Below, piece after piece: positions 1 through 51,966 of a DNA stretch of 51,966 nt; the first letter of the stretch is position 1; the number at the start of each line of letters is the position of its first letter. Below the pieces are notes generated by a model. That model did no database searches. It was not told the DNA's origin and saw only the letters and a program-made list of their open reading frames with translations. Location of the stretch: the IMG/VR virus record IMGVR_UViG_3300031746_000028, positions 1 through 51,966 of that record; one strand, 5' to 3'. The DNA is from a virus (taxonomy: Duplodnaviria; Caudoviricetes). The translations under genes and the position numbers were made by a program.

Positions 1-206
1 CCCTGAACCTCCATGGCTGCGTGGGTCTGACCGCCCTTCCCGAGGGCCTGACGGTCGGAGGCTACCTGTGCCTCGATGGCTGCGTGGGTCTGACCGCCCT
101 TCCCGAGGACCTGACGGTCGGAGGCTCCCTGAACCTCCATGGCTGCGTGGGTCTGACCGCCCATTCCCGAGGGCCTGACGGTCGGAGGAGACGTGTGCCT
201 GCCTGA
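1..206 (+). CDS. C-terminal part of the LRR protein that starts at 51291 (wraps the window ends); last repeat is frameshifted
   Basis: Repeat LTVGGxLxLxGCVGLTALPE; extra A in gccc(a)ttccc at ~163 shifts the frame; the original frame would end GGDVCLPEQLQCRMK at TAG 229-231. Confidence 0.8.
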   Translation, partial: LNLHGCVGLTALPEGLTVGGYLCLDGCVGLTALPEDLTVGGSLNLHGCVGLTAHSRGPDGRRRRVPA

Positions 207-588
207 ACAGCTGCAATGCCGGATGAAATAGTCTCTCGCCGCAGCGCACATTGAGACGATGAGCTTTGCCGCCGGGCGGTCCACGATGTGTCTCGGTCCT
301 CGACTCGGCACGGGAAACCAACGATCTGCACAGGTTGGATGGTGGACCAGTCGGCCCGGCGGCGCTGTTTTCGGGGAGCATGGGCCTATGGACACTGACA
401 GCGATGGTTGAACGCCTGGTGGGGGAGATCGTCAGAGGAGCCCATCAACTGCTGCAAAGCGCCATAGCCGATGGGGAGCAGCAGCGACTGCAGTTCGCAT
501 CGTAGCAGCGATCGCGTGATGCACCAACCCACGGGGTCCGGGCGGGAGCAGCAGATGTCAACCAACGCCCGGACCCCAGGAGATACCC

Positions 589-741
589 ATGAGCACGATG
601 CCCGCGGCCGTAACCACGCTGCGTCAGACCGTCAAGCTCTTGGCCAAGCCAGGGGACTCTGGCCGGGTCATCACTCAGCGCAAGCGCCGACAGGCCGAGC
701 TCTTCCAGCGGCGCCTCCGCGAGCGGGGGGTGCTGCGGTGA
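589..741 (+). CDS. Small basic hypothetical protein (MSTMPAAVTT...)
   Basis: AGGAG RBS at 578-582; stop overlaps next GTG (GTGA). Confidence 0.55.
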   Translation: MSTMPAAVTTLRQTVKLLAKPGDSGRVITQRKRRQAELFQRRLRERGVLR

Positions 742-1199
742 GCAAGCCCGCCAGCCGCAACAGCCGCGCCAAGAGCGTCGAGCGCAAGGTCCAGCAGTAC
801 CTCTGGCCCGGCTCCCGCTTCGCCGGCGGCGCCCACCGTCCGGCCCTGGAGCACGAGGATCTCCGCGGCGAGGACCGCGACGGCCGTGAACTGTGGGGTG
901 AGGTGAAGAACTGGACGCCGGACCTGGTGCAGAATGGCGGCGGGGTTTGGGCGGTGCTGGCCAGGGCCTACGGGCAGTGCTGGGATGCCATTCTGAGGGC
1001 TCCTAATGGACCGACGAGTGACGAGCCGCGCCCATTCGCGGTCCTGTGGCCGGTGGGCTCCGTCAAGGAGACGCAGCGCCTGGTCATGTACTGCTTCCCG
1101 GTGGTGGGGCTGGCGATAGTGACGCTGGCGGAGTTCAAGCGGCAAGTCGTAGGAGGGCCGACATTCAGCGAGGAGGGTGAGACCGATGACAGCGACTGA
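738..1199 (+). CDS. PD-(D/E)XK nuclease, Holliday-junction-resolvase-like
   Basis: N-terminal SRAKSVERKV helix, EDLRG...WGEVKNW (D...ExK) pattern. Confidence 0.6.
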   Translation: MSKPASRNSRAKSVERKVQQYLWPGSRFAGGAHRPALEHEDLRGEDRDGRELWGEVKNWTPDLVQNGGGVWAVLARAYGQCWDAILRAPNGPTSDEPRPFAVLWPVGSVKETQRLVMYCFPVVGLAIVTLAEFKRQVVGGPTFSEEGETDDSD

Positions 1200-1518
1200 C
1201 TTGCGGATGATCCTGAACCCTGACGAGCAGGTGCGCGGAGGGGCCGTCGCAGGGGTGAATCCCATCGGCGGCTACCTTGACCTGGAACTGACTAACGACG
1301 TGGCTAACGTGCAGATCACGGGGACCCTGCGGCACCACGGCCCGGAGCTGGTCAGGCTGCTGGATGACATGTCAATGTCACTGCACCTCGCTCTGGCTCG
1401 GGACTGCCTGAACTGCCGGGAGCAGGCCTGGGAAGAGCGCTTCCAGCGGGACTGCGCGAAGCTCGTCAGCGAGTGCGAGCTGGCCGTGGATATGCGAATC
1501 GAGGCGCGCGTCGGATGA
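1186..1518 (+). CDS. Hypothetical protein
   Basis: GGAGG RBS, coupled to neighbours. Confidence 0.6.
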   Translation: MTATDLRMILNPDEQVRGGAVAGVNPIGGYLDLELTNDVANVQITGTLRHHGPELVRLLDDMSMSLHLALARDCLNCREQAWEERFQRDCAKLVSECELAVDMRIEARVG

Positions 1519-2336
1519 GTGCCGCCGCCGAGTTCACGACCGCTGACGTGGACCTCGACGCCATGGCCGAGGGGCTCCTGCATACCTACCACGAGAGCAG
1601 TCCCTGCCTCGGGCCGTCGAAGATCAACGCCTACCTGTCCTGCCCGCGCAAGTACGAGTACCAGTACATCGAGAAGGTGCGCCGCCCCAGGCCAGCCGCC
1701 GCGACCGTGGGCTCGGTAGTCCATGCCGTCGTCGAGCACAGCCACCGGGCCCACTGGTCGCCGGCGAACACCGAAGACGCCGCCGAGCTGCTGACGGCGC
1801 TGTGGAACGCCGTCAAGGCGGAGACCGAAGACCCCCACGACTACGAAGCCGACAAGGCCATGCGCGACGCCCGCGACATCTGGCTGCCCTGGTACCTGAT
1901 CTGGTGCCGGGGCACCGTGGACATCGCCGTGGAGGAGACCTGGAAGCTGCCAGTGGCCGGCTCCGGCCTCGTGCTGCAGGGGACCATCGACCGCATCTAC
2001 CTGCAGCACGGCATGACCGTCGTGTCGGACATCAAGACCGGGAAGCGCATCCCGTCCGGGCTGAGCCTGGCCAATGACCTGCAGCTCACGCTGTACTCGT
2101 GGGCGGCGCGACAGATGGGCCTGGAGGAGGACACCCTGGAGATCGTGGCCATGCGCAGCCAGGGATCGGTGATGACGACGCGGACGGACAGCTACATCGC
2201 GGCGGTGCTGGAGCAGACGGTGTTGCCGGTGCATGAGCAGATCATGGCCGGGCGGTTCCCTGCGAACGTGAACAGCCAGTTCGGGTGCAGTTGGTGCAGC
2301 TATCACACCCTCTGCCCGGTGGGCAGAGGCAGTTAG
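1515..2336 (+). CDS. RecB/Cas4-like PD-(D/E)XK exonuclease
   Basis: PSKINAYLSCPRKY, GSVVHAVVE, GTIDRI...DIKTG, QLTLY, C-terminal CSWCSYHTLC. Confidence 0.85.
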   Translation: MSAAAEFTTADVDLDAMAEGLLHTYHESSPCLGPSKINAYLSCPRKYEYQYIEKVRRPRPAAATVGSVVHAVVEHSHRAHWSPANTEDAAELLTALWNAVKAETEDPHDYEADKAMRDARDIWLPWYLIWCRGTVDIAVEETWKLPVAGSGLVLQGTIDRIYLQHGMTVVSDIKTGKRIPSGLSLANDLQLTLYSWAARQMGLEEDTLEIVAMRSQGSVMTTRTDSYIAAVLEQTVLPVHEQIMAGRFPANVNSQFGCSWCSYHTLCPVGRGS

Positions 2337-2348
2337 GGAGGGTATGAC

Positions 2349-3488
2349 ATGCCGATCAGAGGGTTCCTCAGACAGCGCCTGCCGCGGCTCGGGAAGATCC
2401 ACCTCGGCGAGCGGGTCATCTCAGCGAAGACCGGGAACGAGTACCCCAATGACCTGTTCCACTTCCGCGTCCCCGAGGAGGTCGCCGCCGTCTACGGCGA
2501 GACGCCGGCCTCCCTGGACATCATGGTCCCCACGCCGCGGATCGAGGAGTGGTTCCCGTTGAGCCTCAAGCGCTACCAGGGCGAGAACAAGCTGACCTGC
2601 CGCGGTGACGGCGAGTTGGCCCACTGCTACAACGAGGAGGCCGGCGGCTGGCTGGAGCAGCCGTGCCTCTACAAAGAGTGCGAGTTCTGGCTGGCCAAGA
2701 AGTGCGCCGAGATCGGGACGCTGATGATCGTGCTCCCCGAAGTGAACATGAACGGGGGCATCTACCAGATCGACACCAAGAGTTGGTACGGCATCAACGC
2801 CGTCTACAGCGCCTTCGAGGCATTCCTCAACCTGGTGGTGAGCGTCACCGGGGAACCCCGCGTGGTGACCGGCGCCGTCTTCAAGTTGACCCGCGAGCTG
2901 CAGACCCTCCAGGTGCAGGAGGGTGGCAAGCGGATGACGCGGGAGAAGTACATCCTGAACCTGCGGCCCCCGGCGCTCACGATCACCGACCTGATGGACC
3001 TGGCCGCGAAGTACCGCGGGGCCCCGGCGTCCGGGATGCTTATGCCGAAGGCGGAGGCCGACGACGGGGAGCAGGTGACCGACGCGGAGTTCTCGGAGGT
3101 CGAACTGCCCGACCCCGAGGAGGATCCGCCGGCCGACCTGGTTCCCAATGGCGCGCCGGTCGGGCCGGACCTCGGCCAGAAGGCAGCTTGGGCCGCCCTG
3201 ATCGCCCAGGTGCAGGGGATGGGCAAGGAGACCGCCGCGGTCACGAAGAGCGTGCTCAGCATCATCGGCGCGAAGGACGCCAAGGAGTTCGGCGACCTGG
3301 CCGGTGAGACGGAAGCCGCGGCGGCGCTGGACCAACTGGCCAGCATGTGCAAGGCATGGCAGGAGCAGGGAAATGGCCAGGGAGTTCAGGCGCCGGCGGC
3401 GACGGGCAATGGCGAGCCCGCCCCAGCGGCACAGCCGACACCGGCCGCCGCGAAGAAGAAGGCCGCGAACCGGAATCTCCAGATATGA
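2349..3488 (+). CDS. Phage recombination protein, Gp3-like 'recombination directionality factor' family
   Basis: RLPRLGKIHLG start, LTCRGDG, Cys cluster PCLYKECEFWLAKKC, GIYQIDTKS; lies next to the exonuclease. Confidence 0.65.
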   Translation: MPIRGFLRQRLPRLGKIHLGERVISAKTGNEYPNDLFHFRVPEEVAAVYGETPASLDIMVPTPRIEEWFPLSLKRYQGENKLTCRGDGELAHCYNEEAGGWLEQPCLYKECEFWLAKKCAEIGTLMIVLPEVNMNGGIYQIDTKSWYGINAVYSAFEAFLNLVVSVTGEPRVVTGAVFKLTRELQTLQVQEGGKRMTREKYILNLRPPALTITDLMDLAAKYRGAPASGMLMPKAEADDGEQVTDAEFSEVELPDPEEDPPADLVPNGAPVGPDLGQKAAWAALIAQVQGMGKETAAVTKSVLSIIGAKDAKEFGDLAGETEAAAALDQLASMCKAWQEQGNGQGVQAPAATGNGEPAPAAQPTPAAAKKKAANRNLQI

Positions 3489-3498
3489 GGTGGTCAGC

Positions 3499-4038
3499 GT
3501 GGTAGCCGAAACGGTTCAGCATCAGCAGACCGCCGAGTACGTGACGCGGACGGGTTGGCGCCTGTCAGACGACATTGCCAACCAGGTCGGTCAGTTTGCC
3601 GACAAGCTCGCTGCTCGGATTGGCCGACGGCCGGAGCCGTCGGAGTTGGTGACCGCAGCGAAGTCTGTGAGGTCACCAATCCACGACCTATTCGAGTGGG
3701 ACGATGCAAAGGCGGGGCACGCATTCCGGCTCTCCAGGGCGAAGCAACTGCTCGCCTCGTATCGGCTGAAAGGGAGCGACATTCCGTTCAACATGGTGCT
3801 CGATCCGTTGCCCTCTGAGACTTGGGGGGAGGATGGCAACAGCATCCGAAGGGTCACGCTGACGCAGGTCTTCTCCGATGACGAACTTGCACATCGGGCT
3901 AAGCTGACGGTCTTCCGGCGGGTCTACTTCTACCGATCCCAACTGGTCGAGTTTGCCGACGGGGACCCGATGATTGACGCAGTGGTGAAGGCGCTGGACA
4001 GGTGCGAAGAGGCATTCGACAAGATGCGCACGGTCTGA
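3499..4038 (+). CDS. Conserved phage hypothetical protein (SPIHDLFEWDD...AFRLSRAKQLL motif)
   Basis: GAGGTGG RBS before GTG; motif recalled from other phage proteins; lower GC than flanks. Confidence 0.6.
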   Translation: MVAETVQHQQTAEYVTRTGWRLSDDIANQVGQFADKLAARIGRRPEPSELVTAAKSVRSPIHDLFEWDDAKAGHAFRLSRAKQLLASYRLKGSDIPFNMVLDPLPSETWGEDGNSIRRVTLTQVFSDDELAHRAKLTVFRRVYFYRSQLVEFADGDPMIDAVVKALDRCEEAFDKMRTV

Positions 4039-4054
4039 TCAGTAGGAGGGTGAC

Positions 4055-6031
4055 ATGCTCAAGACGCTCGCAGTCAGGAACGTGCGGGGGGTCGTCTCGG
4101 CGGACGTCGCGCTTAGTGAACAGGTGACGCTGATCGTCGGACAGATGGGCGCCGGGAAGACCAGCATCGCCGCGGGCGTTGAGTACGCCCTGACCGGCAA
4201 CTGCGCCTGGACGGCCGCCGACGGCAAGGGCTTCGCCGGCCTGCTGCGTAACGGCTCCGCCGGCGCCGCCATCGAGGTCGAGACGGAGTTCGGCTCCGTC
4301 CTGCGCACCATCAGCGCCAAGCAGGCCTCGCTGGCCGTCGGCGACCGCAGTGGAAAGGAGGCGCAGGCGGTGCTGGACGCGGCCCTGCCGGCGCGCGACA
4401 TCCTGGCCGCCATGCTCCGCTCCGATGGTCTCACCGGCCTGCCGGCGAAGGGCCAGCAGGACCTGCTCTTTCAACTCGCCGGCGGTGAGGTCAACGGGCA
4501 ATGGTTCGCCGAGCGCCTAACGGCCGACGAGGCCGCGGCGGTCGAGATCCAGCTCTCCACCCGCCTGCGGGGCAGCGCCCTGGCCGACCACCTCTACGAT
4601 GCCGCCTATGCCATGCGCACCGAGGCCAACCGGACACTGAAGACGGCGCAGGCGCAACTGCAGGCAGCCAACGACGCCGGGTCTCCTGCCCACGGCAACT
4701 CCACCCGGATCGGCAACGACCTCAACGCCGCCCGGACGGAGTTGGCCACCGTCACCGAGCGCCTGGGCGGAGCCCGCGCCACCATCGCCGCGCACGAACG
4801 CGCGACCCAGCGGGTCAACGCGACCGAGGCGACGCTGGGCGAGCGCCGCAAGCAGGTCGAGACCCTGGGCGAGCAGCCCGAGGTCATGGGCCGCGAGGAG
4901 TTGCTGGCGCTGTTGGATGAACTGGCGACCAAAGAGGAAGCAACGGCCAGCCACAAGGAGCAGCACGACCAGGCGCGCGCCGAGCGGGACGCCCTCTGTA
5001 AGCAGGTGGCCAGCTTCAAGGCCCTGTCGGGCTGCGTCCTGTCCGGCGTTGACTGTCCCCTGAGCAGCGCCGATCGGGAGAAGGCCGTCGCCGCTGCGGA
5101 CAAGCAGGTGAAGCGGCTCACCGAGCAGATGGCCGCGGCGGAAACCGAACGGGAGCAGACTGACACTGAGGCCGACGCCCTGCGGGTGCGATGTCAGGCA
5201 GTGGGTGACGCCCAGGTGAAGTTCGAGCACTGGCAGGAGCGGCAGACGCTGCTGACGGCCAGCGTGGCCGACGCCGAGCAGGCCGCCGCCGCGGCGCTGG
5301 TTGACTACCAGGACTGCGGCACCGTCTCCCTGGCCGACCTGGAGCACAAGTCTGAGACGGTCAAGGGCCGGATCACGTCGATGGAACTGGACCTGCGGAC
5401 GGCCCAGGGCGCGGAGCAGGCGGCCGGTCGGCGGGCCGCACTGGAGAGTGACGTGGCTGCGGCCACGCAGCGCGCCGACCTGCTCGACTCCCTGGTGAAG
5501 AAGCTCAGCCCCGACGGGCTCCCCGCCCAGGCCATGCGCGAAACGGTCGGCGCCGTCCTCGCCGGCATCAACGAGGTACTCGCCGAGGTCTCCGAGTTCG
5601 TCCTCCATGCCGAGCCGGGCAAGGAGTTCAGCCTCCTGGTGGACACGCCGAAAGGCCGGGTGCTGGTGGCCGGGCTCAGCGAGGGCGAGACGCTGCTCTT
5701 CGGCGCCGCTGTCCAGGTGGCCCTGGCGAGGCTAACAGGCTTCGGCTTCATCATCGTGGACCGCACCAACGTGCTCGACGGCGAGCACCGCCGGGCCCTG
5801 GTGGGGATGCTGCTGGACAGCGGCGTCCAGGCCCTCGTGCTGGCGACGCCGAGCAACGGGAGTCGGCCGGTGGCGGAGGGGCTGAGCGTGTACGAGCTGG
5901 TGGATGGGAAGGCGGTCGCGGTGGGCGAGGAGGCGGAGGGCGATGCAGATACTGGACAGGGTCACCGGCAGAGTAATCTGGGAGGGGCTGCGCGGGACGA
6001 GGAGGCGAGGCATGATGGCAACGCTGACTGA
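4055..6031 (+). CDS. Rad50/SbcC-like SMC ATPase
   Basis: Walker A GQMGAGKTS, long coiled coil with central Cys pair (CVLSGVDCP), signature LSEGE, Walker B FIIVD. Confidence 0.85.
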   Translation: MLKTLAVRNVRGVVSADVALSEQVTLIVGQMGAGKTSIAAGVEYALTGNCAWTAADGKGFAGLLRNGSAGAAIEVETEFGSVLRTISAKQASLAVGDRSGKEAQAVLDAALPARDILAAMLRSDGLTGLPAKGQQDLLFQLAGGEVNGQWFAERLTADEAAAVEIQLSTRLRGSALADHLYDAAYAMRTEANRTLKTAQAQLQAANDAGSPAHGNSTRIGNDLNAARTELATVTERLGGARATIAAHERATQRVNATEATLGERRKQVETLGEQPEVMGREELLALLDELATKEEATASHKEQHDQARAERDALCKQVASFKALSGCVLSGVDCPLSSADREKAVAAADKQVKRLTEQMAAAETEREQTDTEADALRVRCQAVGDAQVKFEHWQERQTLLTASVADAEQAAAAALVDYQDCGTVSLADLEHKSETVKGRITSMELDLRTAQGAEQAAGRRAALESDVAAATQRADLLDSLVKKLSPDGLPAQAMRETVGAVLAGINEVLAEVSEFVLHAEPGKEFSLLVDTPKGRVLVAGLSEGETLLFGAAVQVALARLTGFGFIIVDRTNVLDGEHRRALVGMLLDSGVQALVLATPSNGSRPVAEGLSVYELVDGKAVAVGEEAEGDADTGQGHRQSNLGGAARDEEARHDGNAD

Positions 6032-6332
6032 GGAACTCCGGGAGAGGCTCAAGTATTGGTCCTACTCGGAAGCGAAGTGGATCATCGAGATGGTCGCCTC
6101 CCTCGAAGCCGAGGTCGCCCGGCTCCAGGCCCTCGTGATTACACAGGGGCAGCACAGCCTCGCGGACACCCCCGAGGCCCTGCCCGCTGACCCGGAGCCC
6201 GTGAAGCCGGTGACCACCTGCAGGTGCGGATACATGAGACGCATCTCAGATGAGCATCGGCCAGGGAACTATCGCTGGCAAAGCGACCGGCACCCCCGCC
6301 TGGCGGACGCGGGCGAGGAGGTGACAGCGTGA
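6012..6332 (+). CDS. Hypothetical protein
   Basis: ORF with RBS, GTGA coupling to next gene; start uncertain (5943 possible). Confidence 0.5.
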   Translation: MMATLTEELRERLKYWSYSEAKWIIEMVASLEAEVARLQALVITQGQHSLADTPEALPADPEPVKPVTTCRCGYMRRISDEHRPGNYRWQSDRHPRLADAGEEVTA

Positions 6333-6622
6333 GCCTCCTGTGGGTGACGCGGTTCGTGCCCGGAGAGAAGCAGGCGGTGCCCATGCTCGGCCGGCACCTC
6401 GGCTTCCGCTGGCGGGATGGCCTCGTGATCACCACCGCCTGCGGCCTGGAGTTGGTGAACTCGGCGAACGGCGACCCGGCGCTGCGCGAGTGGGCGGACA
6501 GCGACCTCCTGGTGGCGGTGAACCCGCCGGAGATGACGCTCTGCCCGGAGTGCCGGGAGCTGACGGTGCTGCAGGTGGATGACCTGTACGGGCAGTGGCT
6601 GCGAGGGGAGCCCCGCCGATGA
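6329..6622 (+). CDS. Hypothetical protein with possible Zn ligands (TACG...CPEC)
   Basis: GAGGAGG RBS; coupled ORF. Confidence 0.55.
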   Translation: MSLLWVTRFVPGEKQAVPMLGRHLGFRWRDGLVITTACGLELVNSANGDPALREWADSDLLVAVNPPEMTLCPECRELTVLQVDDLYGQWLRGEPRR

Positions 6623-8055
6623 CCGCCACCTGTGCAAAACCTGCTTATGATATAAGCACCGAACCGACACCCCTCTGGGCGCACCAGGCCGCCGCCGTCG
6701 AGCAACTCGCACCCCTCGGCTCCGGGATGCTGGCCATGGACATGGGGACCGGGAAAACGCGCTCTGCCCTGGAGCTGATCCGCCGGTGGCAGTGCAAGCG
6801 CGTCCTGATACTCTGCCCGAAGTCCGTCATCCGCGTCTGGCCGGCCGAGTTCCGGAAGCACCTGCCCGGAGAAGTCTGGTCCACCCTGCCGCTCGATGGC
6901 GGAACTGTGGCCGGCCGCGCCGCTGACATCCTGACCTACGCGGCAATGGCCCAGTGCGACGGCACACCACTCGCCGTGGTGCTGAACTACGACGTGGTGG
7001 CCAGGCCCCCGCTCGCCGCGAAGGACGGCGCCCGGGGGGCCCTGGCGTCCGTGGACTGGGACTGTCTGGTGCTCGACGAAGCCCATCGCGTCAAGGCCGT
7101 GAACGGACAGGCCTCGAAGGCCGTTGCCCAGCTCGCCGCCCGCATCCCGCACCGCCTCGCCCTCACCGGCACCCCCATGCCTCACTCGCCTCTGGACATC
7201 TACGCCCAGTTCCGGGCCATCGAGCCGAGGGTCTTCGGCTACCGCTTCGCCGCCTTCAAGGACCGCTACGCCGTCACCAAGGCCCGGCGCCTGAGGACCG
7301 GCCGCGAGTACAAGAAAATCGTCTCCTACCAGCACCTCGACGAGTTGCAGGCCAAGCTGGCGCCGCGCACTTTCCGCGTCAGCAGCGATGACGTGCTCGA
7401 CCTCCCGGAGACCGTGGACGAGAACCGCTACGTGCTCCTTGAGCCCAAGGCCCAGCGTGTCTACCGGGACCTGGAGAAGCATCTGGTGGCGCGGATCGGC
7501 GAGGGTGTGGTCACTGCGGCGAACGCTCTCGCCGGGCTCATCAGGCTGGCGCAGGTCTGCAACGGCTTCGCCCCCGACGTGGCCAGCGGCGAGCAGATAC
7601 AGGTCGGCCACGAGAAGGACGAGGCCCTTGGCGAACTACTCGCCGACCTGTCCCAGGATGAACCTGTCGTCGCCTTCGGACGATTCCACCACGACCTGGA
7701 CAGCATTGAGCTTGTTGCTGCGGGCCAGAACCGGACCTGCTCTGAGCTGTCCGGCCGGTGCAACGAGCTGGCCGCCTGGCAGGCCGGGGAGACCAACGTC
7801 CTCGCCGTCCAGCTCAAGGCGGGAGGCCTCGGCGTTGACCTGACCAGGGCGAGGGTCCAGGTCTACTTCGCACTAGACTACTCCCTGGGCGACTACCTGC
7901 AGACGCGCAAGCGCATCCACCGGCCGGGCCAGACGCGATCGGTGACCTACATCCACCTGCTCGCCGCGGGGACCGTGGACGAAGACGTGATGGCGGCCCT
8001 GGCCAAGCGCCAGGAGGTCGTCGGCGCCGTCGTCGAGGGGCTGAAGAGGCGATGA
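6619..8055 (+). CDS. SNF2-family (DEAH) helicase
   Basis: DMGTGKT, LVLDEAH, LTGTP, GGLGVDLT, RIHRPGQ. Confidence 0.93.
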   Translation: MTATCAKPAYDISTEPTPLWAHQAAAVEQLAPLGSGMLAMDMGTGKTRSALELIRRWQCKRVLILCPKSVIRVWPAEFRKHLPGEVWSTLPLDGGTVAGRAADILTYAAMAQCDGTPLAVVLNYDVVARPPLAAKDGARGALASVDWDCLVLDEAHRVKAVNGQASKAVAQLAARIPHRLALTGTPMPHSPLDIYAQFRAIEPRVFGYRFAAFKDRYAVTKARRLRTGREYKKIVSYQHLDELQAKLAPRTFRVSSDDVLDLPETVDENRYVLLEPKAQRVYRDLEKHLVARIGEGVVTAANALAGLIRLAQVCNGFAPDVASGEQIQVGHEKDEALGELLADLSQDEPVVAFGRFHHDLDSIELVAAGQNRTCSELSGRCNELAAWQAGETNVLAVQLKAGGLGVDLTRARVQVYFALDYSLGDYLQTRKRIHRPGQTRSVTYIHLLAAGTVDEDVMAALAKRQEVVGAVVEGLKRR

Positions 8056-8076
8056 CCATGACAAGGAGGGTGCCCC

Positions 8077-8286
8077 ATGGCCGCTAAGACCTGCCCGCTC
8101 AGGATGATCGCCGGCATCGTCAGCCAGATGGCAGAGCACGGCGAGTATGACACGAGCATCATGCGTTGCCTTGAGGATGATTGCGCCTGGTGGAGAGCCT
8201 GGGACTATACCGGGCAGGTTGGTTCCCGGTGTCAGGGCGGAGAGTGTGCCATGATCTCGATAGCGACCCTGGACGTAGGGCGATGA
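8077..8286 (+). CDS. Small Cys-rich hypothetical protein
   Basis: AGGAGG RBS; CPL...CLEDDCAWW...C pattern. Confidence 0.6.
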   Translation: MAAKTCPLRMIAGIVSQMAEHGEYDTSIMRCLEDDCAWWRAWDYTGQVGSRCQGGECAMISIATLDVGR

Positions 8287-8480
8287 CTGACTACGACTTC
8301 GAGGGCCGCGCCTATCTGTCCTATCCCGACCGCCTGGTCATCCTCGCGTTCGGGAAGCATGTTGGCACCGCCCTCCCTGATGTTCCCACCCACTACCTCA
8401 AGTGGATGCTCGACCAGGACTTCCCCAAAGACCTCGGCACTGCCGTCGCCGAGGAACTGAAAGCCAGAGGTGAGATGTGA
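8283..8480 (+). CDS. Small protein with FGKH..G...VPTHYLKWML domain (DUF3820/exonuclease X C-terminal-like)
   Basis: Motif FGKHVGTALPDVPTHYLKWML. Confidence 0.7.
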   Translation: MTDYDFEGRAYLSYPDRLVILAFGKHVGTALPDVPTHYLKWMLDQDFPKDLGTAVAEELKARGEM

Positions 8481-9019
8481 TGGCCAAGCGCGTGACCTGG
8501 AAAGAGCCCAAGTCGAAGATCTTCACCCAGACGTTGAAGGATGACCTGCTCGCCGAGATCGGCGAAGAGTTGATCGAAGCCCGCTTCGCCAACCTCAAGG
8601 ACGCGAAGATCGACTACCTGATGAAGACCCGCCGGAACGAAGCCACCGACAAGACCGTCGAGCCCCGCGTCGGGGAGGCCATGGGCAGCGCCAAGGCAGC
8701 GTCGGCACTCGACCGGATGCTGCACCACTGGGACTTCCGCCTCCTCGTCAGCGGCAACTGGTGGGCGAAGCTCAATGCGCAGCAACGCCGGGCCCTGCTC
8801 TTCCACCAGCTCTGCCACTGCTTCATGGCCGAGGGGAAGCCCCGCCTACAGCGCCACGAGTTCGACGGGTTCCTGTCCGAGCTGCGGCACTTCGGGCCCT
8901 GGGCCAGCCCCCTGAAGGAAGCCCAGGCGGCGCTCCTACAGCAGTCCCTAGAGTTCGCTGAGGAGGCGGACGGAGAGAAGCCAGCGGTTGAGCCGGAGCC
9001 CGCAACGCTCGGCGTGTAG
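8477..9019 (+). CDS. Putative phage metallopeptidase-family protein (HExxH degenerate as HQLCH)
   Basis: LKDAKIDYL, WWAKLNAQQRRALLFHQLCHC, RHEFDGF. Confidence 0.7.
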   Translation: MMAKRVTWKEPKSKIFTQTLKDDLLAEIGEELIEARFANLKDAKIDYLMKTRRNEATDKTVEPRVGEAMGSAKAASALDRMLHHWDFRLLVSGNWWAKLNAQQRRALLFHQLCHCFMAEGKPRLQRHEFDGFLSELRHFGPWASPLKEAQAALLQQSLEFAEEADGEKPAVEPEPATLGV

Positions 9020-9045
9020 CTGTCATCACACCAGGATGGTGTTTC

Positions 9046-10080
9046 ATGCCGAAGGGCGATGCTCGGAAGCTGCACGCCAGCCTCGAAGACGGCCACCTCA
9101 AGCTGTCCAACCTCTTGGTGGAGGCGCTCTGCTGCGCACCCCTAAGCTCCACTGAGATCGCCGTCTTCTTGTTCGTGGTGAGACGCACCTATGGCTGGGC
9201 CAGCCCCAAGGACAAGCGCAGCGGGCGTCTCGACGTGATGACCGCCGCCGAGATCGCCATGGGAACCGGACGGCCGCGGCGCACCGTCGAGAAGGCACTC
9301 ACCAACCTGGTGCGACTGCACGTCATCCTGATGATCGAGACAGTACCAGGGGTGATCGGCCGCCCGCGCGCCTACGGGCCGAACCCGGACGTGGCTTCTT
9401 GGGGACATACCCGCGAGTGGTTCGACTTTCACGGCAATCTGCGGGAGGCGCATGAGCGAGGTGTATACTACCCGCAAACGCGCAGTCACACTACACCATT
9501 GCGGGTAATGTCACTACCCGAAAACGACGGTGACATTACGCCAGACAGAGTAATGTCACTACCCGAAAACGACGGTGACATTACCCGCGAACGCGTATTG
9601 TCAACACCCGTAGCTCAGGGTAATGACACTACGCGAAAGAGTGTCAACGAACAGCCCCTGAACCCAAGAGTCCCAACGCCTCCCCTACCTCCTAGAGCCA
9701 TTGACGTAGACAGCCATCCTTTGACGTCCCACAAGACAAAAGGCCTAGAGCCATTGACGTCGGGACAGCCACACGGCGACGCCGCGCGCGAGGGTGGCGA
9801 AAGCCTGCCGGCCGCTGGCACGGCTGACGGGCCTGCGCTTGCGCTGGTAGGTCAACGGCCAGAGGCCGGGCCCGGCACGGCTGACGACCACGACACCCCG
9901 CAGCCCGGAGAGATCCTCGCCGAGTTCCTCACCAGGCGCGGAGCCGTCGTCCCCACATTCGACACCGTCCCCGGGCCGAACACCAACCCCATGTACCTGC
10001 GGCCTGACGGCACCCTGAAGTCGCAGGAAGAGTTGCTCGCCGACCTCGAAGCAGCCGCCGCCCAGGAGCAGGCCCCGTGA
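9046..10080 (+). CDS. Replication initiator, lambda O-like N-terminal domain
   Basis: LVEALCCAPLSSTEIAVFLFVVRRTYGW plus wHTH; internal iteron-like repeats. Confidence 0.8.
   Translation: MPKGDARKLHASLEDGHLKLSNLLVEALCCAPLSSTEIAVFLFVVRRTYGWASPKDKRSGRLDVMTAAEIAMGTGRPRRTVEKALTNLVRLHVILMIETVPGVIGRPRAYGPNPDVASWGHTREWFDFHGNLREAHERGVYYPQTRSHTTPLRVMSLPENDGDITPDRVMSLPENDGDITRERVLSTPVAQGNDTTRKSVNEQPLNPRVPTPPLPPRAIDVDSHPLTSHKTKGLEPLTSGQPHGDAAREGGESLPAAGTADGPALALVGQRPEAGPGTADDHDTPQPGEILAEFLTRRGAVVPTFDTVPGPNTNPMYLRPDGTLKSQEELLADLEAAAAQEQAP
9501..9640. repeat. Putative replication origin: two 35-bp palindromic direct repeats plus a degenerate third
   Basis: gtaatgtcactacccgaaaacgacggtgacattac at 9505-9539 and 9550-9584; each has arms GTAATGTCAC/GTGACATTAC. 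Confidence 0.75.
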
Positions 10081-10328
10081 CCACCGACACCCGCACCCCG
10101 GCCCAGGAGCGCGCCCACATGCTCGCCTCCGCCAGGGGCGCCGTCCGCGACCTCCTGGAGAACCCGGTGTTCATGGTTCCCGCCACCGGCGCCCATGACT
10201 GGTACCGCATCGGCCAGATCGTCGCCGCCAGCTACAGGCATCCGCTCGCCGGCCAAGCCGTCGCCGAGATCAGCCAACGGCTCGGGCTGGCACGCTGGGT
10301 AGACCCGCGGGAGGGGGTCCGACAGTGA
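10077..10328 (+). CDS. Hypothetical protein
   Basis: Coupled ORF (GTGA at both ends). Confidence 0.6.
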   Translation: MTTDTRTPAQERAHMLASARGAVRDLLENPVFMVPATGAHDWYRIGQIVAASYRHPLAGQAVAEISQRLGLARWVDPREGVRQ

Positions 10329-10474
10329 CCGGCCCGCTGGGTGGCGCGAAGTGGCGCGTGGACCAGGGCGACGCCCTGGAGCTGGTGCGCGGGCTCCCCG
10401 AGGGCTGCGTCAACTGCGTGGTCACGTCGCCATACTTGACACCGATACCGCAATATGGTGTCATGGTCCCATGA
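10325..10474 (+). pseudogene. Orphaned N-terminal fragment of a DNA amino-methyltransferase
   Basis: WRVDQGDALELVRGLPEGCVNCVVTSPY, then runs into HNH promoter sequence and stops. Confidence 0.8.
10436..10464 (+). promoter_or_regulatory. Sigma70-like promoter for a leaderless HNH transcript
   Basis: TTGACA-17 bp-TGTCAT (TG-extended); ATG lies 6 nt downstream. Confidence 0.55.
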
Positions 10475-11046
10475 GCACCAACACCGGACGGTTCAAGCCT
10501 GGGCAGCACTGGCGCAAGCCGAGGGAGCACTGGCAGCGTGACTGGCTGGAGCATGAGTATGTCGTAAAGGGCCGCAGCGCGGCGGAGATCGCGGACCAGC
10601 AGGGTATCACTGAGAACGCGATCTTCTACTGGCTGGACAAGCTCGGTATCCCGAGACGCACTATCTCTGAGGCCCGGCAGGTGAAGTCGTGGGGACTATC
10701 CGGCTCGGACAACGGGATGCACGGCAAGCGCGGTGCGGTGTGCCCGAACTGGCGCGGGGGCATCACTCCAGCCCGGCAGTCCTGCTACTCACATACTGAC
10801 TGGGCAACCCTGATCGAAGTGGTCTGGTCCAGGGACGGGGGGCGCTGCCAGCGGTGCCGGTGTACTGCCGCCAGCCGACGCCGGATGCACATTCACCATC
10901 TGATACCCTTCGAGCAGTGTTCAGACGCCCAGCGGATAGACGCCGAAGTCTGCCTGCTACTGTGCTCCAAGTGCCACGGGTGGGTTCACAGCAAGCAGAA
11001 CGCCGGCCGGGACTTCTTCATGGAGGGAGGTGCCACCGATGTTTGA
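10471..11046 (+). CDS. HNH homing endonuclease with N-terminal HTH
   Basis: RSAAEIAD HTH, PNWRGG, RDGGRCQRC...HIHHLIPF...LLCSKCHGWVH. Confidence 0.88.
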   Translation: MSTNTGRFKPGQHWRKPREHWQRDWLEHEYVVKGRSAAEIADQQGITENAIFYWLDKLGIPRRTISEARQVKSWGLSGSDNGMHGKRGAVCPNWRGGITPARQSCYSHTDWATLIEVVWSRDGGRCQRCRCTAASRRRMHIHHLIPFEQCSDAQRIDAEVCLLLCSKCHGWVHSKQNAGRDFFMEGGATDV

Positions 11047-12855
11047 CCCTCTCGACGGAGCGAGGTTCAAGGTGATTGAGGCGGACTGTTTGACGGCGCT
11101 GCGCGAACTACCAGACGGTTGCGTGAACTGCGTCGTAACCAGCCCGCCTTACTGAAGTAGTGGGGATTGAGGGACTATGGCACCGGGACCTGGGAGGGCG
11201 GAGAAGAGGACTGTGACCACAAGCAGGAGACCCGCCACCAGGCACAGGGAAAGACGAGTTCCCGGCAGGGTCGCTCCAACGTGGAGGCGCAGCGATCAGA
11301 GAACTTCCGAGGCGCCTGCGGCAAGTGCGGGGCCGTCCGCGTTGACCAGCAGATGGGCCTGGAGCCGACGCTCGAAGCCTACGCGGCGGGCATGGTCGCG
11401 GTCTTCGAGGAAGTCAGGCGAGTGCTGAGGCCCGATGGGACCTGCTGGGTGAATCTCGGCGACAGTTACGCCTGCGCCGCGAACGGGCGGGCAGCGAAGA
11501 ACATCGTGAACGACGACCGCGCCTTCAGGGACAAGCCCTTCGCAACTGCCGTAGGTGGCCTCAAGCCGAAGGACCTGGTAGGGATGCCGTGGCGCGTCGC
11601 CCTCGCCCTCCAGGCCGCCGGCTGGTGGCTGCGCAGCGACATTGTGTGGGCAAAGCCGAACCCGATGCCGGAGAGCATCACCGACCGCCCGACGCGGAGC
11701 CACGAGTACCTGTTCCTGCTGACGAAGAGCGCGAGGTACTGGTACGACGCTGACGCGGTGCGGGAGCCTGCCGCGACCCAAGTGGTCAAGATGCCTGATG
11801 GTTGGGATACCGGGCAGGGTGGTCATGGATCCATGCATCGTGACGGGCGCGAGAAGGGCCAGCCGAATGCCACCGTGACCTCGGGCCGCAATCTGCGCTC
11901 AGTTTGGCAGATCGCGACCGCCCCCTTCCCTGACGCCCACTTCGCCACGTTCCCGCCGAAGCTCGTGGAGCCCTGCGTCCGCGCGGGCTGCCCTTCTGTC
12001 GTTTGCTCGAAGTGTGGTTCGCCCTTGACAATCGCCGTAGATGGTGTATACTCGTTGCATGGAAACCACAAAGCCCCCAAGCAGAATACCGTACAAGAGG
12101 AACTGCGACGTGTGCGGCCGGTACTACGAGGGCAGGGGGCAGATGGCCTGCAGCCTCAGGTGCTCGAATGTCCTGGCCGGGGCCAAGAGACGCAAGCCGG
12201 AGCAGCCGTGCGAACACTGTGGGAAGATGTTCAAGCAACGGAACCGCGCGAGGTTCTGCAGCCAGAGATGCTCGACGATGTACGCGATAGGACACGGCAC
12301 CCACAATGTCTTTGCATGGGCGGGGACGGAAAAGCACCCTCCGAACTACAAGGGCGGGAAGTCGGACGACAAGGGGTATGTGAGAATCTACGCTCCCAAT
12401 CACTACCCAGGCCAGAAGACCAACTACATCATGGAACACCGCCTTGTGATGGAGAAGACCCTCGGACGCCAGCTGACGAGGAAGGAGTTTGTCCACCATC
12501 GCAACGGGATCAAGAACGACAACCGGCCCGAGAATCTCGAACTGGTAGCCCGCAACCCCCACGCCGGAGAGGTGACGTGCCCCCATTGCCAGGGGACGTT
12601 CTTCCTCAGATGAGCCCCTGCTGTTCTGCGCCCACCGTCCCCGGCCTCGTGTTCGACCCCTTCTGCGGTTCGGGCACGACGTTGGCGGTGGCATTGGCTG
12701 AGGGGCGCCGGGCGCTGGGGTTTGAACTCAACCCCGAGTACGTGCAGATGGCTGAGCAGAGGGCGCGGAAGGCCGAGCGTGAGTACCAGCCCCCGCTGTT
12801 TGCGGGGCCACCCCATGAAGGCAGGTACCGCCATGAAGAAGAACCAGCCAGCTAA
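11039..12855 (+). CDS. Beta-class N4-C/N6-A DNA methyltransferase, interrupted by an 8-nt insert (11153-11160) and a nested HNH gene
   Basis: 11039-11152 IEADCLTALRELPDGCVNCVVTSPPY; from 11161 WGLRDYG...WVNLGDSY...KPKDLVGMPWRVA...HFATFPPKLV...DPFCGSGTT...GFELNPEY. Confidence 0.88.
12025..12052 (+). promoter_or_regulatory. Internal sigma70-like promoter for the nested leaderless HNH gene
   Basis: TTGACA-16 bp-TATACT; ATG lies 6 nt downstream at 12059. Confidence 0.7.
12059..12613 (+). CDS. HNH endonuclease (HNH_3-type) with Zn-finger repeats, nested in another frame of the methyltransferase
   Basis: CDVCG..ACSLRC, CEHCGK..FCSQRC, NYKGG, EHRLVMEKTLGRQL..EFVHHRNGIKNDNRPENLEL. Confidence 0.92.
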   Translation: METTKPPSRIPYKRNCDVCGRYYEGRGQMACSLRCSNVLAGAKRRKPEQPCEHCGKMFKQRNRARFCSQRCSTMYAIGHGTHNVFAWAGTEKHPPNYKGGKSDDKGYVRIYAPNHYPGQKTNYIMEHRLVMEKTLGRQLTRKEFVHHRNGIKNDNRPENLELVARNPHAGEVTCPHCQGTFFLR

Positions 12856-13258
12856 CACCACCGTCGAGGAGAAGGAGGACCAGCTACGCAAGCTCGGCTT
12901 CATCCACGTTCCGCCACACGCCCTACGGTCTGCCCACGGCCGACAGGGGAAGTACCTCTACGTCAGTGGTGCGCAGGGTGTGCCTAAGCGCCTATACTTC
13001 TCGCGTGAGTTGGCTCGCGAAGCCGGGCTGGAGGTAGGCTCCTATGTGGACGTCTTCCAGAGCGGGCACCAGTTGGCCATCGTCGCTGGATCCGGGGAAG
13101 TCGTCGTGACCAAGATAGGTACAAGTGTGACCCTGTCCTGCTCCCGGCTGCTGGAAGAACTTGGCCTCGCGGTCGGCGACCGGCTCACGGCCGCGGTCAA
13201 GGACGGCGTGATCTTCACGGTGGCGCGATCCGCAGCCGAGAAGGCGAGTGCCCGATGA
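12833..13258 (+). CDS. Hypothetical protein, AbrB-like swapped-hairpin repeats possible
   Basis: ELAREAGLEVGSYV and LLEELGLAVGDRL repeats. Confidence 0.5.
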   Translation: MKKNQPANTTVEEKEDQLRKLGFIHVPPHALRSAHGRQGKYLYVSGAQGVPKRLYFSRELAREAGLEVGSYVDVFQSGHQLAIVAGSGEVVVTKIGTSVTLSCSRLLEELGLAVGDRLTAAVKDGVIFTVARSAAEKASAR

Positions 13259-13800
13259 CCACGCTCCTCCTGCTCACCACACTGACCAGCCCGGGCACCG
13301 ACACCGCCGTCCACCAGGAGCGTGTCGCGAAGTGCCGGGCCATCTGGCAGGCGTCCGCTCCGTGGAGCTACTCACCGGAGTTGGCCGAGTTCTTCGTGAC
13401 CGAGCATGAGCGGCAATGCGTCGGGGATCAGTGGTGGTGGAGCCTCTGCAATGCGCGGTACGCCAGTGGCCTCAACCCACGCATGAGCTGTCGCGGCGGC
13501 GGCATGTGGTCGCGTGGGCTCATGGACTGCACACAGTTGAACCGACCGCGCAGTGCCTTCCGGGACCTGGGGACGGCGAACCTGTTCGACGCCCGGGTGA
13601 GCATCCGTAACCACTGCTTTGAGGCCGGAGACTATCACCGTTGGACTGGACGCGAGGGTTGGTCACTCCTGCGCATGGTTTTCCTGCCGCGCAGTCCAGA
13701 CGGTCGGCGGGCCAGGGCCGAGGTGCCGAAGTGGCGGCGAGTCGAACGGCAACACCAGCGGTACCTACAGAGCTGGTACCAGAAACGAGGAAGCCGATGA
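13255..13800 (+). CDS. Hypothetical protein, degenerate lytic-transglycosylase-like
   Basis: ASGLNPRMS...SRGLMD...NLFDARVSI resembles SLT ES.NP..GLMQ..LFDP but lacks the catalytic Glu. Confidence 0.4.
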   Translation: MTTLLLLTTLTSPGTDTAVHQERVAKCRAIWQASAPWSYSPELAEFFVTEHERQCVGDQWWWSLCNARYASGLNPRMSCRGGGMWSRGLMDCTQLNRPRSAFRDLGTANLFDARVSIRNHCFEAGDYHRWTGREGWSLLRMVFLPRSPDGRRARAEVPKWRRVERQHQRYLQSWYQKRGSR

Positions 13801-13828
13801 GCGCCACCGTGCAGTCAGTTCGCGAGGT

Positions 13829-14059
13829 GACCGCCCCGCCGTCGTCATCCCGGCCACGAAGGGGCGCGTCATGATGTTCCGGCCGCGCCTCGATCAGTGG
13901 GCAGTGAGCATGACTGTCTCCTGGGACCCGACGCGCTTGACGATGGACCAGTTGCGGACAGTGGTTGACGACTGCGGGCGGCGGGTGGGGATACTGGACT
14001 TCCGGCCCGAGCACAAGGTGCCATTCGGGCGCTTTGTCGTGACGCACTGGGAGGCTTAG
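13829..14059 (+). pseudogene. C-terminal part of a phage RAMP/Cas7-like protein (5'-truncated, or short version from ATG 13871)
   Basis: DRPAVVIPATKGRVMMFRPRLDQW...CGRRVGILDFRPEHKVPFGRFVV: G-rich loop and terminal FGRF strand. Confidence 0.6.
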
Positions 14060-14060
14060 A

Positions 14061-14145
14061 GGCTGGGCTGGGCTCGGCCTGGCCAGGCCGGGCACGGCGA
14101 GGCAAGGCGGGGCGAGGCGAGGCAAAGCAGGGCGACGCACCGCTC
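14061..14145 (+). repeat. Phased GGC-NN pentanucleotide array (candidate guide ncRNA)
   Basis: ggctg ggctg ggctc ggcct ggcca ggccg ggcac ggcga ggcaa ggcgg ggcga ggcga ggcaa agcag ggcga (cgcac cgctc). Confidence 0.85.
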
Positions 14146-14179
14146 GCAGTCGCAGCACCATCCGCACCAGGAGGCCAGC

Positions 14180-14539
14180 ATGGACCAGGCGCCCCACGAG
14201 CGCACTCAAGTCTACATCGTCCACCAGGACGGGACTAGCTACCGCCTCCGCTCCCACGAGGTGCGCGATTTTGCGGTCTATTGTTCCCTTGCCGAACGCG
14301 ACCTCCTGCCACAGACCGACAAGGGTGGCGCCAGCGAGTATGTGAGCTCGGCGGATCGCGTGGCCTGCCTCAAAAGCCACGCTCTCCGGGGCACGGAATG
14401 CGCTTGGACGCGTCGGCAGGAGACGATGGTGCTGGAGGAGTGGGAGGCGGACTGGGTGCGGCAGTTGCGGTCGGATCGGGAGCGGGCCTTCGCCCTCCTC
14501 CGTGAACTGGGCCTTGACAAGCCCCGCGCACCGGGTTAG
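14180..14539 (+). CDS. Hypothetical protein
   Basis: AGGAGG RBS, 119-aa ORF. Confidence 0.65.
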   Translation: MDQAPHERTQVYIVHQDGTSYRLRSHEVRDFAVYCSLAERDLLPQTDKGGASEYVSSADRVACLKSHALRGTECAWTRRQETMVLEEWEADWVRQLRSDRERAFALLRELGLDKPRAPG

Positions 14540-14542
14540 TAT
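14514..14542 (+). promoter_or_regulatory. Putative promoter upstream of the ParB/methyltransferase/terminase block
   Basis: TTGACA-17 bp-TAGTAT. Confidence 0.5.
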
Positions 14543-14579
14543 CTGGACCAATACGAAACACAGCGTCGTGTTTGCACAC

Positions 14580-14616
14580 CGGCCGTCCTGACACCAGGGC
14601 GGCCGTTTCCCTTTCC
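14580..14616 (+). terminator. Terminator-like hairpin
   Basis: cggccgtcctg-acac-cagggcggccg followed by tttccctttcc. Confidence 0.5.
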
Positions 14617-14626
14617 GGGGCCGGGC

Positions 14627-14839
14627 ATGTCTGCTCACGCAGCAGCACCTACCGCCGTCTCTCACACCCACTCTGCCATCACTGGCCACAACCGTCGCCG
14701 CCCCGGGCCCCGCCCGGCCCCGGAGCTACACCCGCTGATCGTGCTGGGCATGAGCCCCCGGCAACGGATCGAAGCGGCCTGCGCCGGCATGACATTCGCT
14801 GCCTGGGCAAGGCTCATGCGGGAGAGGCCGGGGCGGTGA
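14627..14839 (+). CDS. Possible small hypothetical protein
   Basis: 70-aa ORF coupled (GTGA) to the ParB-like gene; weak RBS. Confidence 0.35.
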   Translation: MSAHAAAPTAVSHTHSAITGHNRRRPGPRPAPELHPLIVLGMSPRQRIEAACAGMTFAAWARLMRERPGR

Positions 14840-15459
14840 GGAAGACGCCAGTGGCGAAGAAGACGGCGGAGCAACCGGCACCGGCACCGGCGCTGACGCT
14901 GGACAAGCTCTTCCCGGTCCAGTGGTACAACCTCACCGACCTGAAGGGCCATCCCGACAACCCGCGCCAGCATAGCGACGAGAACGTGGCCGAACTCCAG
15001 GCCAGCCTGGACGAAGACGACTGGCTGCAGAACGTGGTGGTCTCTTCGGACGGGTTCCTGCTCGGCGGGCATGGCATCTGTATGGCGGCGACGAAGCTCG
15101 GGATGACACGGGTGCCGGGGCGCGCCTACCCGCTGCCCCATGACCACCCGAAGAGCCTCAAGGTCATGGTCAAGCTGAACACGCTGGGGATGCCCCGCAA
15201 GGACGATCCGACCACGCCGCAGGACGACCAGGATATTCTCACGGGGCTACTGCGGAGCATCGCGGCGGAGAGTGAGCGCGGCTTGCAGGGGACCGGCATC
15301 ACCGAGGCGGCGCTTGAGGACATGCTCGCGGAGTTGGCGGCGCAGCATCCGCCCACGGGGTTCGTGCCTCCCGAGTTCCGCGAGTACGACGAGAATATTG
15401 ACCTGAGTAACGTCAAGCGGGCGACCTGCCCTGAGTGTGGCCATGAGTTTCCAGTGTGA
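14836..15459 (+). CDS. ParB/Srx N-terminal-domain protein with C-terminal CPECG knuckle
   Basis: LKGHPDNPRQHSDENVAELQASL...FLLGGHG; typical partner of phage methyltransferases. Confidence 0.85.
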   Translation: MRKTPVAKKTAEQPAPAPALTLDKLFPVQWYNLTDLKGHPDNPRQHSDENVAELQASLDEDDWLQNVVVSSDGFLLGGHGICMAATKLGMTRVPGRAYPLPHDHPKSLKVMVKLNTLGMPRKDDPTTPQDDQDILTGLLRSIAAESERGLQGTGITEAALEDMLAELAAQHPPTGFVPPEFREYDENIDLSNVKRATCPECGHEFPV

Positions 15460-16843
15460 CGGGGGCTGGCCACCGTTCCCAAAACCGCAAGCGAAACCGA
15501 TGACGGTCAGAGAAGCGTGGCAGGGCTTGCCGGACTTTGACAAGAGGCCGCTGGCGTTGTCGCCGCTCTTCAGCGCGTACTGGAGACGGGCGAAACCTGG
15601 AGACATTCTCGGGGGGCACTTCTCTTCGAGCAAGTTACACTGGGATCGGCCAGCGCCGACTATGCAGAAGTCAGAGACGAACGGCGGTCTGTACCACCCT
15701 GAAGAATGCCGAAGGTTACACGTCACTGAGATGGTGCGGTTGGGGTCCTTTGCAGACGGGTTTAGGTTCGCAGTCCCGGACCATCAAGCATTCCGGCAGG
15801 TTGGGAACGCAGTGCCTCCGGGTCTCATGCGTGGGATTGCCGAGGTAGTGAGAGACCACATCCTCATGGTCGACCAGTTCACCTACATTTCGACCTTCGC
15901 GGGCTGCGGCGGCTCCTCCCTCGGCTACAAGTGGGCCGGCGGCAAGGGTCTCCTGGCCATCGAGTTTGACGCCAACGCCGCCGCCACCTACCGGGCGAAC
16001 TTCGAGACGCCGGTCCTGGAGCGAGACATCTGCACGGTGACCGCCGCCGAGGTCCTCAAGCTGACGGGCCTGCGGGTCGGCGAACTTGACGTGCTGGATG
16101 GGTCGCCACCCTGCCAGGGCTTCTCGACTGCCGGCAAGCGCCAGATACATGACCCGCGTAACAGCCTCTTCCGGGAGTTCGTCCGGCTCATCGAGGGTTT
16201 GCAACCGAAGGTCTTCGTGATGGAGAACGTGAGCGGCCTCGTGAAGGGCAAGATGAAGTATGTCTTTGCGGAGATCATGCGCTGTCTCAAGGCCACCGGC
16301 TATGCCGTCCGTTGCAAGCTGCTGAACGCGATGTACTTCAACGTCCCGCAGTCACGGGAACGGCTCATCTGGATCGGGGTCCGGGCGGACATCGGGCGGG
16401 GGCCGGAGTTTCCGAAGGCGCAGGGGAAGCCGACTGGGTTTGCATTAGAGCAAGCCGGCGATGGCCCTTGGTGGCTGAACAAAGAACAGGTGGCTCAGAG
16501 GATCGAACACCGCAGTAGGCAAGAGGCTCGAGGTCATGGATGGGGGCATGTCTTCTATGATGGGGAAGGGCCATGTCCGACAGTGCCCAAAAACGGGTTC
16601 TGTTCGGCATCCCCCATACTTGTGAAGCAGTCTGGTGGATGGCGGCACTTAGTGTTGGGTGAGTTGAAGAGTGCCGGTTCCTATCCTTCTTCGTGGGCAT
16701 TCGTCGGTACTTGGCAGAATGCTTACCAGCGCATCGGCAACAGCGTCCCGCCGCGCTTCATGCAGGCCATCGCCGAGACCATCCGGGATGCCATCATCCT
16801 CCCGGCCAGGGCAGCCCGGCACCCCGTACCCGGAGCGAGTTGA
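15443..16843 (+). CDS. C5 cytosine DNA methyltransferase with an extra N-terminal TRD and motif IX/X module
   Basis: FAGCGG (I), GSPPCQGFS (IV), MENVSG (VI), QSRERL (VIII), GNSVPP (X); second QVGNAVPP upstream of motif I. Confidence 0.92.
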   Translation: MSFQCDGGWPPFPKPQAKPMTVREAWQGLPDFDKRPLALSPLFSAYWRRAKPGDILGGHFSSSKLHWDRPAPTMQKSETNGGLYHPEECRRLHVTEMVRLGSFADGFRFAVPDHQAFRQVGNAVPPGLMRGIAEVVRDHILMVDQFTYISTFAGCGGSSLGYKWAGGKGLLAIEFDANAAATYRANFETPVLERDICTVTAAEVLKLTGLRVGELDVLDGSPPCQGFSTAGKRQIHDPRNSLFREFVRLIEGLQPKVFVMENVSGLVKGKMKYVFAEIMRCLKATGYAVRCKLLNAMYFNVPQSRERLIWIGVRADIGRGPEFPKAQGKPTGFALEQAGDGPWWLNKEQVAQRIEHRSRQEARGHGWGHVFYDGEGPCPTVPKNGFCSASPILVKQSGGWRHLVLGELKSAGSYPSSWAFVGTWQNAYQRIGNSVPPRFMQAIAETIRDAIILPARAARHPVPGAS

Positions 16844-16850
16844 GTGACCT

Positions 16851-17468
16851 ATGGCGGCGCGGAAGAGCCCGGCCAAGGGCGAGGAACCGCCCCAGGCGCT
16901 CCGGGCTTTCGAGGACTACTACGGCATGGGCGAGGGGCGTTCCCTGCCTAAGTTGGCGAGACAGTACAGGGCAAGCGCAGAGGCAGTGCCAACCAAGCAG
17001 GCGACGAGGCTCAAGCTGTGGTCGGCCGCTCACAAGTGGCAGCAGCGCGTCAAGGATCGCGACCAGCAGGCCTCCCAGGCCCGAGCCAAGCAGGTGGCCG
17101 AACGGGCCATGAAGTTCCGCGAGCGCGTCCTGGTGGGCATCGAGGTGGACGTGAACCGCTACCTCCAGGCGTTGCAGAACCGGGGCTCCGAGGGCATCAT
17201 GGCGGAAGACGCGGCCAGCCTGGAGAGGCTCGTCGTGCTCTTCTTCAAGCTCGCCGAGCAGCCGTTGACGGACAAGCAGCAGGTCGAGCATAGCGGGCCG
17301 GGCGGCGGGCCTCTCCAGACGGAGAACAAGCACAGTGGCAGCCTCGCTCTCAGCGCCAGCGCCGAGGTCCTTGGAATACTGGCAGCAGCAGGTGCGCTCG
17401 AACCCGCGGCTGCAGGAGCTGCTGACCCCGAAGCTGACGACGTGGATACCGCACCAGCCGCACCCTAA
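16851..17468 (+). CDS. Terminase small subunit
   Basis: AFEDYYGMGEGRSL, WSAAHKWQQRV, VEHSGPGGGPLQ; directly upstream of TerL. Confidence 0.75.
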   Translation: MAARKSPAKGEEPPQALRAFEDYYGMGEGRSLPKLARQYRASAEAVPTKQATRLKLWSAAHKWQQRVKDRDQQASQARAKQVAERAMKFRERVLVGIEVDVNRYLQALQNRGSEGIMAEDAASLERLVVLFFKLAEQPLTDKQQVEHSGPGGGPLQTENKHSGSLALSASAEVLGILAAAGALEPAAAGAADPEADDVDTAPAAP

Positions 17469-18675
17469 GCAGACGGCGTTCCTGTGGCTCCCGCACCGCG
17501 AGGCTTTCTACGGCGGCGCGGCCGGCGGTGGTAAGTCGGACGCCCTGCTCATGGCGGCGCTGCAGTACGTGGACGTGCCCGGCTACGCGGCCATTCTGTT
17601 CCGGCGCACCTTCACAGATTTGATGCTGCCCGACGCGATCATGGACCGCTCGCAGCAGTGGCTGTTGGGCACCAAGGCCCACTGGTCGCAGCAGAATAAG
17701 CAGTGGACGTTCCCCTCCGGGGCGACGCTGACGTTCGCCTACTTGGACACGGAGCGTGACAAGTACCGCTACCAGTCGGCGCAGTTCCAGTTCATCGGCT
17801 TCGACGAGCTGACGCAGTTCCCGGAGACGCAGTATCTGTACCTGTTCTCCCGGCTGCGGCGCCTTGACCAGCATCAGGTGCCGCTGCGAATGCGGGCGGC
17901 CAGCAACCCCGGCGGCATCGGCCATGAGTGGGTCAAGCAGCGGTTCATCATCGAGGGGCGGACGCAGGGCCGGGTGTTCATCGCGGCCAGCCTGAGCGAC
18001 AACCCGAGCCTCGACCAGGAAGAGTACCGCCAGAGCCTCGCCGAGCTTGACCCGCACACACGGGCCCAACTCCTCGAAGGCGACTGGGACAGCATCGCGG
18101 GCAACCTGTTCCGGCGCGAGTGGTTCGAGATCGTGGACGCGGCACCGGCCGACTGCCGCTGGGTGCGTTACTGGGATCGGGCGGCGACGGAGGCCAAGCC
18201 CGGGCGCGACCCTGACTACACCGTCGGCGTGCTGATGGGTCGGAGCAAGGACGGCATCTTCTACGTACAGGATGTACAGCGGGTGCGGGCGACCCCCCGC
18301 GGCGTGGAAAGCCTTGTGGTGGCGACGGCCGAGGTGGACACGAGGCGCGTGCCGATCTGGATGGAGCAGGAGCCCGGTAGCAGCGGCGTGGACACCATTG
18401 ACACCTACACCCGGCGCGCCCTCTCGGGCTTCGAGTTCCGGGGCGACAAGGTGACCGGCTCCAAGGAGACGCGGGCGCGGCCCCTCTCCTCGCAGGCGGA
18501 GGCCGGCAACGTCAAGCTGGTGCGGGGCCCGTGGATCGGTGACTTTCTGAACGAACTGGCGGCGTACACCGGGGACGCCGACAACCATGCCCACGATGAC
18601 CAGGTAGACGCGGCCAGCGGGGCATTCAACAAGCTCCATGAGCGGCCCGGCATGATCCCCCGAGGACGAGCATGA
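17335..18675 (+). CDS. terL: Terminase large subunit (start may be TTG 17371)
   Basis: PHPKQ, YGGAAGGGKS, FIGFDELTQF, ASNPGG, RYWDRA, HDDQVDA. Confidence 0.95.
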   Translation: MAASLSAPAPRSLEYWQQQVRSNPRLQELLTPKLTTWIPHQPHPKQTAFLWLPHREAFYGGAAGGGKSDALLMAALQYVDVPGYAAILFRRTFTDLMLPDAIMDRSQQWLLGTKAHWSQQNKQWTFPSGATLTFAYLDTERDKYRYQSAQFQFIGFDELTQFPETQYLYLFSRLRRLDQHQVPLRMRAASNPGGIGHEWVKQRFIIEGRTQGRVFIAASLSDNPSLDQEEYRQSLAELDPHTRAQLLEGDWDSIAGNLFRREWFEIVDAAPADCRWVRYWDRAATEAKPGRDPDYTVGVLMGRSKDGIFYVQDVQRVRATPRGVESLVVATAEVDTRRVPIWMEQEPGSSGVDTIDTYTRRALSGFEFRGDKVTGSKETRARPLSSQAEAGNVKLVRGPWIGDFLNELAAYTGDADNHAHDDQVDAASGAFNKLHERPGMIPRGRA

Positions 18676-20249
18676 GTGTTCTCTCCACGGTCGGCAACTG
18701 GTTCGGGCAGGCTGCCTCCTGGCTGGGCATCACCGGACAACGAGTGAGTGCTACCATGCTGACGGCGATGACGGGCAACAACCCGAAGCCCGAGTGGCCG
18801 CCCCTGGCCGACCGCCCGCGGCTGATTGCTTACCACAACGGCAGAATGCTGTACCGGGGCGAGCACGCCGCGCACCTGGACAAGCGCGACAGTGCTCAGA
18901 AGACCGCGCACCCCTACGTGGCGGTCAACCTCTGCGGGGCGTTGACGGACCTCGTGACCGGGCGGCTTTTCGGGCAGCCATTCACGGCCACGGTGCCGGA
19001 GGAGCTGGCCGGCACGCAGGACTTCATCTACGAACTGATGGAGCACAACTACCTGGAGAACGCCTGCCTCGTGGCAGCCGCCGGTGCCAGCTACCGCGGC
19101 GACGCCTGCTTCAAGGTGCGCTACGACGAGGGCCAGCGCCGGGTCGTCGTGGAGACGTTCTCGCCCTCCTGCTTCTTCCCCGAGATGCACCCCCTGGACG
19201 CCACCCGCATGGTCGCCGCGAACCTCGACCAAGTGCTCCTGCGCAAGGCGGATGACCCGTATCTTTGGCGGGAGCGGCATGAGCCCGGCGTGGTGCGCAA
19301 CCAACTCTTCCGCCTGGACAAGGACCAGCAGACTGGCGTCTACCATTTCGACCCGGCGACTGACGAGGTGGACCTGAATACCATCGAGGCGCTGGCGGAC
19401 TTGCCGCCGGAGATGGGGACGGGCGTGGACGCTCTCCTCGTGGTGCATGTCGCCAACCGCCCGCCGGTCGAGGGGCAGTTCTTCGGCCAGTCGGACTATG
19501 ACGAGGCGCTGGTCTCGCTGCAGGCGGAGGCCAACAGCCGGGAGACGCAGCGGGCGGCGGTGCTGAGCAAGCACGTTGACCCGACTATGACCGGCCCGAT
19601 GGTGCCGGATGCGTTCAAGGACGGCGCCGGCAACGTGAAGCTGGAGGGCATGAAGTACCTGGAGGTGGGGCCCGGCCAGCAGGAGCCGAAGTACGTCGTG
19701 TGGGATCCGCAACTGCCCGCCGTGGAGAACCAGCTCAAGGACCTGAAGGTGGCCTTCGCGGTCAACGCGGGCGTGGAGATGACGGCCCTGGTCCCGCAGG
19801 AAGGTGGCGCTGGGCCGGTGTCGGGGAGGGCGCTGCGGCTGTCACAGATGAAGACGCAGACGACCGTGGCGCTCAAGCAGCGCGCCTGGGGGCCGGGGCT
19901 GCAGCGGCTGCTGTCGGTGGCGACGAAGCTGGCGGCGGCGGTCGGGCCGGGGGCGCTGGACTGGAAGCCGGCGGAGGGCAGCCTTGTGGCGGTCGGCCCG
20001 GAGGACATCACGGTCACGTTCTCCGATGGCCTGCCGCAGGACCGCATGGAGGACGTGGAGGAGCAGACCGCCATGGTGGCCGCCGGGCTACAGACGCCGA
20101 AGCGGGCCATGATGGCGCTGCATGGGGTGTCGAGCGAAGAGGCGGACGCGATGCTCGAGGAGATGGGGGCGGCGAAGCAGGCGATGGCGCCGCCGGCGCC
20201 GGGCGGGTCGTCGCTCTTCCGGGCGATTGTGCCGCAGGAGGCTGAGTGA
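18672..20249 (+). CDS. Portal protein (SPP1/A118-like)
   Basis: Position after TerL, 525 aa, FGQSDY, SGRALR, ITVTFSDGLPQD. Confidence 0.88.
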   Translation: MSVLSTVGNWFGQAASWLGITGQRVSATMLTAMTGNNPKPEWPPLADRPRLIAYHNGRMLYRGEHAAHLDKRDSAQKTAHPYVAVNLCGALTDLVTGRLFGQPFTATVPEELAGTQDFIYELMEHNYLENACLVAAAGASYRGDACFKVRYDEGQRRVVVETFSPSCFFPEMHPLDATRMVAANLDQVLLRKADDPYLWRERHEPGVVRNQLFRLDKDQQTGVYHFDPATDEVDLNTIEALADLPPEMGTGVDALLVVHVANRPPVEGQFFGQSDYDEALVSLQAEANSRETQRAAVLSKHVDPTMTGPMVPDAFKDGAGNVKLEGMKYLEVGPGQQEPKYVVWDPQLPAVENQLKDLKVAFAVNAGVEMTALVPQEGGAGPVSGRALRLSQMKTQTTVALKQRAWGPGLQRLLSVATKLAAAVGPGALDWKPAEGSLVAVGPEDITVTFSDGLPQDRMEDVEEQTAMVAAGLQTPKRAMMALHGVSSEEADAMLEEMGAAKQAMAPPAPGGSSLFRAIVPQEAE

Positions 20250-20659
20250 CCATGCTGAGCGATCTGCTTCTGCGGCGTTGGTGTATGACGGTGACCGAAC
20301 TGGCTCTGTGGAAATACCGGGTTGCCAACGTGGGAGACTGGTATGGGGTGCCCGTATATGCCTGGCACATTCGGCACCAGCTTGCCTACCGGGCGGTGTG
20401 GGTCTACCCCGGCGATTGGGAGGGGCGCTGCCGGGCATGGCCCTTCCGAGCAGGACAGGTGGCCTGGGCACTGCGCTGTGTGGTGGCTGCAGAAAGCTGG
20501 TTCTTCGGAGGGTGGTACTACCGCGCGTTCGTCGCTGTTGCGGACTGGGCTGGCCTGTCATACCGCGAAACAGAGGCCCGGTACTGGTCGGAGGCATGGC
20601 GGCTACTCGCCCGCCACATCGGCCTGAAGCTCACCGGGCGGCGAGGGTTGGCTGACTGA
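20246..20659 (+). CDS. Trp/Tyr-rich hypothetical protein inserted in the head module
   Basis: Coupled on both sides; atypical composition. Confidence 0.5.
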   Translation: MTMLSDLLLRRWCMTVTELALWKYRVANVGDWYGVPVYAWHIRHQLAYRAVWVYPGDWEGRCRAWPFRAGQVAWALRCVVAAESWFFGGWYYRAFVAVADWAGLSYRETEARYWSEAWRLLARHIGLKLTGRRGLAD

Positions 20660-21468
20660 TGGCCGCGGCCCTGCGCCCGTACAGCCGCTCCGAACTGCTG
20701 GAGATCGCCGACCAGCTCGGCGGCGTCTACCGCGACGGCGAGGCGCGCATCCTGCGCCTCCTCGGCCAGGGCAGCATCAGCGAGTGGAAACGGGACTACC
20801 TGAACAAGCAGCTCAAGCAGATCGAGACCATCCTGCACGGGCTGGAGGGGGCATCACGGGACTGGGCTGAGACGCACGTGCCGACGGTGTACCTCCACAA
20901 CCTGCGGATCGCCGACCAGGCCCTCGGGTCGAGTATGGGCATGACCGCCATTCACCAGGACGCCATGAGCAGCATCGCCCAGACGCTCGTGCAGGACCTG
21001 GACCACGTGACCGGCGGGGTGGGCCGGGCGGTGCGCGACGTGTACCGGCAGGCGACGCTGGGCAACATCCAGGCGGGGCTGACCGGGGGCGAGACGCGGC
21101 GGCAGGTCAGCAAGGGGATCGTCGCCGACCTGCAGGAGAAGGGCGTGACGGGGTTCACCGACAAGGCCGGCCGCGAGTGGGCCATGAGCGACTACGCCGA
21201 GATGGTGGCGCGGACCACGACGCGGGAGGCCTCCTGGCAGGGCACGGCGAACCGGATGCTCGAGGCTGGTGAGGACCTGCTGCAGATCAGCAGCCACGCC
21301 CGGAGCTGCGAGTTGTGCGAGCCCTGGCAGGGCGTCGTGGTGAGCATGAGCGGTGAGACGGCGGGTTACCCGACGCTGAGCCAGGCGCAGGGCGAAGGGT
21401 TTGGCCACCCTAACTGTGTGCATGATCTGTTGCCGTACGTGCCGGAGGCGGCTATACTGGGGGAGTAG
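20659..21468 (+). CDS. Phage minor capsid / head morphogenesis protein
   Basis: FTDKAGREW..DYAEMVARTT, SSHARSCELCEPWQG, HPNCVH. Confidence 0.88.
   Translation: MAAALRPYSRSELLEIADQLGGVYRDGEARILRLLGQGSISEWKRDYLNKQLKQIETILHGLEGASRDWAETHVPTVYLHNLRIADQALGSSMGMTAIHQDAMSSIAQTLVQDLDHVTGGVGRAVRDVYRQATLGNIQAGLTGGETRRQVSKGIVADLQEKGVTGFTDKAGREWAMSDYAEMVARTTTREASWQGTANRMLEAGEDLLQISSHARSCELCEPWQGVVVSMSGETAGYPTLSQAQGEGFGHPNCVHDLLPYVPEAAILGE
21430..21458 (+). promoter_or_regulatory. Promoter for the cassette region
   Basis: TTGCCG-17 bp-TATACT. Confidence 0.6.
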
Positions 21469-21535
21469 ACAGAGCCTTGGCGGGAGGGTGGGTTCACTCA
21501 CCCTGTCCCACCTGACCGCCAGAAACAGGGTGAGC
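21447..21535 (+). repeat. 89-bp leader repeat copy 1 (structured RNA candidate)
   Basis: Identical to 22311-22399 except T21513/C22377. Confidence 0.92.
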
Positions 21536-22267
21536 ATGATGGCAGAAAGCGGTACGGACGGAGAGAGATGGGGATTAGACGGAGACAGTGCGTACGATGA
21601 CACTCTCCAGCACATAGAAGTCGCTGGCGGCATCATGGAGTACCTCGAAGCAATGCGCATGGGGGATTGTCGAGACTGGCGCGAAGGGTGGAAGACGGCA
21701 ATAGCAGAGTCATTGCAACACTACCTGAAGCAGCAGGTCGAGACGGAGTATGCTGACCTGCTCCCAAAGACGATGTCCTGCGAGTGCTTCTACGTACCAT
21801 CCGATGCAATGCTGATACCCGGCATTCTGAGGAAGGGGCATGTCTGGGATGGCCAAGACTGGATAGCTGTCCAACAGATCGCTTTCGTGGACGAGCCAGT
21901 CGAAGGTCTTTGGGACCCAGCACAACCCGACAACTGCCAGGGTTGTGGAATGGACCTCCTCAGCTACCCGACGCCTCATGGTCCCATTAGGGCGAAGCTT
22001 GCGGACATTGCGGAGCCGGGGGGTTGCGACAAAGACAGCACACCCCAACAGCTCCAGGTCATGATGACGTGTCCGAAGTGCGGCCAAGTCGATACCATGA
22101 CCATCAGGTCAGACCGGGTAGTGTGCAACTTCGTTGAGAGTACGTGCGTCTGCGGGAATGTCAGTTACTGGCGCGTGACATACGAGTGGGCACCTGAGAA
22201 CAAGTGGTTTCCTATAGGTGCAACGGTAGCCATTGATGAGGAGTTTGCTCGAAGTCTGATCGAGTAG
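21536..22267 (+). CDS. Lower-GC cargo gene 1 (Cys pairs CQGC, CPKC, CVC)
   Basis: ATG right after the leader repeat; codon usage differs from core genes. Confidence 0.7.
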   Translation: MMAESGTDGERWGLDGDSAYDDTLQHIEVAGGIMEYLEAMRMGDCRDWREGWKTAIAESLQHYLKQQVETEYADLLPKTMSCECFYVPSDAMLIPGILRKGHVWDGQDWIAVQQIAFVDEPVEGLWDPAQPDNCQGCGMDLLSYPTPHGPIRAKLADIAEPGGCDKDSTPQQLQVMMTCPKCGQVDTMTIRSDRVVCNFVESTCVCGNVSYWRVTYEWAPENKWFPIGATVAIDEEFARSLIE

Positions 22268-22310
22268 CATCGCACCTATCCACGGGCACCCCGAGCCGTC
22301 CTCTTCCGAG

Positions 22311-22399
22311 GGCGGCTATACTGGGGGAGTAGACAGAGCCTTGGCGGGAGGGTGGGTTCACTCACCCTGTCCCACCCGACCGCCAGAAACAGGGTGAGC
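22311..22399 (+). repeat. 89-bp leader repeat copy 2
   Basis: Matches 21447-21535; partial third copy at 22739-22770. Confidence 0.92.
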
Positions 22400-22402
22400 G
22401 AG

Positions 22403-23065
22403 ATGTCAGAGATGTGCTGCGAGCTGTATTGTCCGCGCTGCAAGTTCGGCTTTCGGTGGGTAGAGGGACATTTGGAATATCATATGGACGACGGTCTCGG
22501 CGGGGTTGCACGCATTCGCAGACCCAGCCCGCCAGAGCTGGAGGATGCGGCGCTGGCAGATTCCACTGCGCCGACGCCAGGGGTCAGTATTCGTAGCGGG
22601 TCTACGCTAACCGAACTCGTCCCGCAGGTACTGGCCGATGCACAGGAGTGGTTCGAGAAGATGCAACGCGAAGACGTGAAGGCGGCGATCCGCGAACAGA
22701 TCGCCGCAGAGCGACTTGCGGCGGACGCCCAGGCGGAGACCGCCAGAAACAGCGTGAGCATGATGGCAGAGCAGAGAGAGCGGTGGTGGAATGCAGAGCA
22801 TGGGATTCGCCATGCGCCTCCCATGGTGATTCCGCTTGCCCCCCTCGGGAAGAATGTGGCCGCGGGCGTGTTTGCGGGCGGGGTACGTCTTCTGAGGAGG
22901 ATCGAGCGGCCCCACATCCAGGTTGAGAAGGGCATGGTTTTCGTGACCGATATGGAGAACGGTGAAATGATCACGACGTTCGGCAAAAGGGGGTGGGATG
23001 AGCATGTGAAGATAGGGCAGGAAGCAGAACGTCTCAGCAATAAGTTGGCGGCAACCGAGGCGTAG
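22403..23065 (+). CDS. Cargo gene 2, mosaic containing capsid and scaffold fragments
   Basis: TLTELVPQVLADAQEWF matches the capsid N-terminus; DAQAETAR matches the scaffold. Confidence 0.65.
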   Translation: MSEMCCELYCPRCKFGFRWVEGHLEYHMDDGLGGVARIRRPSPPELEDAALADSTAPTPGVSIRSGSTLTELVPQVLADAQEWFEKMQREDVKAAIREQIAAERLAADAQAETARNSVSMMAEQRERWWNAEHGIRHAPPMVIPLAPLGKNVAAGVFAGGVRLLRRIERPHIQVEKGMVFVTDMENGEMITTFGKRGWDEHVKIGQEAERLSNKLAATEA

Positions 23066-23085
23066 CAACTAAGGCCACATCCCGA

Positions 23086-23123
23086 CACGGGCACACCGAG
23101 CCGACCTCTTCTGAGGGCGGCTC
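23086..23123 (+). repeat. Cassette 3' hairpin repeat (also at 22281-22317)
   Basis: cacgggcac(a/c)ccgagccg(a/t)cctcttc(t/c)gagggcggct. Confidence 0.8.
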
Positions 23124-23191
23124 TTCCGATTCCACGAGGACGCTTGGGCGTCCTTCACGCCGACGGGCGGCAAAAACGGAGGCCGAGCACC

Positions 23192-23938
23192 ATGTCAGAG
23201 AAGCCGATTGCAGACGGACAGAGCACCACCCCGCCCGCTGGTGATGGCCAGGCCAGCGGTCTGGGCGCAGACAACGCGGCGGGAGGCACTGGGGCCGGTG
23301 TCGCGGGGCAGTTCACCCAGGCGGACATGGACAAGGTCGTGACGGACCGCCTCGCGCGGGAGAAGCGCAGCCTCGAAGCGGCGCACGCGAAGACGCTGGC
23401 AGAGCGCGATGCCGAGCTGCAGAAGTACCGCGACGCCGAGGCGGCGCAACAGGCCGCCGCGATGAGCGAGCTGGAGAAGGCCCAGAAGGTCGCGTCGGAC
23501 GCCCAGGCGGAGACTGCCAGGCTGCAGACCCAGGTGGCCGACGCCAACATCCAGACGCTCCGGGCAAACCTGCTCGCGGTCGAGGCCCCGGACCTGCCGT
23601 CGGAGTTTCGGGTGCAGGTGACGGGGGCCGACGAGGAGGCCATCAAGGCGAGCATCGCGGAGGCGCGGATGAAGTACCAGGAGCGGCAGAAGGCGTGGCT
23701 GGCTGACGTGGCCTCGCTGACGCCGGAGCAGCTCGTGGCGAAGTACGGCGAGGAGGCCCGCCCGCTGGCGGAACGCCTGTCGGGGAAGGTGCTGAGCATC
23801 GGCAGCCCGACGGCGGCGACGCCGGGGCAGCCGCCCCTGGCCGGAGAATGGGACCCCAACAAACCCGCGACCCAGACCACGGCGAACTGGCGCAAGGAAC
23901 GCGAGCGCCAGGGCGTCGGTCGGGTCACCATCGGGTAA
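23192..23938 (+). CDS. Capsid scaffolding protein
   Basis: FTQADMDKVVTDRLARE, MSELEKAQ coiled coil; upstream of the capsid gene. Confidence 0.85.
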   Translation: MSEKPIADGQSTTPPAGDGQASGLGADNAAGGTGAGVAGQFTQADMDKVVTDRLAREKRSLEAAHAKTLAERDAELQKYRDAEAAQQAAAMSELEKAQKVASDAQAETARLQTQVADANIQTLRANLLAVEAPDLPSEFRVQVTGADEEAIKASIAEARMKYQERQKAWLADVASLTPEQLVAKYGEEARPLAERLSGKVLSIGSPTAATPGQPPLAGEWDPNKPATQTTANWRKERERQGVGRVTIG

Positions 23939-23953
23939 CAGGAGTGAGTAGAG

Positions 23954-24838
23954 ATGGCTGGCACCACCACCACCACACTGACCGAACTCGTCCCGCAGAT
24001 TCTGGGCGAGGCGCAGATGTGGTTTGTTGACAAGTCGTTGTTCATGCCGAAGACCGGCATCGCGGAGCAGTTCCTGCAGTGGCGGGACCTGCGCGACTCG
24101 CCCGGGCTGACCGCCACCTTCCCGAAGTACACCGCTGTGACCATGGGTGACGGGACGGAGGGGACGGACTACTCCAGCATCTCCGTGCTGGACACCAGTG
24201 GTCCGGGCTCGGTGACCGCCGCGGAGAAGGTCATCAACGTGCTCATCAGTGACCTGGCCGTGGACTCCGTTCAGGGCGGGCCGGGGCAGCTCATCGCGGA
24301 CTGCGGTAGGGCTATCGGTACCGCCGCGGCCACGAAGTTCGACGGCGATGTCATGGCCCTGTTCGCCTCGCTGACCGCCGCGATTACCGGCAGCTTCGCG
24401 ACCACGACTCCCGTCACCCAGGCGAAGTTCCGCCGGGCTATCTCTGGCCTGGAGAGCGTGCCGGTGCCGGGGCCGTACGCCGCGTTTTTCCACCCGAACG
24501 GCTGGGAGGACTTCCTGGCAGAGTCGACCACCCCGCTGCTGAACGCCGCCGCATCGGATGCCATCGCCAGGGAGATTTGGAAGAGCGACTTCGCCGCGAA
24601 CATCCTCGGCGTGAACTGCTTCAAGCACTCGAAGGTGCCGGCCGCGACGACCGTAGACTGGGTGGGAGGCTTCATGTCGTCCTACGCCATCGGCTGCGTG
24701 TGGAAGGGCGACCTCAAGATCGAACCCCAGCGTGACGCCACCCTCCGGGGTACGGAGTTCGTCGGCGTGATGAAGTACGGCGTGGGCGTCATTGACGCGA
24801 CGGCCGGGTACATCATGCTCCACGACTACCGCGTGTAG
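23954..24838 (+). CDS. Major capsid protein (HK97 fold)
   Basis: Position, TATFPKY, FFHP, ILGVN, KIEPQRD...MKYGVGV. Confidence 0.85.
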   Translation: MAGTTTTTLTELVPQILGEAQMWFVDKSLFMPKTGIAEQFLQWRDLRDSPGLTATFPKYTAVTMGDGTEGTDYSSISVLDTSGPGSVTAAEKVINVLISDLAVDSVQGGPGQLIADCGRAIGTAAATKFDGDVMALFASLTAAITGSFATTTPVTQAKFRRAISGLESVPVPGPYAAFFHPNGWEDFLAESTTPLLNAAASDAIAREIWKSDFAANILGVNCFKHSKVPAATTVDWVGGFMSSYAIGCVWKGDLKIEPQRDATLRGTEFVGVMKYGVGVIDATAGYIMLHDYRV

Positions 24839-24931
24839 CGCGGGGACCGCGACAAACAGTGAGGTTCAGAGAACCTCCGGGCGGGGCTGGTGGCGACACC
24901 GGCCTCGCCCGCTCTACAAGGAGGCAGTGAC

Positions 24932-25156
24932 ATGCCGCAACTGTTCCGCAAGATGAATGCTACGGATGGCGAGCCGGAGACCTGGTTCCGCTTCTACTAC
25001 CCGGTGGGGTCGGACATCAAGGCGGTCTGTGCCGCGAACGGGTGGGCCGACCAGATGCCCGCCGGGGTGCTGGTGCTAGACGAGAAGGGTGTCGTAATCC
25101 AGGAGGGGCCGGTCGCCGCTCCTGAGGCGGAGAAGCCAGCGAAGGAGGCCAAGTAG
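24932..25156 (+). CDS. Small virion-associated hypothetical protein
   Basis: AAGGAGG RBS. Confidence 0.65.
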   Translation: MPQLFRKMNATDGEPETWFRFYYPVGSDIKAVCAANGWADQMPAGVLVLDEKGVVIQEGPVAAPEAEKPAKEAK

Positions 25157-25157
25157 G

Positions 25158-25577
25158 ATGACCGAGAATGAGCCCCTGATTGCCATGCGCTACATCGGGG
25201 TCATGGACGCTCATGCGGCACCCGAGGTGAACGTGTTCCTGGCTCCCTGTGACTGTCTCATCGTCGGTGTCTGGCTGGTGGACGGCACCGCCAAGACTGG
25301 CCATGCCGACAACAAGGGCACCTACGTAGCCTACAACAAGACCACAGGCGCCGGCGCGGTCGTCGTGGCCAGCCGCGTCACCGACACCCCGACGACTGAC
25401 AACATCGTGGCGAACGTCGGCTGGCCGCTGGACCTGAGCACGACTCTCTCGGCGCTGAACATGTCTCAGGGCCAGGTGCTGTCGTTCAAGGCCACGGAGG
25501 CGGGCACGGCCGCCAGCGGCGACCTCGTGACTGCCCTGGTGGGCGTGGCCTACGTGCCCGGCAAGGGCCGCGTGTAA
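25158..25577 (+). CDS. Putative head decoration/structural protein
   Basis: Beta-rich ORF after the capsid gene. Confidence 0.55.
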   Translation: MTENEPLIAMRYIGVMDAHAAPEVNVFLAPCDCLIVGVWLVDGTAKTGHADNKGTYVAYNKTTGAGAVVVASRVTDTPTTDNIVANVGWPLDLSTTLSALNMSQGQVLSFKATEAGTAASGDLVTALVGVAYVPGKGRV

Positions 25578-25601
25578 GCGACCGCGGAAGGACGGACTGA
25601 G

Positions 25602-26180
25602 ATGGCCAGTCTGATTGTCTGCACGCCCGGCGGCAAGGACGACAACTGCTACGTGACCGCCGTGCAGGCCACGGCGTACTTCGCCAACACCCTGCGGGCG
25701 CAGTCATGGGACGCCCGGGTGGTCACCCTGCAGCCCCAGTCATGGGACGCCCTGGCGGTCACCCTGCGGGAGCAGGCACTCATTCAGGCGACGCAGGACC
25801 TTGAGGCTCTGGGCGGGGCGCGGCTGAACGTGCGTAGCCCCGCTCGGAGTCGTTTCGCGGGATTCCCATACAACTGTGACCTGGACGTGCAGGCGCTGCA
25901 CTTCCCGCGCATCACGGACGTGGACCATGACGGCGTGACGAAGCTGGTCCCGCAGGACATCAAGGCGGCAGTCTGTGAGCAGGCGGCCTGGCTGCTCGCG
26001 AAGCTGTCGGGCCCCGATCTCGTTGATCGCGACGCCCTGCAGGCAGCGGGGGTGACGAACATCAGTGTGGATGGGATCAGTGAGAGCTATGGCCCGCGCA
26101 CCGTACCGGCCGGCATCTGCCCGGCGGCCTGGACGCGCGTGCAGCCATTCCTGCGCGGCGGCTGGTCGGGGACGGTGTAG
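25602..26180 (+). CDS. Head-tail adaptor
   Basis: NCYVT..A..YF, ALIQAT, LHFPR, VPQDIKAAVCEQA. Confidence 0.75.
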   Translation: MASLIVCTPGGKDDNCYVTAVQATAYFANTLRAQSWDARVVTLQPQSWDALAVTLREQALIQATQDLEALGGARLNVRSPARSRFAGFPYNCDLDVQALHFPRITDVDHDGVTKLVPQDIKAAVCEQAAWLLAKLSGPDLVDRDALQAAGVTNISVDGISESYGPRTVPAGICPAAWTRVQPFLRGGWSGTV

Positions 26181-26183
26181 CCG

Positions 26184-26789
26184 ATGCTGACCATCAGCGT
26201 TGACAGCCACGAGGTGCGGGCGGCGATCGGGCGGCTGGCGGATGTTAGCAGCCACGTGGCGCGTGACCTGAAGCCTGTGCTGGTCAAGCAGGTGCGGGCG
26301 ACGCTGGCGGCGGCGAAGGCCCAGACGCCCCGCGACGAGGGCACGCTGCTGCGGTCGGGGAGCTACGAGGTCGGCGCGCAGGGCCCCCGGGCGCTGTGGG
26401 CTCAGGTGAGCTTCGGCGGCCAGGCATCGCAGTATGCCCAGGCCCAGCATGAGACTGACAGCTACACGCACACCCGAGCGGAGTGGGCGGCGAAGTACGG
26501 CTACCGGGTGTCAAGCAGCCTCAAGACGAAGCGCGAACAGGTTCACGCGAAGCGCCGGATGCGGATACTCACGGCCAAGGTGACGACGGGTGGGGTCATC
26601 ACCATGCGCCGCAAGCTGACACGGAAGTTCCGGAACGTCAAGGGCCACAAGGGCGGGCGGGCTCACTTTCTCCACGGCAAGCCCTGGTCGGCCTGGAACC
26701 CCCAGCGGGAAGCGGCCCTGACGCAGGCGGTTGCCACAGAAGCCGTGCGCTTGTACGAAGCAGCCCTGAGCAAGGGCCTCGGAGACTGA
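26184..26789 (+). CDS. Neck protein (HK97 gp10-like) with a basic insertion
   Basis: AKAQTPRDEGTLLRSG, QYAQAQHE, GGRAHFL. Confidence 0.7.
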   Translation: MLTISVDSHEVRAAIGRLADVSSHVARDLKPVLVKQVRATLAAAKAQTPRDEGTLLRSGSYEVGAQGPRALWAQVSFGGQASQYAQAQHETDSYTHTRAEWAAKYGYRVSSSLKTKREQVHAKRRMRILTAKVTTGGVITMRRKLTRKFRNVKGHKGGRAHFLHGKPWSAWNPQREAALTQAVATEAVRLYEAALSKGLGD

Positions 26790-26790
26790 C

Positions 26791-27129
26791 ATGGACGGTC
26801 TCTACAACGCCACCGCCCGCATCATCAAGCCGATCTCGACCCCCACCGGCCCGGAAGACCTGGAGCGCCAGCACGACCGTGACGAGCTGCGGCCGACGCT
26901 GCGCTGCAGCCTGCGACAGATGACGCGCAAGCAAGAGGCAACGGTTCTGGGTGACCTCGCCACGGCGGCCTATGTGTGCCGCCTGCGAACGGCGGAGGTG
27001 ATCTCCGTCGGCTGGCAACTGAGCATCCTGCAGGACGGGGACCGGGAGTGGGTGACGTACTACGTGCGTGAGGCCCGGCGCGCGGGTCTCGGGGCGGCCT
27101 GGAACCTGCTGGTGGAGAAGGAGGCATAG
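26791..27129 (+). CDS. Head closure/stopper protein (putative)
   Basis: Size and position in the neck module. Confidence 0.5.
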   Translation: MDGLYNATARIIKPISTPTGPEDLERQHDRDELRPTLRCSLRQMTRKQEATVLGDLATAAYVCRLRTAEVISVGWQLSILQDGDREWVTYYVREARRAGLGAAWNLLVEKEA

Positions 27130-27132
27130 GGC

Positions 27133-27747
27133 ATGGCCATTGACTTCGTCCACACTGAGCAACTGGTGGATGCGGTGCTGGCGGTGCTGACCGCGCACCT
27201 GCCCGCCGGGTGGCTGCCCTCAACGGCAAGGGCGAGCGAGGTGGCCCTGAAGGTCCTCGATCATGGGGACTATGCGGACTACCCGGAGGCGGACAGCCTG
27301 CTCAAGGATTGCCCGGCCATCATCATTCGGGGGTTGGGGACGGAGCCGACGGACGCCGGCATTGGCGGGCTACTGGTCAGCTCGGAGCGCCTGCGGCTGG
27401 TGCACGTGCGGATGTTCGAGCAGTGCCGCGATGCCGAGGGGAAGATCGAGCTGAACATGACGCGGGCGCGGGAACGCTACGCCAAGATCATCGGCAAGGC
27501 GATGTTCACGGACCCCAAGCGGCGGCTGGCGGTGATCGGCGGCGGTGGGGTGCGCACGGAGGTCAGCCTCGCCAGCACGGACACCGCCGGGGCGCAGCTT
27601 GGGGAGCACCGCTTCCTCGGCTGGGACCTGGGCCAGGACGGGCCGACCCGGACCGAGGACGTGGCGACCATCCGGCAGATGAGCCAGCGAGTCTGGGCCA
27701 TCGCTTGCGACATGGTAGTGGACGTGAGTACGGGCGGGCAGGGGTAG
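27133..27747 (+). CDS. Tail terminator-like protein (putative)
   Basis: Position before the tail tube; PAIII motif. Confidence 0.5.
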   Translation: MAIDFVHTEQLVDAVLAVLTAHLPAGWLPSTARASEVALKVLDHGDYADYPEADSLLKDCPAIIIRGLGTEPTDAGIGGLLVSSERLRLVHVRMFEQCRDAEGKIELNMTRARERYAKIIGKAMFTDPKRRLAVIGGGGVRTEVSLASTDTAGAQLGEHRFLGWDLGQDGPTRTEDVATIRQMSQRVWAIACDMVVDVSTGGQG

Positions 27748-27777
27748 TCGGCAGATCCGCGAGAGAGGAGCACACAG

Positions 27778-27939
27778 ATGCGACACGAGAAGGAAGAACA
27801 GGTCTCCGCTCCGGCGGGGCCGTATGTGGCAGGGCCGACCCCCGACGAGGCTAGGGAGCGGCACCAGATCAAGGCGACGCCCAAGCCCCAGGGCAATGCC
27901 CCAGAACCCCAGCAGGAGGCGGTGAGCCCCGATGAGTAA
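27778..27939 (+). CDS. Small Pro/Glu-rich protein
   Basis: AGGAG RBS; 53 aa (MRHEKEEQ...). Confidence 0.45.
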   Translation: MRHEKEEQVSAPAGPYVAGPTPDEARERHQIKATPKPQGNAPEPQQEAVSPDE

Positions 27940-28795
27940 CGTCTTCACCGGACAGGTGCAGGGCATCAGCAAGATCGCCACCGGCACGCCGGCGGCGTTC
28001 TGCCGGGCCATTAGCGGCGGCGACTTTGCCATTGACCCCAACAACACGATTTTCAACGGCATCGGCGGTCAGGTGGTGGCCCGCAAGGGCGCCAATGCCA
28101 TCACCCTCTCTTTTACCTGCGGGGGGGTGGACAAGGCGGACCTGGCACTGTGGTTCCCCGTGACCGCTGTCGTGCAGGTGGCGAGCTTCCCCGACTTCCT
28201 GATCGAGGTGGACGACGGTACCAACGGCCAGGAGTGGGTACTGACCGGCGGGCAGCCGTCGTCGGCGAAGGTCTCGTGCGCCGGCGGCCTGGGCAGTGAG
28301 GTGCAGTATACCCTGGGCATGAGCTTCAAGCTGGCGACGGAGCAGGCGGTGGGCACGAAGGTGCCGGTGTACAACTCGTTGCTTGGCCACACGAACAACA
28401 ACATCGGTGTGACCTACGGCGGCGCCGCGGCCGGCACGCTGAGCTTCGACCTCAGCAACGACCTGGGCGCCGAGTTCCACAATCCCATGGACGCCAAGAC
28501 CGCCGGGGTGCAGCACGTCGTGGACGGGGTGTACATCACGAAGAATGACGTGAAGTTCTCGGCGGTTCTGAGCAACGTACTCAAGGGGACGGCGATGGAC
28601 GTGGACACGTGGACGCCGGAGGCCGTCGTGATCGCCATGCTGAACGGGACGGCTGGGCAGAACATCACCGCGACGCTGAGCAACATGGTGCCGGGCGCCT
28701 GGGGGATGCCGGTGGAGGCGCAGGGCCGGATCGGCTTCAAGCACGAGTGGATCCCGGGTCCGGGGACGGCGTTCAACCGCGTGGTGCTGACGTAG
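27932..28795 (+). CDS. Major tail tube protein
   Basis: Position, 287 aa, LSFDLSNDL motif; followed by chaperone and tape measure genes. Confidence 0.7.
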   Translation: MSNVFTGQVQGISKIATGTPAAFCRAISGGDFAIDPNNTIFNGIGGQVVARKGANAITLSFTCGGVDKADLALWFPVTAVVQVASFPDFLIEVDDGTNGQEWVLTGGQPSSAKVSCAGGLGSEVQYTLGMSFKLATEQAVGTKVPVYNSLLGHTNNNIGVTYGGAAAGTLSFDLSNDLGAEFHNPMDAKTAGVQHVVDGVYITKNDVKFSAVLSNVLKGTAMDVDTWTPEAVVIAMLNGTAGQNITATLSNMVPGAWGMPVEAQGRIGFKHEWIPGPGTAFNRVVLT

Positions 28796-28853
28796 ACTGG
28801 AGCTGCCTGAGGCAGCTCGGAGTTGCGGAGCAACTCAGGGAGGGTGACGAGAG

Positions 28854-29288
28854 ATGCCATTCTGTCCGGTGCAAGTGATCGTGGAATACGAGGGCGCGAC
28901 GTTCGCCTTCGTGAAGAACGACGAAGCGCAGGCCGGCCTCGACAAGGCCTTCGTGGAGCGCGACGGCGGGGCGATTGCCCTGGCGCTGCGTGACTACTTC
29001 GACAAGTCGGTTGTCTCTTGGGAGGGCGTTGTGGATGCTGACGGCAACGCCCTCCCCTGCAACCCCGAGACGAAGGCCGCGTGGATCGTGGCCTTCAAGT
29101 CGGCGGTCGTTGACGCCTACATGGACAAGCTCAAGGAGCTGGTGATGGGAAAAGTCGAGCCGCCCGAGCCGCCTTCGCCTGGTTCGTCACCAGAGACGAC
29201 GGCGGATGGGCGGAGCCTTACGACAGCGCCTGCGAGCGATACGCCCGCGCCAACCCCGGAGGCGGGCGAAGCCTCCCCGACTGCATAG
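28854..29288 (+). CDS. Tail assembly chaperone (G-like); -1 frameshift product extends to 29437
   Basis: VVSWEGVVDADGNALPC; slippery G GGA AAA at 29147-29153. Confidence 0.8.
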   Translation: MPFCPVQVIVEYEGATFAFVKNDEAQAGLDKAFVERDGGAIALALRDYFDKSVVSWEGVVDADGNALPCNPETKAAWIVAFKSAVVDAYMDKLKELVMGKVEPPEPPSPGSSPETTADGRSLTTAPASDTPAPTPEAGEASPTA

Positions 29289-29440
29289 CCCTGCCGGTGC
29301 TGGCGCAGATGCTGAGCATGAACGTCGTTGAGATCAAGACCCTGAGCGCCGAGGAACTCTTCGCTTGTGTGGGCTGTGCCGAGGGGAAGGGTCTCGCGGA
29401 GTGGGCCAACCTGCACCCGCGCGGGAAGACGGGATAGACC

Positions 29441-31537
29441 ATGCCGGAAGTCAAACTCGACATCCTGGTCGGTGCCATAGACAAGGCGCGGCCTGTGTTG
29501 ATGGTCATGGAGTCGAAGATCGACGCCATGGCGAAGCGGACCCAGGACTTTCAGGACCGCTGGGGCGGCGTCATGGGGGTGGCAGATGCTGTGGGCTCGA
29601 AGATGATGGTGGCAGGCGGCATCATCGTTGGCACGCTGACAGCAGCAGGACTCGCCGCTGGCCACACAGGAGCCGAGCTGGAGAACATGCACCTGCGGAC
29701 CGGGGTTTCGGTCGAGATGCTGTCTACATTGGGGTCTGTTGCGAAGCGGACTGGGGCAGAGCTGGGGGATGTCGAGTTGGGTCTGAGGTTCGTCTCTCGC
29801 AATGCCTACATGGCGGCCCAAGGCAATGATGAGGCGGTCAAGAAGTTCCAGTCATTAGGGATCGAGCTAAGGGACACGAAAGGTAATCTCAAGTCTACTG
29901 CCGACCTCTTTCTGGAGGTGTCGAATGTCATCCGCAACGCCGCGCCCGGCGAACGCCAAGGGATAGCCATGAGCATCCTGGGCAGGGGTGGCGCGGCGCT
30001 CATTCCGATGATGATCGAAGCCAAAGGCTCCCTTACTGACATCATCGCCGAGGCGGAACGTCTCGGGACCGCCTTCAGTGGCAAGGATGCTGACGCGGCC
30101 AAGGCGTTTGAGGATAGCCTGCTGAAGCTGCAGGGAGCGGCGAAGCGGGCATTTCTAGAGATGGGGATGAAAGCCGTTCCGACGTTGAGCAAACTGGTAG
30201 AACTCCTGATGGGTGCGACGCAGGCAGTCAGGAAGTTCGCCGTCGAACATCCGACCCTGGCAAAGTACACAGTGCTGGTCGGCGGCGGGCTGGGCCTGAT
30301 CGCCTTGGGTCTCGGGAAGACGATGACCTTTCTATCCGGGGCGATCCAGGGTTGGGAATCCCTCTCGGCAGCGATGGCCAAGAATGCCGTTGCTGCGCAG
30401 GCAACGGCGGCGGCCAATGCCGAGGCAGGGGCAGCGGCAGCGGCGGGAGGGGCGGGAGCTAACGCCGGGGCCCGGGTGGTGGGGGCGAGCGGCATCATTC
30501 CGATTGCTGGAGCGACAGCGGCGGTAATAGGCATTTTGGCGATGCTGGGCATCTCAGCGGGGGCCATAGCTGAGGTGAAACGCACGAAGAAGAGCGCCGA
30601 GGAGAATACAGCCGATCTTGACAAGCGCGGCCTCGCTCCTGGTAGTTCGGAGCGCCGTGGTGCTCGAATGCAGTGGGCTCGTGAGAACGCGGAGAGTACC
30701 GGGGGCATCAGTGGCATCGCGAAGCGCATGGCTTACGCGAAGCTATTGAGGGACCCTGCTAACGCTGCAGCGGTGGCGGCGGCAGACAAGGCCGATGAGC
30801 AAGCGAAGGCCTCGGATGAAAAGGCTCAGAAGGCTGCAACGGACTGGAATGCCTGGTCCGGCACACAGGACAAGGTCGCTCAGTCCTGGTCGAACTACTA
30901 CCGGGAACAGGCCGCCCTTGTCTCGGACGCGACGGCAGAGTCAGCCATCGGCGTCCAGGCCGCCGAGAAGGCTTACGAATTGGCGACGCAGCGGGCCGCC
31001 GCCTTGGCCGGGGTAGCCGACCAGGAGGACGCGGCGGCCAAGGCCGAGCAGGCGAAGGCGGAGGCTTGGATCGGCTTGCTGGAAGCCCAGAAGGCGGCGG
31101 CGGAGAAGCAGACGAGGGCCGCCGAGGAGCAGAAGAAGACACTCCTGGAGCAGGCGAAGCAGTTGGCCACGAACGTCGGTGACCAGTGGTCGGCGTGGTA
31201 TGACCGCCTGCGGGCCGGGGCGGGCAGCACCGAGGAGAAGGGGCGCATTGACATGGCCCAAAGGTGGACGGAGTACGACCTGGCCATGCAGGAGTCGTCA
31301 CAGCTACAGCAGAGCGGCGGGTCTCAGCAAGACATCTTCGCCGCGAACATGAAGGCGTACCGGGCGCAGACCGGCTGGCTGGAGGCGAAGCAGAGCCTGG
31401 AGATCAAGTTCTCCGCCTCCGGGGATGGGCTGCGCCTGCTCACCTCGTCGCCGGAGGTGCGGCAGGCCATCGTGATGGGAGTACGGGGCGCCCTCGGGCA
31501 GCAAGGCAACTATGTGGGGGCCTACGGGACGCAGTGA
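29441..31537 (+). CDS. Tape measure protein
   Basis: Ala-rich helical; FQSLGIELRDTKGNLKSTADLFLEV, ILGRGGAALIPM. Confidence 0.9.
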   Translation: MPEVKLDILVGAIDKARPVLMVMESKIDAMAKRTQDFQDRWGGVMGVADAVGSKMMVAGGIIVGTLTAAGLAAGHTGAELENMHLRTGVSVEMLSTLGSVAKRTGAELGDVELGLRFVSRNAYMAAQGNDEAVKKFQSLGIELRDTKGNLKSTADLFLEVSNVIRNAAPGERQGIAMSILGRGGAALIPMMIEAKGSLTDIIAEAERLGTAFSGKDADAAKAFEDSLLKLQGAAKRAFLEMGMKAVPTLSKLVELLMGATQAVRKFAVEHPTLAKYTVLVGGGLGLIALGLGKTMTFLSGAIQGWESLSAAMAKNAVAAQATAAANAEAGAAAAAGGAGANAGARVVGASGIIPIAGATAAVIGILAMLGISAGAIAEVKRTKKSAEENTADLDKRGLAPGSSERRGARMQWARENAESTGGISGIAKRMAYAKLLRDPANAAAVAAADKADEQAKASDEKAQKAATDWNAWSGTQDKVAQSWSNYYREQAALVSDATAESAIGVQAAEKAYELATQRAAALAGVADQEDAAAKAEQAKAEAWIGLLEAQKAAAEKQTRAAEEQKKTLLEQAKQLATNVGDQWSAWYDRLRAGAGSTEEKGRIDMAQRWTEYDLAMQESSQLQQSGGSQQDIFAANMKAYRAQTGWLEAKQSLEIKFSASGDGLRLLTSSPEVRQAIVMGVRGALGQQGNYVGAYGTQ

Positions 31538-31643
31538 GGCGGCCACAGGGAGGCGTGCTGCCCGTGCGGGGAGCCGAGGTGAGGGGGTAGGTCTACGGGG
31601 GCCGAACCAGGGGCTTAGAGAAGCCTACAGCCGGGAGGGTGCA

Positions 31644-32630
31644 GTGGCCGAGGAGTGGGGACCTTACGCGAAGATCCCGGGGCAGCCGGACCTCAGCACC
31701 ACCTGGGGCTTCGATCTAGCGCTGCTGGACCTCCCGGCACTGGTGAACACGGAGGTCGGCGTCCACTACTGCACCGCCGGCTGCACCATGATACTGTGGG
31801 CGATCAGCAACGAGGTCACCGGGGCCAGTGCCCGCGCCACCTGGCCCGCCGCCGCCCAGGCCGCCTACAACGCCTGGCTGGCGATCCTGGACCCGGGCCG
31901 GCACCCACTCTACACGACGGGGTATGTCTACCGGGCGGAGGCGAAGTTCTACACCGGGGCGGGGATGAACCGCGATTGGGAGTTCATGTGTTCGGGGCTG
32001 GAGGGACACCAGGGGGGAGGGTATCCACCTCCTCCGCCAACGCAGACCTGGGTGGGACCTACTGAGTGGATACTCGCCGGCGATTTTGGTCTCACGAACG
32101 TCATCGTCAAGGGCCGGGTGGGAGCCGACAGTCAGGAGACGCGCAGCAGCATCCGCAATTGGACGGACCGCTATGCCCAGTACATGCTCTTCGCAGATGG
32201 CGAGACAGGCATCACCGCAACCATCGGCACCGCCTCGGTCAGCGAAGCATATGTCTTCGGCGAAGGGACCGAGGAGGGTAGCGTCATCATCGGTGGTGAG
32301 GCCGGGTCACTGTCCACCAGCATCTACTATGGCAGCGCCCCGACGCTGAACCACAGCTACGGGGAGATTCAGGGCCTGCACGTCAGCGAAGTCGCAGGCG
32401 TCATGGTGCCGCTGGCGACGTGCAATGCTTGGTACCATAGCGGGGTCTGGACCTTCGCCAGCAGCGACCCGGGCAGTAGCACCTGGCGGTACTTCGGGGA
32501 TGGCGGCGCCATCAAGCTGCACCGGATCGGTGGGAGCAGCGGGGCGATGACCGGGCAGGCGGAATGCCAGATCGTCGGGCCGGTAGCATGGGCGCAGAAC
32601 CCGGCGCGGTTCGGGATCGGGGCGACATAG
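31644..32630 (+). CDS. Tail-associated protein
   Basis: GGGAGG RBS before GTG; follows tape measure. Confidence 0.6.
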   Translation: MAEEWGPYAKIPGQPDLSTTWGFDLALLDLPALVNTEVGVHYCTAGCTMILWAISNEVTGASARATWPAAAQAAYNAWLAILDPGRHPLYTTGYVYRAEAKFYTGAGMNRDWEFMCSGLEGHQGGGYPPPPPTQTWVGPTEWILAGDFGLTNVIVKGRVGADSQETRSSIRNWTDRYAQYMLFADGETGITATIGTASVSEAYVFGEGTEEGSVIIGGEAGSLSTSIYYGSAPTLNHSYGEIQGLHVSEVAGVMVPLATCNAWYHSGVWTFASSDPGSSTWRYFGDGGAIKLHRIGGSSGAMTGQAECQIVGPVAWAQNPARFGIGAT

Positions 32631-32633
32631 GAG

Positions 32634-34667
32634 ATGCCGGATGCTTTTCCGCTGGCCGATGACTGGGCCGCCGACGGAGGCCTGCGGCTCTACAGCACGG
32701 AGACCGTCAAGGCTCCGGTCTGGCTGGGGCCCGGAACGTCGCCGTGGTACGTCGCGGCGATGTGGTACTACCCCGGCGACGTGGCCAACCGCATCAAGAC
32801 CGGCGAGTACGAGTTTCTCGGCAACGAGGTGCTGGGCGGGACGGTTGACCCGGCCTGGCTGGCCGCGAACCACGAAGACCAGTCCAGCGGGGAGCAGAAC
32901 AACTCGCGGTGCCTCGCGGCGCTCAACAGCATTGCGGTGCCGCTGGACACGGGCGACCCGTACTGGGGCCCCGCAGTCACGCTGGCTTGGGCGGCTAAGA
33001 TCGTGGACAGCGACGCCACCCGGCAGAGCAGTTGGGCAGCAGTCGCGGGCGTCACGGTGGACGGCGGGCACAACGGCTGGTGGACGGCCGGCGCTGGCGG
33101 GGGCAGCATCACCAGGGCGCTGCAGACGCGGTACTTCGTGCGCTGCAACTACGTGCAGGGCCACGTCCCCGAGGGTGGCTGGTGGAACGGCGACTTCGTT
33201 CTCTGGCTGAAGGCCAACGCCATCCCGGACCTTGACGACCTCCCGGCGGCGGTGACGGCCTGCCCCACCGAGGACGTGACGAACTACGACAACAGCGGCT
33301 TCCTGGTGGCGGCCTTCAGCGAGTGGCCGGAAGCCGCCGAGGGGCTGGCGGTTGACCTCACCATCGGCTACTCGACGGTGGACGTGGACGATCCCTGCTA
33401 CACCTGCGCCACGCACCGCTACATGGCCCCGGACGGCGAGTGGACCTACACCCGGACGCAGCGCACCTTCAGCTTCCCCGGCGTCCTGGCGGCCGATGGC
33501 ACGGTGACCTGGGACCTCGGTTACCTGACCCGCAGCAACACGATCAGCCTGCAGCATGTGGACAGCCTGAGGGTGGCGCTGCCGGCGGCGGCCGGGCTCT
33601 ACAAGCTGACCAGCATCACGCTCGTTCGAGACCCTGAGGCTAGCAGCGGCGACGCCCTGAGCTCGCAGGCGGCCATCGCGCCGTGGAAGTTCCTGGCGGA
33701 CTTCTGCGGCTTCGGGTCCACCGTGGACGGCGTGACGCACCGAAACCTGCCCTACGGTTATGAGCAGTTTGATGTTGGCGAACGGGGCATGAAGCAGACA
33801 CAGTTCGTGCAGCATTGCCCGGAGAGTCCGCTGACGGATGACCCCACGGCGGCCAAGGCGCTGAGCCGTCTGGTCAACGAACTGAACTGGCAGGAGCAGC
33901 ATACCGCGACCTACGAGACAGCGGCGGTAGACGCCGCGACGCTGGACGCGGACAGCCACCGCCTCGGCGGCCTGTTCTGGTGGGATGCTGACCGGGGGAC
34001 CGGCGACAACCTGACGGGCGACGCGGCAATCTGTGTGCGGCGCATCCGGGGCATCTCTGGCATCCCGTTCGTGCCGCTCACGGTCAACGCCTACTGGACG
34101 GGATCGGGCCGGGCGCACGGGCTGGAACTCAGCGGGACGGACCGAGTGCGCGGAGATGGCACAAGCAGCGACGATCCCGACGCCGGCGCTCACCAGGTCG
34201 AGCGGCGGGAGGCAGGCACTACAGGCGCCTGGGAAGCCTGCGGGAGCTACACGGCGGATGAGCATGGGCGCTGGCGGACGCCGCCACTGCCGGAGGCCTT
34301 CTATGAGTACCGGGTGCGGTCGGCGGGGCTCGGGGCTATCACGACGCGGGAGTACACGCTCGGCGTGGTGTCCTGGGGGTACCGCCGCAACCCCCACATG
34401 CAGCGCGGCCTCGGCGGCCTGATCTTTCGGGTCTACCAGGACGGCTCTGGCGCTACCGGGGACATTCTCGGCGACTGGTGTGACGCGGGCCCGCCCGGGA
34501 CCTGGACGCCCTTCCCGACGGGGCCGCTGGCCGGGGCCTATCGCAACCCGTTCATCGGCGAGGAAGACTGCGGTTGGCTGCTGGTCTCGGCGTGGAACAC
34601 GGTGACCGGGGACACGGACTTCGCACGGAGTAAGGACCGGGGACACACCTGGGCGGCGGTGACCTGA
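32634..34667 (+). CDS. Tail-associated protein
   Basis: 677 aa; C-terminal Asp-box-like SKDRGHTW. Confidence 0.6.
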   Translation: MPDAFPLADDWAADGGLRLYSTETVKAPVWLGPGTSPWYVAAMWYYPGDVANRIKTGEYEFLGNEVLGGTVDPAWLAANHEDQSSGEQNNSRCLAALNSIAVPLDTGDPYWGPAVTLAWAAKIVDSDATRQSSWAAVAGVTVDGGHNGWWTAGAGGGSITRALQTRYFVRCNYVQGHVPEGGWWNGDFVLWLKANAIPDLDDLPAAVTACPTEDVTNYDNSGFLVAAFSEWPEAAEGLAVDLTIGYSTVDVDDPCYTCATHRYMAPDGEWTYTRTQRTFSFPGVLAADGTVTWDLGYLTRSNTISLQHVDSLRVALPAAAGLYKLTSITLVRDPEASSGDALSSQAAIAPWKFLADFCGFGSTVDGVTHRNLPYGYEQFDVGERGMKQTQFVQHCPESPLTDDPTAAKALSRLVNELNWQEQHTATYETAAVDAATLDADSHRLGGLFWWDADRGTGDNLTGDAAICVRRIRGISGIPFVPLTVNAYWTGSGRAHGLELSGTDRVRGDGTSSDDPDAGAHQVERREAGTTGAWEACGSYTADEHGRWRTPPLPEAFYEYRVRSAGLGAITTREYTLGVVSWGYRRNPHMQRGLGGLIFRVYQDGSGATGDILGDWCDAGPPGTWTPFPTGPLAGAYRNPFIGEEDCGWLLVSAWNTVTGDTDFARSKDRGHTWAAVT

Positions 34668-34981
34668 TGGCCCAACTCGGCGCCGGGCTGGAGAACGGCG
34701 GCACCTGTACGGCGCACGGGGTTGTCTACCAGACCGGATGGGATGCCAACAAGGTGTACTTCTGCGCCTCGTCACGCGCCGACCTCGAGCGTGAGCTGTT
34801 GGACGGTACGAACTACCTGCTGGAGGTCTGCAGCTACACGCCGGGGGAGGGGGATGGCCCGCCGCGGTCGTGGCCGGAGAAGCCTGATGACGGTAGAACG
34901 CTGGTGATCGTGGACGACGGCAGCGGGGACATCCTGGAGTACGTGTGCCGCAACTACCTGAGCAGTTTCGCGGCGGTATAG
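34667..34981 (+). CDS. Hypothetical tail-region protein
   Basis: Coupled ORF. Confidence 0.55.
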   Translation: MAQLGAGLENGGTCTAHGVVYQTGWDANKVYFCASSRADLERELLDGTNYLLEVCSYTPGEGDGPPRSWPEKPDDGRTLVIVDDGSGDILEYVCRNYLSSFAAV

Positions 34982-34984
34982 GAC

Positions 34985-37276
34985 ATGGCCACACTCATCC
35001 GCCCGCAAGGCAAGCTCACCTACCGCGACCCCGCCAAAGACGGGGTCGTAACGGTTCTGGGCCTCTCCCGTGACTGGCGCCCGACCGACAACTGGGAGCT
35101 GCGCGGCGCCGAACTCATCGGGCCCCTGAACTGCATCTCCCCGATGGGCGACTTCCGGCCGACGAACATGGTGTGGGGGGCCGGGAACTGGGGCATAGAC
35201 AACACCTACAACCAGGCAGTGCGGGACGTGACCTTCTCGGGCAGCCCGACGTTCGGGGGAGCGGAGTTCTACGATGGCAGCGTGTACGCCGCCGGGACGC
35301 CGCTGACCACCTGTTTGGCTCACCTGATTACCGACCCCGCCGTTCACACACCCACCTACCTCTGGCAGCCGAACGTGGTGATGCAGATCATCAGCCACAC
35401 GCCGCCACCGGGGCAGGGTGCCATCCCGCAGGTCAGCCTCGGTGTGGCCTGCAAGCTCAAGGTCAGCGGCACCACCCCGAACTTCTACCTGGACGACGCC
35501 GACGGCACCTGGACGGATGGCCGGGCGAACCTCGTCATCCCCCTCGGCAGCGAGCTGTACAAGAACCCGGTCTTTCACGCGGTGGTTGGCATCGGCGGGG
35601 GCGATGTCTTCACGACGGGCTGGATCTTCGGCGTCTCCAGCGACTGCCGGTCAGCGGACCAGGGGCCCAGCCGGGAGGCCTGGGTGCTGGAGTACCTGGA
35701 GGACACGGCCCGCTATCCCGGCGGGCACATCCTGATCCGCAACAGCAACAACTGGCAGAGCTGGTGGCACATCTATCATCCGGCCCTGCGGCTGCAGGCG
35801 GGCTTCATGTCGCTGGGTCTGGCGGGCTGCCAGATCGGCGTCAACGTCTCGAAGGTGCTCTACTCGGACTCGGACTCGACCGATAGCACCTGCTGGCCGC
35901 GTGACTACCGGCTCATCCCGGGCGCGGCCTGGGAACCGGCTGTCACCTATGGCGTGGTGAAGTCGCAGGCGCAGTGGTTCAGCAGCACCGGCTGGGCGGT
36001 GACCGCAGCGGGGGGCGCGGCCCCTGGCTACCGCCCGGTAGTGACCTTCTCCCCCGGCGAGGGCAGCACGGAGGACCGGCCCGTGTTGTGGCTCGCCACC
36101 GAGGACCATGCGCCAACCATCGCCGTCCCCCCCGGGTTGCCGGCCGATGACACGACTGAAGGCGACGGGCTGCTGCGGGAGATCACCCTCACCATGGACA
36201 GCACCTGGAAGCGCACCCAGGCGACGGCGGAGTTCTACGGAGCGAAGGACGGCGGGGAGATCTACCCGGGCTGGAAAGAGCGCGGGCAGGTCGTCGTGAA
36301 CATGGGCTGGGACGCGGCGGCGGGCGCGGGCTTCGCCGCCGCGGACCTGGCGACGCTGTACATCATGCCCGGCGGCATCGAGCGGTGGCGCGACGGGGCC
36401 GAGGGCCAGGGGACACCCCGCCTGCGGGTGCAGCTCGGGGACTTCATCGCCGCGCGGATGGCGAACACCTGCCTACTGGACTTCCGGCAGGCAGCCGGGC
36501 AGACCGCGACCGCCTGGTTCCATGCCTTCGGCCATCGGCTCGGGCTGCCGGACAGTCTCATCGAAGTGCAGGCGGACATGGCCGGCATCGAGATCACGCT
36601 CAACGAGATACCGGGGCTGCCGGCCCTGGAGGCGCAGGACGGCGAGGACCCGGCAGCCCATGCCGACGCCGTGTGTGCGGTGATGGGCTGGCGGTGGGGC
36701 TGGGATGAGAAGCTCTTCCTGGACGCCGGGCGGCAGACCTACCAGCCCGGCGTGAGCACAATCAGCTTCGCCCTGAACTATGACACGCTGACCTCCGAGG
36801 ATGTCGTGCGTCGCATAGAGCGGACGCGCGAGGGGGCCCGGTGGCGCAACTGCTACAAGGGCATGTACGGCCATGGCGACCAGCGCCAAGCGACCTACCA
36901 CGTGCCTGACGAGACAGCGCGGGCGGCGGTCGGCGGGGACTACTGGGCCTTCCTCGACGAGCCGGATGCAACCACCTCGGCCGCGGTGCTGAAGCGGTTC
37001 AACGAGTTGCACTCGAAGTGGCTGGAAGCGTTGCTCTGGACCGGGCCGATGCGCACGGGCCTGACGCCGGACATGTTCGTGAACATTGCCGACTTGCCGA
37101 ACCTCGGCCTGGTGACGGGGGCCGTCTACCAGATCGTCGAGCACACCCTCCGCGGCGACAGCCACGTCAACGAGGCGACGAGCCACATCAAGGCCGTGCT
37201 GGTATACCTGCCGGGGACGCGGTTGGCGGGCCCCATGGGCGGCGCGGGAATGGGCAGCAGAGGTCTCGGAGGATAG
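34985..37276 (+). CDS. Tail hub/baseplate-like protein
   Basis: 763 aa; C-terminal GAVYQIVEHTL beta motif typical of hub proteins. Confidence 0.55.
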   Translation: MATLIRPQGKLTYRDPAKDGVVTVLGLSRDWRPTDNWELRGAELIGPLNCISPMGDFRPTNMVWGAGNWGIDNTYNQAVRDVTFSGSPTFGGAEFYDGSVYAAGTPLTTCLAHLITDPAVHTPTYLWQPNVVMQIISHTPPPGQGAIPQVSLGVACKLKVSGTTPNFYLDDADGTWTDGRANLVIPLGSELYKNPVFHAVVGIGGGDVFTTGWIFGVSSDCRSADQGPSREAWVLEYLEDTARYPGGHILIRNSNNWQSWWHIYHPALRLQAGFMSLGLAGCQIGVNVSKVLYSDSDSTDSTCWPRDYRLIPGAAWEPAVTYGVVKSQAQWFSSTGWAVTAAGGAAPGYRPVVTFSPGEGSTEDRPVLWLATEDHAPTIAVPPGLPADDTTEGDGLLREITLTMDSTWKRTQATAEFYGAKDGGEIYPGWKERGQVVVNMGWDAAAGAGFAAADLATLYIMPGGIERWRDGAEGQGTPRLRVQLGDFIAARMANTCLLDFRQAAGQTATAWFHAFGHRLGLPDSLIEVQADMAGIEITLNEIPGLPALEAQDGEDPAAHADAVCAVMGWRWGWDEKLFLDAGRQTYQPGVSTISFALNYDTLTSEDVVRRIERTREGARWRNCYKGMYGHGDQRQATYHVPDETARAAVGGDYWAFLDEPDATTSAAVLKRFNELHSKWLEALLWTGPMRTGLTPDMFVNIADLPNLGLVTGAVYQIVEHTLRGDSHVNEATSHIKAVLVYLPGTRLAGPMGGAGMGSRGLGG

Positions 37277-37277
37277 C

Positions 37278-38096
37278 ATGGCAACGACCTTCTACACGCT
37301 GAAGAACTGGGCGGAGACGACCGTAGCAGTGGCGGTCAACGGCAGTGCCACGGAGATCACGGTCACATCGGCTGCTGCCCTGCAGGCGGCCGTCGGCTAT
37401 GCGCAGCTCTGGAATGAGACGACCTACCCCGACCCGGTAGACGACCCCGGGCGCGAGGTCGTGCGCATCGACTCCGTGCTTGGCAACGTGCTCACCGTGA
37501 CGCGCGGGCAATGCGGCACCTCCGGCGCAGCCCATGCGGTCGGGGATGTCATCAAGTGCGTGTGGCTGGCGGAGAATGCCACGCAGATGCAGACGGCTAT
37601 CAATGCCCGCGTGCAGAAGGCCCCGGATGCTTCCGCCGACAACGAGATTCAGGGGGTCGCCGTGGGCGTGGTGACGCTGGCCCTGAAGGCCTTCGCGGCC
37701 CAGACGGCGGCGCTGCTGGCGGTGAAGGACAGCGCCGGGGCCGCCCTGCTGACGGTCGAGGCGGACGGCGACGTGGTGTTGGCCGATGGCAAGACCATCT
37801 CCGGGGGCTCGACGACAGGCACCAAGATCGGCACTGTCGCCACGCAGAAGCTGGCGCTCTTTGGAGTGACGCCGGTAGTGCAACCGGCCGGCGCCGGCCA
37901 GGCTACGGTGACGATGGGCAATGCGAACGGGGAGATCGCGGGCCTGACCTTCTCGGCGACGCCGACGCAGGCGGAGTGTAATGCTCTCCGTGACAAGTGT
38001 GAAGAACTGGCTGACGACGTGCGGGCCGTGCTGGTCTTGGTCCACGCGCTGCGCACCGCCGGGGTAGACCTGGGCAGCATCAAGGGCGCTGCCTAA
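37278..38096 (+). CDS. Tail fibre/structural protein
   Basis: EVVRIDSVLGNVLTVTRGQCGTSGAAHAVG; GTKIGTVATQKLALFGVTPVVQ. Confidence 0.7.
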   Translation: MATTFYTLKNWAETTVAVAVNGSATEITVTSAAALQAAVGYAQLWNETTYPDPVDDPGREVVRIDSVLGNVLTVTRGQCGTSGAAHAVGDVIKCVWLAENATQMQTAINARVQKAPDASADNEIQGVAVGVVTLALKAFAAQTAALLAVKDSAGAALLTVEADGDVVLADGKTISGGSTTGTKIGTVATQKLALFGVTPVVQPAGAGQATVTMGNANGEIAGLTFSATPTQAECNALRDKCEELADDVRAVLVLVHALRTAGVDLGSIKGAA

Positions 38097-38204
38097 GGGG
38101 CCGCGCTAGACAGACTGAGTTGGGAGGCCGGGCATGACATGACCTCGCGGTACCTGGCCGGGATCGGGAACTGACCGGAAGCGTCACACAGCTCAAGGAG
38201 GCCC

Positions 38205-38594
38205 ATGATGGCCAGCGCGATCTACCCTGCCTTTGCGACCGCCGCCTACACCAAGAAGATCGATTGGGTGAATGACTCCGTCAGCGGCTACCTGATGGAC
38301 ACCGCGGACTACACCTACAGTGCCGCGCACACGGTGCTTGCTGACCTGACTGTGGCGGGCCGTGAGGAGGTCGTGGCCCTCACAGGTAAGTCGGTCACCG
38401 CTGGCGTGCTTGATGGTGGAAACTCGACCTGGCCAACGGCGACCGGCGATGGCATCGAGGCGATTGTCGTCGTTGACACCACGTACGACTGTCTCGGCCT
38501 CTACTATGATCTCGGCGCCACCACGCTGCTGAACGGCGGGGACATCGTGGCGACGTGGGCGGGGGCGCCGAACTACATGGCCAAGATGTACTAG
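38205..38594 (+). CDS. Minor tail protein
   Basis: IDWVND, LTGKSVTAGVLD, NGGDIVATW motifs. Confidence 0.7.
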   Translation: MMASAIYPAFATAAYTKKIDWVNDSVSGYLMDTADYTYSAAHTVLADLTVAGREEVVALTGKSVTAGVLDGGNSTWPTATGDGIEAIVVVDTTYDCLGLYYDLGATTLLNGGDIVATWAGAPNYMAKMY

Positions 38595-38624
38595 AGCGGC
38601 CCAGCCGCTAGAAGGAGGAAGAGC

Positions 38625-39035
38625 ATGCCCATTGATGGCGTCTGCGACCGCATGGAGAAGCGCTGTCTCATCAACAGCATGTACGCGCGGCTCGCGCAGC
38701 TCGCGAACAGCATTGAATTGTGGCGCCGCGAGGGCGAGACAGAGAAGATGGCGGCGGCGGCGGCCTACCGGCAGTTGCTCATTGAGAAGTCGGATGTGCT
38801 TTGCGCCGGACTGAGCATCAGCCAGGAGACGGGGTTCTACATGGTGACCGAGCCGCTACTCGCGGCGAGCGACGAGACCTGGACGGTGGCGCACGAGTGG
38901 ATGACCGACAGCCACCCGGAGTTCCACGCGGCGCGGTACCCGAAGCCGCCGAAGGTCGCTAACCCGGAGGCGCCGACGCAGGTGCTGGCCCCGGCGAGCA
39001 TCGTGGCCGACAGCGCGGTCGGGGAGACGGCGTAG
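38625..39035 (+). CDS. Hypothetical protein
   Basis: AAGGAGG RBS. Confidence 0.6.
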   Translation: MPIDGVCDRMEKRCLINSMYARLAQLANSIELWRREGETEKMAAAAAYRQLLIEKSDVLCAGLSISQETGFYMVTEPLLAASDETWTVAHEWMTDSHPEFHAARYPKPPKVANPEAPTQVLAPASIVADSAVGETA

Positions 39036-39058
39036 CAGAGCAGCAGAGGAGGCAGACC

Positions 39059-39331
39059 ATGGCCTGGATACCGACGATCACGATGCCGACCGCCGTCGAG
39101 ACGGAGCCGAAGACCTACACCGTCTCAGTGGCGGCAACATTGACGCAAGGGGCCGAGACGAAGAACCGTGCCTTCTCGCAGTCCATCTCGGACACATCAC
39201 AGGCGGCGCGGAATGAGCTGGCGATAGCGATAGCCGGGCAGATCACGACCTGGCGACTGTCGGAGGATCGCATCACTGGCTTCGCCGCCGCCCTGGCGGC
39301 GCTGAAGACGAACATCGAGGGGAGGCTGTAA
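39059..39331 (+). CDS. Hypothetical protein
   Basis: GAGGAGG RBS. Confidence 0.6.
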   Translation: MAWIPTITMPTAVETEPKTYTVSVAATLTQGAETKNRAFSQSISDTSQAARNELAIAIAGQITTWRLSEDRITGFAAALAALKTNIEGRL

Positions 39332-39940
39332 GTGGCTGACTACACACAGGCCCAGTCTGAACTACTCGCCCACCAGGAACTGACCCATCCGGGCAGCATC
39401 ATCGGCACGCCAGTGGACGTGCGTACCTGGTTGCAGGGCATGGTCCACATCTGGCAGGCGAACATCGAGACCACTGCCAACCTCGCCGCGGGGCTCGACT
39501 TCATCGAGGTTCAGGGGTCGCCCAACTCATCAGGGAACCTCTGGCAGACCCTGGCCAGTTTTGCTGCCAGCACGACGGCGGCGACCGACACCGCCTTCGA
39601 CGCCAACGAGGCCATCGGTCAGACGGTGCTCTCGGTGGCCACAACTGCGGGCAAGACCACAGGGGCCCTGATCTACCTCAAGGACGCAACCTCCGTAGCC
39701 ACCTCGGAGTGGAGCCGGGTCGTGTCCGTGGTGACCGATGACACGGTGACAGTCACCGATGGCATTGAGGTGGCCAAGGTCGCTACCGATGACCACATGT
39801 TCACGCAGGCCTCCCGGTGGGCGTGTTACGTTGACCTGGGGGGCATCGAGCGCCTGCGCGTTGTCGTTCACCACCAGGGCGCGACGGGTTCCGACTGGCG
39901 CGTCTACACCGTCCTGGAAGCCGTCACCGACTTCGAGTAG
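39332..39940 (+). CDS. Virion structural protein (putative)
   Basis: Thr/Ala/Val beta-rich; GGAGG RBS. Confidence 0.55.
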   Translation: MADYTQAQSELLAHQELTHPGSIIGTPVDVRTWLQGMVHIWQANIETTANLAAGLDFIEVQGSPNSSGNLWQTLASFAASTTAATDTAFDANEAIGQTVLSVATTAGKTTGALIYLKDATSVATSEWSRVVSVVTDDTVTVTDGIEVAKVATDDHMFTQASRWACYVDLGGIERLRVVVHHQGATGSDWRVYTVLEAVTDFE

Positions 39941-39955
39941 GAGCAGAGCCGAACC

Positions 39956-41557
39956 GTGAACGTCCTCTGGCTGCCAGCAGGCTCCAAGGTGCCGCTCGGG
40001 ATGCGCCGCCACTGGGCGGCGTACCTGCCGGCCTTGCCGGACCCGTTCGGCGCCTGGGAGCTGAACGAGGGCTCGGGGTCGCTGGTCAACGATAGCAGCG
40101 GCAAGGGCAACACGGGGACGCTGACGAACATGGACCCGGCGACGGACTGGGTGCCGACGCCGAGGGGCGTGGGGCTGGACTTCGACGGCAGCAATGACTA
40201 CATAAATGTTGGCCCTTGCCGCCAGACGTTGACCGCGCTCAGCGTCTGGTCCTATCTGGATACGACCGTTGGTGGCGGGGCCGGAGTCAACGCTATCTTT
40301 GCAAACAGCACTTCGGGCGCCAGCGGATTCCGGCTGGCCATCTACCAGAACAAACTCCGATGGTCCATAGACAGTGCGGCTGGGACAGCAGAAGTCTGGA
40401 ATTCGAGTAATACTCTAACCGGTTGGCACAGCATCATAGGGGCGATGAACGCCGCGACCGATGCGGGTGGATTGTACGTTGACGGTATGCCCGTGGGTTT
40501 CGCCGTTACCGCTGGCACATCAACATCTGCAATATCCGCCATAAACACAACCATTGGAGCAGAGACAGGGGGGGCGGCAAACCGTTTCTCGGGTGCGATC
40601 GGTTTTTTGCACTTCTGGGATGACATCCTCCTCACCGCGTCCCAGGTGGCCGCGCTGGAGGGGCCGGTGCCCATCTGGCAGAGGCAGCGGTACTACCAGA
40701 TCGGGGGGGCGCTCCAGTACCTGACGCCCGGCAGCGTGGTCGCCGCGTCAGCCCTCGGGTCGCCGTCTCTGGGTCTCGGGGCCGTCACGCTCACACCCGC
40801 CAGTAACGTCGCTGCCAGCGCCGTAGGCGCGCCGACGGTGACCCCTGGGGCGGTAGGGCTAACGCCCGCAAGCGTCGCGGCAGACAGCGCCCTGGGCACG
40901 CCCACCGTCACTCCCGGCAGCCTCGGCATCACGCCAAGCAGCATCGTTGGAGCGAGTACGCCGGGCACGCCGACCATCACATCCGGCAGCAAGTCACTCT
41001 CGCCGGCCAGCCTCACTGCCTCCTCGGGCGTTGGCATCCCGACGATCTCCGAGGGTGCCCTGGCGCTCCTGGTCAACAGCATCATTGCGCAGACGGCGCT
41101 GGGTATGCCGCTGATAACCGCCTCGGGGTCCCTCCTCACGGATGTGGCCTACCCGCTGGCGGCGACCTTCGGGGCCCGGCAGGAGCTCGCCGCGACGGCA
41201 GTTGTGAGGCTCGATAGCTGGAGCGAGGATGGGACAACGCTGGGCCTGTTGGTCCCGCTGCCCGCCTGGGTGGAGACGGACCTGCGCTTCAGAGTGAGGA
41301 TTGATGACATCCTCGGCGCCGCCGTGGACCTGACAAAGTTCAGATTGCGGTCGCTGATCGAGGACCCGGAGGATGGCATCGCGGTCGGTGAGTTCAGGCT
41401 GACCGTGGAGAATATCAACACGCTACTCTTCGAGTGGGATGCGACCGGGGCTGAGGCCGGACGGGCCTATGTGTTTGACCTGCGCGCCAAAGATCGCGGG
41501 GGCATTCGCAGTCGGCCGGTGCATGGGACCATCGTGATGCTGCCGGTGGTGACGTAG
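39956..41557 (+). CDS. LamG-domain tail fibre/adhesin with Ser/Thr/Pro repeats and a C-terminal BppU-like domain
   Basis: WELNEGSGSLVNDSSGKGNTGTL, LDFDGSNDY, WHSIIG, LYVDG; repeats LTPASV.A.S.LG.PTV. Confidence 0.75.
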   Translation: MNVLWLPAGSKVPLGMRRHWAAYLPALPDPFGAWELNEGSGSLVNDSSGKGNTGTLTNMDPATDWVPTPRGVGLDFDGSNDYINVGPCRQTLTALSVWSYLDTTVGGGAGVNAIFANSTSGASGFRLAIYQNKLRWSIDSAAGTAEVWNSSNTLTGWHSIIGAMNAATDAGGLYVDGMPVGFAVTAGTSTSAISAINTTIGAETGGAANRFSGAIGFLHFWDDILLTASQVAALEGPVPIWQRQRYYQIGGALQYLTPGSVVAASALGSPSLGLGAVTLTPASNVAASAVGAPTVTPGAVGLTPASVAADSALGTPTVTPGSLGITPSSIVGASTPGTPTITSGSKSLSPASLTASSGVGIPTISEGALALLVNSIIAQTALGMPLITASGSLLTDVAYPLAATFGARQELAATAVVRLDSWSEDGTTLGLLVPLPAWVETDLRFRVRIDDILGAAVDLTKFRLRSLIEDPEDGIAVGEFRLTVENINTLLFEWDATGAEAGRAYVFDLRAKDRGGIRSRPVHGTIVMLPVVT

Positions 41558-41600
41558 TCGCGATCATTGAGGCATCGTCGGACTGAAGGGCAGGGCAACC

Positions 41601-44600
41601 GTGCGCAACCAGTTCCTATGGGTCAACAAGCCGGGGTTCCATTACCACAACGCCAGCCCCGGCAACCTGAGCATCGTCCACGGCAGCAAGGGGACAGTGG
41701 CCTTCTGGTTCTGCCCGGCGAGGGAATCGGGCTACGGAACCATCTGGGAGGCGCGGGCCGCCAACAACGACCTGTGGTATCTGTGGATCGACGGCGGTGG
41801 ATACCTCGTGCTCGGCGTCTACAATGGCAGCACCCGGCGCGAGGTAACGTCTCCCGCTCCGCTGAGTACTAGCAGGTGGGATCTGGTAGTGGCGAGCTGG
41901 GACTTCACGCCGACGGATGGGGTCGGGATCATCACCTTGCGTTGTGGCGATCAAGCGGCGCAGACCCGCAGCGACGCCTGCGCGCCGCGTCAAGAGGCGA
42001 CGCGGATGACAGTTGGCCCACGCACCACGGACACCGCCTATATCAAGGCTGTCTTTGACAACCTGGCCATCTGGAATGGCGTGATGACCGCGGACGAGTT
42101 CACCGCGGCGCGAGGGGATGCGTCGTACTTCCTGGGCCAGACCTATGCGCGGCGGCGGTTGCCCCAGCCAGAGGATGTGGCCGATGCCTCGGCCCTGACC
42201 TTCCTGGCCACGTGGGACGGGTCCTATGATGCCGTGATCGGCGGCGACAAGACAGCGCAGTGGGATGTGACCGCGCCGAACTACGACCAGTTCTGCCGGC
42301 TGTCGGACAGCAGTCCGGGCCCGCCGCTGCGTCACCAGTTCTTTTTCGGCATGCCCCGCCATGACAACACGCCGGATGATCGGGTGCCCTTGCCCGCGGT
42401 GTTGACACTCATCAGCGCCTCGGGCAATGACCAGTACACCACCTGTGACAATGTCACCGAGTGCTCGCGGGTCAAGGTCACACAGATGAAAAACGGCCTC
42501 TACGAGGGGCAGGGTTATCATTGGCTGCGTCCGTGGCTGACACGTCCCGGGGCGGGCCGCAACAATGACATGTGGCGGCCGCTGACCTTTGAGTTGCAGG
42601 TGCATGTGCCGACCGGCATCGAGCCGATCAATCCGAACCGGCAGGAGGTGGCCCTGGGCCCCTTCATCTGGTATACCTGGAAGCTCTCCGGGAACTGGAA
42701 CGGCTCCTGGGGTCCCGGACGAATGGGCAAGGTGGTAGCCGATGCCGGCAACAGCACGACGCAGATCAAGACCGACATCACCGGCGACGGGGACGATTAC
42801 TGGAACGGGACCTGGCTGACCTTCCGCAGCGGCGCCGGACTCGGTTACCGGCTACAGGTGCTGGACTACACCAGCACCAGCGGCATCTTCACCGTGAGTG
42901 GGGCGCTGCCGGAGATCCCGGCGGCGAACGACCGCCTGTTGGTAGACGCTCGGTCATGGCTGGCGGCGACGCCGGAGTGGAATGGCGCTGTAGACATGAA
43001 CAACACCATCGAGGCCTGGCTCTCAGAGAGTTGGACCGGCGACCCCTACGGTGGGGGAGACGACATCACGGACTATGTCTGGACGAAACTGGAGGCCATC
43101 TGCGGCCACGACACCACCCAACTGGTGCGGTATAACCGGGGCCGCACGGTAGTCATGCCCTGGCTCTATGGCGTCGGCGGGTCCCCTGATGGCTGGAAGT
43201 TCTGCTTTGGTCGCCGCATGGGTTCCAACCCGGCGACCTTCAACGCTGAAATCTGGGTGGAGAGTCTGACGATCCGCGGCGGCGGGGCTTACGACACGCT
43301 CGACCCCAACCCGACGCCCTTCACACGACCGGCGCAGATCAACGACTGCTTCATGGCCGAGCACCACTGTCACGAGGTCACCGACAGCGGCGCCATCGTG
43401 GCCAAGCCCGTCCACAGCAATCGGGCCTGGCGGGTGGCGGGTCTCAGCCGCGGCTTTGCGACGATGACGAAGTACGCCAGTTGGGCCGAAGTTCAGGCCT
43501 CCTTCAATGCCACCGGCACTTGGCGTCATACGGGTAAGCCGATCTACCCAGTCGCGCCGAGGAGCGAAGAGGATACCATCATCATGCTGGTCCAGGGCAC
43601 CAGCGCGGGGGGCGTGGCGGCCTATGGGTACTGCCGCGGAATCTGGGATGCGGTGAATGAACGGCTCACCTGGGTGGACGAAACGCCACCGGCGGGCAAG
43701 GTCAACCCCTTCCTGGCCCAATCCGATCTGACACCCGAGCTGGAACGGGACATCCCCTGGGGGGCGGATTATCCGCCCGGCCTGATCGCCGTCCTGGGCC
43801 TCCCGGACGGCACCTGGGTTCTGACCTATAACGGCAACACAGACAACCCTGATCACTACGTCACCCGCGCGCTGTTTGCCGCTGATCGTTGGAGCTTCAG
43901 CCACGCCGCAAGCTGGTGGCGAGACAATCCCCTGCCGATGGGACTGCATGGCGTGGACCCGCCGGGGGCCTGGGGCAATGCCGGGTTCGTCGGCAATCGC
44001 GATTGCGAGTGGCAGTTCTGCTTCGATCCTGTGACGCGGATTCCAGACCGCCGCTACTTCGGTGGCGGTCGCCTCAAGTCCAATGTGCCACAACTGGGCG
44101 GCAGCACCGACTATCTGGCCAACCCGATCCGGCACATGGGGGGCATGGTGAGCGGTGACTTCCGAGGTTTCCGCGTCTTGCCCCACGGCGAACAAGTCCA
44201 GCCCCTCGCCTCCGCCCAGACCGGCGGCGGTATGCACTTTGCGCATGGCGCGGATGTACTCCTGCATCTCACCCCTTACGGCGGAGAAGGCGGCACTCGC
44301 TTGCGCGTCTCCGATGATCACGAGCACTGGCAGGAGCCGGTCTATACCTGGATCGCCGCGGCCTTACCCTACTGTCCGCCGTTCCACCTCGGCGAGCGAA
44401 CGATCTACTATATCGGCGACGGCGACCACGCCGGCGCGCTGAACCAGGTCGTGATGGACCGCGACCGCGAGACCTACTATGCGTTGAGCACCGGCCAAGT
44501 CGCCGGGGAACTGCTGACACCCGTCCTGGTCAAGCCCCTGGAGGGTTGGGCGGAGTTGGTGGTGAACGCGGCGCAGAACGCCGGAGCGCTGGCGGTGGAG

Positions 44601-44894
44601 ATCCTGGACCCGAGCACCGACACACCGCTGACGGGCTTTGCTATGGCCGACATGGATACCCTGGCCGACGGGGTGTGTAGCGAGGTGACCTGGGGCGGGC
44701 AGCAGCTCGAAGATCTGGTGGTCGGGGCCATCCGCCTGCGTTTCATCTTCTCGCGGCCCGGTAGCGGCGATGATAGCCCGGTGCTCTACGCCTGGTACGC
44801 CGAGGGCCATAGATCGTTCTCACTGAGCCCCTGGCCACCCGTGCCGACGGATGTGGTCTATCCGCTGGTGGCGAGTTTCGTCAGCCAACTGTAG
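41601..44894 (+). CDS. Large receptor-binding/tail protein with N-terminal LamG-like domain
   Basis: GTVAFWF, WDLVVASWD, FDNLAIWN; DDYWNG; C-terminal ELVVNA...VEILD...LRF. Confidence 0.7.
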   Translation: MRNQFLWVNKPGFHYHNASPGNLSIVHGSKGTVAFWFCPARESGYGTIWEARAANNDLWYLWIDGGGYLVLGVYNGSTRREVTSPAPLSTSRWDLVVASWDFTPTDGVGIITLRCGDQAAQTRSDACAPRQEATRMTVGPRTTDTAYIKAVFDNLAIWNGVMTADEFTAARGDASYFLGQTYARRRLPQPEDVADASALTFLATWDGSYDAVIGGDKTAQWDVTAPNYDQFCRLSDSSPGPPLRHQFFFGMPRHDNTPDDRVPLPAVLTLISASGNDQYTTCDNVTECSRVKVTQMKNGLYEGQGYHWLRPWLTRPGAGRNNDMWRPLTFELQVHVPTGIEPINPNRQEVALGPFIWYTWKLSGNWNGSWGPGRMGKVVADAGNSTTQIKTDITGDGDDYWNGTWLTFRSGAGLGYRLQVLDYTSTSGIFTVSGALPEIPAANDRLLVDARSWLAATPEWNGAVDMNNTIEAWLSESWTGDPYGGGDDITDYVWTKLEAICGHDTTQLVRYNRGRTVVMPWLYGVGGSPDGWKFCFGRRMGSNPATFNAEIWVESLTIRGGGAYDTLDPNPTPFTRPAQINDCFMAEHHCHEVTDSGAIVAKPVHSNRAWRVAGLSRGFATMTKYASWAEVQASFNATGTWRHTGKPIYPVAPRSEEDTIIMLVQGTSAGGVAAYGYCRGIWDAVNERLTWVDETPPAGKVNPFLAQSDLTPELERDIPWGADYPPGLIAVLGLPDGTWVLTYNGNTDNPDHYVTRALFAADRWSFSHAASWWRDNPLPMGLHGVDPPGAWGNAGFVGNRDCEWQFCFDPVTRIPDRRYFGGGRLKSNVPQLGGSTDYLANPIRHMGGMVSGDFRGFRVLPHGEQVQPLASAQTGGGMHFAHGADVLLHLTPYGGEGGTRLRVSDDHEHWQEPVYTWIAAALPYCPPFHLGERTIYYIGDGDHAGALNQVVMDRDRETYYALSTGQVAGELLTPVLVKPLEGWAELVVNAAQNAGALAVEILDPSTDTPLTGFAMADMDTLADGVCSEVTWGGQQLEDLVVGAIRLRFIFSRPGSGDDSPVLYAWYAEGHRSFSLSPWPPVPTDVVYPLVASFVSQL

Positions 44895-44913
44895 GAGAGG
44901 CAGTGATGCGCCC

Positions 44914-45243
44914 ATGAGCGATCCGGGCCTGTTGGTCGCGCTGCCCGCCTGGGTGGAGACGGACCTGCGCTTCACCGTGAAGATAAATGACATCCTCGGC
45001 GCTGCCGTGGACCTGTCAGGGCTGACCCTGAAGTCGTTGATCGAGGACCCGGAGGATGGCGTCTCGGTGGGTGAGTTCACATTGACCGTCCAGACCCCGA
45101 CGAACATACTGCTCTTCGAGTGGGACGCCGCCGGGGCGGAGGCGGGGCGGGTTTACGTCTGGGATCTCAAGGCTACCGATGGTGATGGCATTCGCAGCCG
45201 GCCGGCGCACGGGACCATCGCGATGCTGCCGGTGGTGACGTAG
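44914..45243 (+). CDS. Free-standing paralogue of the C-terminal domain of 39956-41557
   Basis: GLLV.LPAWVETDLRF...HGTI.MLPVVT near-duplicate. Confidence 0.75.
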   Translation: MSDPGLLVALPAWVETDLRFTVKINDILGAAVDLSGLTLKSLIEDPEDGVSVGEFTLTVQTPTNILLFEWDAAGAEAGRVYVWDLKATDGDGIRSRPAHGTIAMLPVVT

Positions 45244-45255
45244 CCGTGGTGGACA

Positions 45256-45591
45256 GTGTCTGGCGACGAGCGACCTGACGGACACCAGCAGGCTGACGTA
45301 GGATCGGAGACCATCATGCGGGCGACGCCAGCGAAGAACGGCAACGGGTGGCTGAAGTGGGCGGGCATCATCATCACCATCGCCCTCCTCGTGGGTGGCT
45401 TTGTCATGTGGTGCGGCAGCCTGACTGCCCACATTGCTACGGTGGATATTCACCACTCGACGCAGCAACTCAATGACAATTTCGTATTGCAGAAGGAGTA
45501 CGCACAGGATCGCACAGACCTGAAGGACGCGCTGGTAGAAATCAAGAGCGACCTCAAGGACCTCAAGCGAATGCACATGGAGCAGAGGTGA
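45256..45591 (+). CDS. Single-TM membrane protein with coiled coil (lysis-cassette type)
   Basis: WAGIIITIALLVGGFVMW followed by LVEIKSDLKDLK. Confidence 0.6.
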   Translation: MSGDERPDGHQQADVGSETIMRATPAKNGNGWLKWAGIIITIALLVGGFVMWCGSLTAHIATVDIHHSTQQLNDNFVLQKEYAQDRTDLKDALVEIKSDLKDLKRMHMEQR

Positions 45592-45926
45592 ATGACATGG
45601 AGACGCAGACCATCCTCGTGAACGCGGTGATTGGCGTGGTGCTGACCATCGTAGCCAAGTTCCACCCGACGTTTGCCGCGAGCCCGAAGTTCCTGAAGGT
45701 GCTGACGGTGGCCGTGGGCTGTCTCATCCCGGTGCTGGTCCTGAGCAAGGGCCACCTGACCGGCGAGCAGTGGCAGGGCGTCCTATGGGCGACGCTGGCA
45801 GCACTGGGCGGGTACCGGGCCTATGAGACGCTGAAGGACGATGTGACCGGGAAGACGGGCGTGGTTCGCGAGTGTCTGGTCAAGGCTGCTGAGGATGCTG
45901 CACCGCAGGCGGGTGACATCGGATGA
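45588..45926 (+). CDS. Holin-like protein
   Basis: Three short hydrophobic segments, charged C-terminus. Confidence 0.6.
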   Translation: MNDMETQTILVNAVIGVVLTIVAKFHPTFAASPKFLKVLTVAVGCLIPVLVLSKGHLTGEQWQGVLWATLAALGGYRAYETLKDDVTGKTGVVRECLVKAAEDAAPQAGDIG

Positions 45927-47389
45927 AACCTACCCCCTACGCTAGCCGCGCCGTACCCGCCTGGGGCCTCCTCGTCGCCCTGGTGGCATCCTCCTGCCTC
46001 CTGACCCCCGTCGTCGCGCAGGATCGAGGTCTCCTTGACCAGCCGGTCTTCCCCAAAAACCCCACCCCCGTACTTAGGGTCCGCGCCGTCACTCAGGAGG
46101 GGGTGAGCCGGACGCTCCCGGGGGTGCCTGAGTACCTGTGGTGGAATGGGTGCTCACCGACCGCCGCCGGCATGGTCATCGGTTGGTGGGACGCCCAGGC
46201 GGGGTGTACCGACCTGTTCGCGGGCTCGGCCGCGACCTGGTGGGGCGCTGGCGATGGCACCACTGGCACCAAACGGATGGTCGCCAGCAAGGAGCACATT
46301 GCCGCTGGTAAAGCCTTGGGGTTGACCTACGGCTCTTATGAAAACCACGTGGCCAACTGCCTGGCGGACTTCATCCTGACGCGGAATGGCGGCACCTACC
46401 GGAGCTACATTGGCCCCGGGTTGGTCAGCTACTGCTCCTGGCTGGACCCGAGCAACCCCGCCAAAGGTAGTTACCTCGCCACCGCGATCACGCGGCGTAC
46501 TACCGATGGTTGGGACTACGCCCAGTTCTGTGCGGAGATTGACGCCGGGCGACCCGTGCATCTGGGTCTGGTGAATGGCAGCGGTATCGGCCATTCGGTA
46601 ACGGCCATCGGTTACGACAACACCAACGGTAAGCAGAACTACCTCTGCCTAACGACTTGGGGTGGTTGGGGCCTGCGCTCCTGGCCTTGGGCCGGAGAGA
46701 CTGAGAGCGGCTATCGCTTCGTCATCTACGCGGGTTCTTACCTCACGGTGACGCCCAAGGTCACGAATCACCCGCCAACGGCTCCGACCACGCTCAGTAT
46801 CGCGCCCCCCAATCCGATCACCACGGACAACCTTATCGCCACGGCTGCCGGGAGTACCGACCCCGATGGCGACCTCATCAGTTACGAGTATGAGTGGGCT
46901 CGCAGCACCGATGGTGGTAGTAATTGGGGCGGTTGGGGTTGGTCGGGAGCGACCTTGGCCCACACCAACACAACCCGCGGTGAGCAATGGCGGGTCCGGG
47001 CGCGAGCGGGTGACGGGAAGGACACCGGTGCCTGGGCAGCCAGTGCATCGGTCATCATCGCCAATGCGCCGCCCACCATCCCCTCGTCCGTGGTCATTAC
47101 CCCGAGCCCGCGAGCATTGGACAACCAGAATCTGTTAGCGCAGGCCACGGGGAGTATGGACCCGGATGGGGACCGCCTATACTATGTCTACCAATGGTGG
47201 TTGAGCGCGGATGGCGGGGTGACGTGGACGGCGCAGGGGCAATTCTTCAGCACCATGACTGGTAATGTCTTCAAGGCTCACACCCTGACCACGGTCGGCC
47301 AACGGTGGAAGATCCGCGCGGCGGCAGTTGATTGGTATGGACGGGCTCAGGGTTCTAGCCTGGACAGCGCGGTGGTGGAGATCATCTGA
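45923..47389 (+). CDS. Secreted papain-like cysteine peptidase (C39/C10-like) with two Ig-like repeats
   Basis: Signal peptide; GVPEYLWWNGCSPTAAGM (Cys), EIDAGRP, GHSVTAIGYD (His); two N.PPT.P...DPDGD...Y.W repeats. Confidence 0.75.
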   Translation: MKPTPYASRAVPAWGLLVALVASSCLLTPVVAQDRGLLDQPVFPKNPTPVLRVRAVTQEGVSRTLPGVPEYLWWNGCSPTAAGMVIGWWDAQAGCTDLFAGSAATWWGAGDGTTGTKRMVASKEHIAAGKALGLTYGSYENHVANCLADFILTRNGGTYRSYIGPGLVSYCSWLDPSNPAKGSYLATAITRRTTDGWDYAQFCAEIDAGRPVHLGLVNGSGIGHSVTAIGYDNTNGKQNYLCLTTWGGWGLRSWPWAGETESGYRFVIYAGSYLTVTPKVTNHPPTAPTTLSIAPPNPITTDNLIATAAGSTDPDGDLISYEYEWARSTDGGSNWGGWGWSGATLAHTNTTRGEQWRVRARAGDGKDTGAWAASASVIIANAPPTIPSSVVITPSPRALDNQNLLAQATGSMDPDGDRLYYVYQWWLSADGGVTWTAQGQFFSTMTGNVFKAHTLTTVGQRWKIRAAAVDWYGRAQGSSLDSAVVEII

Positions 47390-47446
47390 CGGTGGCCGTT
47401 CGGCAGGTGCAGCGGGCTGTGGCCTGCATCACGGAGGTGAAGAGTA

Positions 47447-47818
47447 ATGCGACCCACCTACTCTAGCCACACCGTCGCGTCCTGGGCCATCCTCGTCGCG
47501 GCGCTGGCCATTGTCGCGCAACCTGTCGTCGCCTTTGAGGTCCCGCCCCTCTCGCTGTCCGCCGTCCAGGGCATCGGCGCGGGAGCGCTCACCGGCACCG
47601 GACTCTCGCTGCCGCTTGGGCAGTGGGTCAAGCTCAGCAATGTGGACCCGTTTCTCGACCTCGGGGTACGGCTTGAGGAGGGCATCCATGTCAGAGGTTG
47701 GTATGGTGGCCTGAGCGGGAGCCTCGCGGGGACGGTGCCACTGCTGGGGAAGACGAGGCAGGGTCTCGGGTACAGTGCGCCGGGGGGCTGGTTGCTGTAC
47801 GCGGCGCTGGAGTTCTGA
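47447..47818 (+). CDS. Exported protein, possible small outer-membrane beta protein
   Basis: Signal peptide; amphipathic strands; ends WLLYAALEF. Confidence 0.5.
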   Translation: MRPTYSSHTVASWAILVAALAIVAQPVVAFEVPPLSLSAVQGIGAGALTGTGLSLPLGQWVKLSNVDPFLDLGVRLEEGIHVRGWYGGLSGSLAGTVPLLGKTRQGLGYSAPGGWLLYAALEF

Positions 47819-47820
47819 GC

Positions 47821-48204
47821 ATGGGCGAGAAGCGCCACGTCCTCGCCCGCCTGGCCTACTGGCAACACCGCCTCGGCATCCAGCCCTGGCGCGTGACCGT
47901 CAACGCTGTCGCGGGCCCGCACATCCGCCAGAGTGACGAGGAGACCACGCTCTGCCGGATCGAGCGCAATCCCGATGACCTGTCGGCGGTGCTGCACGTC
48001 GCCCTGGGCCGGGCGCCCGACGAACTGGACAATGACATCTGCCACGAGTGCCTGCACTTGCTGCTGGGGGAGACCAACACCCTGGTGCAGATGCTCGCCG
48101 GGAGGCTGGGTGGCGAGGCCCGGATGCTGGCGCAGGACCAGTGGCGCAATGTGGAGGAGCGCCTGGTCTCGATGCTGCAACGGGCACTGACGCCTGACGC
48201 CTGA
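47821..48204 (+). CDS. Zn-metallopeptidase-like protein
   Basis: YWQHRLGIQPW...ICHECLHLLL (HExxH). Confidence 0.7.
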   Translation: MGEKRHVLARLAYWQHRLGIQPWRVTVNAVAGPHIRQSDEETTLCRIERNPDDLSAVLHVALGRAPDELDNDICHECLHLLLGETNTLVQMLAGRLGGEARMLAQDQWRNVEERLVSMLQRALTPDA

Positions 48205-48240
48205 CGCCTGACGCCTGACACCTGACGTCTGACGCCTGAT
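48187..48240. repeat. Heptamer tandem repeat (CTGACGC)x7 plus partial
   Basis: ctgacgc x4, ctgacac, ctgacgt, ctgacgc, ctgat. Confidence 0.9.
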
Positions 48241-48434
48241 CTACACTGTGCGGGTCGCCATGCCCGCGCTCCCTGGAGCTGGTCGCTTGCCGGCACCGGC
48301 TCTGCTTGGCCCCCGTCCCGGGCGCGTCGCATTCCGACCCTCCCCGCCCGGGGCGGGGGCGCTCTTTCCCATTCCCCCTTCCCCGACATCCGCCGACCTC
48401 CCCAAAATAGTTTAGAAATAAGTCGCCTACCCCC

Positions 48435-48463
48435 TTGACAAGCTAAAACTAACGATATATAAT
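48435..48463 (+). promoter_or_regulatory. Consensus sigma70 promoter (early)
   Basis: TTGACA-17 bp-TATAAT in an AT-rich island. Confidence 0.9.
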
Positions 48464-48495
48464 AAACCCACAAGCAGACAGCAGGGAGGCACAAG

Positions 48496-48762
48496 ATGAC
48501 GCAGCAGACCACAACGGAAAAGGACAAATGCCGCGAGGCGTTTGTCTGGGTCAAGACACAGGGCCAGAAGCCCGCCATGGAGGTCGCCCTGGTCGAGACT
48601 GCAAGCGCCTGGTGGTCGGCCGGATGGGATGCTGCCGTTGAAGCCGATGCCTGCACCGAATTGACCTGGGATGATGCGCCGGCAGACATGGAGCAGCAGG
48701 TTGCCGAGTGGTGGGTGGCCGGTTACAATGCCGAAGTGCAGAACCGCCGCGATGACAACTGA
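48496..48762 (+). CDS. Hypothetical early protein
   Basis: GGGAGG RBS after the consensus promoter. Confidence 0.7.
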   Translation: MTQQTTTEKDKCREAFVWVKTQGQKPAMEVALVETASAWWSAGWDAAVEADACTELTWDDAPADMEQQVAEWWVAGYNAEVQNRRDDN

Positions 48763-48801
48763 CCACCGAGGGGCGCGGATCCTCCGCGCGGGAGGCAGAC
48801 C

Positions 48802-49026
48802 ATGACCACCGAGAAACGCCACGTCAGCGAGAGCCCGCTCTTCTGGGTTGACGAGGATGCCCGGGTGCTCTGCTACGAGTGCACCAGGGCCCGCGATGCC
48901 TCGCTGGCTGCATGCCCGGAAACTTACGCCATGCTGCGATCAACCATGAGCGTCAACGACGGCCCTGAGCCGATGATCGCCGATTGCGGCCACGTCGTTC
49001 TCGTCGAGGGGTGCACCAATGACTGA
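48802..49026 (+). CDS. Hypothetical protein (CYEC...DCGH)
   Basis: GGGAGG RBS. Confidence 0.65.
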   Translation: MTTEKRHVSESPLFWVDEDARVLCYECTRARDASLAACPETYAMLRSTMSVNDGPEPMIADCGHVVLVEGCTND

Positions 49027-49219
49027 ACCCCGCCGACCGGGCCGCCCCCGCACCCGCCCGCTCAGTGAACTGCAACAAGTCAACGTCCGCCTGCCACGAG
49101 AGACCGCCGCTGCGCTGGACGCCGAGCAGGAGCGTACCGGGCAGTACCGCTGGGAGCTGGTAGACGCGGCGCTGCGGCGGTACCTGAAGCTGGGGAAGAG
49201 GAGTGATGGACGATACTAA
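49019..49219 (+). CDS. Ribbon-helix-helix DNA-binding protein
   Basis: RRPGRP, QVNVRLPRETAAALD...WELVDAALRRYL. Confidence 0.8.
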   Translation: MTEPRRPGRPRTRPLSELQQVNVRLPRETAAALDAEQERTGQYRWELVDAALRRYLKLGKRSDGRY

Positions 49220-49239
49220 GACCTTCACGCTTCCGCGAG

Positions 49240-49716
49240 CTAGGCGCCCAGCCGGTACACGCCGCTGACCCGGCCGGACACGGCGCTCCAGCGCGTGATC
49301 TTCGTGCCCGGAGCCGACGGGTAGCCGCGGGTGCTGGAGGTGTTCTCGGCGATGAGCTCTCGCCCGTCTCCGTAGTACTCCCCCAGGTAGATGGCAATGT
49401 GACCGGGATCGCCGGGGAACCCGATGACATCGCCGGGCTGACGGTCCTGCTTGCCCACCTTGTAGGGCTCCAGCTTTTCCAGCGTGACACACGCTCGGGC
49501 GGCGCCGAAGCGCCATCCGAATGCCGGCAGATCGAGAGCCGTCTCGTACACCTGTCGCACGAAGCGATTGCAGTAGCCCTTCTCCTCCAGGTTGAAGGCC
49601 TGGGCAGCCGCTCCCTTGCCTAGCTTGACGGACTGCTTCCCGGCGATCCGGGCCTCGACGGCCTCGATGGCCCGCTTGACGGCCTTCGCGATCTGGGCCT
49701 GACTGTATAGGCTCAT
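49240..49716 (-). CDS. NlpC/P60-CHAP-like cell-wall hydrolase
   Basis: GYCNRFVRQVY (Cys), QPGDVIGF, GHIAIYLG (His); GAGGTG RBS. Confidence 0.8.
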   Translation of the reverse strand: MSLYSQAQIAKAVKRAIEAVEARIAGKQSVKLGKGAAAQAFNLEEKGYCNRFVRQVYETALDLPAFGWRFGAARACVTLEKLEPYKVGKQDRQPGDVIGFPGDPGHIAIYLGEYYGDGRELIAENTSSTRGYPSAPGTKITRWSAVSGRVSGVYRLGA

Positions 49717-49996
49717 CGTTAGCACCTCTCCCCAGCGCATCCGACTGCGTCGGTACTCCCCTGGGGGGTTCGCCACGACCGGGTGGCACTCCTGCAGGGG
49801 AGCCACTGTTGACTACCACCCTGGAGTTGGAGTTGGTTGGCCCGCGCCTATGAGCAGGCGCACCGACCCCGCGAGCAGCGGGCGTGAACGGTAGTTTGAG
49901 TGGCCGAAGGGCTGTTCACGCCCGCCAGTGGATCGTGCTTGCTGAGAGATCGGCCACGTCTGGCACGATGGCCTCCAGCCCGGAACCCATGCTCCC

Positions 49997-50025
49997 ATGC
50001 TACCACATTCCGGCAGTGTCTTGAA
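49997..50025 (-). promoter_or_regulatory. Putative leftward promoter
   Basis: TTCAAG-17 bp-TAGCAT with TG extension on the minus strand. Confidence 0.45.
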
Positions 50026-50043
50026 AAGAGTTTCAGATTTCGC

Positions 50044-50077
50044 TTGACACGCGAAACCTGGTGCCTATAATAGGCAC
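50044..50077 (+). promoter_or_regulatory. Rightward promoter with operator-like palindrome over the -10
   Basis: TTGACA-16 bp-TATAAT; GTGCCTAT-A-ATAGGCAC at 50061-50077. Confidence 0.8.
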
Positions 50078-50098
50078 GCAAGGAGCAAGCAACGAAAC

Positions 50099-50332
50099 AT
50101 GGAATGCCTAATGACTGCCGAGAAACTCAGAGAGCTACGCACCGCCGCCGACGTTGACCAGCGTGACTTGGCCGCCCGGGTGGGCATCCCCGGCCCGCGC
50201 CTCTGCGAGATGGAGACCGGCAAGCGCCCGATCACCGAGGTTGAGTCGCTGCGCCTGCAAGCGGCCCTGCTGGAGATGGTGCAGGAGCGGAACGCGGCCT
50301 TCGATGCGGCGCGGAAGGGTGTGGCCTCGTGA
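50099..50332 (+). CDS. Cro/XRE HTH regulator
   Basis: LRELRTAADVDQRDLAARVGIPGPRLCEMETGKR. Confidence 0.9.
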   Translation: MECLMTAEKLRELRTAADVDQRDLAARVGIPGPRLCEMETGKRPITEVESLRLQAALLEMVQERNAAFDAARKGVAS

Positions 50333-50676
50333 GCCCGCTTCTGGATGGGGTTGGCATCAGCAGTGAGACAGCCACCAAGCAGGAGACGCTCCGGTACATC
50401 CTGGGCGTACACTTGCGGATCACCACTGGCCTTCTGAAGAAGTCGTGGGCAGAACCAGTTTACCACTACTTTGACCTGACCGCAGGCCCCGGCGACTGCT
50501 CCCAACTGGGCGCTCAGTACACCGGGCCTGGCAGCCCGTTGATCTTCCTCGAAGAGGCGGCAAAGCTCGGGGTGGACTACCGCGCGGTCTGTTTCGAGCA
50601 GGAGGAGTGCTCGGCCAAGCGCCTGTACTTCAAGCCGAATCTGACGGTGCGGCCGAGGGAGTACCCCGAATGGTAA
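50329..50676 (+). pseudogene. Truncated TcmP-like (three-Cys-motif partner) methyltransferase fragment
   Basis: TATKQETLRYIL...YHYFDLTAGPG...GSPLIFL...VCFEQ, then abrupt end. Confidence 0.6.
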
Positions 50677-50852
50677 AGACCACTTTGGCGGACGGGGAGA
50701 ATGCCGTGGCTACTCCCACCACGGAGCGGGCCGAAAACCCACTCCCCGCCCGCCTCCCACATCGCTTCAGCGCCGCTACCCTGGCCAACGTGGCCGACGT
50801 GCTGGCCGCCAACCTGCTGGCCGAACGCGAACGCGAGAGGGGCCATGACTGA
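50670..50852 (+). CDS. Small hypothetical protein
   Basis: Overlapping coupled ORF. Confidence 0.4.
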   Translation: MVKTTLADGENAVATPTTERAENPLPARLPHRFSAATLANVADVLAANLLAERERERGHD

Positions 50853-51010
50853 TGCCGACCTGGGCCTGGGTGACCATCGGTTGTGCGGTCATCGGCGGCG
50901 GGGGCTATGCGCTGTGGGACTGGTGGCTGCTGCGGCAGGAGCGGAGACGGCGCGACGAGGCGGGGCGGCGGAGGGCGCTTGACCGCCACCAGAACGGGAG
51001 CGAGCGATGA
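50852..51010 (+). CDS. Small membrane protein (MPTWAWVTIG...)
   Basis: One TM segment followed by an Arg-rich tail. Confidence 0.55.
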   Translation: MPTWAWVTIGCAVIGGGGYALWDWWLLRQERRRRDEAGRRRALDRHQNGSER

Positions 51011-51165
51011 TGCCGACCTGGGCCTGGGTGACCATCGGCTGCATCTGGTTCGGAGTGACCTTCATGGTCTACGCCTGCTGTCGGGTCGGGGGCGACGCTG
51101 ACCGCCGGCGCGACAATGCCGCGATCCAGCGGAGCATTGAGCAGCACGAGAACGGGGGCGTGTGA
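51007..51165 (+). CDS. Small membrane protein paralogue (MMPTWAWVTIG...)
   Basis: First ~30 bp duplicate the preceding gene; ATGA coupling. Confidence 0.55.
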   Translation: MMPTWAWVTIGCIWFGVTFMVYACCRVGGDADRRRDNAAIQRSIEQHENGGV

Positions 51166-51290
51166 GCATGGCCCTGAACGGTTCGGACATCCTGTGCATG
51201 GTCTTCGTGGTGTGGGCGACGTGGCGGGTGTGGACGTGGGCGCACGAGTAGCAGACGGTAGCCCCACCGACGGGGCGGGAGGCGAGAGAC

Positions 51291-51966
51291 ATGTGTCAGT
51301 TCCTGTCATTCGTGACCAGATGGAAAGAGGGTAATGGTCTGCAGGTGTACGCGGCCCCGTCGCTGAGAGGGCATGGTGAGGCAGTGTCCACCTGGGGTCT
51401 ACAGAAACACGATGTGTTCAAGTTCGCGTGGGAAACGGAGGGTGAAGACAATCTGGTCCTCTCCCATGAGCAGACACCGACGCCCGACGCCGAGCGGGTA
51501 CGATTGGAGGTCCTGCGTCTCTGGCCGCAGCGGTCGGACCTTGTGATGTACCTGATTGGCAAGCTGTTGGATGCCGGGAAATTAGGAGGAGACCTGAACC
51601 TCCATGGCTGCGTGGGTCTGACCGCCCTTCCCGAGGGCCTGACGGTCGGAGGCTCCCTGTGCCTCCATGGCTGCGTGGGTCTGACCGCCCTTCCCGAGGG
51701 CCTGACGGTCGGAGGAGACCTGTGCCTCGATGGCTGCGTGGGTCTGACCGCCCTTCCCGAGGGCCTGACGGTCGGAGGAGACCTGTTCCTCTATGGCTGC
51801 GTGGGTCTGACCGCCCTTCCCGAGGGCCTGACGGTCGGATGCTACCTGTGCCTCGATGGCTGCGTGGGTCTGACCGCCCTTCCCGAGGACCTGACGGTCG
51901 GAGGCTCCCTGAACCTCCATGGCTGCGTGGGTCTGACCGCCCATTCCCGAGGGCCTGACGGTCGGA
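51291..51966 (+). CDS. Leucine-rich-repeat protein (MCQFLS N-terminal domain plus 21-aa LRRs); continues at position 187 after closure
   Basis: GGAGG RBS; open frame into GGxLxLxGCVGLTALPEGLTV repeats. Confidence 0.85.
   Translation, partial: MCQFLSFVTRWKEGNGLQVYAAPSLRGHGEAVSTWGLQKHDVFKFAWETEGEDNLVLSHEQTPTPDAERVRLEVLRLWPQRSDLVMYLIGKLLDAGKLGGDLNLHGCVGLTALPEGLTVGGSLCLHGCVGLTALPEGLTVGGDLCLDGCVGLTALPEGLTVGGDLFLYGCVGLTALPEGLTVGCYLCLDGCVGLTALPEDLTVGGSLNLHGCVGLTAHSRGPDGR
51585..51966 (+). repeat. 63-bp tandem repeat array (6 units here, ~3 at 1-190)
   Basis: Framework ggctgcgtgggtctgaccgcccttcccgag invariant apart from a 1-nt insertion in the last unit; period 63. Confidence 0.95.

Follow-up and report, generated by a model that had tools for sequence, protein, structure and literature searches.

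The window, by which we mean the whole stretch of 51,966 nucleotides that was analysed, comes from an uncultured sediment phage (66% GC) and carries a gene for a beta-class N6/N4 DNA methyltransferase associated with two HNH endonuclease genes (Table 1). The main methyltransferase-frame ORF (11167-12855, 562 aa) encodes a partial enzyme: the catalytic SPPY motif is encoded by an ORF of its own, of 38 codons, which an 8-nt insert severs from the main one. One endonuclease gene, HNH#2, is nested within the 562-aa ORF, preceded by a CxxCG knuckle and followed by a CC pair, directly before motif I. The Pfam N6_N4_Mtase profile is matched on both sides of it, by positions 16-179 before the insert and by positions 183-220 after it. 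The middle part of the methyltransferase is 34-62% identical to its counterparts in 80 viral loci, and the window methylase keeps all 27 invariant columns of a 38-sequence alignment.

Table 1. Genes and sequence features of the methyltransferase locus; positions are those of the window.
Feature	Position	Strand	Remarks
Remnant of older methyltransferase 5' end (…VNCVVTSPY)	10325..10474	+	TGA overlaps HNH#1 ATG
HNH#1, free-standing second HNH endonuclease gene	10471..11046	+	191 aa
Rebuilt methyltransferase 5' end	11039..11155	+	38 codons, SPPY then TGA; ATG overlaps HNH#1 end
8-nt stop-containing insert TGAAGTAG, candidate coding gap	11153..11160	+	Between SPPY Y codon and WGLRDYG W codon
Methyltransferase middle part, WGLRDYG to CSKCGS knuckle	11161..12021	+	Pfam N6_N4_Mtase, E = 1.7e-36
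Methyltransferase frame through HNH element	12022..12609	+	About 196 codons, without homologue; predicted disordered loop
Sigma-70-type promoter-like site, TTGACA-16 nt-TATACT	12025..12052	+	Consensus match only
HNH#2, nested homing-type HNH endonuclease gene	12059..12613	+	184 aa, stop included in coordinates; +1 frame relative to methyltransferase
Methyltransferase C-terminal part: CC pair, motif I (FDPFCGSGTT), ATG at HNH stop	12610..12855	+	Pfam N6_N4_Mtase positions 183-220, E = 1e-12

The initial annotation had described a 184-aa HNH gene lying out of frame in the methyltransferase ORF. This gene is indeed present, and its product matches Pfam HNH_3 (E = 8.4e-10). The search for homologues returned 1093 proteins, with an HNH_3 domain in all among the matches listed; an HH...N...N motif and a C-terminal CPHC are common to HNH#2 and the homologues P0002-P0006. 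No solved-structure sequence matched HNH#2 at E up to 0.01. Over HNH#2, GC3 is 0.81 in the HNH frame versus 0.46 in the host frame, and the idea that the insert is a real in-frame domain of the methyltransferase was rejected on this ground. An in-frame ATG upstream, at 12041, would extend the product to 190 aa; the protein collection records HNH#2 from an internal GTG.

A TTGACA/TATACT promoter had also been proposed for this gene, and it was recovered as a sequence match: the site agrees with the consensus at 11 of 12 positions and is the sole such site in 10000-13400, where shuffled sequences give 0.3; only 3 sites with at least 11/12 occur in the whole 52-kb window. The ATG at 12059, predicted to be leaderless, begins 6 nt past the -10 hexamer. 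If used, as seems probable, the promoter would yield a leaderless mRNA beginning at this ATG.

The locus was also found in an independent assembly. A contig of run X3 covers 11964-12661 with 0 differences, thus confirming both HNH#2 junctions, and a contig of the same run over 10879-11200, also with 0 differences, confirms the 8-nt insert. Run X3 moreover contains a path that joins 11993 to 12632 and is known from its ends only; its depth is 25.8 versus 11.5 for the HNH path. A near-identity search with 10200-13300 gave no match among 50,697 phage records, and a distant-mode search of the same segment against phage records returned short methylase-core matches only.

The methyltransferase frame had been reported to stay open across HNH#2, and the ORF indeed runs through the element with 0 stops, versus 3.8-4.9 expected (P = 0.005-0.04 under three nulls). 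Codon permutation of HNH#2 gave a mean of 3.8 host-frame stops and a probability of 0.008 of finding none; synonymous resampling gave P = 0.005 with the codon usage of the phage and P = 0.038 with that of the HNH gene itself. To calibrate the permutation null, 44 putative genes of the window were used, in which 289 stops were counted versus 260 expected; among them, no + strand gene other than HNH#2 was free of stops. When 185-codon windows were taken from the genes of this phage, 21 of 625 were open in that phase. On the window by itself, the statistic for stop avoidance is modest.

Three homologous methylases (loci L077, L092 and L137) likewise contain a nested HNH gene, so the openness of the frame could be followed across other insertions, at other places or of distantly related HNH genes, as the initial annotation had proposed: all three have 0 host-frame stops (P ≤ 1e-4). 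At L077 an HNH_5 gene is nested at another site (8.3 stops expected, P = 1e-4); at L092, a locus of 40% GC, 12.6 stops are expected and none of 20000 permutations was free of them. The nested HNH_3 gene of L137, 40% identical to HNH#2, follows directly on an intact native linker and, as in the window, separates the catalytic half from motif I; it stands in a complete 697-aa ORF (9.0 stops expected, again 0/20000 permutations). The same test gave P = 0.06 for Mycobacterium phage ShiLan and P = 0.023 for Cr-LKS3, and a Fisher combination of five cases (the window, L077, L092, ShiLan and Cr-LKS3) gave p = 2e-9. In the related cases, host-frame stop codons are kept out. At L100, an HNH lies within a homologous gene with stops in the host frames, hence read-through is not the sole outcome of such insertions. 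Two other candidates for nesting, L094 and L105, were rejected, as they have long in-frame low-complexity inserts and no HNH. A viral-contig scan with an alignment of the L077 and L092 HNH proteins returned only those two contigs.

We next considered what the host frame of the insert would add to the methylase. Structure prediction had been suggested earlier as a check on loop tolerance: with AlphaFold2 and the 38-sequence alignment, the methylase core blocks reached pLDDT values of 81-97, versus 34-66, mostly below 50, for insert residues ~293-480 of the 562-aa ORF. By this model, the residues that the insert contributes in the host frame are predicted to be unstructured and to stand outside the methylase core. 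Uninterrupted homologues (47 unique sequences, their linker classes assigned by eye) fall into two groups: in 14 the linker is of the CxxCG...CxC type and spans 50-85 residues or more, and in 33 the connection has 16 residues, a pattern that points to an insertion site tolerant of length variation. The window lacks the interior of the native linker, so its loop ends may fold differently from those of relatives without an HNH gene.

That the element carries no intron or intein features, as the initial annotation had stated, was borne out. Rfam, searched over 9500-14000 at E up to 1, returned no intron family, only one chance-level sRNA match. Apart from the 36 nt that precede HNH#2, the whole insert, up to its end, is ORF. 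The 101-nt RNA folds were no more stable than those of shuffled sequences at the HNH start (z = -0.1), the HNH end (z = -0.3) or the upstream 8-nt gap (z = +1.1). At the host-frame junctions (S|P...P|C), inspected by eye for intein motifs, the residues are not intein-like and there is no His-Asn; moreover, HNH#2 is out of frame and therefore cannot be an intein domain. An alternative is an undetected self-splicing element, an unorthodox intron or intein that removes the insert, and unorthodox introns do occur in actinophages, for example the BAKA intron (cited in PMC11855218, section 3.1); against all of the above, we regard such an element as most improbable.

Searches for other copies of the element were performed in viral and metagenomic contigs. 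The viral scan with HNH#2 found 28 loci, with a weak methylase match at the chosen threshold only at L025. The metagenome scan kept 80 loci: in four of them (L131, L132, L137 and L188) the HNH#2 match lies between or beside methylase matches, L166 matched HNH#1 only, and the remaining 75, many of them on contigs of about 1-2 kb, had no flank match. L131 and L132 are identical over HNH#2, and these scans brought up no close relative whose element differs in sequence. In L132 the DNA is 100% identical to the window from ~11576 to the end of the contig inside HNH#2; its upstream genes are unrelated to those of the window and the middle part of its methylase shows only 73% protein identity. Exact-word scans of viral contigs, which possibly did not include the window's own record, found neither a 23-mer at the HNH/methylase junction nor a 30-mer from the C-terminal flank (0 matches each) and yielded no allele free of the HNH.

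The methylase gene is also broken upstream of HNH#2, a feature absent from the initial annotation. The 8-nt insert contains a stop, changes the frame and splits SPPY from WGLRDYG; it is present, identical, in L123 and L132. Gaps of 3-11 bases at this SPPY|W site were found in 17 other distinct phage alleles besides the window. In this viral-contig census, the insert contains a stop in 17/17 and, in 17/17 viral loci of 31-67% GC, the frame is open for 220-506 codons after the gap. Eleven distinct insert types were seen, in which the triplet before the resumption point is TAG or NAY, or a stop is flanked by a TGG...TGG pair. The window take-off codon UAC matches its pre-resume triplet UAG at 2 of 3 positions. 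Ribosomes may hop the 3-11-base gaps at SPPY|W, for which the open frames downstream are indirect evidence. The methylase would be made only if the 8-nt gap is hopped, hence the gene could be dead.

The sequence upstream of the gap bears the mark of another endonuclease. The HNH#1 cassette (10436-11046) supplied the rebuilt methyltransferase 5' end, which matches the N-termini of homologues in tblastn; the older 5' remnant, severed by the cassette exactly past its Y codon (10435), matches homologue N-termini as well (best E = 1.8e-8). HNH#1 itself matches Pfam HNH with E = 4.7e-4 and 20.7 bits, just below the 21.4 cut-off. L116 and L119/L120 have full-length relatives of HNH#1 (47-50% identity) immediately before their gap-bearing methylases, and these relatives match Pfam HNH with E = 1e-11 and 2e-10; similarity between the cassette and L119 begins at TTGACA, right after TAC. 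The layout of the window, an endonuclease gene plus an insert that begins with a stop, is shared by L116, L119/L120 and L132; in the endonuclease-like gene of L132, Pfam found no HNH domain, only HTH_7 below cut-off. HNH#1 and HNH#2 show no significant similarity to each other, and a duplication was rejected as the origin of the pair for lack of any detectable relation. A deletion variant of HNH#1 was present in runs X2 and X3, which suggests that the locus is in flux.

Taken together, the data favour a splicing-free accommodation of HNH#2, as first suggested in the initial annotation, and of the two forms considered there the read-through loop over the split enzyme. We give a probability of roughly 0.6 to the reading in which the free-standing HNH#2 gene is read through, unspliced, as a loop of the methylase, with selection against host-frame stops. 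The element would occupy a surface loop of the phage methyltransferase, variable and flanked by Cys, just before the AdoMet-binding motif I, and would not be removed by splicing. The endonuclease would be read in the +1 frame, most probably on a leaderless mRNA transcribed from a promoter of its own, while ribosomes translating the methyltransferase would pass through the element in the host frame. Read-through would add about 200 hydrophilic, unstructured residues, the loop ends being held by the flanking cysteines, which may bind zinc. Since host-frame stops appear to be selected against, the methylase probably survives as one polypeptide, presumably an active enzyme.

A different view of the same anatomy is that the host gene is dead, the 8-nt insert at motif IV having already abolished methylase function, with HNH#2 residing in a decaying gene whose open frame is due to chance. 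The stop and frameshift right after SPPY, the P values of only 0.005-0.04 for the open frame, the proportion of phage gene windows open in the same phase and the deletion variant of HNH#1 would all fit this view. Against it stand an ORF that remains open for 562 codons past the gap and keeps every invariant column, gaps of the same type followed by long open frames at all the viral loci of the census, and the nested HNH genes of the relatives, whose host frames are open at P ≤ 1e-4; we consider it unlikely.

In a split enzyme, the C-terminal 81 residues, with motif I, would instead be a separate product: ribosomes that terminate at the HNH#2 stop would restart at the ATG at 12610, and the fragment would then assemble with the N-terminal part. 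The ATGA in which the HNH stop overlaps an in-frame ATG at 12610, already pointed out in the initial annotation, speaks for this, as does a TAATG overlap at the same type of junction in L092. In the case of mobE/nrdA, a split gene was reportedly made by endonuclease insertion. Of the 5 nested cases inspected, only 2 have an ATG that overlaps or adjoins the HNH stop; L077, ShiLan and Cr-LKS3 have no junction ATG. Split genes of this origin are known (compare PMC3045599); in the window there is no Shine-Dalgarno sequence, and the host frame has no stop, so that the N-terminal product necessarily includes the C-terminal part. Moreover, a split enzyme would place no selection on the host frame, yet the relatives avoid stops. 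These points make re-initiation decidedly improbable compared with read-through as a loop.

The read-through idea itself is already published, and the window is a further example of a known layout, one that first appeared in print in 2025. The ShiLan domain is a hidden out-of-frame HNH in gp65 of Mycobacterium phage ShiLan and in related methylases, for which splicing-free read-through is the reading given in that work (Arsenault, Gosselin, Gogarten 2025, Genes 16:178, PMC11855218). By tblastn, HNH#2 is homologous to ShiLan 44605-44934, inside gp65 (36% identity over residues 51-171, E = 8e-12), and its matches fall under annotated methylases in 12 phages, ShiLan and 11 others. Both loci have an alternate-frame HNH gene inside a stop-free phage DNA methylase ORF, neither has intron or intein features, the AlphaFold host-frame reading is a poorly structured excursion in both, and leaderless translation has been proposed for both. 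However, the ShiLan methylase (DPPYG...FMGKDW) is interrupted between ...KPxxEP and ARKP, whereas that of the window (SPPYWGLRDYG) is interrupted before motif I; the HNH occupies the third frame in ShiLan and the +1 frame here; and its start codon in ShiLan is a GTG, 18 bp inside the insert, for which no promoter is described, versus an ATG behind a consensus-like promoter in the window. Cysteine pairs flank the insert only in the window, and the host in this case, an uncultured phage from sediment (66% GC), is also unlike ShiLan. Since methylase subfamily and insertion site differ from those of gp65, the window represents a separate lineage of the same kind rather than the ShiLan element, and it extends the layout to another methylase subfamily and to an uncultured sediment phage. 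PMC11855218 gives no stop-avoidance test and rests on a few mycobacteriophages; the permutation tests on related cases add this evidence (0 stops observed versus 8-13 expected). Like inteins and endonuclease-bearing group I introns, HNH#2 is a selfish endonuclease inside a host gene that is not destroyed; those elements are removed by protein or RNA splicing, whereas HNH#2 is out of frame and shows no sign of removal. The layout would be a third route, next to those of introns and inteins, by which such an endonuclease can reside in a host gene without killing it.

The upstream part of the locus invites another comparison, with the phage T4 mobA / gene 60 element, reportedly treated by Bonocora et al. 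2011. As in T4, an HNH gene was inserted at a conserved motif, an old 5' remnant stands beside an element-borne replacement copy, and a non-coding insert, opening with a stop, directly follows a sense codon. According to a preprint (Manning and Atkins, bioRxiv 10.1101/2022.08.31.505936), the T4 element combines an HNH homing endonuclease, a copy of the host segment carried by the element itself and a translational bypass of 50 nt. The gap of the window is 8 nt instead of 50 nt, its take-off and pre-resume triplets match incompletely, unlike those of gene 60, the host gene encodes a methylase instead of a topoisomerase, and the bypass is putative. It is conceivable, though we would bet somewhat against it, that one methylase gene holds two splicing-free accommodations, the HNH#1 5' cassette with a hopped 8-nt gap and the HNH#2 read-through loop clamped by cysteines. 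The HNH#1 cassette would have cut at SPPY|W, brought its own first 38 codons and left the gap for the ribosome to hop, a miniature of T4 gene 60 that would be found in 18 distinct phage alleles of 31-67% GC. If both accommodations hold, a ribosome would have to hop the gap and read through 200 residues in a single run to make the full enzyme; if the gap is hopped, programmed bypassing would extend to very short gaps in many phages.

The coexistence of two endonucleases also recalls the Pacc40 insertion. According to section 3.6 of PMC11855218, the Pacc40 gp60 insertion has relatives, Sashimi and Tiff81, in which a homologous endonuclease is free-standing upstream of the methylase. One methylase gene family can carry an endonuclease either nested out of frame or free-standing upstream, and the window has both at once, HNH#1 upstream and HNH#2 nested; its two endonucleases are mutually unrelated, unlike the homologues of Pacc40 and Sashimi/Tiff81. 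With nesting of this kind, gene callers report the long fusion ORF or the HNH gene, but not both.

The window, an IMG/VR virus record of 51,966 bases with a G+C content of about 66% and a completeness of about 95%, is contained in sequencing runs of sediment metagenomes. The segment 10325-12855 on its + strand proved to be a single DNA methyltransferase gene that has suffered two invasions, by the unrelated endonuclease genes HNH#1 and HNH#2. The methylase-family profile matches solved beta-class enzymes (best 2zie, 5e-38; CcrM 6pbd, 1e-37; the N4-cytosine enzymes 8s9n).

Components of the methylase gene and of the two HNH genes that interrupt it
Feature	Position	Strand	Pfam match
Methylase 5' remnant, ending ...VNCVVTSPY, continuing to a TGA that overlaps the HNH#1 ATG	10325-10435	+	
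HNH#1, 191 aa	10471-11046	+	HNH, E 4.7e-4, slightly short of the curated cut-off
Second, complete methylase 5' end, 38 codons, SPPY then TGA	11039-11155	+	
8-base insert TGAAGTAG, exactly at the Y/W codon boundary within conserved SPPYWGLRDYG	11153-11160	+	
Methylase middle part, C-terminal end CSKCGS	11161-12021	+	
HNH#2, 184 aa	12059-12613	+	HNH_3, 8.4e-10
Methylase C-terminus including motif I	12610-12855	+	

The initial annotation had described HNH#2 as a complete gene nested out of frame in a methylase ORF, and every item of that observation is present. The methylase (host) frame is free of stops across HNH#2 (ORF 11167-12855), and an in-frame ATG at 12610 is overlapped by the HNH#2 stop. 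The insert splits the Pfam methylase profile between positions 179 and 183 only, so that no host sequence is missing from it. The nested gene is preceded by a promoter-like site of its own, TTGACA-16-TATACT (12025-12052, 11/12 consensus match); no other such site occurs within 3.4 kb (0.3 expected), and only three in the whole window score so well; the ATG at 12059, 6 nt downstream of the -10 hexamer, is in the position of a putative leaderless start. The only sites outscoring this one are two perfect 12/12 sigma-70 consensus promoters (TTGACA-16/17-TATAAT) at 48435 and 50044 on the + strand, close to where the window ends on the right. Contigs of a separate sequencing run, X3, cover 11964-12661 without a difference and 10879-11200, thus an independent assembly contains the 8-nt insert as well as the two junctions of HNH#2, although all supporting runs are sediment metagenomes of 2019-2020 and may share one campaign. 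The reported lack of intron and intein features also held: an Rfam search around the locus returned nothing relevant, the insert has only 36 nt outside the HNH#2 ORF, and local RNA folds showed nothing remarkable. An intein is ruled out because HNH#2 is out of frame.

Shadow ORFs are frequent in G+C-rich DNA. The antisense frame across HNH#2 is likewise open (302 aa), which requires only that TTA, CTA and TCA codons be absent. The host frame is a different case: its codons start at the third codon position of HNH#2, where T makes up 7% of the bases. When the HNH#2 codons were permuted, host-frame stops averaged 3.8 and were absent in 165 of 20,000 permutations (P 0.008); synonymous redraws that kept the protein gave P 0.005 when codons were drawn as the phage uses them and 0.038 when drawn as HNH#2 itself does. 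This permutation null was calibrated on 44 putative window genes (289 stops observed vs 260 expected in that phase). Among the + strand genes of the window, HNH#2 alone has zero stops in that phase; in a sliding scan with a span of 185 codons, 21 of 625 positions were open. The signal from this window taken alone is modest.

The window pieces were read beside 80 viral loci with homologues of the methylase middle part (34-62% identity), onto which they were aligned, and the host frame was open across other insertions, a comparison that the initial annotation had proposed. In L077 and L092 an HNH_5/HNH gene (Pfam ~2e-12) is nested in the +1 frame elsewhere in the methylase, with ARYxYD before it and RNxRSVW after it; their endonucleases are 33% identical, and their host frames contain 0 stops where 8.3 (L077, P 1e-4) and 12.6 (L092, 40% G+C, 0/20,000 permutations) are expected. 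When metagenomes were scanned with HNH#2 (123 loci, of which 80 were kept), L137 was added, a complete 697-aa methylase ORF with a nested HNH_3 gene 40% identical to HNH#2. As in the window, the catalytic half lies before this gene and motif I after it; here the gene directly follows an intact native linker, and the host frame again has 0 stops (9.0 expected; 0/20,000 permutations). At L094:2437-3000 and L105:3133-3678, an in-frame low-complexity insert of ~185 residues ends in a shared Cys-rich motif, and no endonuclease was found in any frame of these inserts.

HNH#2 occupies a site that varies among relatives. Linker types were read by eye in 47 unique uninterrupted homologues, a regular expression having caught only 9. 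Between the pre-motif-I helix and motif I, 14 of them have a linker that is rich in cysteines and measures 50-85 or more residues (CxxCG ... CxC, or CxH); in the other 33 the two are joined by 16 residues of the AGCPxGGxVL type. The closest analogue of the window linker is that of L073, AGCPKEVCSKCGKARER...TDCGCGEKFIPGLVLDPF. In the window both cysteine knuckles are retained, 200 codons apart, and the HNH element stands in place of the linker interior. The Cys-flanked site is therefore a loop of variable length that existed before the HNH entered; its cysteines, pairs of which also occur in HNH-free homologues of this subfamily, probably form a zinc clasp. The nested element at L137:2380-3010 has, in the host frame, cysteine pairs of its own, CERCC (CxxCC) before and CPAC after, on top of the intact native CxxC...CxC linker upstream. 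Structure prediction, suggested initially as a check of loop tolerance, is consistent with such a loop: in the AlphaFold2 model of the 562-aa read-through ORF (38-row alignment; mean pLDDT 66.4, pTM 0.63), the methylase core blocks are confidently predicted (pLDDT 81-97), and residues ~293-480 are mostly below 50.

A hidden out-of-frame HNH in a phage methylase is a kind already published in 2025. In gp65 of Mycobacterium phage ShiLan, an insert without a methylase-frame stop conceals an HNH in the third frame and lacks intron and intein features; it is a loop in the AlphaFold model, and leaderless translation was proposed (Arsenault, Gosselin and Gogarten 2025, PMC11855218). The same paper gives a second case, Pacc40 gp60. 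The kind is therefore not new, and the window is a further case. A tblastn search with HNH#2 matched 64 phage records; among the 60 matches listed, those in 12 phages coincide with a gene annotated as a methylase, including ShiLan (36% identity, E 8e-12), Mantra, Bipolar, Pollywog and Cylindrospermopsis phage Cr-LKS3. ShiLan gp65 and Cr-LKS3 g59 belong to a different N6_N4 subfamily than the window methylase and have the insert at a different site; ShiLan differs also in frame offset, and the window has a recognisable promoter. Host-frame openness gave P 0.06 for ShiLan and 0.023 for Cr-LKS3, and a Fisher combination of these two with the window, L077 and L092 gave p 2e-9.

We estimate at roughly 0.6 the probability that ribosomes read the host frame through HNH#2 and keep the methylase as one polypeptide. 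The main rival, a dead host gene, appears unlikely. L100 shows that a split or dead form exists too: at L100:1814-3879 an HNH gene (Pfam HNH 2.4e-10) splits a homologous methylase into pieces of 133 and 319 aa, with stops in both host frames. It is a counter-example to read-through, whether the enzyme is split or the gene dead. Whether the window gene is alive is decided by the gap at 11153-11160, although it lies outside the region flagged initially. A gap that ribosomes do not hop would mean a dead methylase, with the stop-free stretch over HNH#2 either a relic or due to chance. That the product of this one gene depends on both an 8-nt ribosomal hop and a 200-residue read-through is a tentative proposal, somewhat short of even odds.

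The gap itself recurs. The SPPY and WGLRDYG motifs are contiguous in 64 of 68 pairs; in the other four a short insert stands precisely at the Y/W codon boundary (window 8 nt, L044 4, L092 3, L106 11). A census of viral contigs for 1-14 extra bases at this point gave 17 loci; gap loci are the window, L044, L092, L106, L114-L130 and L132, of which L119 equals L120 in sequence and L126 and L127 are contigs of L092 and L044. In all 17 census inserts (3-8 nt) a stop follows immediately on the Y codon or on Y-W: TAG (four), TGAC, TGAT, TGATTAG and TGGTAAA (two each), TAAC, TGAAT, TGGTAG, TGGTGAA and TGAAGTAG. No stop-free insert was found at the Y/W site in the viral-contig scan, though the search pattern permitted such. 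Past the gap the frame is open for 220-506 codons, at 31-67% G+C. The triplet preceding the resume codon is TAG or NAY, resembling a Tyr codon, or else the stop is enclosed by a TGG...TGG pair. In the minimum-energy local fold the CCNCCNTA segment pairs with TGGGG in 18/18 distinct alleles, a hairpin bridging the gap. The gap is a candidate short ribosomal hop.

Endonucleases of several families accompany this gap site, as HNH_3 (L115:293-790) and LAGLIDADG (L128:965-1408) genes lie just upstream of gap-bearing methylases. Full-length HNH#1 relatives (47-50% identical) are directly upstream of the gap-bearing methylases of L116 and L119/L120 and absent from all 64 gap-free loci, one of which, L084, has a truncated relative. 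HNH#1, a free-standing gene with its own TTGACA...ATG leader, is placed between the truncated 5' end of the old methylase, which breaks off exactly behind the Y codon, and a complete replacement for it; L116 and L119 have this layout without the remnant. The window and L119 cassettes share a TTGACA-N17-(-10)-N6-ATG architecture, which starts directly behind the TAC of the remnant. In L132, with the identical 8-nt gap, the same slot holds a different endonuclease-like gene. A T4 mobA/gene 60 element has reportedly been described by Bonocora et al. 2011. The gap cassette corresponds in layout to that element, with an endonuclease, an element-borne host-segment copy and a stop-initial gap (bioRxiv 10.1101/2022.08.31.505936). 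No published description of such a gap was found in searches of openly available full texts, which included passages of PMC10732093 and PMC3711429.

Some variants of the locus may reflect recent mobility. L132 is a different phage, with unalignable upstream genes and 73% protein identity to the window in the methylase middle part, and its DNA is 100% identical to the window from ~11576 to the contig end inside HNH#2, which fits a recent transfer of the element plus flanking host sequence. L131 is of the same phage lineage as the window and identical over ~5 kb except at 11238-11695; this patch of ~460 bases inside the methylase, only 59-88% identical, is a mosaic (recombinant) segment. In run X3, a unitig at 12632-12779 has a depth of 46.9, the HNH path one of 11.5, and 11993 is joined to 12632 by a path of depth 25.8, only a hint of an HNH-free allele. 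Contigs of runs X2 and X3 join 10336 to 10879, skipping 542 bases including most of HNH#1, and may represent a deletion variant with a decaying endonuclease; the X3 depth is 12.9 for this joint vs 7.2 for the full form, the joint's shorter side being only 29 bases.

Follow-up and report, generated by a model that had tools for sequence, protein, structure and literature searches.

A pentamer array behind a truncated gene

The window, which is the whole 51,966-nucleotide stretch of IMG/VR record IMGVR_UViG_3300031746_000028, belongs to a tailed sediment phage with a genome of ~52 kb and 66% GC, and the record is ~95% complete. On its plus strand, an intact and unrelated gene of 181 amino acids (13255-13800) adjoins a truncated gene. 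A junction zone (13801-13828) leads from the stop of this upstream gene to the first residue with homology to Vipr proteins, at which the 3′ remnant of a vipr gene begins (13829-14059, 76 codons and a TAG stop, family positions 101-176 of ~177 amino acids). The remnant is followed by a vrRNA repeat tract (14061-14135), by a 44-nt spacer that is a possible vrRNA tail (14136-14179) and by a hypothetical gene of 119 amino acids (14180-14539), all on the same strand.

The TAG stop (14057-14059) is separated by a single A (14060) from 15 in-phase GGY-NN pentamers. Unit 14 (14126-14130) starts with AGC and the remaining 14 units with GGC, while the NN series runs TG TG TC CT CA CG AC GA AA GG GA GA AA AG GA, with 10 different dinucleotides among the 15 units. 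An earlier note, made from the letters of the window, had described the 15 pentamers 1 nt past the stop, the single AGC and the NN list just as they stand in the sequence; it had the preceding ORF end in ...GRFVV, however, and the actual end lies six residues further on, in ...GRFVVTHWEA. The tract is far beyond chance: a pattern of five GGCNN units, with at most one mismatch, occurs 12 times in the window, 11 times inside the tract, versus a mean of 0.16 and a maximum of 2 in 100 dinucleotide-preserving shuffles. In Tandem Repeats Finder the tract gives only a weak repeat (score 30 at period 5, with 73% matches), which is in keeping with a constant trinucleotide and freely varying NN positions rather than with slippage. 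No second array was detected on either strand of the window by our own array caller at a threshold of at least 5 units. In other samples position 14126 is a G, so that all 15 units are GGC there.

The final units of the array, AA, AG and GA, agree with the A/G-rich 3′ end seen in its clade, whose near members have in common only such A/G-rich last units and then GG(A/G). Within the spacer, AGGAGG at 14169-14174 is the ribosome-binding site of the 14180-14539 gene. The predicted fold of 14040-14200 is no better than those of shuffles (z -0.40, in a pseudoknot-free model), an Rfam search of the array region and tail returned no family, and neither a promoter-like nor a terminator-like site was found at the array.

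The gene fragment derives from a Vipr protein

The 76 residues encoded by 13829-14056 align to positions 101-176 of a profile built from 95 homologues (hmmsearch, E 8.7e-40), and 13829, the start given in the earlier note, is the exact first position of family homology. The fragment also matches phrog_4652 at positions 132-190 of 194, as well as PDB entry 36pp_D, ‘SUSP1 Vipr protein’ (phmmer, E 1.8e-5, residues 131-187). The family profile matches the same chain over nearly its own length (E 2e-13, positions 3-172 on chain residues 2-188), which places the gene in the same protein family as SUSP1 Vipr. The resemblance to VIPR (Viral Interference Programmable Repeat) systems, which the earlier note had pointed out, is thereby borne out, and the system is in print. 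A complete VIPR system consists of a vipr gene, encoding a minimal Cas7-like RAMP protein, and at least one vrRNA of GGY-NN pentamers (10.64898/2026.04.26.720920). The RAMP fold proposed in that note is likewise recovered in prediction: the full-length homologue P0008 was modelled at a pLDDT of 90.8, and the top PDB fold matches of the model are Csm3/Cas7 subunits (Foldseek, E 2e-7, TM ~0.6), so that, judged from this model, the full-length family is a Cas7/Csm3-like RAMP.

The remnant retains the thumb hairpin, strand β3, helix α2, the G-loop and the last strand, and both the thumb arginine and the D-F-R of the G-loop are still present. What is missing is strand β1, whose histidine reads G1, together with the helical bundle and helix 1. 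According to the alignment of the profile to PDB 36pp_D, the missing part takes in the equivalents of SUSP1 H17, K33, R39, E71/M72 and K82/K88. In the published structures, the pyrimidine is held by the parts that are missing here, as are the non-target strand and the target base that is skipped (10.64898/2026.04.26.720927). Lacking β1, the bundle and helix 1, the remnant cannot be a working Vipr.

Its reading frame nevertheless spans 76 codons without a stop or frameshift and has a strong coding signature (GC3 0.88, GC2 0.47). From the first in-frame ATG, which overlaps the stop of a 25-codon ORF (13797-13874), public gene callers predict a 62-amino-acid ORF on the plus strand (13871-14059), and P0096, also of 62 amino acids, is 100% identical to it. 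Scored against a held-out profile, this ORF reaches 97.2 bits; the 45 intact homologues average 108.5 bits (sd 4.2) and 44 of them score higher than the ORF, while the sister variants P0100 and P0099, the latter encoded on a contig of 1,245 bp, reach 105.5. In the window copy, M, R and V replace the near-invariant residues R116, L136 and G164, respectively; sister contigs keep the consensus at two of these three positions and at G1 of unit 14. These comparisons suggest that the vipr copy of the window and unit 14 of its array show signs of drift.

Arrays accompany vipr in related viral loci

Among 80 related IMG/VR viral loci, 79 have, on the same strand as vipr, at least one GGY-NN array of six units or more. 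These arrays mostly adjoin vipr, as the earlier note had anticipated for full-length homologues, and a single array lies on the opposite strand. No array was found on either strand of the 547,777 bases that make up 59 control loci of TerL relatives. In the 169 distinct arrays from the 80 loci, positions 1 and 2 are G in 96-97% and position 3 is C or T; since our array caller demands GGY, only the result for the NN positions is independent, and these positions (4 and 5) have an entropy of 1.9 of 2 bits. The dinucleotides thus vary freely among relatives, in line with the earlier proposal. When the proteins of the 80 loci were clustered, no single conserved accessory family emerged, and the largest clusters are spurious ORFs that read through the arrays.

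The 5′ truncation and its junction

Codons 1-100 of vipr are missing, and the 5′ truncation, already suspected in the earlier note, is real. Positions 1-100 of the profile had no match in the six frames of the whole record, and a six-frame search with phrog_4652 and our own profile found no second vipr in this record, estimated to be 95% complete. Upstream of the junction zone there is no Vipr homology in any frame. An in-frame upstream extension, which would lengthen the protein to 146 amino acids from 13619, was rejected for want of a coding signature: the vipr frame at 13619-13828 has a GC3 of 0.67 versus 0.80 for the overlapping frame of the 13255-13800 gene.

We also considered that the locus could be an artefact or no VIPR locus at all, arising from a chimeric assembly, a sequencing frameshift, a slippage microsatellite or a G-rich structural element. 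The record is metagenome-assembled, and a segment that begins SAFRD... (13552-13653) weakly resembles family positions 40-74, as a frameshifted full-length vipr might. The similarity, however, amounts to only -3.3 bits (E 1.2), its spacing is ~31 codons off, and it falls within the complete 13255-13800 ORF, a full-length member of another family; a frameshifted vipr was rejected on these grounds. The junction is bridged by independent contigs from two other sediment samples (two of the four runs compared), with an X2 contig that spans 13199-14700 with 3 differences and an X6 contig that spans 13626-14139 with 2. Finally, arrays occur with vipr in 79 of 80 loci versus none of 59 controls, and the NN diversity excludes slippage homogenisation, a point on which the earlier note had been right. 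Taken together, an artefactual or non-VIPR origin is extremely improbable. In runs X4, X6 and X8, the contigs leave parts of the stretch uncovered.

The gene upstream of the junction lies outside VIPR. Its product is matched by 46 representatives across residues 2-179, and its AF2 model (pLDDT 95) has MltF as top fold match (E 0.017, TM 0.41), which weakly suggests a lysozyme-like or lytic-transglycosylase-like fold for the family. On the other side of the array, the product of 14180-14539 belongs to no Pfam, PHROG, PADLOC or NCBIfam family, and neither the 80 VIPR loci nor viral_contigs yielded a homologue; the gene is not recognisable as a vap accessory gene. Neither these two neighbours nor the next ones (12722-13258 and 14572-15459) have a homologue in the 80 VIPR loci. 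PADLOC and NCBIfam searches of the fragment, a full-length relative and the neighbours gave only a methyltransferase match, on 14572-15459. The flanking genes and P0100 have no close relatives in viral_contigs. In the protein atlas, both flanking ORFs match only unnamed phage clusters.

Broken vipr genes recur in the databases. The family profile is matched by 22 short proteins, among which P0159 has an internal deletion, and P0166 and P0098 are C-terminal stubs behind unrelated residues; P0148, P0149 and P0154 are half-genes on contigs of 10-13 kb. The control loci of TerL relatives (31-67% identity) contain neither vipr nor array, so that the deletion in the window could not be mapped against them.

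Is the gene stub itself of use?

One reading of the remnant is that the stub was kept for a reason, either because it holds promoter or 5′-processing signals of the vrRNA or because its 62-amino-acid peptide, with thumb and G-loop, disturbs the Vipr filaments or vrRNA loading of rivals. The ORF is open, it starts with the ATG at 13871, and a ribosome-binding-like AAGGGG lies 6 nt before this start, within conserved T-K-G-R-V codons; such a start and motif follow, however, from the conserved coding sequence and need no selection. P0160 and P0161 begin at the equivalent methionine. P0100, a protein of 163 amino acids on another contig, carries the stub behind a HAAS domain (PF22564, E 3.4e-7) and is 96% identical to it from residue 103 on, but its contig is only 1,230 bp long and could result from chimeric assembly, or the protein from a read-through call. 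Folding of half an RRM by itself is unlikely, the window copy has a low profile score, and no promoter-like site was found in the stub. We regard a retained function of the stub as quite improbable.

A wider version of this idea is that stub and vrRNA together form a selected, portable ‘guide-only’ cassette, which would recombine between genomes as a block. In it, the last 228 nt of vipr would be kept for one of the two reasons just named. It is suggested by P0100, in which the stub follows an unrelated HAAS-domain gene and begins no more than two codons from where it begins in the window, and by the persistence of the stub across several sediment samples with many other VIPR arrays. We consider such a cassette unlikely. 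If it existed, it would parasitise the RNA-guided machinery of other viruses, and this outside the enterobacterial phages in which solo vrRNAs were described.

Search for a target of the array

The NN letters of the array were compared with the window itself, with the related loci and with the TerL controls. At best, 18 of 30 NN letters agree within the window itself (mean of the shuffled-unit control, 18.6), 22 of 30 in the 80 VIPR loci (control maximum, 23) and 20 of 30 in the 59 TerL loci (control mean, 20.0). Targeting of self, or of the vipr genes or arrays of relatives, was rejected, all scores being at control level. Skip lengths of 0, 2 and 3 gave nothing except the array itself at skip 3.

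Three contig collections were then scanned with exact gapped patterns; these scans report exact matches only, and the published criterion is an NN identity of at least 80% with a 1-nt skip. There were no matches in viral_contigs for units 1-12, 1-10 or 6-15, none in genome_contigs for units 1-12 or 3-12, and none in metagenome_contigs for units 1-12. In metagenome_contigs, units 3-12 matched one sequence family, present on 3 contigs (L082-L084), at 20 of the 30 letters. As none of the 10 remaining letters match, this family was judged a chance hit and rejected as a target.

Orphan guide or relic

Since the phage’s own vipr is truncated, its guide is usable only with Vipr from another virus, or not at all. 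The earlier note had left the locus as ‘decaying or served in trans’, and these two options correspond to the two readings that follow.

We give even chances to the reading that the guide works in trans as a solo vrRNA. The array would be transcribed together with the rightward early genes, and the vrRNA would be coated, with one protomer per pentamer, by Vipr supplied by a VIPR-positive element of the same clade that co-infects or resides in the cell. The borrowed filament would then go to a DNA site of ~44 bp, reading it as NN-x-NN-x... under the 1-nt-skip rule, and a competitor would be silenced or diverted, as published for the VIPR-null phages and satellites of Enterobacteriaceae. Consistent with use in trans, the array is canonical at 15 of 15 units in other samples. 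In addition, contigs of other GGC-NN arrays stack on the tract, with a summed depth of 236-316 (X2, X8) versus at most 13 beside it, and one loose contig end reads like the 3′ end of a vipr gene and then an array. The presence of other arrays and of a vipr-like end in the same runs points to possible Vipr donors in the same habitat. The search for a target, as well as that for a promoter-like site, a terminator or a significant fold at the array, came out negative, and together with the apparent drift this would speak against use in trans. A useless gene stub is also the expected leftover of simple decay. Among the 12 listed runs that contain the stretch, none is recorded as RNA.

The other reading, which we hold to be a serious possibility though somewhat short of an even one, is that the locus is a relic. 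A deletion or replacement would have taken the first 300 nt of vipr together with whatever lay before it, leaving stub and array as neutral leftovers and any RNA without a partner or an effect. The record has no intact vipr, and three near-invariant residues as well as G1 of unit 14 are in a derived state in the window copy. No target and no conserved tail structure were found, and broken vipr genes recur in the databases. Against this reading, the evidence for drift consists of only three amino-acid changes and one base, the frame is still open and strongly coding, and the array is perfect in sister populations. Functional solo vrRNAs are moreover an established result of vipr loss (10.64898/2026.10.15.759431).

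Comparison with known systems

We conclude that the locus is almost certainly a VIPR remnant in a ~52-kb tailed sediment phage, made up of a dead vipr and one solo vrRNA. Both VIPR and VIPR-null phages with solo vrRNAs are already described in three 2026 preprints. Like the published systems, the locus has an intergenic array beside vipr, on the same strand of a phage genome, with GGY fixed and NN free; its 15 units are within the typical range of 9-16, the published caller accepting at least 4 (10.64898/2026.04.26.720920). Unlike them, it has a 5′-truncated gene whose protein is unable to form the RRM core, bundle and helix 1, only one vrRNA and no recognisable vap gene. The SUSP1 clade has an invariant pseudoknot tail; a pseudoknot-free fold prediction and an Rfam search showed no conserved tail here. 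Seven VIPR types have been published on the basis of a tree and supplementary data (10.64898/2026.04.26.720920), and the Vipr clade of the window is only distantly related to SUSP1.

A further published parallel comes from 346 VIPR-null phages, whose solo vrRNAs depend on borrowed Vipr; satellite-borne solo vrRNAs are likewise reported in the same preprint (10.64898/2026.10.15.759431). As in those phages, a working vipr is lacking here and the vrRNA is kept at the former locus. The cases described there are SUSP1-like phages of Enterobacteriaceae with a clean vipr-vap1 deletion, common breakpoints and predicted targets. The present phage, in contrast, is a sediment phage of 66% GC with a Vipr of another clade, and a partial deletion has left 228 nt of vipr; it has no predicted target, and there is no VIPR-positive relative among the 59 TerL loci.

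The full-length family further shares with Cas7/Csm3 an RRM, a thumb and a G-loop, as well as one protomer per fixed RNA step. The step differs, in that VIPR has a period of 5 nt with 3 sequestered bases and Cas7 one of 6 nt with one flipped base. In contrast to class 1 CRISPR-Cas loci, CRISPR repeats and spacers are absent from the window, and neither further cas genes nor a PADLOC match came up at the locus.

The locus is an independent environmental example of a system for which the three preprints draw mostly on phages of Escherichia and Pseudomonas. Across a large uncultured clade, the arrays follow the GGY-NN grammar (169 distinct arrays) and are linked to vipr (79 of 80 loci), and loss of vipr with retention of the guide occurs also outside the SUSP1 family, here through a partial deletion. 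If the orphan guide is active, it would be a natural case of one virus exploiting the RNA-guided effector of another; if it is a relic, it would be a record of how VIPR loci decay. Either way, the locus adds a data point and no new principle.

Vipr family membership

The GGY/NN repeat-guided viral system to which the earlier note likened the locus exists: three bioRxiv preprints of 2026 deal with VIPR (Viral Interference Programmable Repeat). As described in these preprints, Vipr is a minimal RAMP protein that polymerises on guide RNAs (vrRNAs) built from 9-16 GGY-NN units, each of them bound by a single protomer, and the GGY is sequestered while the NN pairs with the DNA target, every third target base being skipped (10.64898/2026.04.26.720920; 10.64898/2026.04.26.720927; 10.64898/2026.10.15.759431). 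Judged by sequence comparison, the gene before the pentamer array belongs to this family. Against PDB sequences, a profile of 59 homologues (alignment A1) gave one match only, 36pp chain D, 'SUSP1 Vipr protein' (E = 2e-13, profile positions 3-172, chain residues 2-188), and the window's 76 residues alone matched the same chain at residues 131-187 (E = 1.8e-5). The RAMP fold proposed earlier was likewise recovered in a full-length relative, the database protein P0008, whose AlphaFold2 model (pLDDT 90.8, pTM 0.85) was most similar, in a Foldseek comparison with the PDB, to Csm3/Cas7 subunits from complexes of types III and VII (E = 2e-7, TM ~0.6). Pfam, NCBIfam and PADLOC hold no model for the Vipr family. 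The locus is almost certainly a VIPR remnant.

Truncation of vipr

The remaining part of vipr occupies 13829-14059 on the plus strand. In PHROGs, the ORF before the array corresponds to phrog_4652 at positions 132-190 of 194 only, and a six-frame phrog_4652 search of the whole record (51,966 bases, estimated to be 95% complete) returned a single place, this stub. Searching with the C-terminal part retrieved 95 proteins, nearly all of 171-181 aa and 52-67% identical over the shared part. A profile built from these homologues covered family positions 101 (13829) to 176 (14056) with an E value of 8.7e-40, gave nothing significant upstream of 13829 in any frame and matched the full record, scanned in six frames, at the stub alone. 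The 5' truncation suspected in the earlier note is therefore real, only family positions 101-176 being present. The vipr frame stays open for 210 nt before 13829, where GC3 is 0.67 (0.88 in the remnant), and this extension is without coding signature.

In the P0008 model, residues 1-100 comprise strand beta-1, a helical bundle, helix-1 and a short strand; after the thumb hairpin (residues 99-121) come a strand, helix alpha-2, the G-loop and the final strand. SUSP1 residues were counted along the alignment of the profile with 36pp chain D and set against the cryo-EM contacts. By this inferred mapping, the remnant would keep the equivalents of the SUSP1 thumb residue R138 and of G-loop D177-W178-R179 (here D-F-R), and would be without those of H17, K33, R39, E71/M72 and K82/K88. 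On its predicted content, the remnant cannot give rise to a working Vipr.

The arrangement is not an assembly accident, because contigs from other samples bridge the break. Among the Logan contigs examined from four other sediment runs (X2, X4, X6 and X8), one from X2 spans 13199-14700 with 3 differences and one from X6 spans 13626-14139 with 2 differences. The 12 runs that contain the stretch are all sediment metagenomes of 2019-2020, with none listed as RNA, and may stem from one campaign. We regard an artefact as scarcely conceivable.

The pentamer array

The stop codon of the remnant (TAG, 14057-14059, plus strand) is followed by a single A and then, at 14061-14135 on the same strand, by the fifteen in-phase pentamers noticed earlier, with letters 4-5 identical to those first read: ten different dinucleotides among the fifteen units, the last three being AA, AG and GA. 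Fourteen of the fifteen units start with GGC and unit 14 with AGC. In the same-phage contigs from X2 and X6, position 14126 is G, so that all fifteen units are GGC there, and the NN letters show zero differences. A pattern of five GGCNN units with at most one mismatch matched 12 times in the window, 11 of them inside the array tract, while 100 dinucleotide-preserving shuffles gave a mean of 0.16 matches and a largest count of 2. Our own caller found no second array of at least 5 units on either strand of the window. Tandem Repeats Finder scored the tract poorly (period 5, 73% matches, score 30), as is expected of a unit with three constant and two variable letters.

Sites resembling a sigma-70 promoter or a terminator were not found at the array, the nearest lying at 14514-14542 and 14580-14605; no Rfam family matches the region, and its fold is no better than that of shuffles (z = -0.40). 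Since every gene in this region is oriented rightward, it is simplest to assume that the array would be transcribed together with the genes upstream of it. That the stub itself is under selection, either for a promoter within it or for an interfering peptide that it encodes, we consider very improbable.

Search for a target

According to the VIPR preprints, the non-target strand reads NN-x-NN-x... in guide orientation, and a target matches at least 80% of the NN letters. The gapped DNA target that the earlier note had the array read did not emerge, either against shuffled controls or in exact scans of the collections. In the window, the best site agreed with the guide at 18 of 30 letters (guides with their units shuffled: mean 18.6, maximum 21), and a 12-unit pattern had no site within 3 mismatches. 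The best site was 22/30 in 80 VIPR loci (the best 80 of 148; control maximum 23) and 20/30 in 59 terminase loci (control mean 20.0). The collections were scanned with exact patterns only: units 1-12 had no match in viral, genome or metagenome contigs, units 1-10 and 6-15 none in viral contigs and units 3-12 none in genome contigs. Units 3-12 did match three metagenome contigs with one common sequence, in which 0 of the 10 remaining letters agree; by a rough estimate, a pattern of 20 specified letters should match about once by chance in a collection this large. These results are not evidence that a target is absent, because the 80% criterion allows up to six mismatches.

Arrays beside vipr in relatives

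An IMG/VR scan with alignment A1 retrieved 148 stretches encoding a relative, of which the best 80 loci were kept. Arrays were called as in-phase GGY pentamers with at least 6 good units, isolated bad units being allowed. The association of gene and array extends to these homologues: at least one array lies on the vipr strand in 79 of these best 80 loci, versus none in 59 control loci around related terminase genes (547,777 bases, both strands), where no vipr was found either. Most arrays in the 80 loci adjoin vipr upstream, downstream or on both sides, and only one lies on the opposite strand. The sole locus without an array of at least 6 GGY-NN units within the fetched flanks, L031 (vipr at 4001-4510), may use an alternative repeat consensus (NNNGG and others), forms named in the discovery preprint (10.64898/2026.04.26.720920).

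Over 169 distinct arrays (2,861 units), positions 4 and 5 have an entropy of 1.90-1.96 bits, which bears out the variable NN letters expected among relatives. G makes up 95-97% of positions 1-2, and C or T stands at position 3; these figures are partly circular because the caller demands GGY, which does not apply to those for NN. AA, AG and GA are over-represented among the last units in the nearer clade, and GGA or GGG often comes next. Some loci carry far larger arrangements beside an intact vipr: 78 in-phase units in one run, identical in L030 and L070 (4647-5036), thirteen successive arrays in L042 (4502-5691) and 65 units in L034 (4424-4748). They may correspond to the architectures with staggered or multiple vrRNAs that the same preprint mentions (10.64898/2026.04.26.720920).

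Drift and other broken vipr genes

Public gene calls include the window's 62-aa ORF (P0096), a 62-aa variant with R22L, I41V and V50G (P0099) and a related 163-aa protein (P0100). Two of the three differences in P0099 restore the nearly invariant family residues L136 and G164. Against a profile made from half of the homologues, with 45 intact homologues held out, the window ORF scored 97.2 bits, below 44 of the 45 (mean 108.5, s.d. 4.2), and P0099 and P0100 each scored 105.5 bits. The window's lineage thus shows slight drift, though on very few changes.

From residue 91 (corresponding to 13838) onward, P0100 is 96% identical to the window. Its first 90 residues form a HAAS domain (PF22564, E = 3.4e-7) that the window lacks; this domain is fused in frame to the truncated vipr, which starts within two codons of the window's break. 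P0100 therefore has the same stub downstream of another gene, and its contig of 1,230 bp either shows the stub in a second genomic setting or may be chimeric. Among other calls, P0159 has an internal deletion joining about residue 76 to the G-loop, and P0166 and P0098 are C-terminal vipr stubs behind unrelated residues; P0148, P0149, P0154, P0160 and P0161 are also broken or shortened. These calls include genes reduced to their N- or C-terminal half on contigs 4-13 kb long, the half-genes P0148, P0149 and P0154 being on contigs of 10-13 kb.

It is quite possible that the locus consists simply of VIPR leftovers. The stub left behind is useless, it and unit 14 have drifted slightly, and the searches gave neither a target nor a tail. 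Damage to vipr is also recurrent, with 22 short proteins matching the family profile, many of which may be cut at contig ends.

Genomic context

PHROGs on 48 ORFs together with family searches gave the gene order. A replication module (exonuclease, SbcC-like protein, helicase and O-like initiator) is followed by HNH endonucleases and DNA methyltransferases, a SpoVT/AbrB-like ORF (weak match), a lysozyme-like gene, the vipr stub and the array; then come a 119-aa ORF, a ParB-like protein and a cytosine methyltransferase, leading to the small and large terminase, portal, head and tail genes. The ORFs tested included no integrase. Among the best 80 of 148 VIPR loci, terminase genes lie 2-3 kb downstream of vipr in 5, none has a homologue of the four ORFs neighbouring the stub, and no conserved accessory gene was found. 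The phage's own terminase relatives are without VIPR, and the locus is therefore a sporadic accessory.

The gene adjoining the break upstream (13255-13800, GC3 0.80) was considered as a diverged vipr N-terminus and rejected; it is a complete gene of another family. Its product matches 46 cluster representatives over residues 2-179, an uncharacterised phage protein family with no Pfam or PHROG model, and its structural model (pLDDT 95; best fold match MltF, E = 0.017, TM 0.41) bears a weak likeness to lytic transglycosylases and lysozymes.

Further features were observed elsewhere. The methyltransferase frame at 11030-12855 has two separated family matches (residues 69-276 and 493-538), with an HNH endonuclease gene in another frame between them (12041-12613; PF13392, E = 9e-10; phrog_20891, E = 2e-28), which looks like a homing-endonuclease or intron-like insertion; the motif-bearing N-terminus (11030-11155) lies in yet another ORF. 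A 63-bp tandem repeat unit, rotated, occurs at both record ends (8-200, 3.0 copies; 51585-51966, 6.0 copies), and an ORF open at its 3' end (51291-51965) extends into this repeat. Probably the assembly is interrupted within a single repeat array of at least 9 copies, across which the genome may therefore be circular or terminally redundant. The leftward-transcribed genome end carries a 7-bp tandem repeat, CTGACGC (48187-48239, 7.6 copies, 91% matches).

Present role of the array

One preprint reports that in 346 dereplicated VIPR-null Enterobacteriaceae phages 1-2 solo vrRNAs are retained at the place of the lost vipr-vap1, and that these must borrow Vipr from a co-infecting phage (10.64898/2026.10.15.759431). 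The chance that the present array is such a solo vrRNA, working with a borrowed Vipr, we put at about even. The array is canonical. Contigs from other organisms pile up on it (14059-14180) at 85% likeness or more in runs X2, X4, X6 and X8, with a summed depth of 316 in X2 and 236 in X8 versus at most 13 beside it; the pile-up includes a 2,585-bp contig at depth 204, and one loose contig end resembles a vipr 3' terminus that leads into an array. In these sediment samples, other VIPR loci with GGC-NN arrays appear to be common.

The VIPR system, its code and the solo-vrRNA phenomenon are already described in preprints (10.64898/2026.04.26.720920; 10.64898/2026.10.15.759431). Words beginning with 'truncat' or 'pseudogen' are absent from both, supplements aside; 'remnant' is absent from the latter, whose one 'partial' concerns excluded records. 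The present locus therefore adds a further case to a known kind: a partial vipr deletion leaves an orphan guide, and the uncultured sediment phage that carries it is high in GC and has a Vipr clade distant from that of SUSP1; the published VIPR-null phages lost vipr-vap1 instead. The locus is a useful example, in which the keeping of a guide after its effector was lost can be tested.
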